From NCBI GenBank assembly GCA_963668625.2, contig CAXXKA010000008.1, positions 928,001 through 992,000 of the forward strand: 64,000 bases of DNA, given 5' to 3'. Positions 1 to 64,000 of the stretch are shown piece after piece; positions within the stretch are counted from its first letter, which is position 1; each line of letters starts with the position of its first letter. The DNA comes from an uncultured candidate division Zixibacteria bacterium. Its GTDB lineage: Bacteria > Zixibacteria > MSB-5A5 > UBA10806 > 4484-95. The notes below the pieces were generated by a model. It was given only the letters and a program-made list of their open reading frames with translations, ran no database searches and was not told where the DNA came from. The position numbers were made by a program, and so were the translations under genes.

Positions 1-2379
1 AATTACCGCCATGATAGCGCCTTCATAATTCCCTTCGGAGTCGAGCTTGGGCGACACGGTTGCCAGGATGTGTTTCTTGTTTCCTTTTGCGGTAATTATT
101 TCCAACTCATACTGTGAATTACTATCCAGTCTTCTTGACTCCCCAATTTTATGCAAGTATTCATGCAGCTCATCAGGAATAAAATCGAAAATTCTTTTCC
201 CTACCAGCGCTCCCGGATCGCTCACCTCGAGAATTTGCGCTAAAGCAGGATTGCTAAAAAGGAAGTTCCTGTGCTCATCGACTACACTTATCCCCTCCAA
301 TACCGAATCGAATAGTTGTTGATAACGCTGTTCCGATTCCCTCAGTTCGATCTCGTATTTCTTGCGTGAAGTGATGTCTCTTACGATTGCCAGAATAAAA
401 TCCTCATCACTGAGAGAGAATTGATTGAGGCTTACCTCGGCATCGAATAAGGTTCCATCCAGACGGAGGTGTTTCCATTCGAAAAATTGCGGTTGGCCGT
501 TCAATGCGGCCTTGATTTTTTCCATCGCTTTATCCGAAGATAACTCTCCCTTATCCTGATATTCAGGAGATAATTTGTATGGCGACTTGCCAACTATATC
601 TTCTCTTTTACACTTGAATATTTCGAGTGTTTTAGAGTTACAATCGATAAATAATTCACCTTTCATAATAAATATGGAATCATTGGCTGATTCGAATAAT
701 GTCCTGTATTTCTGCTCGTTCTCTAATCTTGCTTGTTCTGCTAATTTGCGCTCCGTGATATCGGGGAAAACAAGGAAACTGGCTATGAGCTTGCCTGCTT
801 TATCGAATAAAGGAATGCAATCGACAATAGCATAGCGCACGGACCCATCCTCCCTGACTATCCTATGCTCCCGTGTTAAGGTTCGCTGTCCTTTCAGCGC
901 TTTGACAAGAGGAAGTTCATCGAAAGGGATCAGGTTTCCATCGACGTCATAGTCTTTCCAGGTTATCGCCAAATCCAAAATGCTTACACCAACCTGGGAT
1001 GGGATATCGCTCACGGCAAGAATATCGCTGCAAGCCCGGTTATACATCCTGAGCACCAAATCAGGTGAACTCACCAGAGCCATAGGTATAGGCGATTGAT
1101 CTATGATCGATTCGAGCAGCGACTTCGAGTTTTCCAGTTCATATTCTGCTTTTTTTCTATCGGTAATATCTTTGCCAACCCCACGTATACCAATTACTTG
1201 GAATTCATTATCATATACGGGTAATCCCGATAGTTCAAGAAATACATTATGGCCATCCAGATGTTCGAATCCCAACTCGATACCCGAAAATGGATGTGGA
1301 TCGTCTAAAGTATTGTTTCTAATACTATTAAGTTTTTCCGTATCTTTAGGTGCTACGAAGTCAAAGATGTTTTTACCGACAATCTCGTCTGCCTTAAAGC
1401 CCAGTATTTCTACAATTTTAGGACTCATATAGGTGCAGTTCAGTTCATTGTCTGTTTCCCAGATTATATTCTCGGAGGTTTCTATTAACGATCTGTATTT
1501 TTTCTCATTATTGGTAAGCGCTTCTTCGATATTTTTCTGATGCGTGATATCCCGAAACATCGCTGCTACCTTACCCTGGGTGATTTGGAATACCACGACC
1601 TCATACGCGCCCTTTATCAAACCACCTTCGTAATCGACCCGCTCGGTTCGCCAGGGAGTACCCTCCAGGGCCGCCCATTTGTAACGCTCGGGAACCTCGG
1701 TATTTTTCAATTGAGGAAACGCCTCATCGATTGTTTTTCCGATAAATCGAGAATGCTCCTCACCGAGTATTCTATCTGCCGACTCATTTGCGCCAACGAA
1801 CACTAAATTACCGTCACTATTAATGTCGTAAAGATGTATCCCGAGAGGGGAGGCTTCGATGATGTTACGGAATGTGTTTAAGCTTTCATCCAGGGCGCTT
1901 TTCAATTTTACCTGTTCGGATATATCCTCAACCGATAATGCTATACCGTCAAATTCGTTGTTTTTGTCAAATAGCGGGGCGGCGCTTAAAGACACTATAA
2001 TATGTTTGGAGTCTGGGAATTCTAATTTATACTGCTGGTTGTTTAGAGGTTTTAATGTTTTTTGGATGACTTCGAAAGGCTGCTTACTTATGGGAACTGG
2101 ATTGTCGTTTAAATCTTTGACAGTCAGTTTGGCATTAGCGTATTTTTCATTGAGTACGTCATTTCTGTTTAATCCAAGTAACTGTTCCGTATAGCTGTTA
2201 AGTAAAACTACATTTTGACATTTATCGATTACAGCGAGTCCGGTTGGAATCTTTTCTATGATTCTTTCTAGGAAATCTCTGCTTACGTGCTTTTTTTGTT
2301 TATATTCGAGCTGTTCTTCCAGGTCTTTGACTTTTGCTTCAAGCTCGTCTATTCGCTTTAATAATCTTTTTTGGGTCAT
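1..2379 (-). CDS. Multi-PAS/PAC sensor protein (N-terminal part; runs off the window edge, probably a histidine kinase or other signalling protein)
   Basis: Not in the ORF track because it is open at the window edge. Manual translation from ATG 2379 gives [23 protein letters not shown] (coiled coil), then about six PAS/PAC units with PAC-type ends such as '[11 protein letters not shown]', '[10 protein letters not shown]' and '[20 protein letters not shown]'. The output domain lies outside the window. Confidence 0.85.
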
Positions 2380-2675
2380 ATGAATTTAACCAGAATTATC
2401 CGTTTACCCCAAGTTTATTTATAAACATAAAATACAATATACTAAACATATATCGGTAGTACATCGGTCATCTTTCATCAATAAGCCATAATATGTTTAC
2501 TTATTTAACTTTAATAACAGTTACAATTGTATTTATCGAAAATAATGATGAGTATATATTAACCTTAATGTTAACATGCAAACAATTTCTAATGTGGCCA
2601 TAATGGGGTGTTAGTGTCATATTATTAATGGAACCACCATCAAGATATGGCGTTAATATACGATATAAAAAGTGA

Positions 2676-2704
2676 TTGACTTTATCTTGCTTGCTGTTTA
2701 ACAT
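2676..2704 (+). promoter_or_regulatory. Sigma70-type promoter for tRNA-His/hisS
   Basis: TTGACT-17 bp-TAACAT ending 13 bp upstream of the tRNA 5' end. Confidence 0.6.
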
Positions 2705-2717
2705 AGACAGGTATTTT

Positions 2718-2791
2718 GCCGACGTAGCTCAGCTGGCTAGAGCGCCTGACTGTGGATCAGGAGGTCTTGGGTTCGATCCCCGACGTCGGTA
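2718..2791 (+). tRNA. tRNA-His (GTG); no encoded G-1, G1.U72 pair, A73 discriminator, no encoded CCA
   Basis: Acceptor stem GCCGACG/CGTCGGT, D arm GCTC..GAGC, anticodon arm CCTGA-CTGTGGA-TCAGG, T loop GTTCGAT. The base before the gene is T and the base after the stem is A. Confidence 0.95.
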
Positions 2792-2814
2792 TTTTTTTAT
2801 TCCGGAGGAAAATT

Positions 2815-4227
2815 ATGGCGGATGTTAAGCCGAGACTGTTAAAAGGGTTTAGAGATTTATTGCCAGATGAGGCGTTATTTCGCGAGCAGATTATCTCAAA
2901 GATTAGAAAAGTGTATGAATCATATGGATTTGCGCCTATCTCCACGCCGGCGCTGGAATATAAAGATATTCTACTTGGCTATGGCGAGGAGGCCTCCAAG
3001 CAGATCTACCTGTTTACCGATCCAGATAAAAACGAGGTCGGGCTTCGCTACGATTTGACTGTTCCGATTTCAAGGGTGATGGCTCAATATAAAGATATAG
3101 TCCGGCCGTTTAAACGTTATCAGATTCAACCGGTATGGCGCTACGATAAGCCCGATCCGGGGCGTTTCCGTGAGTTCATGCAATGCGATATCGATATTAT
3201 CGGCTCCAAATCAATGCTGGCGGATACCGAGATTATGGTTGTGATGGTTGAAGCGTCTAAAGCTATCGGCCTGGAAACGAAAATCAGGTTTAACAATCGT
3301 AAAATTCTAAACAGCCTTGTCAGATTCGTTGGTATGACCGAGGATTCCGCGCATTCGGTGTTCCGGGTACTGGATAAGCTCGATAAACAGGGGCTGGATA
3401 ATGTCAAGCTGGAACTCGGGCCGGGACGTAAAGATGAATCGGGTGATATGATAGCTGGACTCGGATTGAATGAAGATCAGATTGCAAAGATAGTCGACTA
3501 CATTCAGCTTCCCAGCAAGAACCGTAAAGAGGCGCTCGATTCGATCGGTTGTTTATTCGAATCTCTGGAGGGCAGCGAAGAAGGCATCGATGAACTGGCG
3601 CAGATAGATTCCAACCTGTCTTCCATGGGCGTATCCGATGATCAGGTGGTTATCGATTTCAGTATCGCCCGGGGATTAGATTATTACACGGGCCCGATAT
3701 TCGAGGCGGTTTTTACCAATGAGAAGATTAACCGGGTAGGCAGTATCATGGGGGGCGGACGATATGACAATTTAATCGGCAAGTTCGCCGGGCAAAATAC
3801 GCCGGCCACCGGTGGCTCAATCGGTATTGACCGCTTGATCGCGGCTATCAGGATGCTGGAAAAGAGCGCGCCGCGTTCCTCCACTGCTGATGTGCTGGTT
3901 ACGGTTATGGATAAGGATAAGCTTCCACGTTATATAAAAATCGCTTCTAAATTGCGATCCTCCGGTATTAAAACCGAACTGTACCTGGGTAAAGAAGGAG
4001 CAATCGGCAAGCAGATGAAATACGCTGACCGTGCCGGTATTCCTATCACGGTTATTGCCGGCTCCGATGAGTTCGAGCGGGACGAGATATCGATAAAAAA
4101 CCTGAATGTGATCAAACAGCAAGATGTTCAGATCGAGGACAGGCAGGAGTGGATCGATAAAAAGCCCGGCCAGGTTACAGTGCCGATGGCTAAAATGGTT
4201 GAAACGATAAAGTCGTTTTTGGAATAG
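2815..4227 (+). CDS. hisS: Histidine--tRNA ligase
   Basis: Motifs KGFRD, TPALE, LRYDLT, WRYDKPDPGRFREFMQCD, RGLDYYTG, GGGRYD and a C-terminal anticodon domain. The true start is ATG 2815 after GGAGG; the ORF-track start 2752 lies inside the tRNA. Confidence 0.97.
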   Translation: MADVKPRLLKGFRDLLPDEALFREQIISKIRKVYESYGFAPISTPALEYKDILLGYGEEASKQIYLFTDPDKNEVGLRYDLTVPISRVMAQYKDIVRPFKRYQIQPVWRYDKPDPGRFREFMQCDIDIIGSKSMLADTEIMVVMVEASKAIGLETKIRFNNRKILNSLVRFVGMTEDSAHSVFRVLDKLDKQGLDNVKLELGPGRKDESGDMIAGLGLNEDQIAKIVDYIQLPSKNRKEALDSIGCLFESLEGSEEGIDELAQIDSNLSSMGVSDDQVVIDFSIARGLDYYTGPIFEAVFTNEKINRVGSIMGGGRYDNLIGKFAGQNTPATGGSIGIDRLIAAIRMLEKSAPRSSTADVLVTVMDKDKLPRYIKIASKLRSSGIKTELYLGKEGAIGKQMKYADRAGIPITVIAGSDEFERDEISIKNLNVIKQQDVQIEDRQEWIDKKPGQVTVPMAKMVETIKSFLE

Positions 4228-4350
4228 ATTCAGCAATAATTCGTCGATTCTACGAGTTCCTATACTTAAATATATCACATTTTATTTGTTTCACGCCGAT
4301 AACACTCATATACTCAAAGGTAAATTAGAACTAAAAGGAGTACTAATAAA

Positions 4351-6381
4351 ATGATTAAGACATCCCGCGCACTGCTAATAGCAATAATGTTAACGACTGC
4401 GGTTATGGCCGAACAATCAATCACATTCGATGATTTATACAGCTACCCCCAGCTCGAAAATTTCTGCCTTTCTCCCGATGGCAAATACATTGCCGCCGAG
4501 GTAACCGAGTACGATCTCTCGAGCGACGAGGCTTTCACCAATATCTGGATAGTACCGGTGGATGGCGGCGGGGTGTATCAACTAACAAATGGCGGAAATG
4601 ATACGCAACCGGCCTGGTCTCCGGACGGCAACCGTATCGCCTTTATCTCTACTCGCGGGGATGGTTTTACCGGGCAACTCTGGACTATATCGCTATATGG
4701 AGGCGAGGCAACCCTTCTAACCGACAACTACTCCGATTTCGCTTATCCGGTATGGTCAGGTGACGGCAAATCGATTATAGTGCAAACCTCGGTCTATCCC
4801 GAATGTAACGCGGATGACGAGTGTAACCGCCGGATTGACGAGGATAAAGAGGAAAGCGAGGTCAAGGCGATTCTTTATGATGATTTGTTATTCCGTCACT
4901 ATAAATGGTGGAACGATGGCAAGCGAAATCACTTGTTTCTAGTCGATACCCAAACCGGAGAGTACTCCGACCTGACTCCTTTCGATAAGGACGCCCCTCC
5001 GATAGCGGGAAGTTCCGATCCCGGGTACGCGTTCTCGAAAGAAAACAGCGAGATCGCGTTCGTCATGAACACCGATACGGTAGTAACGATTAGCACTAAC
5101 AATGATGTTTTCACGCTCAATATCAAAACCAATCACCTGACCCGTATATCCGATTCTCCCGGTTATGATGATAATCCCGTATATTCCCCTAACGGTCGGC
5201 TTATCGCATATCGTTCGATGGCGCGCGGTGGCTACGAGGCGGATCAGCGAGATTTGATACTGTATAAACGGGTAAACGGGGAATATGAAAATATAACTCA
5301 GGAGTTCGATCGTTCTGTCAACGAGGTTGTCTGGGGACCGTATTCGAAATATATTTACTTCAACGCGGTCGATCAGGGAAAAAGTAAGATCTACAAGCTA
5401 ACTCTTAAAACTGGTAAAATCACTACTCTTGTTGATGACGGCGTTTGCTGGAATTTACAGATTTCAAGCAATGGCCTGTATCTTTACTATATAAAATCTA
5501 CCGAAACCGAGCCATATGAGATATACGAGTACAACAGCAAGAACAACAGACAATCGCGTCTGACACATTTCAGTGATGAGCGGTTCAAAGATCTGGAGCT
5601 TTCACCTGCAGAGGATTTTCTGTTCATTGGCGCCAATCAGGATAGTATCCACGGCATGCTGACCTTCCCGCCGCAATTCGATAAAACATCCAGGTATCCA
5701 TTGGTACTTCTGATACACGGCGGCCCGCAATGGTGCTGGCTGAAAGATTTTAATTACTACGGCTGGAATACCCAGCTTATGGCGGCTCAAGGATATATAG
5801 TGGCGCAGATCGATCCTCACGGCAGCCGGGGGTACGGCCAGGTTTTCGTGGATGCGGTCAACAACGACTGGGGCGGCGCTCCGTATGAGGATTTGATGCT
5901 GGGGCTGGATTATCTGATAGCCGAGCATGAATATATCGATACCACGAAGTTAGCGGCGTTGGGGCGATCTTATGGGGGCTATATGGTCAACTGGATCTGC
6001 GGCCAGACGGACAGATTCGCCTGCTTGATCAGTGTCGACGGCAGTTTCGAAAATATCAGCGACTACTATTCCACCGATGAACTCTGGTTCCCGAACTGGG
6101 AGTTCGGCGGACCGCCCTGGGAGGCCAGGGCTAACTATCTCAAACATTCTCCGGCAGAATATGTGGCTAATTTCAATACCCCCACGATGGTGATACACAG
6201 CCAGTACGATTACCGGGTGGATATCAGTCAGGGGATCATGATGTTTACTGCGCTGCAGGCCAGAAACGTACCATCACAGTTTTTATATTTCCCCGATGAG
6301 GGACATAGCATCAGAAAACTTCACAACCACCGCCACGTATACCGTGAGCAATTCGAGTGGTTGGGCAAGTATTTGAAATAA
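4351..6381 (+). CDS. Secreted S9 family (prolyl oligopeptidase/dipeptidyl aminopeptidase-like) peptidase
   Basis: Signal peptide, PD40/TolB-like WSPDG propeller repeats, IHGGP, nucleophile GRSYGG, DYRV and EGH catalytic motifs. Confidence 0.93.
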   Translation: MIKTSRALLIAIMLTTAVMAEQSITFDDLYSYPQLENFCLSPDGKYIAAEVTEYDLSSDEAFTNIWIVPVDGGGVYQLTNGGNDTQPAWSPDGNRIAFISTRGDGFTGQLWTISLYGGEATLLTDNYSDFAYPVWSGDGKSIIVQTSVYPECNADDECNRRIDEDKEESEVKAILYDDLLFRHYKWWNDGKRNHLFLVDTQTGEYSDLTPFDKDAPPIAGSSDPGYAFSKENSEIAFVMNTDTVVTISTNNDVFTLNIKTNHLTRISDSPGYDDNPVYSPNGRLIAYRSMARGGYEADQRDLILYKRVNGEYENITQEFDRSVNEVVWGPYSKYIYFNAVDQGKSKIYKLTLKTGKITTLVDDGVCWNLQISSNGLYLYYIKSTETEPYEIYEYNSKNNRQSRLTHFSDERFKDLELSPAEDFLFIGANQDSIHGMLTFPPQFDKTSRYPLVLLIHGGPQWCWLKDFNYYGWNTQLMAAQGYIVAQIDPHGSRGYGQVFVDAVNNDWGGAPYEDLMLGLDYLIAEHEYIDTTKLAALGRSYGGYMVNWICGQTDRFACLISVDGSFENISDYYSTDELWFPNWEFGGPPWEARANYLKHSPAEYVANFNTPTMVIHSQYDYRVDISQGIMMFTALQARNVPSQFLYFPDEGHSIRKLHNHRHVYREQFEWLGKYLK

Positions 6382-6387
6382 AACCGT

Positions 6388-6420
6388 AAGCCGGGTTCGA
6401 GCAGAGCCCGGCTTTTTTCT
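6388..6420 (+). terminator. Rho-independent terminator
   Basis: AAGCCGGGTTC..GAGCCCGGCTT hairpin followed by a T run just after the S9 stop. Confidence 0.8.
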
Positions 6421-6740
6421 TTCTATATCTCGTTACGTTTACCTATCAGGATGGCGCGTTAGACAAACGTACCAGGGAGATGCCAGGCCTGGTGCCCACG
6501 ACAGTTGGTGGTACGATAGTAATACCTCATCCGAGACGAGTGGTGGAGTTTTTAGAGGAAATGGGGTAAAGCCAATTAAAGTCCGCCATTGCAAGAAGGC
6601 GAAACAATCTTCCAGAATAGCAACTCGCTGTATTAAGCCGCTGATTAGTATCATTGCGAAGCAGCGCTTCGTAACGAGGTTTAAGGAATACACGCAGTAA
6701 ATCATTGCATTTATACAGCCACTATATTAAAATTACCCTC

Positions 6741-7589
6741 ATGAATAAATCTTCGAATAAACTTTTCCACCCGGCTTTTATTATAGCCCTGGCTGTCCTT
6801 CTGGTAAACGATCATTTTCTCAAAGCTGCCCATCCGGGATGGCTGACCGGTAAGCTCTCCGATTTCTCCGGCCTGTTCGTGCTGGCGGTGTTTGTCAGTG
6901 TAAATGCCGGCCGGTATTTTAAATCATCGAAATCGATTATTATTATTCACATCACGATTGCCTTCGGTTTTATTCTCTGGAAAATCGCTCCGGTGGAGAA
7001 CCTGTTCATCGCAATTAACGGGCATATCGATATTCCTCTACCCTCGCGGGTGAAAGATATCACCGACCTGATCGCTCTGGCGGTATTGCCTCTCAGCTAT
7101 ACATTCGTCAAGCGTTCTCACGATAGCAGGCTCGTTCGGCGGCTTTCATATGGCCTGCAGAAAGCAGCCTCGGTTATTCTGATATTGATAACCGGTGCAG
7201 CCGTTATAGCTACACCACCGGGCAAGAAATATAATCTCGAGCCGGGGGCAACTGCCGAAACCTATAAAAGCCAGAACAGGCTGAGAGAGATTTTCGAGCA
7301 GACACTGGCCGAGCAGGATATAGAGATTCAGAATATAACCGATCTTGATGATACCACGGCTCATTACAAGCTGAAATTCTTTCAGAGCGATGACCCGCCG
7401 ACTCATGACTATCCCGAAAGCGACAGGATGTTTATCACTTTCCTGACACTGGTATATTCCCCCGGCAATCATACCATAGCTATAACCAATATCGATGGCT
7501 GGGTGACACACGATTTGCCGGAGGAGAAGGAAATGGCAGAATTCTATACAAAGTATCTTATCGATCCGTTTTTGGAGAAAATGAAATAA
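6741..7589 (+). CDS. Hypothetical membrane protein (N-terminal 'LVNDHFLK..PGWLTGKLSDFSGL' TM domain plus soluble C-terminal domain)
   Basis: ATG 6741, about five hydrophobic segments and a recognisable uncharacterised N-terminal motif. Confidence 0.7.
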   Translation: MNKSSNKLFHPAFIIALAVLLVNDHFLKAAHPGWLTGKLSDFSGLFVLAVFVSVNAGRYFKSSKSIIIIHITIAFGFILWKIAPVENLFIAINGHIDIPLPSRVKDITDLIALAVLPLSYTFVKRSHDSRLVRRLSYGLQKAASVILILITGAAVIATPPGKKYNLEPGATAETYKSQNRLREIFEQTLAEQDIEIQNITDLDDTTAHYKLKFFQSDDPPTHDYPESDRMFITFLTLVYSPGNHTIAITNIDGWVTHDLPEEKEMAEFYTKYLIDPFLEKMK

Positions 7590-7700
7590 ATAATGTTGCA
7601 TTCTGTTTTCATCAAATAGAAAATGGTGATAAATCTAGCTCGATTCGATCATGACATCAACTTTCCAGAGGGCCCCATCTGATATTGACTAGTATAATAT

Positions 7701-8372
7701 TTGTTTCCGGATTTACGTTTCGCTCAGGAGGATTCCGTTCTCGTTAATGCCTATTTGAATTCGTTGCCTAATAAGGTTTATTACGGCCGAGATCTGAGCG
7801 ATAATAAGATATGGAATTGTTATGATAAAATCAATTTCACTACTGCTAAAAAGGTTGATGAGTCGAGTGATACGATGGTTAACTATCATTTATCAAGAAG
7901 CGCTTTAAAAGAAAACATAACCAATTACTATTACTACATCCCCTCGGTAGAGGACTCCTCGCGAGAGATTATATTTACCGGCATCAATGGAAATGATCAA
8001 AAGACTCGTCATAATGGCAAACCATATCCGCCCACTTTGGAGGAGGCTGAAATACAAGCTGCCTCAATAGATATGTTCTCCGAAGATCTCTCGAGATATC
8101 AATATCTGTACTTTTTCGATAACGCCATTGAGTTAGAAGCGATCGGCTGGCTAGCAATGGAGACAGGTTATATATCCGGGTTAATCCGGCTTATAGGTAA
8201 ACAAGGCTCACTGGGCGAGAAAAATCTTAAAATAATAGCACTATCCTCGCTTGGAGCATGCCTTACTTTTATGGCGGCGGATATGATTGACGCTAAAATT
8301 CGTCAGAGAAAATCTTTAAAAATACGCCGAGAGCTGCTCGAACGAATCCATCAAAATAACCAACGGAAATAA
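7701..8372 (+). CDS. Hypothetical protein (start uncertain, C-terminal hydrophobic segments)
   Basis: 223-aa ORF filling the gap between two plus-strand genes; no motif recognised. Confidence 0.45.
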   Translation: MFPDLRFAQEDSVLVNAYLNSLPNKVYYGRDLSDNKIWNCYDKINFTTAKKVDESSDTMVNYHLSRSALKENITNYYYYIPSVEDSSREIIFTGINGNDQKTRHNGKPYPPTLEEAEIQAASIDMFSEDLSRYQYLYFFDNAIELEAIGWLAMETGYISGLIRLIGKQGSLGEKNLKIIALSSLGACLTFMAADMIDAKIRQRKSLKIRRELLERIHQNNQRK

Positions 8373-8511
8373 CTATCATTCGAATAAATTAAAAGCTGTT
8401 GAAATTATAAGCGTATTCTATTAATATTTAGCCTGTGCAAGGATGATCTGATACTCCTACTCGCACGTATTATCTTTTGAAAACACGATAACCCTCATCC
8501 CGGGAGGAGCT

Positions 8512-9903
8512 TTGGATATTATTAACAGCATTATAGATTTCTTGAATAAAATTGCCTGGGGTATTCCTGAGCAGATGCCGTATATGATCGTGCTGCTGGT
8601 CGGTACCGGTATATTTATCACCATACGTATGGGCTTTCCGCAGTTTAGACGGCTAAAGCACGCCATAGATATAACCCGCGGAAAGTATGATAACCCCGAG
8701 GATGCCGGCGATATCACGCATTTCCAGGCGCTCTCTACTGCGCTTTCAGCTACTATCGGTATCGGGAATATCTCGGGCGTAGCGCTGGCTATACATTACG
8801 GCGGCCCCGGGGCCCTGTTCTGGATGTGGATAACCGGGCTGTTCGGTACCTCGCTCAAGTTCGCCGAATGCACGCTATCGATGAAATACAGGAAAATCAA
8901 TCCCGATGGTTCGGCCTCGGGCGGCCCGATGTATTATATCGAGCAGGCGTTAGGCTGGAAATGGCTGGCTGTAATTTTCGCCACAGCTACCGCGATAAGC
9001 GCGCTCGGGCAAGGCAACTCGATACAGGGTTTTACCGTAGCCGATCAACTCAACTCCGATTTCGGTGTGCCGGTATGGATTACCGGCGTTATTTTAGCCT
9101 CCCTGGTGGGATCGGTGATTATTGGCGGTATCAAGCGCATCGCTAATGTCACCCGGATATTGGCTCCGACTATGACATTAATCTATGTGGCGGGCGGGCT
9201 TTTAATACTGTTTATGAATATCGATAAACTCCCGGATACATTCGGAATGATATTTAAATACGCCTTCGAGCCTCACGGTATAGTTGGCGGTTTCGCCGGC
9301 TCGGCGTTCATGCATACACTTATCTGGGGGTTCAAGCGCGGGTTGTTCTCCAACGAAGCCGGCCAGGGTTCCGCGGCTATCGCTCATTCGGCCGCTAAAA
9401 CAAAAGAGCCGGTACGCGAGGGAACGGTTGCCATGATGGGGCCGTACATCGATACTATAATCGTGTGTACTATCACCGGTCTGTGCATTCTGGTGACAGG
9501 AGCCTGGACAGATATAGTAAATGGCGAAGCGCTAAATGGCTCCCCGCTAACAGCTCATGCTTTTGGGAAGGGGCTGACATTCATGGGAGGTTACGGTTCG
9601 TTTATCGTAACCGGAGCGGTGCTTCTGTTTGCTACCTCCACTATTATAAGCTGGTCATATTATGGCGACCGAGCGGTGCAATATCTGTTCGGCGATGGCG
9701 CGGTCGTACCGTATCGGTATATTTACGTAGCAGTGTTATTCATTGGATGTATCGTAGGGTTGGAGCCGGTCTGGAATTTCGGGGATTTCGCCATTGCCTT
9801 GATGACCATTCCGAACCTGATAGCTCTAATCGCGCTCTCTAAAGTTACACGGAAACTGACAAGCGATTATTTCGGCCGCGAGCAAGTGCCGTATAAGAAA
9901 TAA
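8512..9903 (+). CDS. Alanine/glycine:cation symporter (AGCS family)
   Basis: FQAL..ALSATIGIGNI, GGPGALFWMW, GGPMYYI and RGLFSNEAGQGS motifs; TTG start after GGGAGGAG. Confidence 0.95.
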   Translation: MDIINSIIDFLNKIAWGIPEQMPYMIVLLVGTGIFITIRMGFPQFRRLKHAIDITRGKYDNPEDAGDITHFQALSTALSATIGIGNISGVALAIHYGGPGALFWMWITGLFGTSLKFAECTLSMKYRKINPDGSASGGPMYYIEQALGWKWLAVIFATATAISALGQGNSIQGFTVADQLNSDFGVPVWITGVILASLVGSVIIGGIKRIANVTRILAPTMTLIYVAGGLLILFMNIDKLPDTFGMIFKYAFEPHGIVGGFAGSAFMHTLIWGFKRGLFSNEAGQGSAAIAHSAAKTKEPVREGTVAMMGPYIDTIIVCTITGLCILVTGAWTDIVNGEALNGSPLTAHAFGKGLTFMGGYGSFIVTGAVLLFATSTIISWSYYGDRAVQYLFGDGAVVPYRYIYVAVLFIGCIVGLEPVWNFGDFAIALMTIPNLIALIALSKVTRKLTSDYFGREQVPYKK

Positions 9904-10145
9904 TAGTTTGTCGTAGGGGTGTATCGCATACGCCTTTTTATTTGATCCTAAAAAATACCGGTTTAGCCGGCATGTCCTTTTCCTTTTACAACACTAAACT
10001 CTATTTGACGGTGGTGTCAGGAATCCATTCCTGACACCTGATTTCATGCGGCATATCGCCGGGAAAGGATAAACAAAGGACTTCGCCCGCCCAGCGACTC
10101 ATGCAAATGGCTTTTTCAACAACCCCGGAGGATGTAATCCAGTAT

Positions 10146-10265
10146 GTCCTTTTCTTTTTATAACACTAAACTCTATTTCTCTTTAGTTAGCTTATGTGGA
10201 GGGGAGACAAAACGAAGTTTCTAGAATACGGCGGGTTACAAAATCGGAGTTTTGTAACCAGTACA
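10146..10265. repeat. 120-bp dispersed intergenic repeat, copy 1 (partial copy at 9958-10006)
   Basis: Closely similar to 14470-14589; ends in the palindrome GGTTACAAAA-TCGGAG-TTTTGTAACC. Confidence 0.85.
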
Positions 10266-10354
10266 AGTATAAATCGAAACAGAGTTTGGTGGCGAGAAGT
10301 AAAAAAGGCGTACCTTTTCAGATACGCCCATAATAATAGTCATGCCGGCTATCG

Positions 10355-10948
10355 CTACATTTTCTCTTTAACCAGCTCAATCTCGAGATCAATTTTAATA
10401 TCATTGCCTACTACCAGTTTACCATCCTTAAGCTTGCTATCGAAAGCAACGTTATAGTCCTGACGGTTGATACTTGTATTAGCGGCAAAGCCGGCTCTCG
10501 TATTTCCCCAGGGGTCCTCAACGATTCCACTGAACTCGGCCATCAGGGTAACGGGATGAGTTACACCCTTGATAGTCAAATCGCCCATAATCTTGAGATT
10601 GCCGTCAGCATCCGGAGGCATTACCTTAGTTGACTTGAATGTCATTGTCGGGTATTTCTCGACCTCGAAGAAATCCCCCGAACGAAGATGGTCATCACGC
10701 TTGGTGTCATTGGTATTGATAGAATTAACCTGTATGGTAATTTCGACTTTAGCATCGCTCCAGTTTTTGCCATCGAACATGACATGCCCGTCATACTCCC
10801 CGAATTCGCCTCGGACATTCGAAATCATCAGGTGCTTGACCTTAAAACCGATTTCACTATGAGATTTATCAAAAGTCCATTTGTCGGCTTTCGCGCCAAC
10901 CGCAAACACTAAAATTAATGCAAATACTATCGCTACACGTTTAAACAT
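10355..10948 (-). CDS. YceI family periplasmic polyisoprenoid-binding protein
   Basis: Signal peptide, W.FDKSHSEIGFKVKHLMISNVRGEF, RDDHLRSGDFF and GDLTIKGVT; ATG 10948 after AAGGAG. Confidence 0.93.
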   Translation of the reverse strand: MFKRVAIVFALILVFAVGAKADKWTFDKSHSEIGFKVKHLMISNVRGEFGEYDGHVMFDGKNWSDAKVEITIQVNSINTNDTKRDDHLRSGDFFEVEKYPTMTFKSTKVMPPDADGNLKIMGDLTIKGVTHPVTLMAEFSGIVEDPWGNTRAGFAANTSINRQDYNVAFDSKLKDGKLVVGNDIKIDLEIELVKEKM

Positions 10949-11255
10949 CTTATTGTTCTCCTTATTTATTGCCCGGTTCTTTTTGATTATCTTCTTCATT
11001 TCCAACCGATTAATAAAAACTGATATACTTTAGTAATGGTTCCATTCCCTTGATTAATTATACAGCAAGACATTATATTCTTAATTACCCGGTTTTTAAA
11101 ATCTAAAAGCAAAATGTAAAAAATCTCATATCTATGTGATAATCTTCACAACTTATTATTGTCAATAAGGTTAGTACGTAGCTGGTTTAATAATAAGGAA
11201 TACAAGTCTATTTTATTGTGTTGTTTACTATTATAAGATAATCAGGTAAAAAAGT

Positions 11256-11300
11256 ACTTGACTTATAAAACTTATCAATTTACTATAGTTTAAGTCAAGT
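11256..11300 (+). promoter_or_regulatory. Sigma70 promoter flanked by a 10-bp inverted repeat (putative Rrf2 operator)
   Basis: TTGACT(11258)-17 bp-TACTAT(11281); ACTTGACTTA (11256-65) and TAAGTCAAGT (11291-300) are exact reverse complements. Confidence 0.6.
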
Positions 11301-11322
11301 GTGACTATAAATAAGGTGGTTT

Positions 11323-11856
11323 ATGAAATTTTCGACTCGCGCAAGATACGGTTTACGAATGATGGTGGAACTGGCCAGACTTTTAGAAAAAGAGCGCCTG
11401 GTTCGTCTCGGGCGAATAGCTAAAATCACCGGGCTTTCGGAAAATTACCTGGCGCAATTGGCGATCTCCCTAAAAAACAGCGGTTTATTAATCGGCATAT
11501 CCGGTAAAAAAGGCGGCTATCAACTGGCAAAACCGGCCAGGGAGATAAAAATCGGTGAGATAGTGCAGGCGGTTGCCGGGCCTCTCACCGCTACCGATTG
11601 CGTGAACCACCCGGAAACCTGCCTCAATGCCAGTTTTTGCGAGGCCCGAGTGCTCTGGGTACTGATAACCCATAGTATCGAAAATATTCTGGATGATTAC
11701 AGCCTGGCCGATCTCATAAGCCACAATTGGCTGGAAAGTGTCAGACAACAACATCCCGGCCTGGCGATGCTGAACCCGGATATCTTGATTAAAGATGAAA
11801 ATAGTGAAACCTTACCGGGCTGCCCGGTGAGTTCTAATAATCGAGAGGAGAAATAA
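11323..11856 (+). CDS. Rrf2 family (IscR-like) transcriptional regulator
   Basis: MKFSTRARYGLR, YLAQL, G.KGGYQLAKP, and three Cys (DCVNHPETCLNASFC) that could ligate an Fe-S cluster. Confidence 0.93.
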   Translation: MKFSTRARYGLRMMVELARLLEKERLVRLGRIAKITGLSENYLAQLAISLKNSGLLIGISGKKGGYQLAKPAREIKIGEIVQAVAGPLTATDCVNHPETCLNASFCEARVLWVLITHSIENILDDYSLADLISHNWLESVRQQHPGLAMLNPDILIKDENSETLPGCPVSSNNREEK

Positions 11857-11858
11857 AA

Positions 11859-12776
11859 ATGATGGTTATCCAGATGGTGACCTATATCTCCCTGATAATT
11901 GCCGTAGTCGCGATGATTGTCAAGGCGATGAGGTATGCCAACGCACCCGAGCACCTGAGATGGGAACTCTATCCTGTACCGCATGAAGGTGACCGAGCCG
12001 AATACGGTGGTTCATATCTCGAGGAGCTTGACTGGTGGACAAAAAAGCGTCACGCGGATCATTTCAAAGAGATTAAAGAGATGATGGCCGAGATCATTTT
12101 TTTGAAAGGCGTATTTAATAACAACAAACGTGTCTGGACATCCTCGTTTCCTTTCCATTTCGGATTATACCTCTGTATAGGCTGGTTGGTGATGCTTCTT
12201 GGAGGCGCTATCGCGGAGAAATTAGGTGTAGAGATTTCAGCGAATGCCGGTGCAATAGGGATTATCATCCATTACCTGACTATCATTGCCGGTTATCTCG
12301 GCCTGGTTTTGGCCGGACTGGGAGCGTTCGGGCTATTTATCTGGAGAGCAACCGACCCCAAGCAGAAACCGTATAATTCACCGGCCGAGTATTTTAATTT
12401 AATCGTGTTCGATATAGTAGTCGTCGTTACCTTAATAGCCCAGCTTACCGGCGATTTCGGTTTCGAGACCTTGCGTGCTTATGTCGGCTCGCTCGTAACG
12501 TTCTCTCCGGCGCCGGCGCTATCGGGTTGGATGGTTGCCGAGATCGTCGTCGTCTCGTTAATAATCATGTACATTCCTCTCACCAGGATGTCGCATTTTG
12601 TTGCGAAATACTTCCTCTATCATGCCGTACGCTGGAACGATGAGCCGAACCCGAAAGGCAGCGCGATCGAGAAGCGTATCGCCGAGCTTCTGCAGCAAAA
12701 AGTCGGCTGGAAAGCCTCACACATGTCCACGGGTAAGTCCTGGGTTGAGGTGGTAAAGGAGACTGACAATGAGTAA
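11859..12776 (+). CDS. NarI/DsrM/HmcE-like membrane b-type cytochrome subunit
   Basis: LRWELYPVPHE, SFPFHFGLY and PLTRMSHF motifs; 5-6 TM helices; overlaps the downstream Fe-S gene. Confidence 0.8.
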   Translation: MMVIQMVTYISLIIAVVAMIVKAMRYANAPEHLRWELYPVPHEGDRAEYGGSYLEELDWWTKKRHADHFKEIKEMMAEIIFLKGVFNNNKRVWTSSFPFHFGLYLCIGWLVMLLGGAIAEKLGVEISANAGAIGIIIHYLTIIAGYLGLVLAGLGAFGLFIWRATDPKQKPYNSPAEYFNLIVFDIVVVVTLIAQLTGDFGFETLRAYVGSLVTFSPAPALSGWMVAEIVVVSLIIMYIPLTRMSHFVAKYFLYHAVRWNDEPNPKGSAIEKRIAELLQQKVGWKASHMSTGKSWVEVVKETDNE

Positions 12777-14379
12777 ACAGATTAAAGTTAAAGATATCAG
12801 TATCAAAGGCAAACAGCTTGTCGAAATAGATAAACACAGGCTGCCCAAATTACCCTATCCGTACGAGGATTGGGTCGAAGCCGATATCCCGCAGATTTCC
12901 GAGGAGAAGCGCAAGCAGGTGGATGTTTCCCTCGACGGTATTTTGAACCCGGCTATTCCAATTCCTGAAACCGAGGAGCAAAAGCAGAAACTGGTCGCAG
13001 ATTTTCTCGAGGGCTTGAAAAACTTATTGAGCCAGGAAAACAACTGGACATTCTTGAAACCTTTGATGCTTTCGCTGGATAACTGCGTTAAATGCAATAC
13101 CTGCAGTGATGCTTGCCCGATATTCAAAGAGAGCGGCGAGATCGAGGTTTACCGACCGCTTTTCCGCTCGGATGTCCTTCGCCGTATTATCCGTAAATAT
13201 ATCAAACCCGGTGGCAAATTAACCGCGGCATTCTCGGGCAATAATATCGATTTGAACTGGGAGACTATATCCCGATTAGCGCAGCTTTCGTATCGCTGTA
13301 CGCTTTGCCGTAGATGCGCCCAAACCTGCCCGATGGGGGTCGATAACGGCCTGTTGACCCGTGAAATCAGGAAGCTGTTCTCTCAGCAGTTAGGGATTTA
13401 CCCGGCCGAGCTTCATAAAGAAGGCACGATCAAACAGCTCCAGACGGGATCATCCACCGGCATAAATACCGCCGCCTTCCTGGATATTGTCGAGTTCATG
13501 GAGGAGGATATAACCGATAGAACCGGACTGAATATCAAGATACCCGTCGATAAACCGGATGCCGATATTCTGCTGGTACATAACGCCGGCGAGTTTTTAT
13601 CCTGGCCGGAAAATGTCGAGGCGTTCGCTATCATATTCGAGGCCGCCGGTTTAAGTTGGACATTAACCAGCCAGGAGGTCGGATACGACTCGGTCAACTA
13701 CGGCTTATTCTACGATGACGCCCAGCTTGCTAAGGTAACCTTAAAACATGCTGAATCAGCCAAGAAACTCAACGCCAAGAAAGTGGTAGTTGGAGAGTGC
13801 GGCCATGCCCATAAAGCCATGATGGCTATCGGCGATAGAATCTGGCTGGCCGAATCGAATACCCCGCGTGAGTCGAGCCTTGTGCTACTCGATCATATCG
13901 TATCCAAGGGTATGATAAAGCTCGATCCTGAGAAGAATAATTTCCCGGTTACCCTTCACGATCCCTGCAACGTTACTCGTTCGATGGGTATTATCGAACC
14001 CCAGCGTCGCGTTATCCGTAAAATCTGCCCGCAGTTCCGGGAGATGACACCGCATGGTGTGAAAAACTATTGCTGCGGCGGCGGTTCGGGATTTGCGATC
14101 ATGCAGAGTAACAATTTCCCTAGTTGGCGCAACGCTATCGCCGGTAGACGGAAATTCGCCCAGATACTAAACGCATTTACCAAAGAGGAGCTCGAACCGT
14201 CAGTCAACAAATATGTCTGCGCGCCGTGCTCCAACTGCAAAGGTCAGATCAGGGATTTGATCACTCACTATGACGCTTACGAGAAGATCCGCCTTCTGTA
14301 TGGAGGCCTGGTAGAGCTGATAGTAAACGCCATGCCTGAGGTAAACAAGGAATTCATCGAGTGGGATGATTTCCATTAG
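12769..14379 (+). CDS. DsrK/HmcF/HdrD-like Fe-S oxidoreductase with CCG domain
   Basis: Two CxxCxxCxxxC motifs, plus GECGH, LHDPC, YCCGGGSG and PCSNC. Confidence 0.88.
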   Translation: MSKQIKVKDISIKGKQLVEIDKHRLPKLPYPYEDWVEADIPQISEEKRKQVDVSLDGILNPAIPIPETEEQKQKLVADFLEGLKNLLSQENNWTFLKPLMLSLDNCVKCNTCSDACPIFKESGEIEVYRPLFRSDVLRRIIRKYIKPGGKLTAAFSGNNIDLNWETISRLAQLSYRCTLCRRCAQTCPMGVDNGLLTREIRKLFSQQLGIYPAELHKEGTIKQLQTGSSTGINTAAFLDIVEFMEEDITDRTGLNIKIPVDKPDADILLVHNAGEFLSWPENVEAFAIIFEAAGLSWTLTSQEVGYDSVNYGLFYDDAQLAKVTLKHAESAKKLNAKKVVVGECGHAHKAMMAIGDRIWLAESNTPRESSLVLLDHIVSKGMIKLDPEKNNFPVTLHDPCNVTRSMGIIEPQRRVIRKICPQFREMTPHGVKNYCCGGGSGFAIMQSNNFPSWRNAIAGRRKFAQILNAFTKEELEPSVNKYVCAPCSNCKGQIRDLITHYDAYEKIRLLYGGLVELIVNAMPEVNKEFIEWDDFH

Positions 14380-14408
14380 AGATATAGATATTACAAACAT
14401 GATTCTTT

Positions 14409-14438
14409 TAAAGCCCGGTGTAAGTCGGGCTTTTTTGT
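14409..14438 (+). terminator. Rho-independent terminator
   Basis: AAGCCCG-GTGTAAGT-CGGGCTT followed by a T run after the Fe-S gene. Confidence 0.75.
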
Positions 14439-14469
14439 TTATCCTAAAAACCATCGGTTTAGCCGATAC

Positions 14470-14589
14470 GTCCTTTTCTTTTTATAACACTAAACTCTAT
14501 TTCTATTTAGTTAGCTTATATATAGGGGAAACAGAACGAAGTTTTTAAAATACGGTTGGTTACAAAATCGGAGTTTTGTAACCAGTACA
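14470..14589. repeat. 120-bp dispersed intergenic repeat, copy 2
   Basis: Closely similar to 10146-10265, in the same orientation. Confidence 0.85.
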
Positions 14590-14754
14590 CCCCTTGCCAA
14601 CCCCTGGATCCTGAATCAAGTTCAGGCTGACATAGCCAGCTTAGGCCGACTGGGTAAAAGTCACCGGTCCTGTGGCCGGAAATAGTTTACTGCGAGGTTC
14701 GGTTCTTTCCTGATTCATGAATTTCAATAACGAAGTTTAATGATTTATCCAATC

Positions 14755-14787
14755 AAAAATAAGGCAGGAGCATGCCGCTCCTGCCTT
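14755..14787 (-). terminator. Rho-independent terminator closing the peptidase-peptide operon
   Basis: Perfect stem AAGGCAGGAGC/GCTCCTGCCTT followed on the minus strand by ATTTTT. Confidence 0.8.
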
Positions 14788-14801
14788 TCGCTGAAAACTA
14801 G

Positions 14802-14960
14802 TTACTCATCGAGCAAATCCCCGGCATCATCCGAGAAAAGACTACACATTCTGGGACGCCCACCGGAACCATCGCACCAGATAGCCGACTGCCCTCCGGC
14901 GCCATCCATAACCGTATATGAATTACCGCCTACGGAATCATGAAAGAGTCTAGCGAACAT
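14802..14960 (-). CDS. 52-aa repeat peptide 3 (putative RiPP-like precursor): MFARLFHDSVGGNSYTVMDGAGGQSAIWCDGSGGRPRMCSLFSDDAGDLLDE
   Basis: GGGAGG RBS before ATG 14960; three 11-aa DxxGG units; shared C-terminal DAGDLLDE. Confidence 0.85.
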   Translation of the reverse strand: MFARLFHDSVGGNSYTVMDGAGGQSAIWCDGSGGRPRMCSLFSDDAGDLLDE

Positions 14961-15083
14961 ATCGTCCTCCCTGTTAAGATTTTTTGTGATAAGAAACTCC
15001 ACTGCCTGTGATTGATAATTTGTTAGCGAAATTTCCAGTTAAAAGAGCAACAGCAACGTATCTCGATAGATTGCCGATTGGAG

Positions 15084-15209
15084 TTACTCATCGAGCATGT
15101 CGCCGATATCCTCGACCGGCGAATTACCATACAACGAATGACCGCCTTTATAATCAGCGACGACCAGTTGAGGAACATTACCGTTATCCGCAACGATCCA
15201 ATTGTACAT
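15084..15209 (-). CDS. 41-aa peptide 2 (absent from the ORF track): MYNWIVADNGNVPQLVVADYKGGHSLYGNSPVEDIGDMLDE
   Basis: AAGGAAGG RBS; two 'VAD' units 11 aa apart; C-terminal DIGDMLDE matches both neighbours. Confidence 0.8.
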   Translation of the reverse strand: MYNWIVADNGNVPQLVVADYKGGHSLYGNSPVEDIGDMLDE

Positions 15210-15259
15210 CCGTACCTTCCTTGTTAAAATTCATACTTCATCTAACAAGACGATGATTA

Positions 15260-15298
15260 GCTCCCAGGCGGAGGAGTCAATCCCCCACCTGAGAAAGC
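15260..15298 (-). promoter_or_regulatory. Intergenic RNA stem-loop after peptide 1
   Basis: On the minus-strand RNA, CAGGUGGGGGA pairs fully with UCCUCCGCCUG using two G.U pairs; on the plus strand those positions are A-C mismatches. Confidence 0.55.
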
Positions 15299-15305
15299 GC
15301 TACTG

Positions 15306-15629
15306 CTATTCAGCCAGCACATCACCGATATCGGATGACGGTAAGGAACCGGCCTTAGCTCCACCTCCCGAGCCATCGCTCATGATACGAGGTCTGCCAC
15401 CTGAGCCATCGAGATAAATCAGTGGCCTGCCGCCAGCTCCGTCACAACAGACATAAGGCCGGCCGCCTGAGCCATCAAGCTCGATGTAGGGTCGTCCACC
15501 CGCGCCATCAGACATGATGTAGGGTCGTCCGCCTGAGCCATCAGACATGATGTAGGGTTGTCCACCCGCACCATCACTCATGATAAAAGGCTGCCCCCCG
15601 GCACCATCCATCCAAATTCTTCCATACAT
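15306..15629 (-). CDS. 107-aa tandem-repeat peptide 1 (eight DG[AS]GG units; putative multi-core RiPP-like precursor)
   Basis: AAGGAGG RBS before ATG 15629; 33-nt period with synonymous codon variation; C-terminal DIGDVLAE. Confidence 0.9.
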   Translation of the reverse strand: MYGRIWMDGAGGQPFIMSDGAGGQPYIMSDGSGGRPYIMSDGAGGRPYIELDGSGGRPYVCCDGAGGRPLIYLDGSGGRPRIMSDGSGGGAKAGSLPSSDIGDVLAE

Positions 15630-15712
15630 TTTCTTCCTCCTTTTGAAAGAAATTTGAAATATTGCTAATTCGGTGGAAAGTATTGATCCCACCGTTTCGA
15701 GAACTAATTCGA

Positions 15713-18619
15713 TCAAACCATACTGATTTTTTCCATTGGTTTGACATTGATCGATTTGACTTCATCGATCAACTCCGCCGGTCCGAGAATTTTCAGAACA
15801 TCACTTACTGCCAATGATTTCATGACATCCGCGAATTTCGTGAAATCACTCGCTTTAGTATGCAAAATTTGCTCGAATACCGCCGTCCTGTCGGCAGAAT
15901 CGATACCGGCCAGGTAATGCGCCAGCGCTTGATGGCCACGAGCATCGGGAGATTTATAGCTTTGGAACTTTCGCACGGCCCCGATTATACAGGATGTAAG
16001 TTCATCCCGGCTTATTTCAAACGAGGATAGATATTCACCGGCGCTGTTTATCGCCTCGATCGTTTTAGTAAGATTCAAATCGCGGTTGGAAACTATGGTG
16101 AAAACATCACTGGTGTGATCATAGTCGCAATAAGATTCGTACGCGCCGCCGGTTACCCTGATTTTATCCCAGAACCATGTTGTCCAGAGATGGTTGCTGA
16201 CAACGTACGCGGCGCCTTTCGATTCGAAACCTGAGCGACCAATATCAATACCCTTACCAGCAATGCCTGTCTGGGATGGTATAACGAAGCCCTCGGTTTC
16301 CGGCAACGGATCGAACTCATGGGGGTGATAGACTGGTTCGTTTTCAGGCAACTGATAGCTTAATGACAGCAGTTGATCTCTTATATTATCCCAAACCGGA
16401 CGCGAGCATGTAACATTCACTATCATCGTTTTACGGTTGATGAGTATTTGCTTTATCCGATCGAAAATCGCTATGGTTCTTTCGGGAGTTTTCTCGAATT
16501 CATTCAGCAGATTTTTAAGAAAACGTATATAGTCGATTCCGGTCAAACATTCGGACATCCTGCCGGCCTCGTTAAAGTGCGCATTAAGCCGATAACGAAT
16601 AAACTTGAAACCGTGCTCCGAATAAAGCATGGATTCGTGTCGTCTTAACTCATCACTGGTTATATCGTACAACTCCGAAGGGTTATGAATATCCGAATCC
16701 AGGATCAGCTTTTTGAATGAATCTATTAAAGCCCCAGTATTATTGAGAATCGCTTTCCCCGGAAACAGCACCAGTGAGGAGCTAGTCGACTTGTCTTTAT
16801 TCGAGATATTGAAAAATCCGGTACGCACTCCGCCGGTTTCGTTGTTGATCGTTTCATTCAGATTATCCCCGCCAAGCTGAAGCATTGCCCGGGCGATTAA
16901 CCTCGAATACCGCACGAACTCTACCGGCAGGGCGCGCAGATCAAAGCCAAGCGTGATATAAGCGGTACCGCTGGTGTGAATATCATTGAACAGTACACGA
17001 AGGCCGTTGAGGTTTACAATATCCTGATTGATGATATCAGGAGCCATTTCGATATCGGAAACTCGCAGGCGGGGTATCATATTCCGGTCGAAACCGGCTT
17101 TTCTTAACCTAATCGAATCATCCAATCGTGCCGGTGATTTATAGATATCATCCAGTTGCTCCGGGGTTAACGATTCCCGAATACGTTCGAGCTGCGAACG
17201 TTCCAACCCTGATTCCCTGTCGAGCAAGCCGGGATCGGGCCTGAAAACCGCGACCGACCTGTGATTGTTGTTCAGCAGGCATTTTTCGATCAGTCGTTCG
17301 AAATAGTTATCATCGTTTTTAACCAGTTGCTCTATTTCCTGGAGCGGTTGTTCAAAACCAATTTTATCGAATATATCTTTTTCGTAGCACCAGGCTGAAA
17401 GAGCTCTGAGCATTAGTTGAATTCCTGCCGGAGTCTTGCCGAAATTATTCTCTCTGATAAGAAACTGTAATCGGTTAAGCGCCGCTTTTTTCAGCTTTCG
17501 ATCTATGCCTCTCGAGACGATTCGCTCCAAAGCATTGAGAACCGAGGATTCGGCCTTAGCGAGGTCGGCTTGCGCTACACCTTTTAAGCCGGTCGAAAAA
17601 TACGGCTGTCGTAAATCCTGGAATAAACCCACTCCTGCTGTGGTATGGCCGTACACCGATTCTAAAAGTGCGATTCTCAATGGCGAGGAGTTGAGCCCCA
17701 TGAGAATAGTCTCGAACATCATGTTGACTAATGTGGTTTTAAAATCAGGCTTATCGTTTAACACCCAATTTAATGTAACTATATTTTCATCCCGGTTCCC
17801 TTCATTTTGCCGGGATGGAAACGTGTATTCAGCCCTGGCGGGTTTTATGAACGGTTGTTGGCGCTGGACGGATATAGCGTAATCGACGGTATCAAAATCC
17901 TTGAGAAAACTATTTATTCGTTCGAGGTAATTATCCGGTTCGATATCGCCATAAAGAAAAATAAAGCTGTTGGATGGATGATAATGCTTTTTATGATATT
18001 TCAATAAGTCTTCGTAACGTAAATATGGTATTTGCTCGGGAAGCCCCCCTGGTGTATTGGAATAGGGGCTTTGGGGGAATAATGATTTCCTTATATTCTC
18101 AGTGATTCGCGATGAAGCCGAGGAGAAATGGCCTTTCATTTCGCTATATACTATTCCTTTATAAACCAGTTTATCGGGCCGGCCGTTACTTTCCAATCTC
18201 CAACCTTCCAGCGCGAAATTCTCCGGCGAAAGTGTGGGGAAGAAAACCGCATCCAGCATGAGTTCCATGCAGTTGGAATAATCTTTCTTGTTGGGTGTAG
18301 ATGCCAGATAACATGTCGTATCAAGGTAGGTATAGGCATTCAGGTAGTTTTGAAGCGATCCCTTCAGCAACTCGACGAAAACATCTTTGACGGGATATTT
18401 TCTGGAACCGCAGAAAACCATATGCTCCAGAATATGCTGTATACCCGTGGAATTCTCCGGGGGAGTTCGAAGGGCTATTCCAATGGTTTTGTTTACATCA
18501 CTATTTTTAAGCGAAAATACAGTGGCGGATGTTTTCTTGTGCTTAAAAAGCTTGCAGACTGCGTTAAACTCCGGTATCTGCTGTTTTTGAACCAGCTCGA
18601 AATCGGTAATATCTGGCAC
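15713..18619 (-). CDS. M16C insulinase-family metallopeptidase (presequence protease PreP-like), cytoplasmic
   Basis: STGIQHILEHMVFCGSRKYPVKD (HxxEH), LNAYTY, GIVYSEMKG and IRVTGGAY; GTG start after GGAGG; no signal peptide. Confidence 0.93.
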   Translation of the reverse strand: MPDITDFELVQKQQIPEFNAVCKLFKHKKTSATVFSLKNSDVNKTIGIALRTPPENSTGIQHILEHMVFCGSRKYPVKDVFVELLKGSLQNYLNAYTYLDTTCYLASTPNKKDYSNCMELMLDAVFFPTLSPENFALEGWRLESNGRPDKLVYKGIVYSEMKGHFSSASSRITENIRKSLFPQSPYSNTPGGLPEQIPYLRYEDLLKYHKKHYHPSNSFIFLYGDIEPDNYLERINSFLKDFDTVDYAISVQRQQPFIKPARAEYTFPSRQNEGNRDENIVTLNWVLNDKPDFKTTLVNMMFETILMGLNSSPLRIALLESVYGHTTAGVGLFQDLRQPYFSTGLKGVAQADLAKAESSVLNALERIVSRGIDRKLKKAALNRLQFLIRENNFGKTPAGIQLMLRALSAWCYEKDIFDKIGFEQPLQEIEQLVKNDDNYFERLIEKCLLNNNHRSVAVFRPDPGLLDRESGLERSQLERIRESLTPEQLDDIYKSPARLDDSIRLRKAGFDRNMIPRLRVSDIEMAPDIINQDIVNLNGLRVLFNDIHTSGTAYITLGFDLRALPVEFVRYSRLIARAMLQLGGDNLNETINNETGGVRTGFFNISNKDKSTSSSLVLFPGKAILNNTGALIDSFKKLILDSDIHNPSELYDITSDELRRHESMLYSEHGFKFIRYRLNAHFNEAGRMSECLTGIDYIRFLKNLLNEFEKTPERTIAIFDRIKQILINRKTMIVNVTCSRPVWDNIRDQLLSLSYQLPENEPVYHPHEFDPLPETEGFVIPSQTGIAGKGIDIGRSGFESKGAAYVVSNHLWTTWFWDKIRVTGGAYESYCDYDHTSDVFTIVSNRDLNLTKTIEAINSAGEYLSSFEISRDELTSCIIGAVRKFQSYKSPDARGHQALAHYLAGIDSADRTAVFEQILHTKASDFTKFADVMKSLAVSDVLKILGPAELIDEVKSINVKPMEKISMV

Positions 18620-19268
18620 ACATACCTCCGTAGGCTAGCGGTTTTAAGCTATATCTCATCTCTGGCGGTGTAGATGCCGGCGGTAATAATAGCCGGAATT
18701 TCCTGAAATTACTTTACGGTAATCTCGTAATATGAGGCGGTTTTCATCAGGATATACTAATATTGTGGGATGCCGGTACTATAGTCATCTCTGGAGAAAA
18801 TACTTAAATACCTTACTGCATTAATCAATCCTGGATGGATATCGTTTCAAATCCAGCGGCTTGCTTATTGATTAAATAAACGGATTTGATGTTCCCCACT
18901 ACACAGTATTTCTTTATCTTTGGCTTAATTTTACGAAGAAGTTTTAGCTTAGTTTCATAATTTTTTGTAATATTATGAATACATCATCTTGATAGTAAGT
19001 TTATTGTAAAATCACTGGTGTCCGGTTTTTTCATACTCGATCATGATTTACATTCAGCATATTGCAACAAATATGCGGATTACTTCGTTCGGCTCGTAAT
19101 GATTGACCTTATACGGTTTTTCAACAATCCCGGCGTTTCGGAACCAGGGATTGGAACCTGTATTTACAGATGGCTGTTGAAATAGAATTAGCTGTTGAAA
19201 TATCGAATGCAAAATATTAAATTAATCCAGAAATAGCGTGGAGATGTCTATCTCAAACTTGGAGACTT

Positions 19269-19967
19269 ATGAGCGCCGAAATCAGAGCTGTCATTTTCGA
19301 TATCGATGATACCCTGTACGATAGAAAAAAAGCACAGGCGATAGTTTTTGAGCAGTTCAAGCATCAATATACCGAGCTGTTCGACTCCATTGATATCCAC
19401 ATGCTCACCACCGCCTATTATGAGGCCGACAGACTTTCCGGCGAATATTTCTACGCCAGCGGAAAGGGTGAAAGGCATCGACAGAATAGATTCGGTCTTT
19501 TTCTGGATATGCTGGAGTTGGATAATGAATATGTCGGGGAGATGGCAAAGTTCTATATAGAACAATATAGCAAGGTCAACACCCCGATGGCAGGCGCGGT
19601 GGAGGTAGTTAAAGCGTTACGTGATAAATACAAGCTTGGCGTAATCACCAATGGTCTTTCCGAAACGCAGAGAAATAAACTGGATGCAATAGGTTTGACC
19701 TCATTGTTCGATAGTATCGTGATTTCGGATGAGTCCGAGTACAAAAAACCCGAGCCCAATATATTTTGGGAATCAGCCGGCAAACTCGCTTGTAAATCCG
19801 AGCAGTGCATCTATATCGGTAATTCGTATAATGGCGATATCATCGGCGCCGCCGGAGCTGGTATGAAATCCTGTTGGTATAATCCCTCTAAAAATAGGCC
19901 AATGCATATGCCGGTTATGCCGGATCATGAAATTTCGAAATTGGCGGAGCTACATGGTTTCCTTTAG
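19269..19967 (+). CDS. HAD superfamily hydrolase (YjjG-like)
   Basis: FDIDDTL, ITNG, KPEPNIF and IGNS..GDI motifs. Confidence 0.9.
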   Translation: MSAEIRAVIFDIDDTLYDRKKAQAIVFEQFKHQYTELFDSIDIHMLTTAYYEADRLSGEYFYASGKGERHRQNRFGLFLDMLELDNEYVGEMAKFYIEQYSKVNTPMAGAVEVVKALRDKYKLGVITNGLSETQRNKLDAIGLTSLFDSIVISDESEYKKPEPNIFWESAGKLACKSEQCIYIGNSYNGDIIGAAGAGMKSCWYNPSKNRPMHMPVMPDHEISKLAELHGFL

Positions 19968-19978
19968 ATGTTAATCTC

Positions 19979-20977
19979 ATGAATATATTTGATTGGTTAA
20001 AACAGAATATCGATTTTCAGGAATGCGATTCGACCGCTTTGATGTACGATTACATGGAATCGCAATCGAACGAATTATTGCCTATTATTTATCAGCCTTT
20101 CGATATCGATAACCTCTCACACTGGCGTGACCGGGGATATATACTCGATTTCCATTATTCCGTCGGCGAGGGTAATATCCTGGATTTCGGTCCGGGGGAT
20201 GGCTGGCCTTCGCTGATGATAGCTCCGTTCACCAATCGTATAACCGGTGTTGAGGCCTCGAATACGCGAGTGGAGGTTTGCAGAATAAATGCGGCCCGGC
20301 TCGGTATTCAAAACGTCGAGTTCGTGCATGTTAAACCCGGGGATAAGCTGCCATTCGAGAATAACTTTTTCGATGGCATCACCGCTGCCTCATCCATAGA
20401 GCAAACTCCCGATCCATTCGCGACATTAAGCGAGCTATATAGGGTGTTGAAACCGGGTGGTAAGCTCAGGATGTACTATGAGTCGCTTGCTGGATATCGG
20501 GATGGCCGGGAAAAGGAAATGGTCAGTTGGCAAACGAAAGATAGCAAGTTCAGGATAGATATCTACAACAGGATTATTGACAGGGAAGAAACGGAGATAT
20601 ACTCCCTGGAATTCGATTTACTATCGGATGATATAACAACGCTGTTCAGAGATACAACCGATGCAGAAGATATTCCCGATGATTTGCTTAAAAAGTTGAA
20701 TAATATTACCAGGTCTATTGATAATCCATGCAAAGCCAGGCTGGTACAACCGGATTGCCGGACATGGCTGGAATGGATGGGAAAGATCGGTTTCAGTGGA
20801 TGTTTGCCCACCCGCAACGGCGGTATACTGGCGGAGTTGATGTTCAATACATATAAAGGGGAGAATCGACCGACGAACCTCGATCAACTCGATGAACTTC
20901 TTATACCTTTTATCGCTGAGATAATTAAAATAAAAGAACCTGTATTATCCAACCCTATGATTACCGCAATTAAATAA
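19979..20977 (+). CDS. Class I SAM-dependent methyltransferase
   Basis: ILDFGPGDG, LPFENNFFD and ELYRVLKPGG motifs. Confidence 0.85.
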   Translation: MNIFDWLKQNIDFQECDSTALMYDYMESQSNELLPIIYQPFDIDNLSHWRDRGYILDFHYSVGEGNILDFGPGDGWPSLMIAPFTNRITGVEASNTRVEVCRINAARLGIQNVEFVHVKPGDKLPFENNFFDGITAASSIEQTPDPFATLSELYRVLKPGGKLRMYYESLAGYRDGREKEMVSWQTKDSKFRIDIYNRIIDREETEIYSLEFDLLSDDITTLFRDTTDAEDIPDDLLKKLNNITRSIDNPCKARLVQPDCRTWLEWMGKIGFSGCLPTRNGGILAELMFNTYKGENRPTNLDQLDELLIPFIAEIIKIKEPVLSNPMITAIK

Positions 20978-20979
20978 AC

Positions 20980-22956
20980 CTAACGAAATACCTTATTAAA
21001 AACAGGGTGATCGGGAATGTTTTCACAGGGTGGCCAACCCTCGGGCATCTCGTCCGGTACTTCGTTTCCGTTCGACCATTGCGGCGGAATCATGGGACAA
21101 TAGTCAAGCCCGATAAAGCCTCGGAAATACGACACCAGCCGGCTGACATCCGAACCGAGTACCCGGCAGTCTCCGGTAACATCCCCCGAACCCCAGGCGC
21201 CGTTTATAGAACAGGGTTTGCAAGCTTCTATAACGCTGAGATAATTTACGATATACGTAACATCATTGCCGATTCGTCGTGGCGGCCAGGCGCCGTAATA
21301 CATGTTGGCGTCCCCCAGCAAGAACGGATAGCCCAAAAAGCGAAGCTCGATATCAACTTGCGCGGTATCCCCGGCCAGAGCCTCTATCTCCGAAATGATA
21401 GTGTCGGCGTAGTTTATATGATAGAACGAAAGCTCATAATTGCCGGCATCCAGGCTATCGAAACTGAATTCGCCGTAGAAATCGGAGGTGTCGGTGCGCG
21501 ACGGATTGCTCAGGTCGACTACAATGTTTTCGAGAAATGCCCCGGAGGAGTCGGTCAGAACTCCGGTAATAAACGTAGGATAATGCATGACCATGAACAA
21601 CTGGGTAGTGCTGTCGGAGGCAATATGTATATCGGCTAACGTCGTATCGTTATAGTACTCATCTATGAAACTGATCTCGAAATCACCCAGATCAAGAGAG
21701 TCCATATGGAAATTGCCTTCCTCATCGGTGAAAGCCCGGTGAGAGGTGCCGCCCACGGAAACCCTTATATCCTCCAGTGGCATCATGTTATCATCCACCA
21801 CCGCTCCGGCCAACTTTCCCGGATACCTGAGTATCACATTCTGCATTACCTCGATATCATCAAGCTGAACCTCGACATTCTGAATGATCGTGTCGGCATA
21901 GTAATAGTGACGGTAGCGAATATTATAGCTGCCACTACTGAGGCACCCGATTTGATACTCACTGTTTGCATCCGAGCGTGTACTGAAAGGAGCGTTGGTA
22001 GTATTGATATAAGTAGTGCTAACCGTTTCGCCTAATGGGCCGGTTATAGTTCCGCTTACATAAGGAAGATAATCACAGAGATCGTATATCACCGGCTCTA
22101 CACCGGCGTTGACCTCCAACAGCTCATGATCGTGTACGGTGATCCAGTCCTCCTGCTGCTGCGTGGGAAATCTTGAGGCGATCGCCGTAAATGAATATGA
22201 GGGATCGGTGTAGTAGTACAGGGTTCTATCCAGGCGGTAGGACCATATGGTATTACCATCGCTGAGTATGAAATTTAAAGCCTCATCATAACTGCGAACG
22301 TTTATTTGCCTGAGCGCCTCGATTATACCCTCGACCACGTTCCAGTCATGCTCCTCTATATTTTTCAGGAGAAGAAGGAAATACAGCTCCGAATCGATAA
22401 CGAGATCGGAATCGGCCGGATCGCATTCGGCGATACCTGAGCCGGTTAGCGGATTTTCTATCAAATAATGTTGTCCTACGAGTTCGTATAAAAGTGGTTT
22501 GCTGGCGGTACCGTTATGAATAAAAGTCCAGGTGCGATTGTCCTTTTCTCTTATAAACGGGTGCGGATCCGGAATGCTATCGCTGCCGTGGGCACAGCAA
22601 CCGGCGGAGCAATTTCTGACATGGCCTAAAATGATATTAGGGGCGGTCCTCTCCAGGCCGGCTATGATCACGTCATATTGGATATCGTTAATCGCTCGTA
22701 TCGCTCCCCTGTCGATAATCGCCGTATCCCCGAATGACTGATAACTAGCTATACCCCAGCCATCTATATTAGCGGATTCGGAAAGCCGTTCGAGTGAATA
22801 AGGGTAGTCAACGTAATAATCCTGTATGAGTCCCCGGGGCATATCCGCGGAAATTATTCCCGTTATCCGGCAATTATGAGGTTCCTCATTCTCCTGCCCG
22901 TAAACTATGGGTATAGAAATAAATATCGTAAACAATAACGTGATTATCAGTTTCAT
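20980..22956 (-). CDS. Secreted class II glutamine amidotransferase-like (Ntn) protein with carboxypeptidase-regulatory-like Ig repeats and a C-terminal dockerin-like domain
   Basis: Signal peptide, then CR.., DGWG, GHVR, PHPF, FIHNG, DSE and LNF motifs of GATase-4 type; three Ig-like repeats; GDANM..WPP..DVTY tail. Confidence 0.8.
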   Translation of the reverse strand: MKLIITLLFTIFISIPIVYGQENEEPHNCRITGIISADMPRGLIQDYYVDYPYSLERLSESANIDGWGIASYQSFGDTAIIDRGAIRAINDIQYDVIIAGLERTAPNIILGHVRNCSAGCCAHGSDSIPDPHPFIREKDNRTWTFIHNGTASKPLLYELVGQHYLIENPLTGSGIAECDPADSDLVIDSELYFLLLLKNIEEHDWNVVEGIIEALRQINVRSYDEALNFILSDGNTIWSYRLDRTLYYYTDPSYSFTAIASRFPTQQQEDWITVHDHELLEVNAGVEPVIYDLCDYLPYVSGTITGPLGETVSTTYINTTNAPFSTRSDANSEYQIGCLSSGSYNIRYRHYYYADTIIQNVEVQLDDIEVMQNVILRYPGKLAGAVVDDNMMPLEDIRVSVGGTSHRAFTDEEGNFHMDSLDLGDFEISFIDEYYNDTTLADIHIASDSTTQLFMVMHYPTFITGVLTDSSGAFLENIVVDLSNPSRTDTSDFYGEFSFDSLDAGNYELSFYHINYADTIISEIEALAGDTAQVDIELRFLGYPFLLGDANMYYGAWPPRRIGNDVTYIVNYLSVIEACKPCSINGAWGSGDVTGDCRVLGSDVSRLVSYFRGFIGLDYCPMIPPQWSNGNEVPDEMPEGWPPCENIPDHPVFNKVFR

Positions 22957-23067
22957 TAGAAAAATCCGTTTTAAAGTATCATCAATTATAACTAATATAT
23001 AGTCCTATTAGTTAAATCGCCACTACTTTTAGGGGCTTTAATATATACTGAAAATTAACAGTATTCT

Positions 23068-24486
23068 CTACAAATCCAGATCAAATGACTGCCCGAATTC
23101 GGGCACCTCGACATTCCAGCCCAGTTTATCGCGGATTTTCTCCGCCAGTGAGGCTGAGGCGTCGCTTTCGCCATGCACTAAAAATGTCTTTTCAGGCGGG
23201 AAATTGAATCCCATTAGCCAGGCTAGTATCTCATTGTAATCGGCATGCGCCGAGAGGCTGGAAATGCTTTCTACATGGGCGTTTATGGGCACCTGGCGAC
23301 CGTGAATCTTTACCTCCGGCTTCTTTCTTTCTAATATTTTCCGGCCTCGCGTGCCCTGGGCCTGGTAGCCGATGAAAAACACCGTGTTCTTCGGGTCGGG
23401 CAGCCGGTTGGCCAGGTGATGTAATATCCTGCCGCCGGTGACCATACCGCTGGCGGAGATTATTATGGCATTTTTACTGACTTTGTTAATTGCCTTGGAC
23501 TGTTGGCGGGTTTCGCAAATATGAAGCTTCTTCGGATGAAACGCCCGTTTGCCCTCAATCGTTAGTAACCTGCTGGTGATATTCTGGTCGGTACTTCTTT
23601 CCTCGAAAATCTTGGTGACATTGATCGCCATCGGTGAGTCGACATATATATCCAACTCTGGTATCTTGCCATCCTCCTCCAACTCGCGAAGCATAAACAG
23701 TAATGTCTGGGTTCTGCCTACCGCGAAAGAGGGGATAATCAGCACGCCGCCGCGTTTCTGGCTTTCCGCGATAATCCTGACTAAAGCCTCGCGCGGATCG
23801 ACCTCATCATGCAGGCGGTTGCCGTAAGTGGACTCGATCACCAAATAGTCGACATTAAAAGCCTGTACGGGGTCGCGAAGGTATTTCTCGGAGGGACGTC
23901 CCAGATCGCCACTGAAAACAATCTTTCTGGATTTGCTGCCGCGACCGATTTTGATATCGATAAAGGATGAGCCGAGTATATGGCCGGCATCCTTGAACTT
24001 TATACGGAAATCATCCTCGAGATAGAATCCCTCGCCGTATTGCAGGGGCATCAGATGAGTCAACGCCTGCTCGGCATCCTTGACAGTGTAGAGTGGCAGG
24101 GCCGGTTTATGTTTGGAAAAACCGCGTTTATTGGCCCATTTCGCGTCCTCCTCCTGCAAGTGCGCGCTATCTTTGAGCATGATCTCGCATAGCTTGGCGG
24201 TGGCTATCGTACTGTGTACGTTGCCATCGAAACCATCCTTGACCAGTCGCGGAAGATAGCCGGTGTGATCGATATGGGCGTGGGTTAGAAACACGCGCTC
24301 GATCTCGTTGGCCGGGAAGGGGAACGGCTCCCAGTTTCGCGAGCGCACCTCTTTAGGCCCCTGGAACAGCCCGCAGTCGATAAGCATGTTCCGGCCTTTG
24401 GTTTCGAATAAAAAGCGCGAGCCGGTAACCGTACCGGTAGCGCCATAAAACGTGAGTTTCGATTTATTAGATTGCGTAGTTGCCAT
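23068..24486 (-). CDS. MBL-fold beta-CASP hydrolase (RNA-processing Ysh1/TTHA0252-like)
   Basis: GATGTVTGS, DCGLFQG, THAHIDH, AGHILGS, ESTYG, FAVGR and SAHAD motifs; ATG 24486. Confidence 0.93.
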   Translation of the reverse strand: MATTQSNKSKLTFYGATGTVTGSRFLFETKGRNMLIDCGLFQGPKEVRSRNWEPFPFPANEIERVFLTHAHIDHTGYLPRLVKDGFDGNVHSTIATAKLCEIMLKDSAHLQEEDAKWANKRGFSKHKPALPLYTVKDAEQALTHLMPLQYGEGFYLEDDFRIKFKDAGHILGSSFIDIKIGRGSKSRKIVFSGDLGRPSEKYLRDPVQAFNVDYLVIESTYGNRLHDEVDPREALVRIIAESQKRGGVLIIPSFAVGRTQTLLFMLRELEEDGKIPELDIYVDSPMAINVTKIFEERSTDQNITSRLLTIEGKRAFHPKKLHICETRQQSKAINKVSKNAIIISASGMVTGGRILHHLANRLPDPKNTVFFIGYQAQGTRGRKILERKKPEVKIHGRQVPINAHVESISSLSAHADYNEILAWLMGFNFPPEKTFLVHGESDASASLAEKIRDKLGWNVEVPEFGQSFDLDL

Positions 24487-24998
24487 AGTACATCTCCATG
24501 TTAATATCCAATATAAGATACGGTAATGATGCCCGAAATGCAACTTTATGTGAGGAAAAAGGGGAAAGGCGAGCGAGGGGGGAGGGGGATGTCATCCCAA
24601 ACTTGATTTGGGATCCATCTTCCCACGCTTGTGATTACAAACGTTACTTGCCAACTGCCACATGCTGACATTCCCACTACCGCTAGGGTGGGGATGGGGC
24701 ACCGGGCGATACTTGTTTAATGAAGACAATCAACTTGACAATTATGTTTATTCTAACTACATTTCATCATAGATAAAGAGAGTTTTGGTATGATAATCTT
24801 CCGGGTTGTTTATATGCATAAAGTTGTTTGTTTCGCGATAGAATAGTAGGAGCAGGTTGAATTCCCGCAGTTTTGACATTATGGCATAAAATATAATCTA
24901 CTTCATGCATACTTTTGCCCTCTTTTACCCAGGGATTAGCCACCCGATAACAAACGGAAATATTTGGTGAGTTGAAATGCAAAGTTAAATAAATCAAC

Positions 24999-25592
24999 AT
25001 GAAAGGGACTATAATGAAAGGATCAATTTTAGTATTAGTATTTGTTGCAGCGTTTTTTTCATTTGGCGTTGCGCAAGAAGTTGAAGACATTAAATCGTTA
25101 AGAGAAGAACAAATATCTAAACTCGGAACAGGTAGTATACCGCGTATAGAGGAAGTTATTAATGAAGCGAATTCATATCTTTCTTTGCCAATTGAAAGGC
25201 AAACAATAGAAGAGCTGGAGAAACTTGCCGAAAAAACAAATAGAGCATCAAACTTTATGGATTTCATCCTTGAAGAATATCGTGATTATTATAGCGATAA
25301 CTATAGATATGAATTTGTTCAAGAAAAAGTGGCACCTTTCCACGACCAATACCTCATTATATCTAATAAATTAAGAAGCTTTAGAAACGAAGCATATTTT
25401 AATATTGGCACTCTTTACAAAGAAGCCGGTGATTATATTTTAGCCTTTTTTTATTTTCGGGATGCGTTTCGTTTATCCTCATTTACTGAGAGCGAGGGGG
25501 ATCATAAAGGAATGAGGTATATAGCTGAAATTGAATTGAAAAAACTACTTGGAATTGAGGAATTAGGTACATTTCTCTATTGGAAAGAATAA
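24999..25592 (+). CDS. Hypothetical secreted helical protein (TPR-like C-terminus)
   Basis: Signal peptide; 'AYFNIGTLYKEAGDYILAFFYFRDA' resembles a TPR; AT-rich. Confidence 0.6.
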   Translation: MKGTIMKGSILVLVFVAAFFSFGVAQEVEDIKSLREEQISKLGTGSIPRIEEVINEANSYLSLPIERQTIEELEKLAEKTNRASNFMDFILEEYRDYYSDNYRYEFVQEKVAPFHDQYLIISNKLRSFRNEAYFNIGTLYKEAGDYILAFFYFRDAFRLSSFTESEGDHKGMRYIAEIELKKLLGIEELGTFLYWKE

Positions 25593-25834
25593 GTAAAGTA
25601 GGCCACGCCTACTCGGGGCGTGACTAACCCGCATACAGAGCAACAAACGCCTACTGCATGAAATACCTGCGCTGATAATTCAAGCATTCAAATCCCCCTC
25701 AACCCCTTCTGGATCTCCCGCTCGGGCGGGACAGGCCTCATCCCCGGCCGGAATGACACTATAGTTTTCTGACTTTGATTATCCATATAAGTCGTCGTTT
25801 TGCTTTCACAATTATACTATTTAATCCCACCAAA

Positions 25835-25866
25835 CAAAAAACCGGGATGGTAAAACCACCCCGGCT
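25835..25866 (-). terminator. Terminator after serC
   Basis: CCGGG..CCCGG hairpin with an A run on the plus strand (T run on the minus strand). Confidence 0.6.
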
Positions 25867-25887
25867 ACTAAAAGAGCGTATCTGAAA

Positions 25888-26973
25888 TTAGTTAGATTTC
25901 TTGAAATCCTCCATGAATTGAGCAACAGCCTGAGCGCCCTCTAATGTCATGGCATTGTACATCGATATCCTGACTCCACCGACACTGCGATGTCCCTTAA
26001 GGCCGACTAAACCTTTAGCCTTGGCCTCGGCGATCATCTTCTTCTCCAAATCCTCGTTGGGCAGGCGAAGAGTTAAATTCATCCAGCTACGGCTGTCTTT
26101 CTCGGCCGTGCCTTTGAAATAATCGGCGTTGTTATCGATCACATTGTAAACAGCATCCTTTTTCGCCTGGTTGATCTTCTCGATTGCCGGAAGACCACCC
26201 TGCTTTTTCACCCACTCGAACACCAGTTTCACGATATAGATAGCGAAACACGGGGGAGTGTTGTAAAGCGAGTTCTTGCCGGCCTGGGTTCTGTAATCCA
26301 GAAGAGCCGGGTTGCCGTCTTTGCATTTATCCAGCATATCCTGTTTCATGGCCACGAATGTGACACCGGCCGGGCCGAGGTTTTTCTGCGCGCCGGCGTA
26401 GATCATATCGTACTTCTTGTAGTCCCAGGTGCGCGAGCAGATATCGGAGGACATATCGGCGATTAACGGAATGCCGCCCGGATCGGGGATGTAGTGATAC
26501 TGCGTGCCCTTGATCGTGTTGTTGGTGGTGATATGCAGGTAAGCCGCGTTATCGGGGATATCCAGATCGGCCTGCTGCGGTATGAAACTATAACCTTTAT
26601 CCTTGGAGGAGGCAGCCTCGTATGCCTTACCGATAATGTTGGCCTCTTTAATAGCCTTGGACGACCAGGTGCCGGTATCGACATAAGCGCCGACCTTGCC
26701 CTCGGGCAGGAAATTGAACGGGATCATGGCGAACTGCATCGAGGCGCCAGCGGTTAAAAACAGAATCTTGTAGGTGTCATCCAGACCAAGCACCTCTTTA
26801 GCCAGCGACATGGCCTGGTTATTGATCTCGTCGAATTCCGGCGAGCGGTGTGAGCTCTCGATAATCGACATGCCGGTACCGCGATAATCCAGGAACTCCT
26901 CCTGCGCTATTTTTAAGACATCCAGGGGAAGAGTGCACGGACCGGGATTGAAATTAAATACTCTATTTGCCAT
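25888..26973 (-). CDS. serC: Phosphoserine aminotransferase
   Basis: FNFNPGP, SHRS, DMSSD, AGAQKNLGPAG, NTPP and GHRSVGG motifs. Confidence 0.97.
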   Translation of the reverse strand: MANRVFNFNPGPCTLPLDVLKIAQEEFLDYRGTGMSIIESSHRSPEFDEINNQAMSLAKEVLGLDDTYKILFLTAGASMQFAMIPFNFLPEGKVGAYVDTGTWSSKAIKEANIIGKAYEAASSKDKGYSFIPQQADLDIPDNAAYLHITTNNTIKGTQYHYIPDPGGIPLIADMSSDICSRTWDYKKYDMIYAGAQKNLGPAGVTFVAMKQDMLDKCKDGNPALLDYRTQAGKNSLYNTPPCFAIYIVKLVFEWVKKQGGLPAIEKINQAKKDAVYNVIDNNADYFKGTAEKDSRSWMNLTLRLPNEDLEKKMIAEAKAKGLVGLKGHRSVGGVRISMYNAMTLEGAQAVAQFMEDFKKSN

Positions 26974-26992
26974 TGATATATCCTCGCGATTT

Positions 26993-27874
26993 TTAAAGTT
27001 CGTTTTTGACGTACTTACCAATTAACTCCTCGATGATATCACCGATACGGAGCAGGTTCTCTTTGGTAGAGGCGCCGATATGCGGAGTCATGACCACTTT
27101 GTCGGCATCTCTGAAAGGTGTGCTTTCCGGCGGATCGGAATACCAGACATCATTGCCGTAGCCGGCGAGCTTACCGCTCTTGAGAGCCTCGACAACATCC
27201 TGTTCGACAACGCATTTGCCGCGGCCGGTGTTGACCATGTAAGCGCCGTCCTTACAGTCGGCCAAGGTATTCTTGTTGATCATGCCGAGAGTATCCTCGG
27301 TTTGCGGCATGTTGATCGAGACGTAATCCGAGACAGCGAGAGTATCTTTGAGCGAACCTTTCATCTCGGCGATATCGTGCTTCTTGATGAACGGGTCGTA
27401 GGCGACTACTTTCATGCCGAACGCCTGGCCGCGTTTGGCGATCTCGGTACCGATTCTGCCGATACCCAGTACGCCCAGGGTTTTGCCGTAAAGCTCGGAA
27501 CGTTTGAGCTGCTTTTTCTCCCACTTGCCCTCTTTCATTGAGATATGGCCGGGTACGATATTGTTCGGCATGGCTATCATCAGCGCGAAAGCCAGCTCGG
27601 CAACCGCTATGGATGATGCGGCCGCGGTATTAAAAACCTTGATACCTTTTTCTTTGGCATAAACCTGATCGACATTATCCAGGCCGACTCCGCCGCGAAT
27701 GACCAGTTTCAGGTTGGGAGCGCCATCGATATATTCTTTGGTAACTTTGGTTTTACTGCGAATCAATATGACCTCAGCCTCCGGGATACGAGCTTTGTCA
27801 TCGGTGATCTCGCCGAATTTCGTCAGTTTCTCCGGTAAACCGGGATCGAATGCATCGGAAATTAAAATCAACAT
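26993..27874 (-). CDS. serA: D-3-phosphoglycerate dehydrogenase, short form without ACT domain
   Basis: RGGVGLDNVD, GIGRIG, NTGRG and TPHIGAST motifs; adjacent to serC. Confidence 0.85.
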   Translation of the reverse strand: MLILISDAFDPGLPEKLTKFGEITDDKARIPEAEVILIRSKTKVTKEYIDGAPNLKLVIRGGVGLDNVDQVYAKEKGIKVFNTAAASSIAVAELAFALMIAMPNNIVPGHISMKEGKWEKKQLKRSELYGKTLGVLGIGRIGTEIAKRGQAFGMKVVAYDPFIKKHDIAEMKGSLKDTLAVSDYVSINMPQTEDTLGMINKNTLADCKDGAYMVNTGRGKCVVEQDVVEALKSGKLAGYGNDVWYSDPPESTPFRDADKVVMTPHIGASTKENLLRIGDIIEELIGKYVKNEL

Positions 27875-27893
27875 AGGATGTTCCTTTATTCTA

Positions 27894-29135
27894 TTAATTG
27901 GTTAACAGGTTAACAACCATGCCGCTGCGAAGTTTCGGTTCAAACCATGTCGATTTGGGCGGCATTACCTCGCCGGCATCCGCAACATTTAACAGTTGTT
28001 CTATCGATGTTGGATAGAGTGAAAACGCTAACTGGTATTCACCCGAATCCACCAGTTTCATCAGTTCTTTAGTACCCCTAATACCGCCGACGAAATCAAT
28101 ACGTTTGTCGGTTTTGGGATTCTCGATTCCCAGAATCGGCGCGATCAGGTTATTCCCCAGTATGGCGGCATCGATGGAGTTGACCGGATCTTTAGGGTCG
28201 AATGAGCCGTCTTTAGCTATAAGCTCATACCATTTACCCTCAGTGTAAACGCCAAAGTGATGAGGCGTAGCCGGGGCCAGCTCGCCCTCGTGTATTTTTA
28301 TCTCGAATTTGTCTCCGGCCTGTTTGAATACCTCATCCATGGAGATCGTATTATCTTTCACGACACGGTTATAGGGCAGGATTTTCAACTCATCATCGGG
28401 GAATGAAACGGTCAGGAAAAAATTGTACGGCTCCTCGCCTGTGTGATTGGGATTACTCTCCTTATTGCGATGGCATATCTCGGAGGCGGACTGGCTTCTG
28501 TGATGGCCATCGGCGACATACAGGTAAGGCAGTTGATTGAAGCGCTCGGAGACTAAGGCGATAGTCTCGTTGTTATCGATAACCCAGAATTCATGCTTTA
28601 TACCGTCATCGGCCGTGAAATCTACCTGCGGTTTATCGGAGGTGATTTTGGCGAACAACTCTTTGATATTCTGGTTAGAGCGGAAAGTCAAAAAGACAGG
28701 ACCTACCTGAGCCTCTAAAAACGTAATGTGATTGGCGCGGTCGTTGACTTTCTCGGGGCGGGTGTGTTCGTGTTTCTTGATAAGACCTTTATCGTACTCC
28801 TCAACCGAGGCTAAAGCCACCAGGCCATGCTGAGCCCGGCCGTCCATGGTGAGACGATAGAGATAGAAACATGGTTTCTCATCGCGTATCATTATCTTAT
28901 CATCAATCAGCTTCTGAAGATTGTCTTTGCCCCGCTGGTATACCTGCCGGCTGTATTGATCGACATTGTCATCAAATTCCAGTTCAGCTTTATTAACGCG
29001 CAAAAATGATTTTGGATTATTGGCTGCCATTGCGCGAGCTTCTTTAGCATTTAAAACATCATAGGGGGGTGAGGCGACCTCGCCTGCGAATTCAGGCTTG
29101 GGTCTCAAGCCTTTGAACGGCTTTACTATCGACAT
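27894..29135 (-). CDS. DUF1015 family protein
   Basis: SPPYDV, KKHEHT, YVADGHHR and MPPKSTWFEPKLRSG motifs; this family is commonly found beside serC/serA. Confidence 0.9.
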   Translation of the reverse strand: MSIVKPFKGLRPKPEFAGEVASPPYDVLNAKEARAMAANNPKSFLRVNKAELEFDDNVDQYSRQVYQRGKDNLQKLIDDKIMIRDEKPCFYLYRLTMDGRAQHGLVALASVEEYDKGLIKKHEHTRPEKVNDRANHITFLEAQVGPVFLTFRSNQNIKELFAKITSDKPQVDFTADDGIKHEFWVIDNNETIALVSERFNQLPYLYVADGHHRSQSASEICHRNKESNPNHTGEEPYNFFLTVSFPDDELKILPYNRVVKDNTISMDEVFKQAGDKFEIKIHEGELAPATPHHFGVYTEGKWYELIAKDGSFDPKDPVNSIDAAILGNNLIAPILGIENPKTDKRIDFVGGIRGTKELMKLVDSGEYQLAFSLYPTSIEQLLNVADAGEVMPPKSTWFEPKLRSGMVVNLLTN

Positions 29136-29261
29136 GGAATACCTCCGTTTTATCGCGTACTCGTAATATTCAAATTAGATCAGAAAATAACAAAAATGCC
29201 GTAAAATCCAAGAACATTTATAGGGTTTAACGTAAATATTATCAGACTCATAAAGAAACGG

Positions 29262-29292
29262 AAAAGCCCGGAATGAAAATCGATTTCCGGGC
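29262..29292 (-). terminator. Terminator after the dockerin-domain pseudogene
   Basis: AGCCCGGAA..TTCCGGGCT hairpin. Confidence 0.6.
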
Positions 29293-29332
29293 TAATTGAT
29301 ATCTGCTAATCTATTGTATTACAATAGTATAT

Positions 29333-30684
29333 CTATTCGCATAGTGGCCAGCCATCGGGTGCGGTAGTAGGCACATCCTCGTCGCTGAGCCATTCCGGTG
29401 GAGTATCGGGGCAGTATAGAATCGGATTAATACCTCTGAAATGGTTAACGAAATAGGTTACATCACTACCGGTTGTGCTGCAATCGCCGTTTATATCCGC
29501 CGCTGCGAAGAAACCATTAAAGTTGCAGGGAATGCTTGCTGGTTTGCCACGGAAGAAGTTCACCAAATAGGTAATATCAGCCTGGCCGGTGCTGGGAGGC
29601 CAAGCAGCGTAGGCCATGTTGGCATCCCCGGGAAGATACTTGTAGGCATTTATAATCTTTAGAACTGGGAAATGTTGCGATAAGGAATATACCTTTGTTC
29701 CAGTTTAATCTGCTATATATGCAGGCGCTGAACTAAGAGTCAGACCTGTTCCTATAGCATCGTTAATTACGATATCATCAGGAGTTAAATTATCCCTGAT
29801 ATGAGCTTTGAATGTCATGAATTGAATCGGTGCTGATCCGGGGGTGAAGTAAAACGGTGATGGATCATATGGCACCGGGCCATCATTATAAGCTACGAAT
29901 GCTTTGCTGTCCCAGGTATTGCCCAGGCTGTCTATCATGAAATCATGATAAACCTCATTAAATGAAAACAGGTCCCAGTCATCGAATATATCGTAATTAT
30001 ATGTACAATCGGTGGCAAATGAATCTATATATGCGTTCACTAGTGTCCGGTGTTTTTCGTTAAATTTTAAATTTCTCCTTGGAATTGTTAATGAAAAATA
30101 TTTTCCGATATAATTATTTTATTCAGCGTATCATTCATCCTGACATATCCTGCCGATGTTAGGCTTGGTTTTCTGGTTTCCAAGCGCTGCTTGGAAACCT
30201 TCTTGAATCATGTAGAATGCGCATTCTGCCGGCAAACAAGCCACGTTGCGAAGCAGCGCTTCGCAACGAGATGAAAAGACCGGACAGTAGTGATATGCGT
30301 TGTTAATACCTAAAGATGTATAAGAGTCCCAGGGGCCTTCGCCATATAAATCCTCTAGCAACTACTATCCTCAACTAATAAACCAAAATTACGAGAATCC
30401 CACTGGATAATTATCCCAGTCGGGTCAAAGTGGCATAATTCCTGTAGAAAATAATCCGAGTAGATGTTATTTATTGCTATTGGGCAGTTGAAATATCCCC
30501 CGCCGACACTTGAGTCAAGCGCTACGAAATACACCGGAATATCAATGGTATCGTTTAAAGCTACCTCGATAGGCTCTCCTGCCGGGCCATCATTATCACC
30601 TACCAAAAACATAACCTGCTGAGCTGATACCGAGATGCTACTAATTAGGATACAGCAAGCGATTATCTTAGCCGTTTTGCTTAT
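29333..30684 (-). pseudogene. Disrupted gene for a secreted protein with a C-terminal dockerin-like domain
   Basis: AAGGAG RBS followed by an ATA (probably mutated) start and a signal peptide. Fragments at 30355-30612, about 30293-30361, 29705-30037 and 29333-29660 lie in different frames. A MITE interrupts the gene. Confidence 0.8.
30038..30292. mobile_element. 255-bp non-autonomous element (MITE) with terminal inverted repeats and a 9-bp target-site duplication
   Basis: Ends CACTAGTGTCCGG and CCGGACAGTAGTG (12/13 IR); ATATGCGTT at both 30029-30037 and 30293-30301; excision restores the reading GINNAYIDSFATD. Confidence 0.9.
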
Positions 30685-31092
30685 AATACTCTCCTTGAAA
30701 TAGTTTTATTATAAAAATTCTACTTATTTTACATCATTTCGATAACTGTCAGCGATAAATCTCCGGTATGATAAAAGAGCTAAAATGGTGTGTTAAGTGT
30801 TTTTTGTGAGGTTTAAGTTAATTAACTTGACACTCATTCATCAATCATTTGCCGAAATCTTAATTTCACACCCTTCCTTCGATAAATTATTATTATTTAT
30901 TTATCGTTACTTAAAGAGCCATATGATTAATGTAATATTTTCAATCTACTCGTCAATTACTTAGAACTGATTGTTTTAGTATAGATAAAGCAATACATTA
31001 TTTATATAGCTTGGCAAAGAAATCATTAGTGTAGGAAAATAGAACTGAACTAAAGCAATGTTTGGAATATTATTCGGATCAAATCAGTTGAG

Positions 31093-31173
31093 CTAAGCCA
31101 TATATATGGCTGCAACTACGCCGATTGCCAGCGAGAGCACTATTATTACGATACCCAACACGACACGTTTCAT
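31093..31173 (-). CDS. 26-aa single-TM small protein MKRVVLGIVIIVLSLAIGVVAAIYMA
   Basis: GAGGTG RBS before ATG 31173; basic N-terminus plus a 23-aa hydrophobic stretch. Confidence 0.45.
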   Translation of the reverse strand: MKRVVLGIVIIVLSLAIGVVAAIYMA

Positions 31174-31318
31174 GGCTACACCTCTGGTGTTGACCTGTTT
31201 ACGATTAATAATTTTTAGCTTACTCTCTCAGTCCAAACTGAAGATGCTGCAATAAAGATAGCATATGGCTTATTTTAGTCAAGCAAAATTTAAGTAAATG
31301 AGCAAGAGCTCGTGTCTA

Positions 31319-32518
31319 TTATTCAAGGGCTTTTTGCTTAGCTCTTTCGAGATTGGTTTTGTAGATATGAAAACTAGAATCATCGCTTTTAGCGGCTTTT
31401 TCAACAGCTTTAGCATAACTTTGCGCGGCCAGGTCGTATTGTTTATTCTCGTAATAAGCATCACCCAGGCTGTCAAATACATTTGCCGATTTCGGGTAGA
31501 GCCGGGTATTATGTTTGAATATTTTGATAGCCTCATCGATTTTATTTTCTCTTAATGCGCGATATCCCATAAGGTTGAGCATCTCTTCAGGCGGCTTTAT
31601 TTCGAAACCGAATCGCTCGGTAACCATTCGGTAATGCTGCTCGATAGCATCCAGGCCCTTATTTTGAATCTCCAGCGGCGGCCGTAGATCCTTGAATATC
31701 AACTCCAGACCCTGGTACAGGCTCAATAGCGGGGTGGAGAGATGGCTTTCACCCGGCATGTATTTATATTTCCACAGGAATTTCTCCGGGGCGTTAACCG
31801 CCAGCATATCCACGAAACGCTGCATCGGTTCGAGCATGCCATCGCCCTCATCGCCCATAGTCAGATACATGAACTTGTTCAACTCCCGGTTTTTGCTCAG
31901 AAAATTCCGGGTGTTTCTTATCAGCATATCGTTTTGCCAATCCAGGGGCGCGCTTATGATAATATAGGCGTCGAACAAATCCGGCATGGTGTACATCGAG
32001 TACACGCCAAAAATCCCCCCCAGAGAATGCCCCGAATATATTCGATATGGCTCCGTCGGGTACTTGCTCTCGATATAAGGCATCAGTTCGTATTTCAGGA
32101 ACATCATGAATTTATCCGCTTCGCCTTCGTACTCCTGATATCCGGGTTTATATCCCTCCTCGAATTTCGGGGCCAGATCCCGGTCGCGGCTGCTATGCGG
32201 GATAGCTACCATAATCATTTCGGGGATATGGTCACAGGCAGATAAGAACGAGACTATGCCGCTGGAGTAATGAAAATTACTACTGCCATCGGTTATATAT
32301 AAAACCGGGTATTCGTGCTCGTGAAGGTCTGCGCCGCGCGGCAGGTATACGAGTAAATCCCGATCCTCATCGAGAATACCCGAGTGTACGCGATGAGCAT
32401 AACCGACATACACCGGCGCGGTTTTTATTTCGCTCTGGGCCGACACGGATGAAGTGCCGAGCATGAAGAAAATAGAAGCTAATATTATGATAACAAATAT
32501 GAATTTACCGCTTTTCAT
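31319..32518 (-). CDS. Secreted alpha/beta hydrolase (IroE/Fes-like esterase) with C-terminal TPR
   Basis: YPVLYITDG, RDRDL, GHSLGG and ESH motifs; TPR 'NVFDSLGDAY'; alternative start at 32542. Confidence 0.88.
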   Translation of the reverse strand: MKSGKFIFVIIILASIFFMLGTSSVSAQSEIKTAPVYVGYAHRVHSGILDEDRDLLVYLPRGADLHEHEYPVLYITDGSSNFHYSSGIVSFLSACDHIPEMIMVAIPHSSRDRDLAPKFEEGYKPGYQEYEGEADKFMMFLKYELMPYIESKYPTEPYRIYSGHSLGGIFGVYSMYTMPDLFDAYIIISAPLDWQNDMLIRNTRNFLSKNRELNKFMYLTMGDEGDGMLEPMQRFVDMLAVNAPEKFLWKYKYMPGESHLSTPLLSLYQGLELIFKDLRPPLEIQNKGLDAIEQHYRMVTERFGFEIKPPEEMLNLMGYRALRENKIDEAIKIFKHNTRLYPKSANVFDSLGDAYYENKQYDLAAQSYAKAVEKAAKSDDSSFHIYKTNLERAKQKALE

Positions 32519-32652
32519 ATATTCCTCACTACCTTTATTCATGGATCCTGATTTCTTGCCAAACGTGAATATATACCACTTTCATCTATTTATACAATCG
32601 ATACGGTATAAAATTTCAGAATTTATTGTATCTCGCGGCTAAAAAGCACAAC

Positions 32653-33693
32653 TTAGCTTTTCGATTCATCATCCCGGCTCTTACGTTTTCTGGCTTCGTC
32701 CTGCCAGTCGACCGCCTGATCGGTCTCATCGACGATCTCGGTGCCGAGAATAGTCTCGATCAAATCCTCGAGAGTAATTAAACCTGCTACTCCGCCAAAC
32801 TCATCGACGAGTATTGCTATAATATGTCGTTTCTTGAGAAAGTTTTTCAGAAGAGTCAAGCAATTGGCCGATCCGGGAATGTAGTTGATCTCTCTTACAA
32901 TCGATTCGACCAGCGCCGATTCCTGATCGCGGGCTTTAGCCAGGATGATATCCTGGGCCATTACATAGCCTATTATTTTCTCGCGATGCTCCTTATAAAC
33001 CGGCACCCTGCTGAATCCCTTGCCCTCTATTTCGTTAAACGCTTCTTCCACAGTCATGAAAGCATCCAGCGAAAAAATCATCGTGCGTGGGGTCATGATA
33101 TCCCGGGCGCGCATATCCTCCAGTTTAATGATGTTTTTTACCATTGAACTCTCATCATGAGATATCTCGCCCTGGCTGGCGCCCATTCTGACCAGCGCCA
33201 ATATTTCATCCTCGGTAATTCGACTAACTTTCGTACCCCGCGTAATAAATGATGAGAATTTCTCTGTCAGGAAAATCGCGGGATAGAGTAGAAATCGTAT
33301 TAGTTGAAGCGGGTAGACGATCAGCGGCCATAGTCTGCGCCAGCGCACAACGCCGATTGTTTTGGGCATAATCTCGGATAAGAACAATATTCCCAGTGTC
33401 AGGGCTATGGGGAAAAATGCGAACATAGACGGAGATAACACTTTAGCGGCATACATGCCGGCTAAGGTTGCGCCTGTCGTGTTGGCGATGGTGTTCAATA
33501 TGAGTATTGCCGCGATCGGTTCTGAGATATTTTGTTTCAAGCGGATGAATTTAACGGCCAATCGCCCCATCTGCTTGTTGTCGCGGGCGGCCTCCAGGGT
33601 GCTCATCCGGGAGGAGTAAAGAACAGCCTCATAAAGCGAGCAATTAGCAGATATAAAAAGAGTGAAAAACACTACTATTATCAGAATTGACAC
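32653..33693 (-). CDS. CNNM/DUF21-CBS (hemolysin/CorC-like) membrane protein
   Basis: SANCSLYEA, ILNTIANT, SEIMPKTIG, MTPR, FSRVPV and DEFGGVAGLITLED motifs. Confidence 0.92.
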   Translation of the reverse strand: MSILIIVVFFTLFISANCSLYEAVLYSSRMSTLEAARDNKQMGRLAVKFIRLKQNISEPIAAILILNTIANTTGATLAGMYAAKVLSPSMFAFFPIALTLGILFLSEIMPKTIGVVRWRRLWPLIVYPLQLIRFLLYPAIFLTEKFSSFITRGTKVSRITEDEILALVRMGASQGEISHDESSMVKNIIKLEDMRARDIMTPRTMIFSLDAFMTVEEAFNEIEGKGFSRVPVYKEHREKIIGYVMAQDIILAKARDQESALVESIVREINYIPGSANCLTLLKNFLKKRHIIAILVDEFGGVAGLITLEDLIETILGTEIVDETDQAVDWQDEARKRKSRDDESKS

Positions 33694-33828
33694 ATCTATC
33701 TCCTAACTATAAAACAGTTACTTTCGCGTATGTCATGCTTTTAAGGATAAATATCGTTTGCATTTGTTAAATATTAATAAGTAGAAAATCGAAATTTGTC
33801 AATTGAAAAGCGGCAATTATCATGGCGT

Positions 33829-35123
33829 GATCTTATCAAGGGAATTGTGTAAATTTGTAATGATTTTCAGATTTTCGGTTATCCAGCACATAAGCGACTA
33901 TTCCATAAACGATTCGATCAACACTTTTGGCATTAACAAATTTCCTGAACGGTTTTATCCTCCTTTGCAATTCCTCCAGATATCGCTCCAGAGGATTATT
34001 GGTCTTTATTTGAGTTCTTTCAGGTTCAGCATATTCTCGATAAATCAGTGTTCGATCAAAGCCGCGAATAAATGATCGAACAGCTTTAGGTTCTTTCAAT
34101 CGCCATTTGGCCTTGAAAGCTTTCAATCGTGCCTTCAACTCTTTCTCCGTCTCGGCCTGATAGACCGCAGCAGCATCCCTGGTGATTCGGCTGCGGTTTT
34201 TACGTTCATCCAGATTCTGGCTGATATTCGACAGCTTGTGGAAGACACATTGCTGTGATTTCACCCGCGGATATAACCCGGCCAGAGCTTTAATCAGCCC
34301 CTTACCACCATCGTGAACAACAACCTCCAACAAATGACCGCGCAGACCTCGCTGCTTGAGATCCGACAGAAAGCCCCACCAGTAGGCCTCGCTCTCAGAG
34401 CCAGCCAGCATGAAGTCGATAAGCTCACGGCTGCCATCGTGACGGACACCGTAGGCCACAAGCAACACCTTCTTCACCTTAACCGGAGAGGTTATCTTCA
34501 CCCATAAACCATCCAGATGAATAAAACGATAATCATCGCCCAAAGCCCGACAGTGGAAGCTGCCAACCTCATCGTTTAATGCCTTAACTACGTTCGAGAC
34601 AGCCTGGGCGCTGATGCTTTCACCATAGGCCCGCTTGAACATCCGTGCTGTCTTGCGGGTAGAATGACCAAGCAGAAAGCCCTCTAAAATCAGCCGATCC
34701 AATAGCTGCGAACGCCGTTTGTGCTTCCGCAAGACACTCGACTCAAAGCTGCCATAACGCAGCCGGGGAACCTTTACCTCCTCTAACCAGCCGTATAAAC
34801 TCAGCAAACCCCGACGGTAATAACCATTCCGATAATCCGCCCGCTCCTCACTCCGCTCATACTTTCCGCAGCCAACCGCTATCCTAAACTCAACATTCAA
34901 CATCCGTTCCAAATGACGGCGAGCATGCTTCAACACCACACCCCGAACATCCTCCTCCCAATAACTCTTGACTCCGGCAAATACATAACCTACATTTTCA
35001 TCAGCAAACCTAAGTGGTTTCACGGGTATATCCTCCTTGAAGATTAGCGTTTTCTGCTGGATATACCCGTAATTCTTTAATACATCAATAAATACAAATT
35101 TACACAATTGAATTTACACTAAT
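33829..35123 (-). mobile_element. IS256-family insertion sequence, apparently intact
   Basis: Inverted repeats with shared core AATTGTGTAAATTTGTA; direct repeat CATGGCGT at 33821-33828 and 35124-35131 (extends to ATCATGGCGT, so the ends are uncertain by 1-2 nt). Confidence 0.9.
33836..35023 (-). CDS. IS256 family (Mutator-type) transposase
   Basis: YRNGYY.R, VPRLR, LDG, VHDG, QQCVFH and TNNPLER motifs; probable GTG start at 35023 after GGAGG. Confidence 0.95.
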   Translation of the reverse strand: MKPLRFADENVGYVFAGVKSYWEEDVRGVVLKHARRHLERMLNVEFRIAVGCGKYERSEERADYRNGYYRRGLLSLYGWLEEVKVPRLRYGSFESSVLRKHKRRSQLLDRLILEGFLLGHSTRKTARMFKRAYGESISAQAVSNVVKALNDEVGSFHCRALGDDYRFIHLDGLWVKITSPVKVKKVLLVAYGVRHDGSRELIDFMLAGSESEAYWWGFLSDLKQRGLRGHLLEVVVHDGGKGLIKALAGLYPRVKSQQCVFHKLSNISQNLDERKNRSRITRDAAAVYQAETEKELKARLKAFKAKWRLKEPKAVRSFIRGFDRTLIYREYAEPERTQIKTNNPLERYLEELQRRIKPFRKFVNAKSVDRIVYGIVAYVLDNRKSENHYKFTQFP

Positions 35124-35315
35124 CATGGCGTCTCCCTATTTCAGGAATTTGGTATAAATCACCTGGTTTAGATCCGGGTCTATTATTGAAGCTAATTCTA
35201 ACAATTCATTGACATTTAATTGAACTAAATTTAGTTTATATCGATTCATGAATTTGGTGCTTGATGGAAATAAATCGGGATCGGGAATAGAATTCTTGCC
35301 CATTAAGGAAATATT

Positions 35316-36578
35316 GTGCCTTACAAGTTGTTAGATTATAATAAATCAAATCCTGAACCGGTTATATCCCCCCCTCGGGTGAGCCCATCACGAACAAACA
35401 CTATATGCGATAAACCTCACCTGATGTTTCTGGTGCATGAAAGGTCTGACAGTATTGGCGGCGTTCAACGTCACAGCGCCCGTCTTAAAGATGGCTTGAG
35501 CTACAAATACGAGATTGAGAGATTCAACTGGAAGGGGCCGAAAAACAATTTGCCGCTGAATTTCCCCGGTTTGTATCTGAAAGCCAGACGAAATGATTAT
35601 GGCTTTATCTATTGTGATGATGGTGTTTCCGCGATCGTCGGCACCAAGGTATGCAAGCCACTGGGAAAAAAGATTATGGCTACGGTTCATGGTCTTGATA
35701 TAATCGTACCTCTGCCGGGCTATCAGCCGATTATCACGAAGGCGCTCAAGAGGCTCGATAAAGTGGTTTGTGTCAGTCGGGCTACCGCCGATCAGGCTAT
35801 CAGGCATGGCGTGGAGCCTTCCCGGGTGAGGATTATCCCTAATACCGCAGAGTACGTACCCGAGGTTACTGTTAAGAACGAATCGTTATACGAGCGGATT
35901 GAGGTTCAAACCGGGATTGATCTGCGCGATAAAAAAGTACTATTCAGCCTGGGCCGTCCGTTAAAACGTAAAGGTTTCGACAGGTTTATCGAGAAAGTCT
36001 TTCGTTATCTTCCCGAGGATTATGTTTATATTGCTGCCGGGCCGTTGCCCTCCAAACCAGCCTGGATAAAAACCGCCGGATTTTTACTTGGCGCCGAGGT
36101 CAAAAGAAAGATAGAGCTGGCGCTGGGCGTGTATACGGTTCATGATGAGCTGCTGAAATTGAGTAATCATCCCCGGGTGTTCTATCTGAATGGAGTCTCC
36201 GAGTACCTGAGAAATCTGCTATTTGCCGCCTCGGACTTATTCGTTATGCCAAACCGAACCGTCGAGGGAGATATGGAGGGATTCGGTATCGTGGCCCTGG
36301 AGGCCGCCGTGCGTGGCGTGCCTGTTATCGCCACCGGTATAGAGGGAATTACTGATGCCGTTATCGATGGCCGAAACGGTTACTGTGTGCCAGAGGGGGA
36401 TGATACCGGTATGGCCGAGACGATTAAATCTTTGATAGATAAGCCGGAGCGATTAGCCGAGTTAGGCGCTACGGCCAGGGAATTTACCCGGAAACGTTTT
36501 TCCATCGACTCGATTGTCGGCAAGTATGAAAAGCTGTTCGAGGATATACTACGGAACGGACACGATGCCGCTCACTGA
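35316..36578 (+). CDS. Glycosyltransferase family 4
   Basis: GGVQR, TVHG.D, CVS, KRKG and EGFGIVALEAA motifs. Confidence 0.92.
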   Translation: MPYKLLDYNKSNPEPVISPPRVSPSRTNTICDKPHLMFLVHERSDSIGGVQRHSARLKDGLSYKYEIERFNWKGPKNNLPLNFPGLYLKARRNDYGFIYCDDGVSAIVGTKVCKPLGKKIMATVHGLDIIVPLPGYQPIITKALKRLDKVVCVSRATADQAIRHGVEPSRVRIIPNTAEYVPEVTVKNESLYERIEVQTGIDLRDKKVLFSLGRPLKRKGFDRFIEKVFRYLPEDYVYIAAGPLPSKPAWIKTAGFLLGAEVKRKIELALGVYTVHDELLKLSNHPRVFYLNGVSEYLRNLLFAASDLFVMPNRTVEGDMEGFGIVALEAAVRGVPVIATGIEGITDAVIDGRNGYCVPEGDDTGMAETIKSLIDKPERLAELGATAREFTRKRFSIDSIVGKYEKLFEDILRNGHDAAH

Positions 36579-37663
36579 AAACCCGCTTAAAAAATCCCAG
36601 TCGATAAACCGCAATGGTTTTGATTTTCATCGGGTACTGAAAATTATCTCGTTTTTTATCCCGATCGCGGTAATCGGTAATGTGGTTTACGCCGTGATTG
36701 GTTCAGAATCGGGCATATTGGAAAAATTCAGTCATTATAAAATCGAATATCTACTGCTCGCCGTTGGGCTGGTGCTTGTTCCTGTAGTTTGCCAGATGCT
36801 ACGTATACTACTGTGGAGCCGGAAATTCGAGGTGAAAATAAAACCGATTGAGGCGTTTTAAAACCTCCGTTATAGGCGATATAGGCAGCGCGGCCACACC
36901 CACGATAATCGGCGGTGGTTACCTGAAACTACTTTTTCTGGTAGGTTATGGCTATAATCCCGGCCGGGCTACCCTCCTGATGGTGCTCGGTTCGCTCGAG
37001 GACTTGTTATTTTTCTCGTTGGCTTTACCGGTAATGATATACCTGACACATGCCTGGGATAATCCATATGTTTTAGCCGCGGTGAAAAATCTGGTTTCGC
37101 ACTGGCCGGCGCTGGTGGGGTTGGCGGTTGGTATATCGGTTATCGTCTATTTGTATAATCGCAAGAAAAGGAGAATGGAAAAAAGCCGGCGCAACGGAGA
37201 GTCCAGCGAGCAACAAGAAATCGGTTTGTGGGGAAAGCTGGTACTCAAGTTTCGTCACTACAAAGAGGATTTCCTTCAAGCGGTGGTTTTCATTACCCAA
37301 AAAGGCAAAGGTACATTATTGCTGGCAACAGCCTTAACCGGAATAGGTTGGGCGTGCAGGTACGCCAGTATAAACGCGCTGGTGCTTGGTCTGGGCTACG
37401 AGGTTGATCTGCTTTTATTTACTCTCTTGCACTGGGTGGTTTTCTCCACCATGACGATGATACCTACCCCCGGAGCAGTTGGTGGGGCGGAGATCTCGTT
37501 TGCGCTGGTTTTCGGGGGCTTATTGCCACCGGGCGTAATCCCGATTATTACCGGTGTCTGGCGATTCGTTACTTATTATATGGTAGTGACGGCCGGCGCA
37601 ATCTATATGGCAATTGCCGGTCCGAAATTTCCCTCAGGTAAAGGTGAGGATATCGAAAGATAA
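36565..37663 (+). pseudogene. Lysylphosphatidylglycerol synthase TM/flippase-like membrane protein, frameshifted near 36855
   Basis: ATG 36565; the 36514-36861 frame joins the 36848-37663 frame at GCGTTTTAAAAC; TP..GG, PTPGAVGGAE and WRFVTYY motifs. May be a sequence error. Confidence 0.75.
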
Positions 37664-37843
37664 ATAGTTAATGGATTTCATAGATGCTCGATATGATAAT
37701 TTCATGAGCAGATTTTGCGTGAATTTAGTAAACTTTGTTTGGGATTCGTCGTACAATTACGAAATATTGAAGAATAAAAAGTTTGGTAAATAATTTAAGC
37801 TTTAAATAAACACCATTTCTTCATTAGCAGGAGTGAACATTTA

Positions 37844-40151
37844 ATGATAAAACTACTCGCAATAGTTATAGTTTTTACGACCTTCGCCGTTTCAACCGCC
37901 CAGCAGAACTACACTATAAGCGGTCATGTCAGGGATAAAGAGAGTGGAGAGGAACTTATCGGCACGACTATCTATGTCAAAGCTCTCCAATCCGGCACGA
38001 GTTCGAACGTGTATGGATTCTACTCGCTGACAATTCCCGAGGGTATTTACCTGGTGCGCTACAGTATGATCGGTTACGATGCATACGAGATTGAGATAGA
38101 ATTGACGAATGATATTCGCCATGATATCGAGCTGAAATCCAGCGCGGTCAGGGGACAGGATGAGATAGTAACCGCCGAGGCGCCCGACAGGAATGTAAAA
38201 TCCGTCGAGATGGGGACCGTGGAGATAAACCCGGCGCAAGTGAAATCGGTACCGGTTTTGTTCGGCGAACAGGATCTTTTAAAGACCCTCCAGCTATTAC
38301 CCGGCGTACAGGCGGGTCGGCGAGGGGAAACAGCGGTTTCAATGTCAGGGGCGGAGGTCCCGACCAGAACCTTCTGCTTTTGGATGAGGGCGTGGTCTAC
38401 AACGCCTCGCATCTACTGGGATTTTTCTCGGTATTCAACACCGATGCTATCAAGGATGCCGTTTTTTACAAAGGATCGTCCCCGGCCAAGTATGGGGGAC
38501 GATTGTCCTCGGTGCTGGATATGAAGATGAAAGAAGGCAACTCCAAAGATTTCAGTCTGGATGCCGGGATTGGTTTGATAGCCTCGAGGTTCACGTTGCA
38601 GGCGCCGATTAAAAAGGATGTCAGTTCGTTTATTATCTCGGGACGCAGAACATATGCCGATTTGTTCCTCAAGCTTTCCAGCAATGAATCGATGAACAAG
38701 TCGAAGCTGTATTTTTACGATCTGAACATGAAAACCAACTACCGTGCCGGTGAAAACGATCGCCTGTTTTTATCGGGATATTTCGGCCGGGATGTCTTAG
38801 GCTATGCCGATGATTTCGGGATCGACTGGGGGAACGCGGTCGGCACGTTCAGATGGAACCATCTGTTTAGCAATAAATTGTTTTTGAATACCTCGCTTTT
38901 ATATAGCGATTACGGATATAAGGTCGGCGTATCCAATGGTGATGAATTGGTAAGCATCAAGTCCTCCATAGTTAATCTAACTTTAAAAGAGGATTTCGAG
39001 TATTTCCATAATACAAGGAACACGTTCACGTTCGGATTGGATTATAACCTATCACACATTCAAACCGGGAGTCATCGAGGCTAACGACGAAAGCTCGATC
39101 AACAAGCTCGAGATCAAAGAGAAATATGCTTTCGAAAACGCGCTTTACGCCAATCATAAATTCAAATTTACCAATATGCTGAGCGTGGATTACGGTTTAC
39201 GCTACTCGACTTTCACGCTAATCGGTCCGGGACGAGTAATATGGGTTTGACGAGGACGGCGATATTACCGACACGACCGATTACTCCGGCGGCGAGCTTA
39301 TCAAGCATTATAACCAGGTCGAACCCCGGATCACTTTCAACTACTCATATGATGACGAGAGCTCGTTTAAAGCCTCATACGCTCGTAACACCCAGTTCAT
39401 GCACCTGATATCGAATACGACGACAACTACACCGTTCGATTTATGGCACCCCAGTACGAGTTCCGTAAAGCCCGGAATCGCCGATCAATACGCGGTCGGT
39501 TATTTCCGGAATTTCAACGACAACCAGTACGAGACCTCGATAGAATTTTATTACAAGGATTTGAAAAACCAGATAGATTTGAAAACCGGTGCGAATATAT
39601 TTTTGAATGAATTCATCGAATCCGAATTGGAATTCGGCAAAGCCCGATCATACGGAGTGGAGTTATTCGCCAAGAAGAAAACCGGCAAGCTTACCGGTTG
39701 GTTGAGTTATACCCTGACGAAGACCGAAAAGAAATTCGACAATATCGAAAACGGCGAATGGTACCCGGCCCGTCAGGATAGAAGGCACGATCTCTCGCTT
39801 GTAGGGATGTACGACCTGGGACGCAACTGGACTTTTTCGGCAACCTGGGTTTACTATACCGGCAATGCCGTCACGTTCCCCGAGGGCAAGTATGTCGTCG
39901 ATGATCATCTGGTTAACCTGTACACGAAGCGTAACAGCTACCGTATGCCTAATTACCATCGCCTCGATCTTGGATTGACCTGGGAGGGACACAGTTCCAG
40001 TTGGAATTTCTCACTGTACAACGCATATGGCAGAAGAAACGCCTACTCGATAGAATTCCGTCAAAACGAGGATGATCCCTCGATGACCGAGGCGGTACGA
40101 ATCGCGCTGTTCTCGTTTTTCCCGTCAATAACATATAACTTCTGGTTTTAG
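37844..40151 (+). pseudogene. TonB-dependent receptor (CarboxypepD_reg + plug + barrel), frameshifted
   Basis: Fragments read GEQDLLKTLQLLPGV, VRGGGPDQNL, YGGRLSSVLD, MPNYHRLDLG and a terminal SITYNFWF. Frame changes near 38320, 39050 and 39240. Confidence 0.85.
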
Positions 40152-40165
40152 GGAGGATTTGAAAT

Positions 40166-41011
40166 ATGCTAAGCTTGAAATACATTAAATCACGTTACTT
40201 TATTCTTTCGGTTATGATTGTGGTGTTCATGATTCTTACAGGCTGCGAGGATGTCATCGATTTGAATGTCAATAACGCTGAACCACACCTGGTGATCGAG
40301 TCGTATGTTCTGGATGATCCGCCTCTGGCGATGGCGATCATAAGCCGTTCGTCCAACTATTTCGGCAATATAGAAATCCCGATGGTTTCAGGAGCTACCG
40401 TTGTCATTAGCGATGATGCCGGCAACGCCGATACGCTATTCGAATTTCAGGAGGGCGTATATGTCAATCAGTATATTCGCCCCGAAGTTGGCCATACTTA
40501 TACCTCAACGGTAACAGTAGATGAGGTGACTTACACCGCCTCGGCCACATTGCCGGAGCCTTTGAGGATAGATTCGGTTTCCTACGAATACCAGGAAGGC
40601 GGCGGTTTCGGCAGCGAGGAGGATGAGGGTTATATCCTTCATGTACATTTTACTGATAGGGAAGATGTCGAGGAATTCGCCAGGTTCAAGATAACGCAAA
40701 ACGATTCGGTTTGGGAGGAGTACTATCTCTATTCTGATTTTTACAGTGATGGCAACGATATCGATTTTAATTATTTTTACGATGTTTTCCAGCTTGGCGA
40801 TACTGTCGAGGTCGAGGTGTATAGTATGGATGAGACGGTTTACGAGTATTTCGAGATTTTATCAGATGTAGCCATCTATGAGGAAGGCGTGGAGGTCGAG
40901 GGTGAACCCGGCAACCCGCTGACTAACTGGGATAACGGGGCCCTGGGGTATTTCGGAGCTTTCGCGCTGGAAGATCGGATATACATAGTTGAGGACCCGG
41001 ATTCTCTGTAG
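40166..41011 (+). CDS. DUF4249-like lipoprotein (TBDR partner)
   Basis: Lipobox LTGC-EDVI, HLVIES, and C-terminal NP.TN..GALGYF; follows the TBDR. Confidence 0.85.
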   Translation: MLSLKYIKSRYFILSVMIVVFMILTGCEDVIDLNVNNAEPHLVIESYVLDDPPLAMAIISRSSNYFGNIEIPMVSGATVVISDDAGNADTLFEFQEGVYVNQYIRPEVGHTYTSTVTVDEVTYTASATLPEPLRIDSVSYEYQEGGGFGSEEDEGYILHVHFTDREDVEEFARFKITQNDSVWEEYYLYSDFYSDGNDIDFNYFYDVFQLGDTVEVEVYSMDETVYEYFEILSDVAIYEEGVEVEGEPGNPLTNWDNGALGYFGAFALEDRIYIVEDPDSL

Positions 41012-41097
41012 ATAAAGTATTGAATAATACTATTCATATAAGGTAGTTATTTAGTATAATTATATTAAGTGTATAATTAATTTGGAGGATTCGATAC

Positions 41098-41502
41098 ATG
41101 CAATGTCCGGAATGCGATATCCCCCTGTTGACTGTCGAGCTTGATGAGGTTGAGATAGACTACTGCCCGGAGTGCGAAGGTGTCTGGCTCGATTCCGGTG
41201 AATTGGAGTTACTGACCGAATCCACCTCAGGCAGCAGTGATTTACTCGATAAAATAACCGATGCGGTTGATACCAATGAAGATGACTTGAAATGCCCTAT
41301 CTGCTCTCGAAAAATGCTTAAAGTAGGTTTCGGGGAAAGTTCGGATTTGGTTCTGGATAGCTGCTCCGAGGGGGATGGGTACTGGTTGAATAAAGGCGAA
41401 CTGGAGAGTGTATTAAAGATGCGTCAAGGCGATGACAGAGTCGTCACGCTTTTGAAAGATATTTTCGATTATAAGAGGATAGATAAAAACGAAAGCAGGT
41501 AA
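41098..41502 (+). CDS. Double zinc-ribbon (zf-TFIIB-like) protein
   Basis: The pattern CPxC...D.C..C/G.G.WL..GEL occurs twice. Confidence 0.85.
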   Translation: MQCPECDIPLLTVELDEVEIDYCPECEGVWLDSGELELLTESTSGSSDLLDKITDAVDTNEDDLKCPICSRKMLKVGFGESSDLVLDSCSEGDGYWLNKGELESVLKMRQGDDRVVTLLKDIFDYKRIDKNESR

Positions 41503-41505
41503 AAT

Positions 41506-42060
41506 ATGGCAGGTTTTATAATCCTGGCTGTTGTCGCGATAGCAATAATTTATGTTGTCTCATTGTTTAACTCACTGGTGAAACTCAGAAACCAGGTCAA
41601 GAACGCCTGGTCGCAAATTGATGTTCAGTTAAAACGGCGTCATGATCTCATACCGAATCTCGTGGAGACGGCTAAGGGCTACATGAAACACGAACGCGAG
41701 ACATTCGAGGCGATAACCAACGCCCGCAGTAAAGCGATGTCCGCCGGTAGTGTAGCTGAAAAAGCCGGCGCGGAAAACGCTTTAAGCGGCGCGATGGGGC
41801 AATTCTACGTAGTGGTGGAAAATTATCCCGAACTGAAAGCAGATACGAACTTCCTGTCATTGCAGGAGGAGCTTACCTCGACCGAGAACAGAATAGCTTT
41901 CGCCCGTCAGGCGTATAACGATCAGGTGCTGTTTCTGAACAATAAAATCCAGATGTTCCCCTCGAATATCATCGCCGGTATGGGTAATTTCCCGCAGGAG
42001 GAATATTTCGAGATCGAGGATGTCTCTCAGCGCGAAACACCGAAAGTGGATTTCAGTTAA
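41506..42060 (+). CDS. lemA: LemA family protein
   Basis: NAWSQIDVQLKRRHDLIPNLV, ENYPELKA and TENRIAFARQAYN motifs. Confidence 0.95.
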   Translation: MAGFIILAVVAIAIIYVVSLFNSLVKLRNQVKNAWSQIDVQLKRRHDLIPNLVETAKGYMKHERETFEAITNARSKAMSAGSVAEKAGAENALSGAMGQFYVVVENYPELKADTNFLSLQEELTSTENRIAFARQAYNDQVLFLNNKIQMFPSNIIAGMGNFPQEEYFEIEDVSQRETPKVDFS

Positions 42061-42069
42061 GGCAGTATC

Positions 42070-43530
42070 ATGGAAAAATTCGGCATGTGGGAGCTGATTG
42101 CGAGTAATAAGCGCAAGTCGGCTATTTTATTTGTCATCATGGGAGTTATTCTCATGGCGCTTTGTGTCCTGTTCGGTAAATACTATTTCCCCGAAACAGG
42201 CCTGGTAGCTTTCATTATGTTCGGGATAATGTTCTGGGCCGTTTACGCGGCGATAGCGTATTTCTCCGGCAGCTCGATCCTTCTGGCTTTAAGCCATGCC
42301 AAAGAGGTTACACCAGAGATACATCCCCGGCTTTTCAACGTGGTTTCCGAAATGAAACTGGCGGCGAGTTTACCCTCGATGCCGAAAATCTATATCATCG
42401 ATGAACCCTCCGCCAATGCTTTTGCCACCGGCCGTGATTTGAATAACTGCGCGATTGCAGTGACAGCCGGGCTGTTGGAGAAACTCGACCGGGATGAACT
42501 TCAGGGAGTTATAGCCCACGAGATGTCGCATATACTGAATCGTGATATTCTGTACATGACATTCGCCGGCGTGACTGTCGGTAGTATCAGCCTGTTATCG
42601 TACTGGTTTCTGCGAACGTTGCGTTTTTCGGGCGGCGGTTCGCGGCGATATCGTTCGAAATCATCCAGCGGAGGCGGGCAGCTTCAGCTAATATTGCTGA
42701 TAGTCTCGATTCTGGGGGCGATACTCGGACCGATTATGGCGCAAATACTGTACTACAGTATCTCCCGCAAACGAGAGTTTCTTGCCGATGCCACTGCGGT
42801 ACGTCTTACCCGGTATCCCGAGGGGTTGGCCAGGGCATTGGAAAAACTGGTCGAGGATGGCGCCACCATCCCAAAAGTAAACGCGGTTACCGCCCCGATG
42901 TATATCGTCAACCCCATTAGTTCCGATAGCGCACAGTTTTCCAGTGTGGGCCGGACTCATCCCCCCATAGATGAGAGGGTGAAAATACTGCGCAGTATGA
43001 TTTCAGGCGCGGGTTATAACGACTATCAACAGGCCTTCTTTAAAGTCATGGGTAACGGCAAATCACTTATTCCGAAATCGAGCTTGAAAGAAAGCAAGAG
43101 TGTCGGCCTCAGGCAGGCATCCAAATCACGGGATAAATCGACATCCGGCAAACGCGAACTGGGTGATCTTCTAAAAGCGGTTAACGATTATTTATTCTTA
43201 ACCTGCGTTTGCGGTTTGAAAATAAAAGTGCCGCCCGATGCTAAAGAGAAAGCGATCGAATGTCCTCGATGTAAACGCTCGGTACATATACCGGTGGCGC
43301 AGATCGCCTCGGTAGCCGGCGCTTTAAGCGGCACCGATAAACTGGCAGGCATGGCGAAAACGAGGCCGGATGAAATAACTGCTCCCGATACTCTCGAATT
43401 CGAGAGAAAAGGATCAGGCTGGCAGACATTTACCTGCGCCTGCGGTAAGCTGCATAATATCTCGCCCCGATTTTCGGCGCCGAAATTTACTTGTAAAGGA
43501 TGCGGCAGGACTATCAAAGTAGCGGCTTGA
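42070..43530 (+). CDS. M48 (HtpX-like) membrane zinc metalloprotease with C-terminal zinc ribbons
   Basis: NAFATG, AHEMSH, REFLADA and THPP motifs; C-terminal CxC..CxxC twice. Confidence 0.9.
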   Translation: MEKFGMWELIASNKRKSAILFVIMGVILMALCVLFGKYYFPETGLVAFIMFGIMFWAVYAAIAYFSGSSILLALSHAKEVTPEIHPRLFNVVSEMKLAASLPSMPKIYIIDEPSANAFATGRDLNNCAIAVTAGLLEKLDRDELQGVIAHEMSHILNRDILYMTFAGVTVGSISLLSYWFLRTLRFSGGGSRRYRSKSSSGGGQLQLILLIVSILGAILGPIMAQILYYSISRKREFLADATAVRLTRYPEGLARALEKLVEDGATIPKVNAVTAPMYIVNPISSDSAQFSSVGRTHPPIDERVKILRSMISGAGYNDYQQAFFKVMGNGKSLIPKSSLKESKSVGLRQASKSRDKSTSGKRELGDLLKAVNDYLFLTCVCGLKIKVPPDAKEKAIECPRCKRSVHIPVAQIASVAGALSGTDKLAGMAKTRPDEITAPDTLEFERKGSGWQTFTCACGKLHNISPRFSAPKFTCKGCGRTIKVAA

Positions 43531-43574
43531 TCCTCGTTCCTGAGGTTTCAGGGAGATTTAGAGCGGAGGTTAAT

Positions 43575-44564
43575 TTGGAGTACCTTAAAATAGATAGATT
43601 CGACCTGGAGTTTTCTCGCATAGGTCTGGGCACCTGGGCTATCGGCGGATTCCTCTGGGGTGGTACCGATGAGGAGGATTCGATCGCCACGATTCGAAGC
43701 GCGATAGATAATGGTATCAACGTGATCGATACCGCGCCCGTATACGGTTTCGGATTGTCAGAGGAACTGGTTGCCAGAGCTATCAAAGGTTTTATCGATA
43801 GAGAAAAGGTGATCATCTCAACCAAGGTCGGGCTCGAATGGCGGCGCAATCTCGTGCTCAGAAATTGCACGCCGAAACGGATACGGAAAGAAATAGATGA
43901 TTCCCTGCGAAGGTTGAACACGGACTATATCGATATCTATTTCGTGCACTGGCCGGATCCGAAAGTCCCGTATGAACAAACCGCCGATATAATGTATGAT
44001 TTTCTCGAAAGCGGTAAAATAAAAGCTATCGGTGTCAGTAATTATGATGTCTTACAGATGCGAGCTTTCGGCAAATCTGCCCCTATTCATTTTCTGCAGC
44101 CTCCGTATAATCTGTTCGAGCGCGAGATAGAATCGGAAATATTGCCTTACAGCCTCGAAAATGACATACGAATTTTCGGCTACGGTTCTCTTTGCCGGGG
44201 TATGCTTTCGGGCAAGATGGCCGCCGACCGCCTGTTCGAGGGGGATGATATTCGTCAACTCGATCCCAAATTCAAATCACCTCAATATGAAAAATATTTG
44301 AACGCAGTCGATAGTCTGGATTCGTACGCTCACGATAAATACGGTAAAACCGTGATGGAATTAGCAGTCAGGTGGGCGCTTGATAAGGGCGTACATACGG
44401 CATTATGGGGTGCGCGTAAATCCTCGCAACTCGAGAATGTCGATAACGTGTTCGGTTGGCATCTGGATGATAAATCACTGGCCGAGGTTGATAATCTTAT
44501 CATGGAATATGTCCCGGAACCCATAGGGCCGGAATTCATGGGGCCTGGAGTCAGACGGGTATAA
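43575..44564 (+). CDS. Aldo/keto reductase
   Basis: GLGTWAIGG, DTAPVYG, SLRRLNTDYID.Y.HWPD and IGVSN motifs; probable TTG start at 43575 after GGAGG. Confidence 0.93.
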   Translation: MEYLKIDRFDLEFSRIGLGTWAIGGFLWGGTDEEDSIATIRSAIDNGINVIDTAPVYGFGLSEELVARAIKGFIDREKVIISTKVGLEWRRNLVLRNCTPKRIRKEIDDSLRRLNTDYIDIYFVHWPDPKVPYEQTADIMYDFLESGKIKAIGVSNYDVLQMRAFGKSAPIHFLQPPYNLFEREIESEILPYSLENDIRIFGYGSLCRGMLSGKMAADRLFEGDDIRQLDPKFKSPQYEKYLNAVDSLDSYAHDKYGKTVMELAVRWALDKGVHTALWGARKSSQLENVDNVFGWHLDDKSLAEVDNLIMEYVPEPIGPEFMGPGVRRV

Positions 44565-44745
44565 ATCGATCTGTTAACTTTTGTCATCTTTTTAAAAAAT
44601 TATATAAAACATTCTACGTATTTATTCGTAGTTGAGTAAGGTAACGCGTGGGTTTTAAAATAACGTATTAATTTTCCCGAATTATACGCAATTTAACGCA
44701 AAAATTGTGTTGCTTTAGAGATGTATCAAATAAGGAGCTTAAAAG

Positions 44746-47028
44746 ATGATGGGAGTGAGTAAAATACGAATGATTATAGGCTTGATACCGTTTGTAATAT
44801 TAATAATGGTATCAATCGCACCGGCCGTGCCTAATCAATATGAGCCGGTATTCAATCCCAGCCTGGAAATCCACAAAACGAGTTGCACGATAAAAGTTGA
44901 TGGTAGAATCGAAAGCGGCGAATGGGATAATTGCGGTCGAGCGGAAAATTTCGTCGAACGTCAACCGGGTATAAACATGATGCCGGAAGTGCAGACGGTG
45001 GTATTTATTACCTATGATGATGAAAACCTGTACGTTGCTTTTAACTGTCAAGATAACCCGGCTGATATTCGCGCGACTATGTGCCAGCGAGATCAGTATT
45101 CGGGCGGCATGGATGATGTAGTGACGGTGCTACTGGATACTTACGGAAACGCCACCTGGGCATACGAATTCATGGTCAATCCGTATGGCGTGCAGAAAGA
45201 CTTTCTCTGGTCAAGCATCCACGGTGAGGATTCCGGATTCGATTTGACCTGGGAGTCGGCTGCGACTATTACCGATATGGGCTACCAGGTGGAGATGGCT
45301 ATTCCATTCGCGAGCATGAGATTTCCCAATAAGGATATTCAATCGTGGAAAATCGATTTTTACCGTAGTCACCCCCGCGAAACTTACAAACAATACTCCT
45401 GGGCCGCATATGATCAGGATGAACAGTGCTGGCCCTGTCAGTGGGGAACCGTCACCGGTATACAGGGAGTCGAGCCGGGTAAAGGATTCGAAATAATGCC
45501 GACATTAATCGGCACTCAGGCCGGTAGAATTTCCGATTATGGAGATCCTAATTCGAAATTCATCAATGATGACGCAGAGGCGGAATTGTCAGTCGGCGGT
45601 AAATATTCAATATCCTCGGATGTTACTCTCGAGGGCACATACAATCCCGATTTCAGCCAGATCGAAGCCGATGCCGCGCAGGTAAATGTCAATTCAACGA
45701 TATCACTTTTTTATCCCGAACGGAGGCCGTTTTTCCAGGAGGGAAGAGATATTTTTCAAACCATGTTTAACTCGTTCTATAGCCGAACGATAAACGATCC
45801 GCAATTTGCTCTGAAACTCACCGGTAGGATGGAAAGCTATAATATCGGATATCTCTCCGCCTATGATGATAACACCCCCTATATGATTCCGCTGGAGGAA
45901 CGAGGTATCCTGGTTAATACCGGTAAAAGTTATGTCAACGTACTGAGGGCTACCCGGGCGTTCGGCGGAGATAATCATGTGGGAGTAATCTTCAACGACA
46001 GGCGTTTTGACGGCAGTGGCTATAACTCCATCGTAAGTTTCGATCATGATTTCCGCCTCTCACAGAAATACAGTTTCACGGGCCAGTATATCATGAGCTT
46101 TACCGAAGAGCAGGATGATAGCAGTTTGAATCAGTCATTCAATGGCGATACTTTCGATAACGGCAAATATACTGTCGCTTTCGATGGCGAGAAATATCAT
46201 GGAACCGCCCATGTAACCCAGTTAAGGCGGCGTTCTCGATTCTGGAATTTCAATATCGATTACAATCATTGTTCGCCCTCTTACAGGACCGAGACCGGCT
46301 ATGATCCATGGAACGATTATCACAATTTCTCGATCTGGAACGATTTTAATTTTTATCCTGAAAACGGAATTATTGAAAGGATTTCACCCGAGCTTTATCT
46401 CATGCGAAAATGGAATTATAACGGTGATATCAAGTGGAGTCAGGCAGACGCGTCGGCTCAGGTTGATTTCCGTTGGGCGCAATCATATCTCGGAGCTTCG
46501 GTGTTTACCGGCGCTGAAAAATGGGGCGGTATCGAATTTAATGATCTGAAGGATATCGAATTCTGGTTAGGAAGTGAGTTCTCGAGTTCTTTCGGTTATG
46601 ATATGAATTTCGGTTTCGGAACCAATGTTGCTCGCCGTTTTCTGGAAAAAGGTGATTTCATGTTTTATTCGTTGTCCCTCGATTTGAAACCATGGGATAG
46701 ACTGGTTATAGAACCATCACTGGATTACACGCGGAGTGAAAACCATGATACAGGTGAGGAGCAGTATAAGCAAACAATCACACGTACCCGGTTCCGTTAT
46801 CAAGCTAACAAGGAACTTTCTATTCGTCTGGTGGTGCAGTACAACGATAACGGCGATTATCTCGATATCGACCCGCTGTTGACATACAGGATAAGCCCGT
46901 TTTCGATGTTCTATATCGGTTCGACGCACGATTTCGCCAAGCTAACCGACCCCAACGATAATTCCAGAGTACTGACACAAACAGACCGTCAGTTTTTCAT
47001 GAAACTACAGTATTTGTTCAGGATATAA
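44746..47028 (+). CDS. CBM9-like/DUF5916 outer-membrane protein
   Basis: Signal peptide; I.VDG..W, YDDENLYVAF, NPDFSQIEAD and YPERRPFF motifs; terminal FFMKLQYLFRI. Confidence 0.85.
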   Translation: MMGVSKIRMIIGLIPFVILIMVSIAPAVPNQYEPVFNPSLEIHKTSCTIKVDGRIESGEWDNCGRAENFVERQPGINMMPEVQTVVFITYDDENLYVAFNCQDNPADIRATMCQRDQYSGGMDDVVTVLLDTYGNATWAYEFMVNPYGVQKDFLWSSIHGEDSGFDLTWESAATITDMGYQVEMAIPFASMRFPNKDIQSWKIDFYRSHPRETYKQYSWAAYDQDEQCWPCQWGTVTGIQGVEPGKGFEIMPTLIGTQAGRISDYGDPNSKFINDDAEAELSVGGKYSISSDVTLEGTYNPDFSQIEADAAQVNVNSTISLFYPERRPFFQEGRDIFQTMFNSFYSRTINDPQFALKLTGRMESYNIGYLSAYDDNTPYMIPLEERGILVNTGKSYVNVLRATRAFGGDNHVGVIFNDRRFDGSGYNSIVSFDHDFRLSQKYSFTGQYIMSFTEEQDDSSLNQSFNGDTFDNGKYTVAFDGEKYHGTAHVTQLRRRSRFWNFNIDYNHCSPSYRTETGYDPWNDYHNFSIWNDFNFYPENGIIERISPELYLMRKWNYNGDIKWSQADASAQVDFRWAQSYLGASVFTGAEKWGGIEFNDLKDIEFWLGSEFSSSFGYDMNFGFGTNVARRFLEKGDFMFYSLSLDLKPWDRLVIEPSLDYTRSENHDTGEEQYKQTITRTRFRYQANKELSIRLVVQYNDNGDYLDIDPLLTYRISPFSMFYIGSTHDFAKLTDPNDNSRVLTQTDRQFFMKLQYLFRI

Positions 47029-47186
47029 AAAGCAAATCCCGCTTGCGATGAGATAATCACAGGCGGGATTAAATCTCTAATTCAACTTCATGAATTTCTA
47101 TTCACAGGCAGACCAATCGGTTGGCTACTGGGGCTGCATATCCTCAGTGTGGGGATTATAAATACCTGTGATAATATAAATAGCAT

Positions 47187-47280
47187 CACTACTGTCCGGC
47201 CATTCCATCTCGTTGCGAAGCGCTGCTTCGCAACGTGGCTTGTTTGCCGGCAGAATGCTTATTCTACATGACTCAAGAAA
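47187..47280. mobile_element. Truncated, inverted copy of the MITE end at about 30200-30292
   Basis: CACTACTGTCCGG..CATCTCGTTGCGAAGCGCTGCTTCGCAACGTGGCTTGTTTGCCGGCAGAATGC is the reverse complement of the right end of the MITE. Confidence 0.8.
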
Positions 47281-47549
47281 TATCTAATCAAACCTGCCAT
47301 CCAGAAATCGGGCGCGTTGAGATGAGCGCAGCCGTTACAAACGGTTATCGCTCCTCCGTTTATCAGTTGATACTGCAGCCAGCCGTCACTGCCGAATTGC
47401 TGACCATCTATAGCCTCGTAAGTGGAATCGAATTTTTCCTGGTACAGGGTGACCCAGCTGCTATCGTTGAATGCCGTTGATGTTTAGGATAAAGACAGGA
47501 TGGGGAATATTATATAAAATGCTATTGAAATAGGATTTAGGTTTACCAT
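47281..47549 (-). pseudogene. Remnant of a secreted-protein gene ending at the truncated element
   Basis: ATG 47549, signal-like MVNLNPISIAFYIIFPILSLS, an in-frame TAA, then an open frame FNDSSWVTLYQEKFD... Confidence 0.35.
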
Positions 47550-47794
47550 AGTCACGCCAATATTAAAATAATTTCCTAAATCAGTATAGTAATCGATAAT
47601 AATCCTGTTAAGCGACATATCCTGGGAGATGGTTTAAAAACTCATTTGTATTTTTGTTGACTAATATGGTTTTCCAAAAATATATCAGCAAATAATATTC
47701 GATTCCAATTTAATAAAAAAGTCATTGAACACAAGAGTAAATATCAATATAATAAAATAGTTTTGGTTTAGAAATAATCATAAGGAGATTACAT

Positions 47795-48403
47795 ATGAAC
47801 ATTAGGCCACCTCGAAAGAGAAAACTACATTCGATAGAGACTCGAGATGAAATCGCAATGAAAAAGAATGAGTTATATTTACGGGCATTAAGGCAAAGAG
47901 AAGATGATGTTGTTAAATTCCTCGGTCTTCTGGTTCCAGCTCTTGTGGGGTATATTTGGTTATTAACTAAATCATCTGAGGTTTGTGAACAAACACTATT
48001 CTCAGGTACAGTAGGTGTCATATTCGTTCTTTCTGTTGGTGCTGTTTTTACAGTTGCGCTTGGCTTCAATTATAGATACATAACGTTACAGATGGCTAAA
48101 ATTGACGTATTTTATTCTGTCGATAAATTAGTTTTAAAAAAGTGGCCTAGAAAGCCGGGTGATTTTAAAATGATATTTTGTTCACCACCTGAAATATTAA
48201 AAATATATTGGATATCATATTTAATATTAATACTATTAATCTGTTGTATTTCATGTTTGTTTATTGATAAATGCTCATATTTATGTATCATTTTTGTGAT
48301 TAGTTTTATTGCATTATTGTTTAGTATCTTATTGCCTTTCTATTATGGATGTAAGATACAAAAAATTTGTGAGCTTGAAGGCATTAATTGGAATTATATT
48401 TAA
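47795..48403 (+). CDS. Hypothetical AT-rich membrane protein (4 TM)
   Basis: Two pairs of hydrophobic helices; very low GC; the start may be 47858. Confidence 0.55.
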   Translation: MNIRPPRKRKLHSIETRDEIAMKKNELYLRALRQREDDVVKFLGLLVPALVGYIWLLTKSSEVCEQTLFSGTVGVIFVLSVGAVFTVALGFNYRYITLQMAKIDVFYSVDKLVLKKWPRKPGDFKMIFCSPPEILKIYWISYLILILLICCISCLFIDKCSYLCIIFVISFIALLFSILLPFYYGCKIQKICELEGINWNYI

Positions 48404-48578
48404 CTGCCAATAAAACTTACAATTAATATATACCTTATTTATCTAATACTTAGTAATTAAATTGATATCGGGAACAATTATCATAATCGGTTAATTCTAA
48501 TATGATATAAGAGTATTCGTTAAACAACATTGGTATGCTTGATACAAAAATATCAATCACTCGCAAAAAGATGGACTT

Positions 48579-49323
48579 ATGTCATCTGATAATTTTAATT
48601 TGGAGACCGTCTTAACCGAGTCGCGGAGGTTCGGACTGATCGAGGTGTTCAAACAGTCGGCTCATATTAATTCAGTCGAGGATTATCGTAAACTTTATGC
48701 CACGAGTATCAACGATCCGGAGAAATTCTGGAGCGAGGTAGCCGAGGAACTTCACTGGTTCAAAGGCTGGGACAAGGTTGTCAACGATGATAACGCACCT
48801 TTCTATAAATGGTTCGAGAACGGCAAGACCAATATCAGTTTCAATTGCATAGACCGTCACCTGTTTGACCGGGGAAAAAACAAAGCCGCATTGGTCCGGG
48901 AGGGCGAGCCCGGAGATACCAGGGTGCTGGGATTTGTACCGCGAGGTGAACCGATTCGCAAACGTGCTTAAAAATCTCGGCGTAATGAAAGGGGATAGGG
49001 TAATAATATACTTGCCGATGATACCCGAATTGGCTATCTCGATGCTGGCCTGCGCGCGTATCGGGGCGGTGCACTCGGTGGTATTCGCGGGATTCTCCTC
49101 CGACTCGATCCGCGACCGCATACAGGATTGCCGGGCCGAGTACGTTGTAACCGCTGATGGTTCCTGGCGACGCGGCAACGTGCTGCCGTTGAAAAATATG
49201 GTGGATAAAGCCGTGGAACAGTGCGATTGTGTCAAGGATGTGCTGGTTATCCAGCGAAATCCCGGCTCGAGCTTTCCCTGCCATATACAAGAGGGGCGAG
49301 ACTACTGGAATTTCAATAAATAA
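48579..49323 (+). pseudogene. acs: Truncated, frameshifted acetyl-CoA synthetase (N-terminal third only)
   Basis: [38 protein letters not shown] and [17 protein letters not shown] motifs; frameshift near 48925; stops before the AMP-binding motif. Confidence 0.88.
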
Positions 49324-49448
49324 TTTGGAGCTTGTGTAAAACAACTTTTAACCGTAAATTATCATCTCTCGATTTAGAAATTTCTGAAAGAAAAATGCTC
49401 TTTGATTATATGAGATAATAAGGCACCTTATTACTGGAGGCAAAACTG

Positions 49449-52400
49449 ATGAGAACTACATATGGCAGGATAGCTGTATTTATTCTCTTTCTCCTATTAA
49501 CTGCAACTGGTTATGCCCAGATAGATTGGCAAGCTAATTTTTTCATACAACCTTATCCCTCACCTTACCTGAGCGATTGGGAATATAACCGCTCAACCGC
49601 CAGCTTGACCCTGTATAATTATTCGGACAGCGACATTGATGTTATAGTTCATGTTACGGTCAGCCGTCAAAACGGAGAATTGATCGGCAGGGTAAACAGT
49701 AATCGCTTATTTATTCCGCAAAGCCCGCCACCCACGATACTGAACTCGGATGATATATTCGACTGGGACTCTGCTGAATACGGTTCCAACCAGAGGGATA
49801 TCATCATACGAACGGGCAGGTTGCCCGAGGGCAATTTCGAGGCCTGCGCCCGGATTACCGATATAAACGGCGAGGTGTTGATTGAGGATATCTGCGCGTA
49901 CTTCTCGATACTATATCCCGAGCCGCCCATGCTTTTAATGCCTAACGATCAGGATACGATTGCGTTACATTATCAAACTTTCCAGTGGACTCCGGTAATA
50001 CTGCCACCTGAATTTCAAGCACTATATTCGATAAAGATAGCCGAGGTAAATCCGGGGCAACAACCCGAGCGGGCCTTGCAGGCAAATCAACTTCATCACG
50101 AGGAATACGATATCACCTCCAATCTGTATCAGTATCCCATCGATGGTTACCCGTTCGAGCCGTCCAAGCAATATGCCTGGCAGGTAAGCGTATTCGATCA
50201 AAACGGTATGCCGGCTGTTTCCAATGACGGCCATAGCCAGATATGGACTTTTTTCACGCCCGATACTACTACCCACGAGGAACCTGAGAAACCCGGGCGC
50301 AGGGATATCGTAGGGCATCTGACCGGCATGCAATCCATGCAACCACTCGGCGATGCTAAAGCGGTCTATCGTCAACTGGAGCAGGTATGGGAAGGCGATT
50401 CTATCGCTTATTATCCATCGCCCGATTCGGAGGTGACCACAACTAACGATAGCGGCAGGTTAAGATTCTCGAATGTTGCCGATAGCTCGTTTTTCAGTAT
50501 TACGATAAGCAAAACCGGTTATATCGATGAGTATTATCTATCCAACACTTATGAGACTATCGGGGATGTAGATCTGTGGAATTTGTATCTCACAGCTGAT
50601 TACGCCGATATCGCGGGCAGGGTCGCACAGATACACTCCGATCAACCTTTACCGTTTACCAGCGTTGAGCTATGGCGGAAAAGACCGATTCAGGAGTCGC
50701 CGGGAGGCGGCGGCCCGGATGTAGAGGACAGATTGTTGCATTCGGCCAGGGCCGACTCCGCGGGTAATTTCGTATTCTCGAGAATTCCCGGTGGCTCGGG
50801 CTATTATCTGAAAATCGATAAACCGAAATACGAGCCTTATGAATCATCTAATTTCAAGGTTATCGGTGGCATTTACGCTTACCCCGGAACAAACTACCTG
50901 ACTCCGAAATACGGTGCGATTAGCGGCACGGTCAGGGACTCGCTTACTAATAATATGATTACGAATGCTATAGTGTATATCTATGCCGATAGCGCGAGCT
51001 CTTCCGGAGTTAAACCCGACAATCCCTTTCAACCGTCAAGACCGGACAACGAACCGATTGCCGGACCGGACACCACCGATTTCGCGGGTCATTTCAATTT
51101 CTCCGAGCTCCTGTTGAACGAATTCGAACAACCGGCCGATCGCTACGTTTTGTGGGTGGAAAAGGGTGAATATAAGACCGCGATGCGATCCGCGCGGATT
51201 ACCGAGATGCAGTTAAACACTACAGTCGATTTCAGTCTATTACCGCAACCGGGGATGATACAGGGAGTCGTTACCAGCTCGGTTGACGGTTCGCCGATCG
51301 GCGATGCCAGGGTGGAGCTTCAGGTAGGAACGCCCCAGAGTATTCGTTACGGTGCGTACGGAAAAACAGAGAGAACGGCTTATACTAACCCTGATGGCAG
51401 CTACAGTATTACCGATATCGAGGAGGGCAGCTACGCCGGGGTCGTATTTTTCAAAAGAGGATACGAAATTTTCGGTATACCCGGTCCTATCGAGATAGTG
51501 AACGGTCGTATTGTTACTATCGATGCCCAGCTACGGCAACCGGTTGGTGTAATTACCGGTCGTGTCGTTAATGAGGACGATAATCCGTTATACGGGGTAA
51601 CTATACTGTCACCTAATGCTCCCGGTATCAGCGGATATACGGAGGTTGATGGGACTTTCATTTTGAATAATGTCCCAGCTACGGATGTGATCCTCGATTT
51701 CAACCTTCCCGGCCATAGCGGTATTTCCGATACCTTGACTGTCGAAAGCGATGATACGGCCAATGTGAATATCACTATGCAGGGCTATCGCGGGAGTATC
51801 ACGATAACGGTAAAGGATTCCACCTCTAACTCTCCGATAGCGAACGCTACTGTCTATATGTCGGGAATGGAGGAGCAATTAACCGACAACAACGGCTCGA
51901 TAACTTTCAACCGGATACCTGTCGGGCCTAAGCGGATAAGGATAGTACCCCCGAACTGGATGATCTTGACTATCGTGAGCGGTCGGTTAATATAGATATC
52001 GACGAGGGGCCTAATAATCCTCTTGTCTTAAAGCTGCTCAGGGGTGGGCGAATTTCGGGACGAACAATACTGGCCTCAAGCGATACACCGGTGAGCGGAG
52101 TGTATGTATCACTCGAGGGTATCAATGGAATAATCGATACGACCAACTCGGCCGGCGAGTTTACTCTTCGCAACGTCCCTGCCGATGAAAATCTTACCAT
52201 CGTAGCCTCACGAGTTGGATATACCACCGCGAGAGTGGATGATATCAATATCGAACCGGGGGAGCATCGCGAGAACATACGGATAGAGTTGCAGGAATCG
52301 GAAATCGATTCGGTTTTCGGATTCGCGGTGGAGTTGGATTCGATTGTCGCTATGCCCGGAGATAGAAAACGTGTTTACGGGGCTGTGGTAAATGTGCCCT

Positions 52401-54568
52401 CCAATCCGGTTATAGGTTTCCGTGATCGATCGACGAGGTTGTATTTCGATAACTTGATAGTCGATAACCGAAACGAGCCGGTGGCTAATAGTTTCCCCAT
52501 AAGCGTGGATGAGATCCCAGTAAAAGTTTTCACCCGGCTAAACGCTACTTTGAAAGATACCTCGGGCGGGCCTCTCAATATAATCTGGAATGATTCGTTG
52601 AACACCGGTGAAATTAGATCCGACCTGGTAATGGAAAACGCCATCCCCAACTGGATACCCGGTTCGCAATGGGCACAGGAGAAAATCGATAGGGTTACCG
52701 CGCCGGCGTTGTGGGCCGATGGTGTATATCACGGTTTGGAGGGGGAGGCTTTCGGCCTGAACATGACCGGGCAAAGTATCGGTTTAAGATTCTGGGGATT
52801 CGAGCTAAGCGTTGACTATACCCGCACTACTGTCGATGATGAGGGATTCCATTACCATGGCGCAATCCAATTCCCGCGCCTGCCCCGCCAGATCGAAATC
52901 GAGAATCTGAATATAAGAAGCCGAGAGGGGGGAGGAGTCGAGTTCGCCGGGGTGACGGTTAAAACCGATCCTCCGATTCGAATGGAGTTTAGCAGTATAA
53001 CGGTAGTCGATAGTTCCGCTACCTGGAACGAGTCCGGTTTCAAGGCTGATGGCGCTATTATAGCTACCTCGCTTGACCGAGAATTCGGCTTTACCGATCT
53101 GCGAATATCCCCGGAGGGTGATTTCCTGAGCCTCGTGTTTAACGCGGATGCTCGTTCGGGCACTATCAACGTACAATCGGCCGAGTTCACTATCTCCGAG
53201 CTCGGTTTCGGTACGGATGATTCGACTCATATCAGATATTTCGTGTTCTCCGGCGCCCTGGCTATTCCTCAGCTTGATGATCCGATCGAATTCCAGAATC
53301 TGAAATTCACCGAGGCGGGAGATTTTACCGGCAGAATACAATTCAACATGGAAAATACCATAGCCGGGGTGGTCACGTTACAACTCCAGGCGATAGAGTT
53401 CGAGGAGGATGATCGGGGTAAATTCATTTTCATCGAGGGAGGCCTGGCGTTCGATATCCCCAACCTTCACTTGCAGGTAGGAAATATCAGGTATTACGAG
53501 GATAGATCGTTCAATATAGAAAGAATAGAGATAAGTTTCCGTGCCGGCCCTACCGAGGTGGCGGTATTCGCCGAATGGTCGGATGACGTTTTTTCCGGCG
53601 GCGGCAGCATAATCGTACAGCCGGCATTCAGCGCGGCGGCGCAGTTCCGGTACGGCGGCTCCGATGACTGGTGGATTAAAATCACGGCTAACTCGCATAT
53701 CCCTATCGGCGCCGTTACTATCATTAATGTCACGGGGGAACTGGGCTATCAGGAGGGTACCTGGATTTTCGGATTCGGAGGAGGTTTCACGGCCGGTAGT
53801 ATGGAGAAAGCCATGCGCATGGATCTCTACGTGCGCGTACTTGCCACACCCGATGGTCCCATCATAAACGGCACAGCCGAGTTAATTGCGATGTCGGGAC
53901 TCGAGATCGGGACGGCCTCGATAATGCTCGATTTCGTGAATGAAAGGTTCACCGGTAATATCACGTTTGAGTTCGAAAAATCGGGTATCGAGGTAAGCGC
54001 ACAGATCGATATCGATATCAAAAGCGGCGAGTACTGGTATGTCGGCGGGCAGGCGGGAATCGACTTTTTCAGCCTGTACGAGCTTAATTCACGATTGGCG
54101 CTTGCTAATAATTATAATGGCTGGATGCATACCCTGCCGGTTTCATTCCATCCTGATAACCGGACTATTGACGGCTATCACTCCGATTTGACCTTTCATA
54201 TTGGAGACTCCGGACGTTGTTGGGGACTTACCTGCGATGCCTGGGCATTCATGGCTCTCAACTGGCAGGGGGATGTCGCAGGTGGTATCAAGATGCACGC
54301 CAATGCTTATGTCGATGTCTGGATTGTCGGGGGTTCGATTACCGCCGATATGGAGGCGGCCGTGCAGTACGTGAATGACTGTTTCGCTCTTCACGCCCAT
54401 GCGGGGGTAGAACTTAAGCTCTGGATAGGCTGTTGCGGACGAGGGGATGGCTGTTGGAATGTCTGCTGGGCCTGGATTTTCCCCTGTGGCGGGACTGCCT
54501 GTTTCGGGGTTGATATAGATGCCGATTACGCCTGTAACACCGGCTGGGATTTCGATGTCGACTGGTAG
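49449..54568 (+). CDS. Giant secreted protein: TANFOR-like N-terminus, carboxypeptidase-regulatory-like Ig repeats, beta-rich C-terminal region (split by a frameshift near 51955)
   Basis: The ORFs 49449-51995 and 52091-54568 are continuous after one frame change (..IVPP|ELDDLDYRERSVNID..). Signal peptide; PYPSPYLSD, LPEG, PP.L..P and FQWTP motifs. Confidence 0.7.
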
Positions 54569-54599
54569 AATATTCGGATAATAATAGAGGAGATAGATA

Positions 54600-56639
54600 A
54601 TGAAAATCATAAAGTTGATGTTAGCGCCGGTGGCAATACTGATAATGATGTCATCCGTATATGCCCAGCAGGAGGAGTTCGGAGTACAGGCGATATCCAA
54701 TCCTGATGGAATACTACTCATAATCGGAGGCGAGATTCTTCACCCGACTACCGCCGATCTTAATGATGGTTGGATCGGCTATAATATTTACAGGCAAAAA
54801 TCAGGCAAATCGAAATACGATAAGGTTAACGAGAAACCGTTAAGCCGGGTGGATTCCATCGATGATTTAGAGAAGAAACTCGGTATCAAAACTCAATACG
54901 CGATAAAATTCCTGGGATTGGAAACTACCGAAGAGCTCTGGGAAATGTTGCTAAGCGGAGATCAGAAAATAATGATGATCAGTATTCTTGATCTCTCCTA
55001 CAGGGAAATATTAGGACTATCTTTTCAAGATAGAAATGTTAAACCGGGTATCTCTTACTCGTATGTTATCACCAGGGTAAATAGTGATGGCAAAGAATCC
55101 GAGCGTTCGGCAGAATCGATAGTCACGTTCGGCAAGTCTCCGTTTGATTTGAAAGGCCCGTTAAATGTCATTGCCGAGGCGGATGAGCATGAAGTGCGTC
55201 TTTCCTGGCAGGTCAACCCCGCCGATACCGGAGTATTTTCTTATTCCATATATAGAACGAATAAACCGGCCGGACCTTTCGATAAGGTAAACGACAAGCC
55301 GGTCATGATATTCGGACAGGAGGGAGTGGATAAACCGTTTCCCGGCGCGTTTACCGATAGCAAAATCAAACCCGGGTTAAAATATTATTACGCGGTGGTC
55401 TCGGTGGATATCGCCGGTAACGAAAGCGAAAAATATCCCCTTGTCGAGATTACGCCCGGTGATATGAAAGCGCCGGCCATACCGCAAAACATAAAAGCTA
55501 AATCCGGTGATCCGGGCATTACCTTAACCTGGGATATCGGTGATGAGGCGGACCTGGCCGGTTACAATATTTTTAGAAGCCAATTTGCCGACAGCCAATT
55601 CGTCAAAATAAACAACATGATGGTTCCGCCCGATACGGGATTGTACTATGATCATAAAGCGCGAGCGGGTGTACAGTATTACTATCGCCTGACCGCCCGG
55701 GATCGTTCAGGAAACCAGTCGCAGCGTTCGGCCAGGGTGTTTTCGGTATACGAAAACAGCCGTGGACTGTTGTCACCGCAAGCTGTTGGCGCAGCGGGTA
55801 CCCGGGAGGGAGTGACTGTCACCTGGGAGCGAAATTCCGAGCCGGATCTGCAGGGTTATTACGTGTTCAGGGGAGAAAGCGCCACTGACAAACCGGTGCA
55901 GGTTTCGCCCCTGCTGCCGGGAGATACCACCGGCTATCATGATAAGGATAAACATCTCTCCCCCAAAGGCAATTACTGGTATTACGTGCAGGCGATAAAT
56001 TATTCGGGCTACACCAGCGAGCTATCTACTCCCGCCACCGCAAGTCCTGATATTATCGTACTTCCTGAGCCGCCTCTTTCGTTTTACGGTTACCAGGATT
56101 TGAAAGGCAACCGTTTGTTCTGGGATCTGCCTTTCGATAACACGGTTGTCGGCTATTATATCTACCGGGCCGAGGAATCGATCAGCGGCTCATGGCTGAA
56201 AGTTACATCCGCGCCGGTTCCCGGAAATATCCGTACTTTTACCGACACCACCGCCGAGAATGGCGTGACCTACAGGTATCAGATCAGGTCGGTAAACGCA
56301 AATGGCGCCGAAAGCAAGCCCTCCCATAGTGTGTTGTTGAACATATTCACGCCGCCGCCATTGCCACCGGGTGGCATTATGGTTACCTCGGTTGCCGGGG
56401 GATTGAAAATCTCCTGGGATAAGACTATGGAGGGGGATGCGGTTGGTTATTATATCTACCGAAGAATACCGGGGGGGAGAATCGAAAGGATAACACGGGA
56501 TATCATCGATAAGAGCGAATCAAGTTTCGTGGATGGTGGTAGTGTGCCGGGAAAGAGGTATTACTATTCGGTTTCCTGTCTGGATGAGCATGGCCGCGAG
56601 GGCGCCAGATCGGCGGAGCAGGAGTATTTCATGCGATAG
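54600..56639 (+). CDS. Secreted fibronectin type III repeat protein
   Basis: Signal peptide; six repeats of P.P....L.W....GY.IYR....D.....Y.Y...A. Confidence 0.88.
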   Translation: MKIIKLMLAPVAILIMMSSVYAQQEEFGVQAISNPDGILLIIGGEILHPTTADLNDGWIGYNIYRQKSGKSKYDKVNEKPLSRVDSIDDLEKKLGIKTQYAIKFLGLETTEELWEMLLSGDQKIMMISILDLSYREILGLSFQDRNVKPGISYSYVITRVNSDGKESERSAESIVTFGKSPFDLKGPLNVIAEADEHEVRLSWQVNPADTGVFSYSIYRTNKPAGPFDKVNDKPVMIFGQEGVDKPFPGAFTDSKIKPGLKYYYAVVSVDIAGNESEKYPLVEITPGDMKAPAIPQNIKAKSGDPGITLTWDIGDEADLAGYNIFRSQFADSQFVKINNMMVPPDTGLYYDHKARAGVQYYYRLTARDRSGNQSQRSARVFSVYENSRGLLSPQAVGAAGTREGVTVTWERNSEPDLQGYYVFRGESATDKPVQVSPLLPGDTTGYHDKDKHLSPKGNYWYYVQAINYSGYTSELSTPATASPDIIVLPEPPLSFYGYQDLKGNRLFWDLPFDNTVVGYYIYRAEESISGSWLKVTSAPVPGNIRTFTDTTAENGVTYRYQIRSVNANGAESKPSHSVLLNIFTPPPLPPGGIMVTSVAGGLKISWDKTMEGDAVGYYIYRRIPGGRIERITRDIIDKSESSFVDGGSVPGKRYYYSVSCLDEHGREGARSAEQEYFMR

Positions 56640-57146
56640 ATGTAATTGCTCTATGCCACGTTTACAGGCGACATTCGGCAGGGTTGCATCATTATTATAG
56701 TATAACTATTGAATAGCAGATTATTTGTCAAGTACGGAGCAGGGTACCTGATTTTAAATACGTGTCGCATTCGTGTTTTATTACTGGAGTGGTCATCAAT
56801 TTTAATGTGTCAAATGCATTTTTGAATATCGTACACTCTAATTTTTCTTTTCAGATTTATAAAAAACCTAACTCATTTCGACAACTGGTAATCATAGATA
56901 TTATTGAACGAATTTGATGCTATAAATTATAACATCATCTACTGTTAGTTAAAAACTATTCTACTGCTTAGACTATCTAATAACGAAATTTGCTTGGACG
57001 AGCCTAGTAAGTTTACTATATTTCATTAATATTTGATAGTCATATTGATTTTGTTTAATTGATATGAAAATAAACTAGTATAGCAGATTTAGTGATAGTA
57101 TCGATACGTGTCCGAGAGCTAGTTATACATTAGAGAGAAACAAGCT

Positions 57147-60100
57147 ATGTATTTTCGCAATCCGAAATTGATTCCACTGCCGGAGACATCGCAGGATTTT
57201 GAACGATTGTGCATGTATATAGCTCGTAACCACTATGGCCCTGATTTTTATCGCTATGGCCGAAGCGGACAGGAGCAAAGTGGCATTGATGTTTATTCGG
57301 CTTATAACGATGGCGTATATTTGCAATGCAAACTGTATAAAAAATATACACCTAAATTGATTTCGGAATTGAAAGAAGACTTTTCTGCGGCCCTGAAAAA
57401 GTGCCCTGATTTAAGAAAATTTATTTTTGCCGTTAGCATCGATAATGATAAAAATATTCAAGATGTTTGTAAGGAATTGAGTGTCAACAATAAAAGAGTG
57501 ATTCCGTGGTTTTGGGATGAGTTACAAAATGAAATCGCTAATTCTAAATGGCTTTTACGTTATTGCATGAATATTGGATCAGGCGCTCAATGGGTCAATG
57601 ATGATTTCGTCAAAGCTGAAATGGAAAAAGGGATAACTAATCACTGGAGCCCATTACGATTTTATAGCGGAAACGAATATATAGCATGGTATGGTTTACT
57701 ACAAAAATGGGATGCTCCTCGCAAGCATTACGATGGAATTGTATCCGCTATAGATAAGTCATTTGATGATACCTACGGAGATATGCCGGTAGCTGCTGTT
57801 GTTAGAGGTGCTGGAGGAACTGGTAAGTCGGTTTTGTTACGCAGGTTAGCGTTAGATTTGCGAAGGGAATATACTATCTATTGGATTGCAGATAATGCAG
57901 GTGATTTTCTTAAAAATGAATGGGTTTATGATATAGAAATACATAGTGATGAAAAATATTTATTAATATTGGAGGATTGGTATCGCAATTTTACGCGAGC
58001 TACTGATCGACAATCTGTTAATTATCTATTACAAAAGGTAAGGAGATATCCTAATGTTCGATTACTCATCGGTGATAGGCCCGAATCCAACCCTGATTAT
58101 CCGACAATAAATGAAATGATTTTTGATCTAAAAGCCGACGAAAACCATGATTTATTCTCGTATATCACTGAAATCGTTCCCGATTGGAAAGGCAAGTTCA
58201 ACGAGGAAGATCGGGACCTGCTTTATAAATCAGGATTTTTTCAAGCTCTGTTTGTATATCAGTTTTTAGATACGAAAAGAATTCATCGAAAAGCTGAGGA
58301 TTATTTTAGAGAAATTATAGAAAGCGACTATAAGCATCTCATAAATAACAAGGATAATTTCTATCGAGGCCTGGCATGGTCGCTTTACATTGTGTCAAAT
58401 CTGTATATAGATTTCGGAATTCATCTCTCGCCGGAAGCATTAATTGCTATTGCCGAGGATTTTTCAAAGTCCAAGCGTCCTTTTTCGCTCGAAAACGATG
58501 TCCGATTGATAGCAGAGAATACTGTAATTAGAAAGTATATTGAAGTTATTCAGGTCAGCTCCAGGAATGACGCCGGTGAAGAAAATTATTATAGGATTAG
58601 GTTTCTTAACGATACTTTAGCCGATCAAGGATGGCTATCTTTGAATGTCGATGAGTATGATAAATATGAAAGACCATCGACAGTTTTAAGGGTTATTAAG
58701 GCTTTAAAAGCGGAGAAAACGGCATATGATTTAGCAGCTCTTTTAAACTTGATAGTTAAGGCCAAATCAAAGTTATTGAACAAGGATCAAGTCCTCTCTT
58801 GCTGTAATTATTTAATATCAATTAAATGCGACTCTTATCATTATATATATGTATTATTTTCCGAAGATATGATAGATATCAATAACAACGAAAGATATGA
58901 ATATTTACAAAAACTAAAAGGTCTGGGTAAATACAAAACCACATATTGGATTCCTGTCGTTATATGGATGAAGAAGGAATTAAAAGGAAATGACTATAAA
59001 TCAACATTAAAGATGTTGGTCGATGCAGGAACGAATAGTGGTGCTATTTTAAATGCATATTTTAAAATATTAGATGAAAAAGAGTTATTAGCAATATCAG
59101 ATTATTACATTACCCCTGAGAAATTTAACGATAACCTTTATAGTTATTCCCTTCCTACGTTGCTTAAAAGACTAAAAAGCTATGATAAAATTTGTTCTGC
59201 TGCTCTTAACTATTTGAAATCGGAGGAGCCAGAAAAGAATTTCCAGATTTTCACTACCTGCCTCAATATTGTAAAAGCAAACAAGGTTGCTATTGATATT
59301 GCCTTCAATTATCTTAATTCACCGGAGCCAGAGAGAAGAAAAGAGATTTATTCTACTTGTTTGAAAATTTTGGAAGATAAAGAAATAGCGAAAGTTGCAG
59401 CTCGTAAATATATCAAATTACCGAAATCAGAGATATCATACCAGATTTTTAACACCTGTTTGAATATAATAAAAACTGAAGAAGATACGAAAGTTGTTGC
59501 TCGTAAATATATCAAATTACCGAAATCCCAAATTGAAAATGAGATTCTTCCTACTTGTTTGAAAATTTTGAAAGATGAAGAAATAGCGAAAGATGTTGCT
59601 CGTAAATATATCAAATTACCGAAATCGGAAATATCATACCAGATTTTTTCCACCTGTATGAACATAGTAAAAGACGAAGAAGATACGAAAGATGTTGCTC
59701 GTAAATATATCAAATTACCGGAATCAGAGACTACGCTCGCAATTTACACTACTTGTTTAAGTGTATTAAAAGATGAAGAGATAGCGAAAAAAGAAGCGAT
59801 AAAAATATTGAATTCGCCGATTCAAAAAAGTAATGCTAGACTGATATATCATGCGCTGTTTATTACAGCTACAGCGGAAACTGAAGAGCTGGATTCTCTT
59901 GCTGAAGCTAAGGTAAAAGAGATATTTCAGTTAAAAAGGAATTGCTGTGGGGCGGAAGGCAAAATCATTCATAATTTATATTTACAAACCATGAAAGTCC
60001 CATTATTCAGGATAGAAGTCTGGCAATCGGAAGTTGACCGAATATTGCGTAATAAAAATACGATTAACAGGAGATTGTTTGGTTCATTGACTCATAGTCA

Positions 60101-60377
60101 TATTAAAAGGCCTAATCCATTAGCCGGTATGTGTTTGTTATTTTTACGTAACTGGAATGATGAATTTAATAGACCTAGAAAACATTGGGAATATTTTGAG
60201 CGAAGCCTTGCTCATCCAGTGATTGTGGAGAATAGCAAAATTAAAGAAGAGATAAAACATTTATGCAATCGAATGTTGAATGCCTCGAATTGTCCTTCAA
60301 ATTTAAATAACTGCATTAAAAAAGTAGTCGAAAATGATACATTTCCCTTATGGGATCCGGATGGAAAAAGTAATTAA
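57147..60377 (+). CDS. Restriction endonuclease-like domain + P-loop NTPase + helical repeat protein (STAND/Avs-like defence candidate)
   Basis: N-terminal DFERLC..YGRSGQEQSGIDV..LQCK (PD-(D/E)xK/QxK type); Walker A GAGGTGKS; Walker B LLILED; 33-aa repeats; AT-rich. Confidence 0.75.
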   Translation: MYFRNPKLIPLPETSQDFERLCMYIARNHYGPDFYRYGRSGQEQSGIDVYSAYNDGVYLQCKLYKKYTPKLISELKEDFSAALKKCPDLRKFIFAVSIDNDKNIQDVCKELSVNNKRVIPWFWDELQNEIANSKWLLRYCMNIGSGAQWVNDDFVKAEMEKGITNHWSPLRFYSGNEYIAWYGLLQKWDAPRKHYDGIVSAIDKSFDDTYGDMPVAAVVRGAGGTGKSVLLRRLALDLRREYTIYWIADNAGDFLKNEWVYDIEIHSDEKYLLILEDWYRNFTRATDRQSVNYLLQKVRRYPNVRLLIGDRPESNPDYPTINEMIFDLKADENHDLFSYITEIVPDWKGKFNEEDRDLLYKSGFFQALFVYQFLDTKRIHRKAEDYFREIIESDYKHLINNKDNFYRGLAWSLYIVSNLYIDFGIHLSPEALIAIAEDFSKSKRPFSLENDVRLIAENTVIRKYIEVIQVSSRNDAGEENYYRIRFLNDTLADQGWLSLNVDEYDKYERPSTVLRVIKALKAEKTAYDLAALLNLIVKAKSKLLNKDQVLSCCNYLISIKCDSYHYIYVLFSEDMIDINNNERYEYLQKLKGLGKYKTTYWIPVVIWMKKELKGNDYKSTLKMLVDAGTNSGAILNAYFKILDEKELLAISDYYITPEKFNDNLYSYSLPTLLKRLKSYDKICSAALNYLKSEEPEKNFQIFTTCLNIVKANKVAIDIAFNYLNSPEPERRKEIYSTCLKILEDKEIAKVAARKYIKLPKSEISYQIFNTCLNIIKTEEDTKVVARKYIKLPKSQIENEILPTCLKILKDEEIAKDVARKYIKLPKSEISYQIFSTCMNIVKDEEDTKDVARKYIKLPESETTLAIYTTCLSVLKDEEIAKKEAIKILNSPIQKSNARLIYHALFITATAETEELDSLAEAKVKEIFQLKRNCCGAEGKIIHNLYLQTMKVPLFRIEVWQSEVDRILRNKNTINRRLFGSLTHSHIKRPNPLAGMCLLFLRNWNDEFNRPRKHWEYFERSLAHPVIVENSKIKEEIKHLCNRMLNASNCPSNLNNCIKKVVENDTFPLWDPDGKSN
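59200..59790 (+). repeat. 99-bp (33-aa) coding tandem repeats, about six copies
   Basis: GCTCGTAAATATATCAAATTACCG begins at 59400, 59499, 59598 and 59697; six 'TC[LM]' units. Confidence 0.9.
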
Positions 60378-60613
60378 AACCTCTGCATTTATATTGCCTG
60401 TTCTCTAAAAAGCCATCATATAACGGAGTAGGAACCAAATTGCCGAATATGAAAATATGATCCCTATTCATGCTATTTTGCTAAATTATTGGTATTAAAC
60501 TTACTCTGTTGATTGATAGCGAATTGCAATAAATCCGACCTGCACCTTTCGACACCATAAAGCGTCAGAGATTACCACAGATATACCGCAGTTGTTACCG
60601 TATTGTTGACATG

Positions 60614-60642
60614 AAAAAGGCGGCCCTTTTCAGAGCCGCCTT
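60614..60642 (-). terminator. Rho-independent terminator
   Basis: AAGGCGGC..GCCGCCTT hairpin preceded by an A run on the plus strand. Confidence 0.7.
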
Positions 60643-60717
60643 CCGTAGATCAAGGTCAAAGTGTTAGAGCACTTTTCAAGAAGTAGTAGCTGAGTTTAAT
60701 TACTCGAATCAAGGAGT

Positions 60718-63700
60718 TCATTCACAATTCGGCCAGCCATCGGGAGCCTCGGCCGGTAAATCGCCGCTGCTTTGCCAGGTTGGCTCATAGTCAGGGCAGA
60801 AATGTAATTCGTTCGCGCCTCGGAAATATTGTACCAGGTAGGTAACGTCAGCGCCGATTACCGAACAGTCACCGTTAGCATCAGCCGAATTATAGAAACC
60901 ACCGACCAGACACGGCGCGGCGATAGCCCGGAAATAGTTCACCAGGTAGGTGACATCAGCGCCGATTACATTCGGCGGCCAGGCACCGGCAGCCATGTTG
61001 GCGTCACCGGGGAGGTATTCGTAGGTATCACCGCCCGCGGCAAACAGGCAAAATGCCAGATCAGAATTACCTTCATAAACTGTCCAGGATGTATTTGTAT
61101 TATCCTTGAAATAGGCTGTTGAACCAGTTTGTGAATCGGTAGTTAACCAGTAAGTAGGTGATGATACCGTTCTGCAGGCTAGAAAATATGTGCCGGCAGC
61201 CAGTTCTATATCGAGGTTATCGAATTTATAAGCATACACTTCATCGTTTTCGTTGTACGTATAGTTCAAGGAAATTCTGGAACAATCACTAGATTCTCTA
61301 TTGAAAAGAACCGAACCCGGTGCGCCATTATCATTAGCCAGAATCTGGAAATCGCCTTCGCGATCGAAATATGTCTCTTCGTCATCAGCAAAAGCGCAGA
61401 TAAATTTGATGGTTTCGAGGGTAATATCCTCGGCGATGGTAAAATCATCACAGGCGAAATAAACGCCCTCATCTTCAGGCCCGCGATAAATAGCGATCCC
61501 ATCTTCGTTATCAGAATCACCATTTGTATAGTAAGCGCCCTCACAAGGAGGTGGCAGTTCATAGATATCCAGAGTGTACTCGCCACAGCCTTCGTATAGG
61601 CAATCTATAGTAAGGTAATAAGTACCGGATTCGAGGTCGTATGCAATAAGTTCCTTATGGCCGTTTTCGCAATCGTAGGTGCTTACAGACACATCTGATT
61701 CACATATCGAGGTACCGATATATGCTATGAACTCCCAGAAAGATTCGCTGTTGCAGAACGAAAAAACCCAGTCGCCGTCCGTTGGAACAGTAATTTCATA
61801 GATATGATCTTCACCCGGATAAGTAAGATAACAGTTGTTCCCTGCTCCACAGGTTGAACTTGTTCCCGTATAAGGGGCGGTAACAACGAAATCCGGTTCG
61901 GGGGGCGGCGGGCAGTCTACGCCGGTAATATTCACAATATAAGGATTGCCGCCATATTCAAAATGACCAAATATCGGGTAATAGTATGTACCGGCGTTTA
62001 AACCATTCCATGTCCTGTAGGTATATTGACCAAATTCACAACCATATTCCACTGGAGTAAAGATTTCACCCGAACATGGGCAATCCGTAAACAAGAGAGA
62101 AGATGTCTGGTAAACATAGTACTGGTTTTCGCAAAAATCGATAGTGACATTCATACAACTTTCAAGAGTAAATTTAACCCAGACTTCGGGATATCCGTGA
62201 CTATCACAATCCCGAGTTGCTTCCACCGTAGTGCCGGTAAGCTGAACCGTTTCGTCTGAAGTTAAAGTACCGGCATCATCGGCATTGGCACAATCATCAT
62301 TAGGCGGAGTATTAGGAGCCTCAGCGATCGTTAAATAGCCGTTTCCAGTACCTATATAGTTGCTTCCAATCTCAACAAGGTACGATTGGCCGGATGTTAC
62401 CGGAAAATCCAAAAAAGAACCTTGATTGCAACCTAATTGAGACGGGAGTGGTGAACAGCTATTGCCATCATAGGCGGCAATAATAGATTCAAACTCTGAA
62501 CCCATCAAATCAATTCGTGCAAAACCCGTAAATGACGAGGTATAGAGGAACCAAACATTCCCTCCCTCGGTAATGCAACTACCGCTGCCATCGTATGTCG
62601 CGCTTCTTACGGAGAAGGGTGATGAAGCGACTTCTCCAACCGCAATTGCGTCACTGCAATTATCATTATCCGGCGGTGGCGGGCAACTAACACCTTCAAT
62701 ATTAATAGTGTAGGACCTGCCTCCATCGAATCCTAAAACTGGATAATAATAAGTACCAGCCTCTAAGTTAGACCAGGAAATTGAAGGATTCATGTTATTG
62801 CAATACTGCTGATTACCATACATGACATTGCCCACATCACAGGGACAAGCTTCAAACAACTGGGTCGGTGCATCATAAACTTCGTATTCGTTATCACAAT
62901 AATCTATGGTTACATCCATGCATGATGACAGGGTGAACTTTACCCAGACTTCGGGATACCAAAAATATCCGCAATCCTGAGTTGCTTCCACCGTAGTGCC
63001 GGTAAGCTGAACCGGATACCCTTCAACAAGCGTACCGGCATCATCGGCATTGGCACAATCATCATTAGGCGGAGTATTAGGAGCCTCAGCGATCGTTAAA
63101 TAGCCGTTGCCCGTACCTACATAGTTGCTTCCAATTTCAACAAGGTACGATTGACCGGATGTTACCGGAAAATCCAAATGCAAACTTTGACTGCAACCCA
63201 ATTGAGACGGAAGTGGTGAGCAACTAGCACCATCATAAACTGCAATAATACTCTCAAACTCTGAACCCGTTAAATCGATTCGAGCAAAACCCGTAAATGA
63301 CGAAGTATAGAGGAACCATACATTCCCTCCCTCGGTAATGCAACTACCGCTGCCATCATATGTCGCACTTCTTATCGTGAAGGCAGATGAAGTGACTTCT
63401 CCAATTGCGATCGCGCCACTGCAATCATCATTATCCGGCGGGGGCGGGCAACTAACACCTGCAATATTAATAGTGTAAGGACTACCGCCATTGTAACCCA
63501 TAACCGGGAAATAATAAGTTCCGGCACCCAAATTAGACCAGGTCAGGGATGGATTCATATTAGGACATTGTAGCCAATTTCCATTATAGACATCGCCCGC
63601 ATCACAGGGACAATCATCAAACAACTTTGATTCTGCGCCATAAAAATCACCTTCGTAATCGCAGTAATCTATGGTTACATCCATGCATGATGAAAGAGTG

Positions 63701-63903
63701 AACTTTATCCAGACTTCGGGATCCCAAAAACTGCTACAATCAACCGTTGCTTCCACCGTAGTACCGGTAAGCTGAACCGGATATCCCTCAACAAGCGTAC
63801 CGGCATCATCGGCATTGGCACAATCATTATTAGGCGGGGGATCAGCCAAAACAGGTGTAATCATAACACAACATAATAATACCAGGATCAACATTCTAAA
63901 CAT
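60718..63903 (-). CDS. Large secreted Cys-rich repeat protein (PPC-like beta-sandwich repeats 'PPNDDC.NA') with a C-terminal dockerin-like domain
   Basis: Signal peptide; 765-bp internal duplication; tail YLPGDANM..WPP..GADVTYLVNYFR..DANGDC..GWPNCE. Confidence 0.88.
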   Translation of the reverse strand: MFRMLILVLLCCVMITPVLADPPPNNDCANADDAGTLVEGYPVQLTGTTVEATVDCSSFWDPEVWIKFTLSSCMDVTIDYCDYEGDFYGAESKLFDDCPCDAGDVYNGNWLQCPNMNPSLTWSNLGAGTYYFPVMGYNGGSPYTINIAGVSCPPPPDNDDCSGAIAIGEVTSSAFTIRSATYDGSGSCITEGGNVWFLYTSSFTGFARIDLTGSEFESIIAVYDGASCSPLPSQLGCSQSLHLDFPVTSGQSYLVEIGSNYVGTGNGYLTIAEAPNTPPNDDCANADDAGTLVEGYPVQLTGTTVEATQDCGYFWYPEVWVKFTLSSCMDVTIDYCDNEYEVYDAPTQLFEACPCDVGNVMYGNQQYCNNMNPSISWSNLEAGTYYYPVLGFDGGRSYTINIEGVSCPPPPDNDNCSDAIAVGEVASSPFSVRSATYDGSGSCITEGGNVWFLYTSSFTGFARIDLMGSEFESIIAAYDGNSCSPLPSQLGCNQGSFLDFPVTSGQSYLVEIGSNYIGTGNGYLTIAEAPNTPPNDDCANADDAGTLTSDETVQLTGTTVEATRDCDSHGYPEVWVKFTLESCMNVTIDFCENQYYVYQTSSLLFTDCPCSGEIFTPVEYGCEFGQYTYRTWNGLNAGTYYYPIFGHFEYGGNPYIVNITGVDCPPPPEPDFVVTAPYTGTSSTCGAGNNCYLTYPGEDHIYEITVPTDGDWVFSFCNSESFWEFIAYIGTSICESDVSVSTYDCENGHKELIAYDLESGTYYLTIDCLYEGCGEYTLDIYELPPPCEGAYYTNGDSDNEDGIAIYRGPEDEGVYFACDDFTIAEDITLETIKFICAFADDEETYFDREGDFQILANDNGAPGSVLFNRESSDCSRISLNYTYNENDEVYAYKFDNLDIELAAGTYFLACRTVSSPTYWLTTDSQTGSTAYFKDNTNTSWTVYEGNSDLAFCLFAAGGDTYEYLPGDANMAAGAWPPNVIGADVTYLVNYFRAIAAPCLVGGFYNSADANGDCSVIGADVTYLVQYFRGANELHFCPDYEPTWQSSGDLPAEAPDGWPNCE

Positions 63904-64000
63904 GCCTCATCTCCTATCAGCAAATTCATTCTTTAGCGGTGTTTTGGATTTTAGCACTTTTTAAAGATTTAATTTGCCTGTTACAATTCCAATGTTTAAG

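Follow-up and report, generated by a model that had tools for sequence, protein, structure and literature searches.

The window, by which we mean the whole 64,000-nucleotide stretch of DNA analysed, contains a cassette of four minus-strand genes that encode, in order of reading, an M16C peptidase of 968 aa followed by open reading frames (ORFs) of 107, 41, and 52 aa. The features of the locus, numbered from the first letter of the window, are as follows:

18620..19268, no strand: AT-rich intergenic region of 649 bp between the peptidase gene and a divergent HAD gene, from sequence
15713..18619, minus strand: PreP-type zinc peptidase of the M16C group, divergent, 968 aa long and starting at GTG, assigned by its Pfam domains
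15306..15629, minus strand: 107-aa peptide with an MYGRI N-terminus, eight DG[AS]GG units, and the tail DIGDVLAE
15084..15209, minus strand: 41-aa peptide, a short form of the family whose units are degenerate, ending in DIGDMLDE
14802..14960, minus strand: 52-aa peptide, the canonical family form, with three units and the tail DAGDLLDE
14761..14787, minus strand: intrinsic terminator closing the four-gene unit, with a 12-pair stem (7 G-C) and a T run
14467..14697, no strand: copy of a dispersed repeat of about 225 bp at the downstream edge of the cassette, from own-genome matches

Shine-Dalgarno-like sites precede all four genes, with GGAGG 5 nt upstream of the GTG of the peptidase and AGGAGG, AAGGAAGG, and AGGGAGGA upstream of the 107-, 41-, and 52-aa peptides, respectively. 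The hairpin at 14787-14761 is the only strong minus-strand terminator, none being internal to the four-gene unit, and the initial annotation, which described four co-oriented genes with a ribosome-binding site each and one strong terminator at the end, was correct in all these elements. The promoter of the unit presumably sits in 18620..19268, a region in which promoter-like sites showed only weak consensus, no more than expected from shuffles, and in which no Rfam match was found. The dispersed repeat has 35 matches in its own genome; at the copy beside the cassette we observed contig breaks and raised depth, and synteny with the congener G002 ends close by, at about position 14393. The neighbours of the cassette are a YjjG-like HAD protein, a class I methyltransferase, and a DsrK-like protein, of which the flanking HAD and methyltransferase genes are present in other genomes without the cassette and are unrelated to it.

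Pfam analysis of the peptidase identified PF00675 (residues 53-136), PF05193 (201-382), PF08367 (460-704), and PF22516 (776-938), the 4 matches having E values from 7e-12 to 1.5e-32 and all scoring above the cut-offs. The protein therefore combines in a single chain the active, inactive, helical linker, and PreP C-terminal domains by which M16C is recognized, and this full architecture, together with the zinc motif HILEH at residues 62-66 (H62, E65, H66), upholds its earlier assignment as a 968-aa HxxEH M16C peptidase. The distal Glu is E160 in YSEMKG, and both HILEH and E160 are invariant in a 27-sequence alignment and align to AtPreP1. The domain-4 pair R821/Y827, by which the active site is completed, corresponds to AtPreP1 R848/Y854 and is likewise invariant. 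AtPreP1 was also the best solved match (PDB 2fge; E 9.4e-186 over residues 6-953). Judged by these residues the peptidase is catalytically intact and is predicted to be active. The residue adjoining the catalytic Tyr827 is E828, where 98% of other M16C have Gly (G828E). No Sec-type signal peptide was evident when the N-terminus was read by eye, and neither the peptidase nor the 3 peptides matched PADLOC models of anti-phage defence at E values up to 0.01.

A profile built from the small ORFs and searched against 1.84 billion proteins retrieved 11 more peptides of 51-53 aa (E 1.5e-14 to 1.4e-4), all matching the 52-aa peptide end to end with 39-58% identity, and 12 of 14 family members fall within this length. 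The family signature begins with M-[YF]-G-R, continues through three 11-residue units with an invariant Asp, and ends in D-D-[IV]-G-D-[IV]-L-D-E; the invariant positions (P0121 numbering) are M1, D8, D19, D30, D45, G47, D48, L50, and D51. Between these positions the sequence is hypervariable (5-9 residue types across 12 sequences), and Cys and aromatic residues are common there. Contiguous conservation is limited to 5 N-terminal and 8 C-terminal residues and is otherwise periodic; a pattern spread along the peptide in this way, with no contiguous leader and core, would also suit a small protein that folds or binds a ligand. Conserved basic residues occur at R/K4 (12/12) and R/K37 (11/12), exactly 33 residues or three units apart. 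We found neither a Pfam or NCBIfam model nor a description in print for this peptide family, which is new and previously undescribed.

The 3 local peptides share a common register consisting of D-x-x-G-G, 10 residues, and the tail, and the presence of a shared C-terminal tail on all of them, proposed in the initial annotation, was borne out. The 11-residue periodicity attributed to all three held for the 107- and 52-aa peptides, whereas in the 41-aa peptide all units are degenerate (DNGNV, DYKGG); this peptide matched the family profile with an E value of 1.2e-16 and scored 50.2 bits in the own-genome search. Since the typical member has 52 aa and three degenerate units, the 107-aa form, with eight units, is not the archetype but an expansion, being the 52-aa form enlarged by five units. 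A comparison of the codons of its eight DG[AS]GG sets gave differences of 0.11 at the first codon position, 0.00 at the second, and 0.64 at the third, and this concentration at the third position indicates protein-level selection in this frame. The unit-plus-tail DNA pattern occurred at 2 sites in the window versus 0 in 100 shuffles. The small ORFs are thus real genes. RTX or beta-roll nonapeptides (GGxGxDxUx) were rejected as a description of the peptides, given the period of 11 aa (33 nt) and no Pfam repeat family at E values up to 1.

A search for M16C among 1.84 billion representatives gave 2,186 matches, with a single close relative, P0002 (53% identity), and every other match at 39% or below. 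In the tree, the peptidase (P0001) and P0002 form a clade (support 100, stem 0.87) far from the mainstream bacterial M16C, confirming that the enzyme lies on a separate branch. Taking the alignment columns with a conservation of 90% or more in 118 other M16C (376 in all), 116 are altered in both P0001 and P0002, G828E among them, while HILEH, E160, and R821/Y827 are retained. The 968-aa protein is the only M16C of its genome and thus is no paralogue of a housekeeping PreP, so the initial annotation was mistaken in calling it one. M16C is rare in the phylum (5/285 genomes). A close relative of the peptidase was found in 0/40 relatives at an E value of 1e-20, and the only other strong M16C in the phylum shares 36% identity with it and belongs to the mainstream type. 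The two congeners of this genome showed no DNA match to the cassette region (14.4-21.1 kb), and neither they nor the 284 other genomes of the phylum contain the cassette. An enzyme that proved to be the sole orthologous PreP had been named as grounds for abandoning the proposal; literally it is the sole one, but its gene is accessory and acquired and does not represent a conserved housekeeping orthologue. The cassette is rare and self-contained.

The peptide family was found in 0/284 other genomes of the phylum and in its own genome only at this locus, and in public protein sets it is known from 3 loci only. Seven family peptides are all encoded on one 9,204-bp ENA contig, and P0002 is on one contig of the same source that is also 9,204 bp long; from this equality of source and size, and not from DNA, we infer that the two are the same contig and that the linkage recurs, which on this reading gives 2/2 loci among those long enough to judge. 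Another three family peptides share a 1,032-bp contig, which makes arrays typical of the family. The peptides are exclusive to this enzyme clade, none having been found beside a mainstream M16C: the 2,186 M16C matches stand against only these peptide loci in 1.84 billion representatives. Identity among the peptides is much the same within loci (mean 0.44) as between them (0.43). The initial annotation had treated the peptidase and the peptides as a dedicated unit and had looked to other genomes for their linkage; the first claim gains from the 3 loci, one of them apparently the contig of the close M16C relative, and the second is answered as far as the 2 judgeable loci and the inferred 9,204-bp contig allow.

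Together, these results suggest, with moderate confidence, that the cassette is a horizontally acquired module in which a divergent M16C is co-transcribed with an array of acidic repeat peptides and acts as their dedicated processing enzyme. That peptidase and peptides form a dedicated enzyme-substrate pair has good support. The peptides are most likely the dedicated substrates of the M16C peptidase, which would close its clam-shell chamber around an entire peptide, recognize the free acidic C-terminal GD[IV]LDE together with the MYGR of the N-terminus and the repeating Asp-Gly-x-Gly-Gly turns, and hydrolyse the peptide at defined sites, freeing short fragments that carry the hypervariable segments. 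Three parts of this mechanism we infer, namely that the enzyme cuts the peptides, where it cuts them, and that the released products, rather than the intact peptides, would be the functional species. The excision of 11-mer cores put forward in the initial annotation is hypothetical. Macrocyclisation by the M16C is mechanistically unlikely, because zinc metallopeptidases hydrolyse via activated water and form no acyl-enzyme intermediate. Human PreP is described as accepting substrates of up to 65 residues and as holding the C-termini of substrates in a basic pocket (PMC12731061); the family length of 51-53 aa (12/14 members) is below this limit, which the 107-aa member exceeds. Canonical PreP, as characterized in PMC8983764, favours hydrophobic, positively charged peptides, and the acidity of the family (pI 4.05-4.51 in all 13 aligned members) runs against processing. 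A more far-reaching reading, rather unlikely, is a minimal ribosomal-peptide system of a novel type, in which one caged M16C would alone turn libraries of hypervariable 52-residue repeat precursors into short signals or antimicrobials, with the conserved acidic C-terminus docked and the cuts at fixed positions, for which the conserved basic R/K4 and R/K37 would be candidate sites.

The cassette contains no enzyme of post-translational modification, and no exporter or immunity gene is linked to it, so the locus offers no route by which a product would be modified or leave the cell. This counts against processing, and the lack of linked export or modification genes favours the rival in which the intact peptides are functional, for example as metal-binding, structural, or toxic species, and the M16C is a turnover, detoxification, or immunity enzyme that degrades them fully. 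We consider this unlikely. The narrow size range of the peptides (51-53 aa), their invariant Asp at 11-residue intervals, and the conservation of both termini do resemble a scaffold more than a leader and core; PreP-type enzymes are presented as degraders of free peptides, and HrrP as a precedent for an accessory M16 peptidase that degrades specific peptides (both in the account of PMC12731061). However, the AlphaFold model of the peptide showed no confident fold (mean pLDDT 49.7, weak evidence), and arrays of diversified paralogues, from 3 to at least 7 in number, in which identity within a locus is about that between loci, look more like precursor or payload libraries than like one scaffold protein.

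It is quite unlikely that the locus belongs to a true RiPP pathway in which the M16C is only the leader or follower protease and the modifying enzymes or the exporter are encoded elsewhere, for which there would be room in the remaining 4 kb or so of the 9,204-bp contig or at unlinked sites in this genome. M16 proteases do serve RiPP and cofactor pathways (PqqF, AlbE/AlbF, and PttP1/PttP2, as covered in PMC12731061 and PMC10885120), unclustered RiPP proteases are among those documented in PMC8960859, and the frequent Cys and aromatic residues of the variable positions would suit modification. Against this, nothing but the peptidase and its peptides is encoded on the acquired segment, and the neighbouring HAD and methyltransferase genes occur in other genomes where the cassette is lacking. 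With neither the peptide family (0/284 other genomes) nor a close relative of the peptidase (0/40 relatives) elsewhere in the phylum, a resident partner enzyme is unlikely. As the initial annotation had noted, no radical SAM, YcaO, LanM, or exporter is adjacent, and with no linked modifying enzyme or exporter there is no demonstrable RiPP.

That enzyme and peptides have no functional link, the M16C being a general oligopeptidase and the small genes an unrelated co-transferred family, is very unlikely: the number of loci that can be judged is just 2, but the peptide family and the divergent enzyme clade are found only together, the 4 genes are co-oriented under one terminator, and the change of so many otherwise conserved positions in the enzyme is unexpected under an unchanged general role. 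A non-coding repeat array downstream of the peptidase is scarcely credible and effectively refuted, since, although the 107-aa ORF retrieved no homologue as a single-sequence query, its repeats vary mostly at third codon positions, each ORF has its ribosome-binding site, and full-length protein homologues with E values down to 1.5e-14 and family conservation exist at other loci.

Bacterial M16C peptidases are widespread, as the 2,186 matches of one search illustrate, and Table 2 of a 2025 review of the family contains no prokaryote that is assigned to M16C alone and has a known physiological substrate (PMC12731061). Because this genome encodes candidate substrates, the specificity of a bacterial PreP-type cage is directly testable with 3 short peptides. 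If the M16C matures the peptides, it would join the proteases that serve ribosomal peptide products, and the peptides would be a new precursor family that needs very little in the way of genes; if the M16C degrades them, they would form with it a new kind of peptide and dedicated-degrader pair.

Compared to PreP (AtPreP1, 2fge; human PITRM1; MEROPS M16C), the enzyme has the same four-domain single chain, HILEH, distal Glu, and R/Y pair, and is predicted from sequence to take free peptides some tens of residues long into a chamber, as PreP does. PreP as portrayed in PMC12731061 and PMC8983764 is a degrader of targeting peptides that are heterogeneous, basic, and hydrophobic, and no substrate is genetically linked to it, whereas the enzyme described here is bacterial, accessory, paired with a specific acidic peptide family, and changed at 116/376 conserved positions. 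PqqF and PqqA, in the description of PMC12731061, similarly combine an M16 chamber peptidase with a small genetically linked ribosomal peptide. PqqF, however, belongs to M16A, and its partner PqqA, one peptide of about 25 aa, is cross-linked by other enzymes of the Pqq set. The PQQ pathway was rejected (NCBIfam PqqF model TIGR02110, 14.8 bits against a cut-off of 320), and no pqqBCDE-like genes were found in or adjacent to the cassette. AlbE/AlbF (subtilosin) and PttP1/PttP2 (class III lanthipeptides) are, according to PMC10885120 and PMC12731061, also M16 enzymes dedicated to the maturation of ribosomal peptides. They are, however, M16B heterodimers of about 400 aa per subunit and act after the radical SAM enzyme AlbA or after LanKC. 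An M16B RiPP protease was rejected for this locus, where the enzyme is a single 968-aa chain with the M16C linker domain and no linked modifying enzyme. Cyanobactin precursors of the PatE type, which are multi-core and have conserved recognition sequences at the flanks, resemble the peptides in alternating short conserved motifs with hypervariable cassettes, in having several paralogous precursors per locus, and in the copy-number expansion of units seen here in the 107-aa member. The cyanobactin proteases PatA and PatG are subtilisin-like, form acyl-enzymes, and can macrocyclise, and their clusters add a heterocyclase and other genes; the cassette has none of these. Finally, HrrP, which is carried on an accessory plasmid of Sinorhizobium and degrades NCR peptides, is like the present enzyme an accessory, mobile M16 peptidase directed at a defined class of small peptides (as summarized in Table 2 of PMC12731061), but it is M16A with host-encoded substrates, whereas here the candidate substrates share an operon with the enzyme.

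The cassette consists of four co-oriented genes on the minus strand, each preceded by its own ribosome-binding site and closed by a single strong terminator, an arrangement described in the initial annotation and confirmed here at the following positions.

Features of the peptidase-peptide cassette
15713-18619, minus strand: M16C peptidase, a 968-aa ORF with a GTG start and a Shine-Dalgarno-like site
15306-15629, minus strand: 107-aa peptide, an ORF with a Shine-Dalgarno-like site
15084-15209, minus strand: 41-aa peptide, an ORF with a Shine-Dalgarno-like site
14802-14960, minus strand: 52-aa peptide, an ORF with a Shine-Dalgarno-like site
14787-14761, minus strand: terminator of 12 pairs plus a T run, after the last ORF and the sole strong one on this strand

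Aligned with one another, the three prove to be paralogues: the 52-aa peptide matches the first 36 and the last 16 residues of the 107-aa peptide, which carries five extra 11-residue units, and the 41-aa peptide is a degenerate, shortened copy. All three end in the tail D-[IA]-G-D-[VML]-L-[AD]-E, the shared C-terminal tag noticed at first reading, and in each a D-x-x-G-G motif is followed by exactly 10 residues and then the tail. The 11-residue units originally attributed to all three are degenerate in the 41-aa peptide. When the eight DG[AS]GG units within the 107-aa ORF were compared, the mean pairwise differences at codon positions 1, 2, and 3 were 0.11, 0.00, and 0.64, and this third-position variation points to selection on protein in this frame; this pattern, with the homologues below, marks the small ORFs as genes.

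No Pfam or NCBIfam model covers the peptides, and searching with the 107-aa sequence by itself left none of 4,176 candidates at E <= 10. We searched 1.84 billion representative proteins with a profile of the three window peptides, which recovered the window's own two short peptides and 11 relatives of 51-53 aa, matched end-to-end (E 1.5e-14 to 1.4e-4). The 13-sequence alignment defines a new peptide family. Its members start with M-[YF]-G-R-[IL] and end with D-D-[IV]-G-D-[IV]-L-D-E; the middle holds three 11-residue units, usually reading D-G-x-G-G-x-P-x-[IV]-x-x, with an invariant Asp first in each (D8, D19, and D30), and alignment column 38 is basic in 11 of the 12 full-length members. Between these conserved anchors lie hypervariable segments with 5-9 residue types (12 sequences). 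All members are acidic (pI 4.05-4.51), and AlphaFold on the peptide alignment gave a mean pLDDT of 49.7, too low to state a fold. The weak profile matches P0127, P0133, P0134, P0136-P0139, and P0141-P0143 were rejected as relatives, being unrelated repeat proteins, two of which carry type IX secretion sorting domains. The 68-aa P0134 contains four exact 11-residue repeats, SDSCGGLHFIV, which are similar to the SDGAGGRPYIM unit and lack the family termini; they could be a relative's fragment or a coincidence. RTX-like repeats were dismissed because the 11-aa period is wrong for them.

The large protein has the full M16C architecture (PF00675, PF05193, PF08367, and PF22516 in Pfam) and keeps the catalytic residues, namely HILEH 62-66, the distal E160, and the R821/Y827 pair, which align with those of Arabidopsis PreP1 in PDB 2fge (E 9.4e-186, residues 6-953). 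By all sequence-level criteria it is a member of M16C. In a FastTree phylogeny of the 120 best M16C sequences, it formed a clade with P0002, its only close relative, with support of 100; its stem measures 0.87 substitutions per site, against a median path of 1.03 among the other tree members. The tree that the initial annotation had called for thus places the window enzyme apart from mainstream M16C. Both clade members are changed in 116 of the 376 alignment columns whose conservation reaches 90% or more among the other 118 sequences, including a Gly to Glu change at 828, beside the catalytic Tyr. The enzyme had also been presumed to be a dedicated PreP paralogue, which did not hold: PF08367 has one match in its own genome, and the five other peptidase matches are weak and cover the N-terminal half of the query only (residues 30-285), so that the enzyme is the genome's only M16C and not a paralogue. 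A search of 40 relatives, at ranks between genus and class, did not find the peptidase. Only 5 of the phylum's 285 genomes encode the M16C linker domain, and the one other strong M16C in the phylum is 36% identical and of mainstream type. When the acidic pocket of human PreP was traced manually through an alignment, D212 fell at S167, D377 at G329, and D716 at E668, with a neighbouring Glu at S169. A shift of chamber charge towards acidic substrates was considered and not adopted; two of the mapped positions are alike in the alignment of mainstream bacterial sequences, so the mapping speaks neither for nor against it.

P0002 is the closest peptidase relative in 5.8 billion protein clusters (53% identity, 968 aa, single 9,204-bp ENA contig), and the remaining relatives among the matches listed are 36-39% identical. 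A profile search reporting contig data returned 12 family members. Two are the short peptides of the window; of the others, seven each lie on a single 9,204-bp ENA contig and three each on a single 1,032-bp Logan contig. P0125, a further member, came only from the representative-protein profile search, which carries no contig data. Because source and size coincide in the protein records, we infer a common contig for P0002 and the seven peptides. The family is found at three loci, and the two that are long enough for a peptidase both have one (the second by this inference), the third being too short. Mean peptide identity was 0.44 within loci versus 0.43 between loci, and values so alike indicate that the peptide arrays are old or fast-diverging.

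A strict DNA pattern of unit plus tail had no match in species-representative genomes, and its one match in JGI metagenome contigs contained in-frame stops and was discarded as a chance match. A looser two-unit pattern gave at least 116 stretches. Six-frame hmmsearch detected a family member in 0 of 117 pattern-hit loci (L009-L125), with a top score of 17.3 bits; the positive control, the window's own genes, scored 53.6-154.8 bits. Of 396 pattern matches in viral contigs none was confirmed, a plasmid search returned no peptide match and a top M16C match of 27% identity, and the ESM Atlas provided no usable match. With the peptide profile, the phylum's 284 other genomes gave no match and the cassette's own genome gave this locus only. 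Because the strict pattern fits only about one third of known members, the DNA scans do not show absence, and since short ORFs also often go uncalled, the family may be less rare than it appears.

The cassette was assembled in runs of one study, and a second study, of a wetland metagenome, contributed four short pieces at ~99% identity, three inside the cassette and one ~2.5 kb upstream. A 251-nt wetland contig spans the beginning of the 107-aa gene and departs from it at two positions, 15544 and 15570; translated by hand, one change is silent (G20) and the other is S29Y, and as this contig is single, with a depth of 2.7, both may be error. An Rfam search of 14000-21500 found no match, and PADLOC models matched neither the peptidase nor the peptides.

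Two congeners of the source genome have no DNA match to 14.4-21.1 kb of the window. Synteny with G002, one of them, stops just past the convergent DsrK-like gene, where a dispersed repeat of ~225 bp lies (14467-14697). This repeat, possibly MITE-like, recurs on the genome's contigs with 35 matches at 74-93% identity; Logan contigs are interrupted there, with a sharp climb in depth. Pieces of it also occur at about 9945-10006 and 10143-10265. In G001, the other congener, the orthologue of the neighbouring HAD gene adjoins a homologue of the 658-aa gene (20980-22956), with no methyltransferase or peptidase between, and about 12 genomes of the phylum that have no such peptides encode full-length homologues of the methyltransferase (40-48% identity). 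The HAD protein is of the YjjG-like nucleotidase type, under equivalog cut-offs. Since both genes are found elsewhere without the cassette, they were rejected as parts of the system, and we regard the module as comprising the peptidase and peptides only, ~4 kb in size and acquired horizontally.

The methyltransferase (19979-20977, plus strand; 332 aa, class I SAM) has a ~160-aa C-terminal extension without known family, is absent from both congeners, with its homologues scattered over those phylum genomes, and its methyltransferase domain gives a weak PADLOC mad2 match (E 6.6e-16). The 658-aa protein, on the minus strand, joins an EgtC-like domain, of the class II glutamine amidotransferase kind, to several CarboxypepD_reg repeats in an unusual fusion. 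At 11323-14379 (plus strand), an Rrf2-family regulator precedes a DsrM-like membrane protein, which resembles the nitrate reductase gamma subunit, and a DsrK-like Fe-S/CCG protein (345 bits versus an equivalog cut-off of 400); the DsrM-like/DsrK-like pair is kept in the congeners.

A dedicated enzyme-substrate relation between the peptidase and the peptides is likely. M16C enzymes hold free peptides in a clam-shell chamber, which here would take in a whole peptide, and the 51-53 aa size, the conservation of both termini, and the free acidic C-terminus would fit whole-peptide capture in it. Periodic Asp-Gly-x-Gly-Gly and a conserved pair of basic residues, 33 positions from each other, could serve as recognition or cleavage points. 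Human PreP takes substrates of up to 65 residues and holds their C-termini by salt bridges in a basic pocket, according to the review PMC12731061. Within such a relation, maturation, in which defined cuts would release the variable segments, appears somewhat more likely than simple clearance. Against this reading, the peptides are acidic, unlike the hydrophobic and basic peptides favoured by canonical PreP (PMC8983764), the 107-aa member exceeds the 65-residue limit of human PreP, and no exporter or modifying enzyme is linked to the cassette. A complex prediction that paired the peptidase with the C-terminal 30-residue stretch of the 52-aa peptide scored 0.02, 0.57, and 0.02 and carries no weight either way. 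Macrocyclisation, which the initial annotation had entertained, is unlikely for a zinc hydrolase, as zinc metallopeptidases are not known to form an acyl-enzyme intermediate.

We sought a RiPP-defining modification enzyme in the cassette and found none, so a RiPP classification cannot be given to the system. Literature searches on the motifs and on M16 or M16C enzymes with precursor peptides, which covered main texts, found neither the peptide family nor a peptide-linked M16C described, and in the table of prokaryotic M16 enzymes in PMC12731061 no enzyme placed in M16C alone has a known physiological substrate. The window peptidase differs from PqqF, whose model it matches at 14.8 bits versus a cut-off of 320. 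It also differs in type from AlbE/AlbF and PttP1/PttP2, which are M16B heterodimers (PMC10885120 and PMC12731061).

Follow-up and report, generated by a model that had tools for sequence, protein, structure and literature searches.

Small head-and-tail peptide genes, one with an eight-unit repeat array, directly behind a divergent PreP-type M16C peptidase gene

The locus described here lies within a 64-kb stretch of DNA, the whole of which was analysed and is referred to as the window, and comprises, in order and on a single strand, an M16C peptidase gene, three small peptide genes (pep1, pep2 and pep3) and a terminator (Table 1). The three peptide genes are sisters, pep1 being the largest, and they follow directly behind the M16C gene. 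Each is preceded by a strong Shine–Dalgarno sequence, which for pep3 is a GGAGG placed 5 nt before the ATG. The hairpin immediately downstream of the pep1 stop codon may serve as an RNA-stability or processing element; Rfam returned no match across positions 14300–19400. A degenerate DNA pattern encoding the shared C-terminal tail and stop codon has exactly three matches in the window, where shuffled sequences gave an expectation of 0, and the three tails spell the same residues with different codons. The strong Shine–Dalgarno sequences, the single terminator, these recoded tails and the contrast in substitutions between frame and slot (described below) together argue that pep1, pep2 and pep3 are real genes under selection. 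The same DNA also occurs in the sequencing runs of one other study.

Table 1. Positions in the window of the genes and sequence elements of the peptidase–peptide operon.
Feature	Position	Strand	Description
PreP-type M16C zinc peptidase (P0004/P0101)	15713..18619	minus	968 aa; first gene of the operon
Shine–Dalgarno sequence of pep1, GGAGG	15636..15640	minus	6 nt upstream of the ATG at 15629; read from the sequence
pep1 (P0001)	15306..15629	minus	107 aa; head MYGRIWMD, eight 11-residue units, tail DIGDVLAE
pep1 repeat array	15345..15608	minus	residues 8-95; seven regular units and one degenerate unit
Hairpin directly after the pep1 stop	15262..15294	minus	14-bp, without T-run, in the 96-nt spacer; -36.3 kcal/mol, z -4.4
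pep2 (P0002)	15084..15209	minus	41 aa; head MYNWIVAD, two degenerate units, tail DIGDMLDE; own Shine–Dalgarno sequence GGAAGG
pep3 (P0099)	14802..14960	minus	52 aa, ATG at 14960; head MFARLFHD, three units, tail DAGDLLDE
Tail-plus-stop motif, D-x-G-D-h-L-[DA]-E-stop	15306..15332, 15084-15110, 14802-14828	minus	degenerate DNA pattern
Intrinsic-terminator-like hairpin	14761..14787	minus	12 pairs, 7 of them G-C, with T-run; closes the operon after pep3

The translation of pep1 opens with MYGRIWM, continues with seven exact units of DG[AS]GG[QR]P plus four residues and the degenerate unit DGSGGGAKAGS, and closes with the acidic tail LPSSDIGDVLAE. An earlier note on this DNA had described eight tandem 11-residue cassettes with a constant frame and a four-residue variable slot; our translation is identical to the string given there, with the eighth unit recognised as degenerate. 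Units begin at residues 8, 19, 30 and so on to 85. Translation was taken to start at ATG 15629, since the alternative TTG start at 15716 in the open reading frame list would overlap the peptidase gene. At the DNA level, Tandem Repeats Finder detects two periods, one of 33 nt (3.1 copies, 85% matches, score 155) and a weaker one of 66 nt (2.3 copies, 76% matches), the latter fitting the alternation of Ala and Ser across units 2–7. The eight 33-nt units share only 39–85% pairwise DNA identity and are old. A single-sequence AlphaFold2 model of pep1 has a mean pLDDT of 38.7 and a pTM of 0.21, with 0 residues above 50.

Codons were compared within the array over all 28 pairs of units, taking the frame as seven codons (n=196) and the slot as four (n=112). 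In the frame, 101 codon differences are synonymous and 40 non-synonymous, with 55 codons identical; in the slot the corresponding counts are 18, 74 and 20. The proposal, made previously from the synonymous variation of the DNA under a preserved protein frame, that selection acts on the protein is borne out by this contrast, and the array itself is a real and non-random feature. The slot is not entirely free, however, as its second position is Ile or Val in all seven regular units.

The products of these genes belong to a family of 6–7 known members with a common architecture. The head, of eight residues, reads M-[YFL]-x-[RW]-h-x-x-D; the acidic C-terminal tail, also of eight, reads D-x-G-D-h-L-[DA]-E, with the [DA] position counted as optional. 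The middle between them holds 0 to 8 units of eleven residues, each D-G-x-G-G-x-P followed by four more, and their register is fixed, with units starting at residues 8, 19, 30 and onwards in every unit-bearing member. Conservation is strongest at the head and tail, more so than in the repeats, and in the unit register, and the slots range from hydrophobic to hydrophilic. All of the peptides are acidic (pI 4.05–4.53), and, as read from the sequences, neither they nor the M16C enzyme carry a signal peptide. Two further members, P0037 (from a 1032-bp Logan contig) and P0086, each have 52 residues and three units, with the heads MYGRIAAD or MYKRICAD and the tails DLGDILDE or DVGDILDE. P0090, a 73-residue sequence from a 2164-bp JGI contig, has four DGAGGQP units with hydrophilic slots (PEKL, PQTL) and aligns to pep3 from its Met9 onwards (E 3e-8); it has no tail, perhaps because the contig ends there. 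The smallest member, found in a second genome of the phylum (G238), has 28 residues (MLGRMIIDYPPYCLIPVDDNNDDGDVLE, MLGRMIID...DDGDVLE), with the family head and tail and zero DGxGG units.

Judged by sequence searches, the family appears to be very rare and uncatalogued. A HMMER search of 1.84 billion representative proteins gave 96 matches at E<=0.001, 46 of which were examined individually. Among these 46 the true small relatives were P0037, P0086 and the window's own pep3, together with P0090, leaving two or three other family members in 1.8 billion representatives on the basis of the 46 of 96 matches examined. The remaining large-protein matches among the 46 were ankyrin, WD40 and assorted low-complexity or 11-mer repeats without a head or a tail and were judged non-homologous. 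The earlier note had counted homologues inside large structural proteins as evidence against its reading, and the large-protein matches examined are instead unrelated low-complexity repeats. A word-indexed protein search with pep1 found none among 4,176 candidates at E<=0.01, and a four-row family profile run against 5.8 billion clusters recovered nothing beyond its own four query rows. The degenerate head-plus-tail DNA pattern matched five times in 185,579 species genomes, three times in JGI metagenome contigs and not at all in IMG/VR; all eight matches are attributable to chance, and the absence of M16C from the five genomes concerned has no value as a control. Within 285 genomes of the phylum, the family profile gave, besides the own genome, a single weak match (E 0.002) in a 755-aa frame. 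A tail-variant pattern gave 10 matches in nine of these genomes against four control matches; five of the 10 end in TGG rather than a stop codon, one contains a stop, three were examined and are unrelated, and that of G238 is the sole family member.

Pfam, NCBIfam, PADLOC and PHROGs contain no match for any peptide of the operon; at E<=1, pep1 finds a single Pfam model, an unrelated zinc ribbon (E 0.31). PDB sequence searches with the peptides returned nothing meaningful, and the ESM Atlas offered neither a usable match nor a model. Neither pep1, from either start, nor the 28-residue G238 peptide is present in a collection of 15 billion called proteins, and both are unannotated. The literature searched contained nothing on a bacterial M16C with peptides of its own, and the family motif strings appeared there only in unrelated eukaryotic papers. 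A Pup- or UBact-like tag with a C-terminal Glu was considered and rejected, PF03136 (PafA/Dop) being found in neither of the two genomes searched (G000, which is the own genome, and G238) when the Corynebacterium glutamicum control was positive.

The peptidase, P0101, matches Peptidase_M16 (45.9 bits), Peptidase_M16_C (72.5 bits), M16C_assoc (113.2 bits) and PreP_C (112.5 bits), all four above their Pfam cut-offs, and has the PreP-type arrangement of these four domains in one chain of about 1000 residues; the PqqF model, whose cut-off is 320 bits, gives it 14.8. The alignment of P0101 with Arabidopsis PreP1 (2fge; E 9e-186) runs from end to end. The zinc motif HILEH is found at residues 62–66, SEMKG aligns with the NEMKG of 2fge that provides the distal Glu, and in the R/Y region IRVTGGAY aligns with VRVSGGAY; the catalytic motifs are intact. 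The closest M16C overall is P0102, with 53% identity (next best 39%), a singleton from ENA found on one 9204-bp contig. The M16C of G238, whose gene is cut by a contig end, is 36% identical to P0101. In trees with 53 other M16Cs these three proteins are set apart together by a branch whose support is 100 in both FastTree and IQ-TREE, a grouping to be read together with the long branches and unusual composition of its three members. P0101 and P0102 jointly depart, at 114 sites, from a residue conserved in at least 90% of the 53 others; the G238 enzyme has only 15 of the 82 covered signature sites in common with them. These comparisons suggest that P0101 belongs to a divergent, specialised clade of bacterial M16Cs.

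Across the 285-genome sample of the phylum, the M16C_assoc domain is present in two genomes, G000 and G238, and both have a head-and-tail peptide directly downstream of the M16C gene. In G238 the 28-residue reading frame follows on the same strand, preceded at 6 nt by AGGAGG and followed by a strong terminator. For the third pair, P0102 and P0086 both derive from the 9204-bp ENA contig and we infer that they are neighbours. The peptide-linked clade therefore rests on three loci, all with head, tail and a site directly downstream of a same-clade M16C, the location being seen directly for the window and G238 and by inference for the ENA contig. Among 41 relatives, the own genome included, only the own genome has the M16C; the peptides are likewise absent from the other 40, and in two genomes of the same genus the syntenic flanks are occupied by other genes. 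The cassette (about 14.4–19.3 kb) is on these grounds an island. A search for related loci found nothing with the window M16C in genome contigs and nothing with P0102 in viral contigs. As a control, another phylum was sampled, in which 32 of 251 genomes have an M16C. Thirty of these loci were fetched and 23 had at least 200 nt of downstream sequence; a same-strand small ORF with an acidic tail was found behind none of the 23. Because of this control, the pairing appears from the genomes compared to be particular to the clade rather than common to M16C genes across bacteria, and it probably marks an undescribed peptide–peptidase system.

The surroundings offer little to suggest that the peptides are tailored or exported. 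A scan of 38 ORFs in the window recognised no enzyme for RiPP tailoring, no exporter and no type I secretion component, and specifically no YcaO, radical SAM, LanM/KC, ATP-grasp or PCMT protein; nor was an immunity gene recognised in the window. Since exporter, immunity gene and tailoring enzyme are all absent from the scanned window ORFs, a secreted product is not indicated. An RTX repeat was rejected on the 11-residue period, the lack of a HemolysinCabind match and the lack of recognised ABC or MFP genes among the same ORFs. A RiPP pathway with an M16B leader peptidase was also rejected, as the enzyme here is an M16C and a modifying enzyme (radical SAM, LanKC) was not recognised among the scanned window ORFs.

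In the accessible portion of a review of M16 enzymes, the M16C examples given are organellar PreP and falcilysin only, and organellar PreP is presented as degrading free peptides rather than maturing them (PMC12731061). P0101 resembles PreP and falcilysin in its four Pfam domains, its end-to-end alignment with PreP1, its HxxEH motif, distal Glu and R/Y region, and in having as partners short, probably unfolded peptides of the kind that such chambers accept. It differs from them in that the known M16Cs are organellar or parasitic and clear many unrelated peptides, whereas here a divergent bacterial clade is accompanied by a peptide family of its own. Small peptide genes adjoining M16 genes have precedents among bacteria: PqqF/G (with PqqA) and AlbE/AlbF (with the subtilosin precursor SboA) are M16B-type peptidases paired with a ribosomal peptide. 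PttP1 and PttP2 are heteromeric, M16B-type leader peptidases of class III lanthipeptides (PMC10885120). The present locus shares with these pairs a small peptide gene next to an M16 zinc peptidase thought to act on the peptide, and several precursor paralogues. The enzymes of those pairs are M16B and are accompanied by a modifying enzyme, whereas the enzyme here is a single-chain M16C with no modifying enzyme recognised nearby, and its peptide partner combines internal repeats with conservation at both ends. The locus is in this sense a variation on the peptide-plus-M16-peptidase theme, with M16C in place of M16B, no modifying enzyme, and a peptide of head, tail and repeats.

The repeat array also invites comparison with multi-core precursors (the PatE type of the cyanobactins, the Kex2-processed fungal ustiloxin type and yeast alpha-factor), which likewise consist of tandem units with a constant flank and a short variable core. 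The Kex2-processed fungal and yeast repeat precursors are secretory-pathway systems. The peptides described here differ from multi-core precursors in having no PatA/PatG protease, no leader and unrelated flanks. With the RTX beta-roll, whose consensus is the nonapeptide GGxGxDxUx, pep1 has in common short Gly/Asp-rich tandem repeats, one buried hydrophobic position and an acidic C-terminal segment behind the array; it differs in its period of 11 rather than 9, in the reversed order of Asp and hydrophobic residue and in the lack of recognised type I secretion genes among the scanned ORFs.

Dedicated substrates, or at least ligands, would be expected to show the layout seen here: ends conserved for recognition, between them a hypervariable payload whose length varies, and paralogues in tandem next to a single specialised chamber peptidase. 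The explanation that we favour, at about an even chance of being right, sees the peptides as dedicated partners or ligands of a specialised bacterial peptidasome, most likely as its substrates, and pep1 as a form in which the units have multiplied. Enzyme and peptides would be made together in the cytoplasm. The head and the tail would act as handles recognised by the clam-shell M16C, and the glycine-rich, probably unfolded middle would be the payload, which the enzyme cuts. In pep1 the payload would have been multiplied by tandem duplication, selection keeping the DGxGGxP frame and leaving the four-residue slot to diversify. A single gene could in this way yield a set of related short peptides. 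Binding and cleavage are themselves inferred, as is the notion that the fragments rather than the intact peptide would be the active form.

A more specific version, in which the pep1 array is cut at each constant DGxGGxP frame to release a small library of 11-residue peptides differing in the four-residue slot, is a tentative extension that we consider unlikely as it stands, though worth keeping in sight. The locus would then be a self-contained two-part peptide factory needing no further tailoring enzyme, in which the number of units (0–8) sets the number of products per gene. The earlier suggestion of a combinatorial core library finds indirect encouragement here in the tandem paralogues, the conserved ends, the hypervariable middle of varying length and the tie to one M16C clade; the chemistry proposed with it does not fare as well (see below). 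There are also counterpoints to the substrate reading as a whole. Organellar PreP enzymes act on peptides of up to about 65 residues, against the 107 of pep1. The organellar PreP of the review cited above degrade rather than mature their peptides (PMC12731061).

Several other explanations have to be set against dedicated substrates. The peptides may act intact as repeat mini-proteins, with the slot as a beta-strand, DGxGG as a tight turn and perhaps Ca2+ or another metal bound through the Asp, assembling as a beta-hairpin meander, a beta-roll or an amyloid-like stack, and with the peptidase controlling only their turnover. The Ile or Val at slot position 2 of all seven regular pep1 units is what such a structure would call for, and the Ala/Ser alternation of units 2–7 and the 66-nt super-period are as expected of a two-strand unit; the acidity of every member agrees with it, and repeats of the form D-x-x-G-x-P-R plus strand do occur in bacterial proteins among the weak HMMER matches (P0094, P0097, P0005). 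The rest of the family fits this picture poorly. One member has 28 residues and no unit at all, so that the conserved function cannot rest on a repeat fold, and others of 41–52 residues have only two or three degenerate units, which weakens the small beta-solenoid or amyloid-like alternative offered in the earlier note; the slots of P0090 are hydrophilic, the ends rather than the repeats are most conserved, and Pfam, NCBIfam and the PDB provide no match. We regard intact mini-proteins as unlikely. Alternatively, the peptides could be regulators or inhibitors of their own M16C, each plugging the chamber by docking its head and its tail on one half of the clam-shell and so shielding the cytoplasm from a horizontally acquired protease. 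The protease gene stands first in one operon with small partners behind it, as in protease–inhibitor operons, the spacer between the two conserved ends is free in its length, and the cassette was acquired as an island, all of which would suit a plug. For that purpose, however, three paralogues of very different length and a frame-selected eight-unit expansion would be unneeded, and we know of no M16 inhibitor of this kind; this explanation strikes us as improbable.

A classical RiPP, in which a multi-core precursor has its units excised and then cyclised or modified (as cyanobactin-like macrocycles, or by aspartimide/isoAsp formation at Asp-Gly) by enzymes encoded elsewhere, would account for the constant frame with a variable slot and for precursor genes in tandem, and M16 leader peptidases do exist in RiPP pathways, as PttP1/PttP2 illustrate (PMC10885120). 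The genomes themselves speak against it. TIGR03895 (PatA/PatG) exceeds its cut-off in neither G000 nor G238, the best score being 65 bits against 421, at the level of a generic subtilisin, and the absence of a recognised tailoring enzyme or exporter among the 38 scanned window ORFs has been noted above. The neighbouring methyltransferase, which was considered as a part of the system, has orthologues of 40–42% identity in G037 and G039, which are without the cassette, and is not linked to it. A cyanobactin-type precursor is further disfavoured by the lack of a long N-terminal leader, the head having only 7–8 residues, even though a constant frame does flank each slot. The chemistry envisaged in the earlier note is not supported at this locus, and a classical RiPP seems highly unlikely. 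Finally, pep1 might be a chance or decaying frame over a DNA tandem repeat with no peptide function, and its absence from the called proteins of the 15-billion-protein collection would agree with that. The locus was likewise found in no RNA sequencing run, a result that weighs neither for nor against a product. It has a strong Shine–Dalgarno sequence, however, its reading frame is kept with a synonymous excess across units that are only 39–85% identical in DNA, and its head and tail recur in paralogues and homologues. As far as sequence can tell, the substitution pattern already contradicts a chance frame, which we consider scarcely credible.

If the peptides are indeed dedicated partners of the peptidase, the locus would provide a natural, genetically paired candidate substrate or ligand for one M16C clade. 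PreP homologues are common in bacteria, PreP-type proteins having been listed, without a function, in 854 of 6,820 bacterial reference proteomes (PMC9291397), yet no bacterial M16C with a known substrate appears in the accessible parts of that work or of the M16 review (PMC12731061). The system is experimentally tractable, as the peptides are short enough for synthesis and their conserved ends can be mutated. Cutting of the repeats into units, if it occurs, would give a bacterium a minimal route to related short peptides, needing one gene and a single protease, and the library of 11-residue peptides, if real, would be the first physiological role assigned to a PreP-type M16C from bacteria.

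No called protein in a collection of 15 billion corresponds to pep1, the 107-aa repeat peptide, with either of its starts, and none corresponds to the 28-aa peptide encoded directly downstream of the M16C peptidase gene in G238, another genome of the same phylum (L053 6053-6139). The shorter paralogues pep2 and pep3 are both present there as called proteins. Genes like pep1 and the G238 peptide gene are overlooked by annotation. Another study's wetland metagenome run contains a 251-nt contig that agrees with window positions 15497-15747 except at two sites (15544 and 15570). One difference is synonymous, at Gly20 of pep1; the other changes Ser29, a residue of the variable four-residue slot, to Tyr. 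This replacement may be an error, because the depth of the contig is low (2.7).

Three bacterial proteins matched weakly in the HMMER search (P0094, P0097 and P0005) carry repeats of ~11-12 residues, in which D-x-x-G-x-P-R is followed by a short strand, and two of the three have an N-terminal membrane segment. These repeats look like a genuine uncatalogued beta-hairpin repeat class, whose likeness to the pep1 unit is limited to the pattern.

Features in and around the peptidase-peptide cassette (window coordinates)
Feature	Position	Strand	Remarks
G+C-rich hairpin, 14 bp	15262-15294	-	no T-run; immediately 3' of pep1 stop codon
pep1	15306-15629	-	
Class I SAM methyltransferase, 332 aa	19979-20977	+	follows HAD hydrolase gene
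Secreted-looking protein, 658 aa	20980-22956	-	class II glutamine-amidotransferase (GATase)-like domain, three CarboxypepD_reg domains
Mutator-family transposase	33836-35107	-	E 6.9e-74; ~15 kb from cassette
1076-aa protein	57147-60377	+	'novel STAND NTPase 5' domain, E 1.9e-11

The methyltransferase partially matches the PADLOC 'mad2' methyltransferase domain (E 6.6e-16). In the same-genus genome G001 it is absent from the interval between the HAD gene and the GATase-like gene, and orthologues (40-42% identity) occur in two class-level relatives without the M16C cassette. The 658-aa protein shares a C-terminal dockerin-like tail (GDVNGDC.V.G.DV.RLV.YF.G) with the secreted-looking proteins encoded at L036 4618-6315 and 7550-9520. 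Further away, the transposase points to mobile DNA in this region, and the 1076-aa STAND protein is possibly an NTPase of the conflict or defence type.

The hairpin at the pep1 stop codon, in a 96-nt spacer, has a folding energy of -36.3 kcal/mol (z -4.4; 0 of 200 shuffles equally stable), and a second, 8-bp hairpin lies between the M16C stop codon and the pep1 Shine-Dalgarno sequence. Both may serve in RNA processing or stability and thereby set the ratio of enzyme to peptide.
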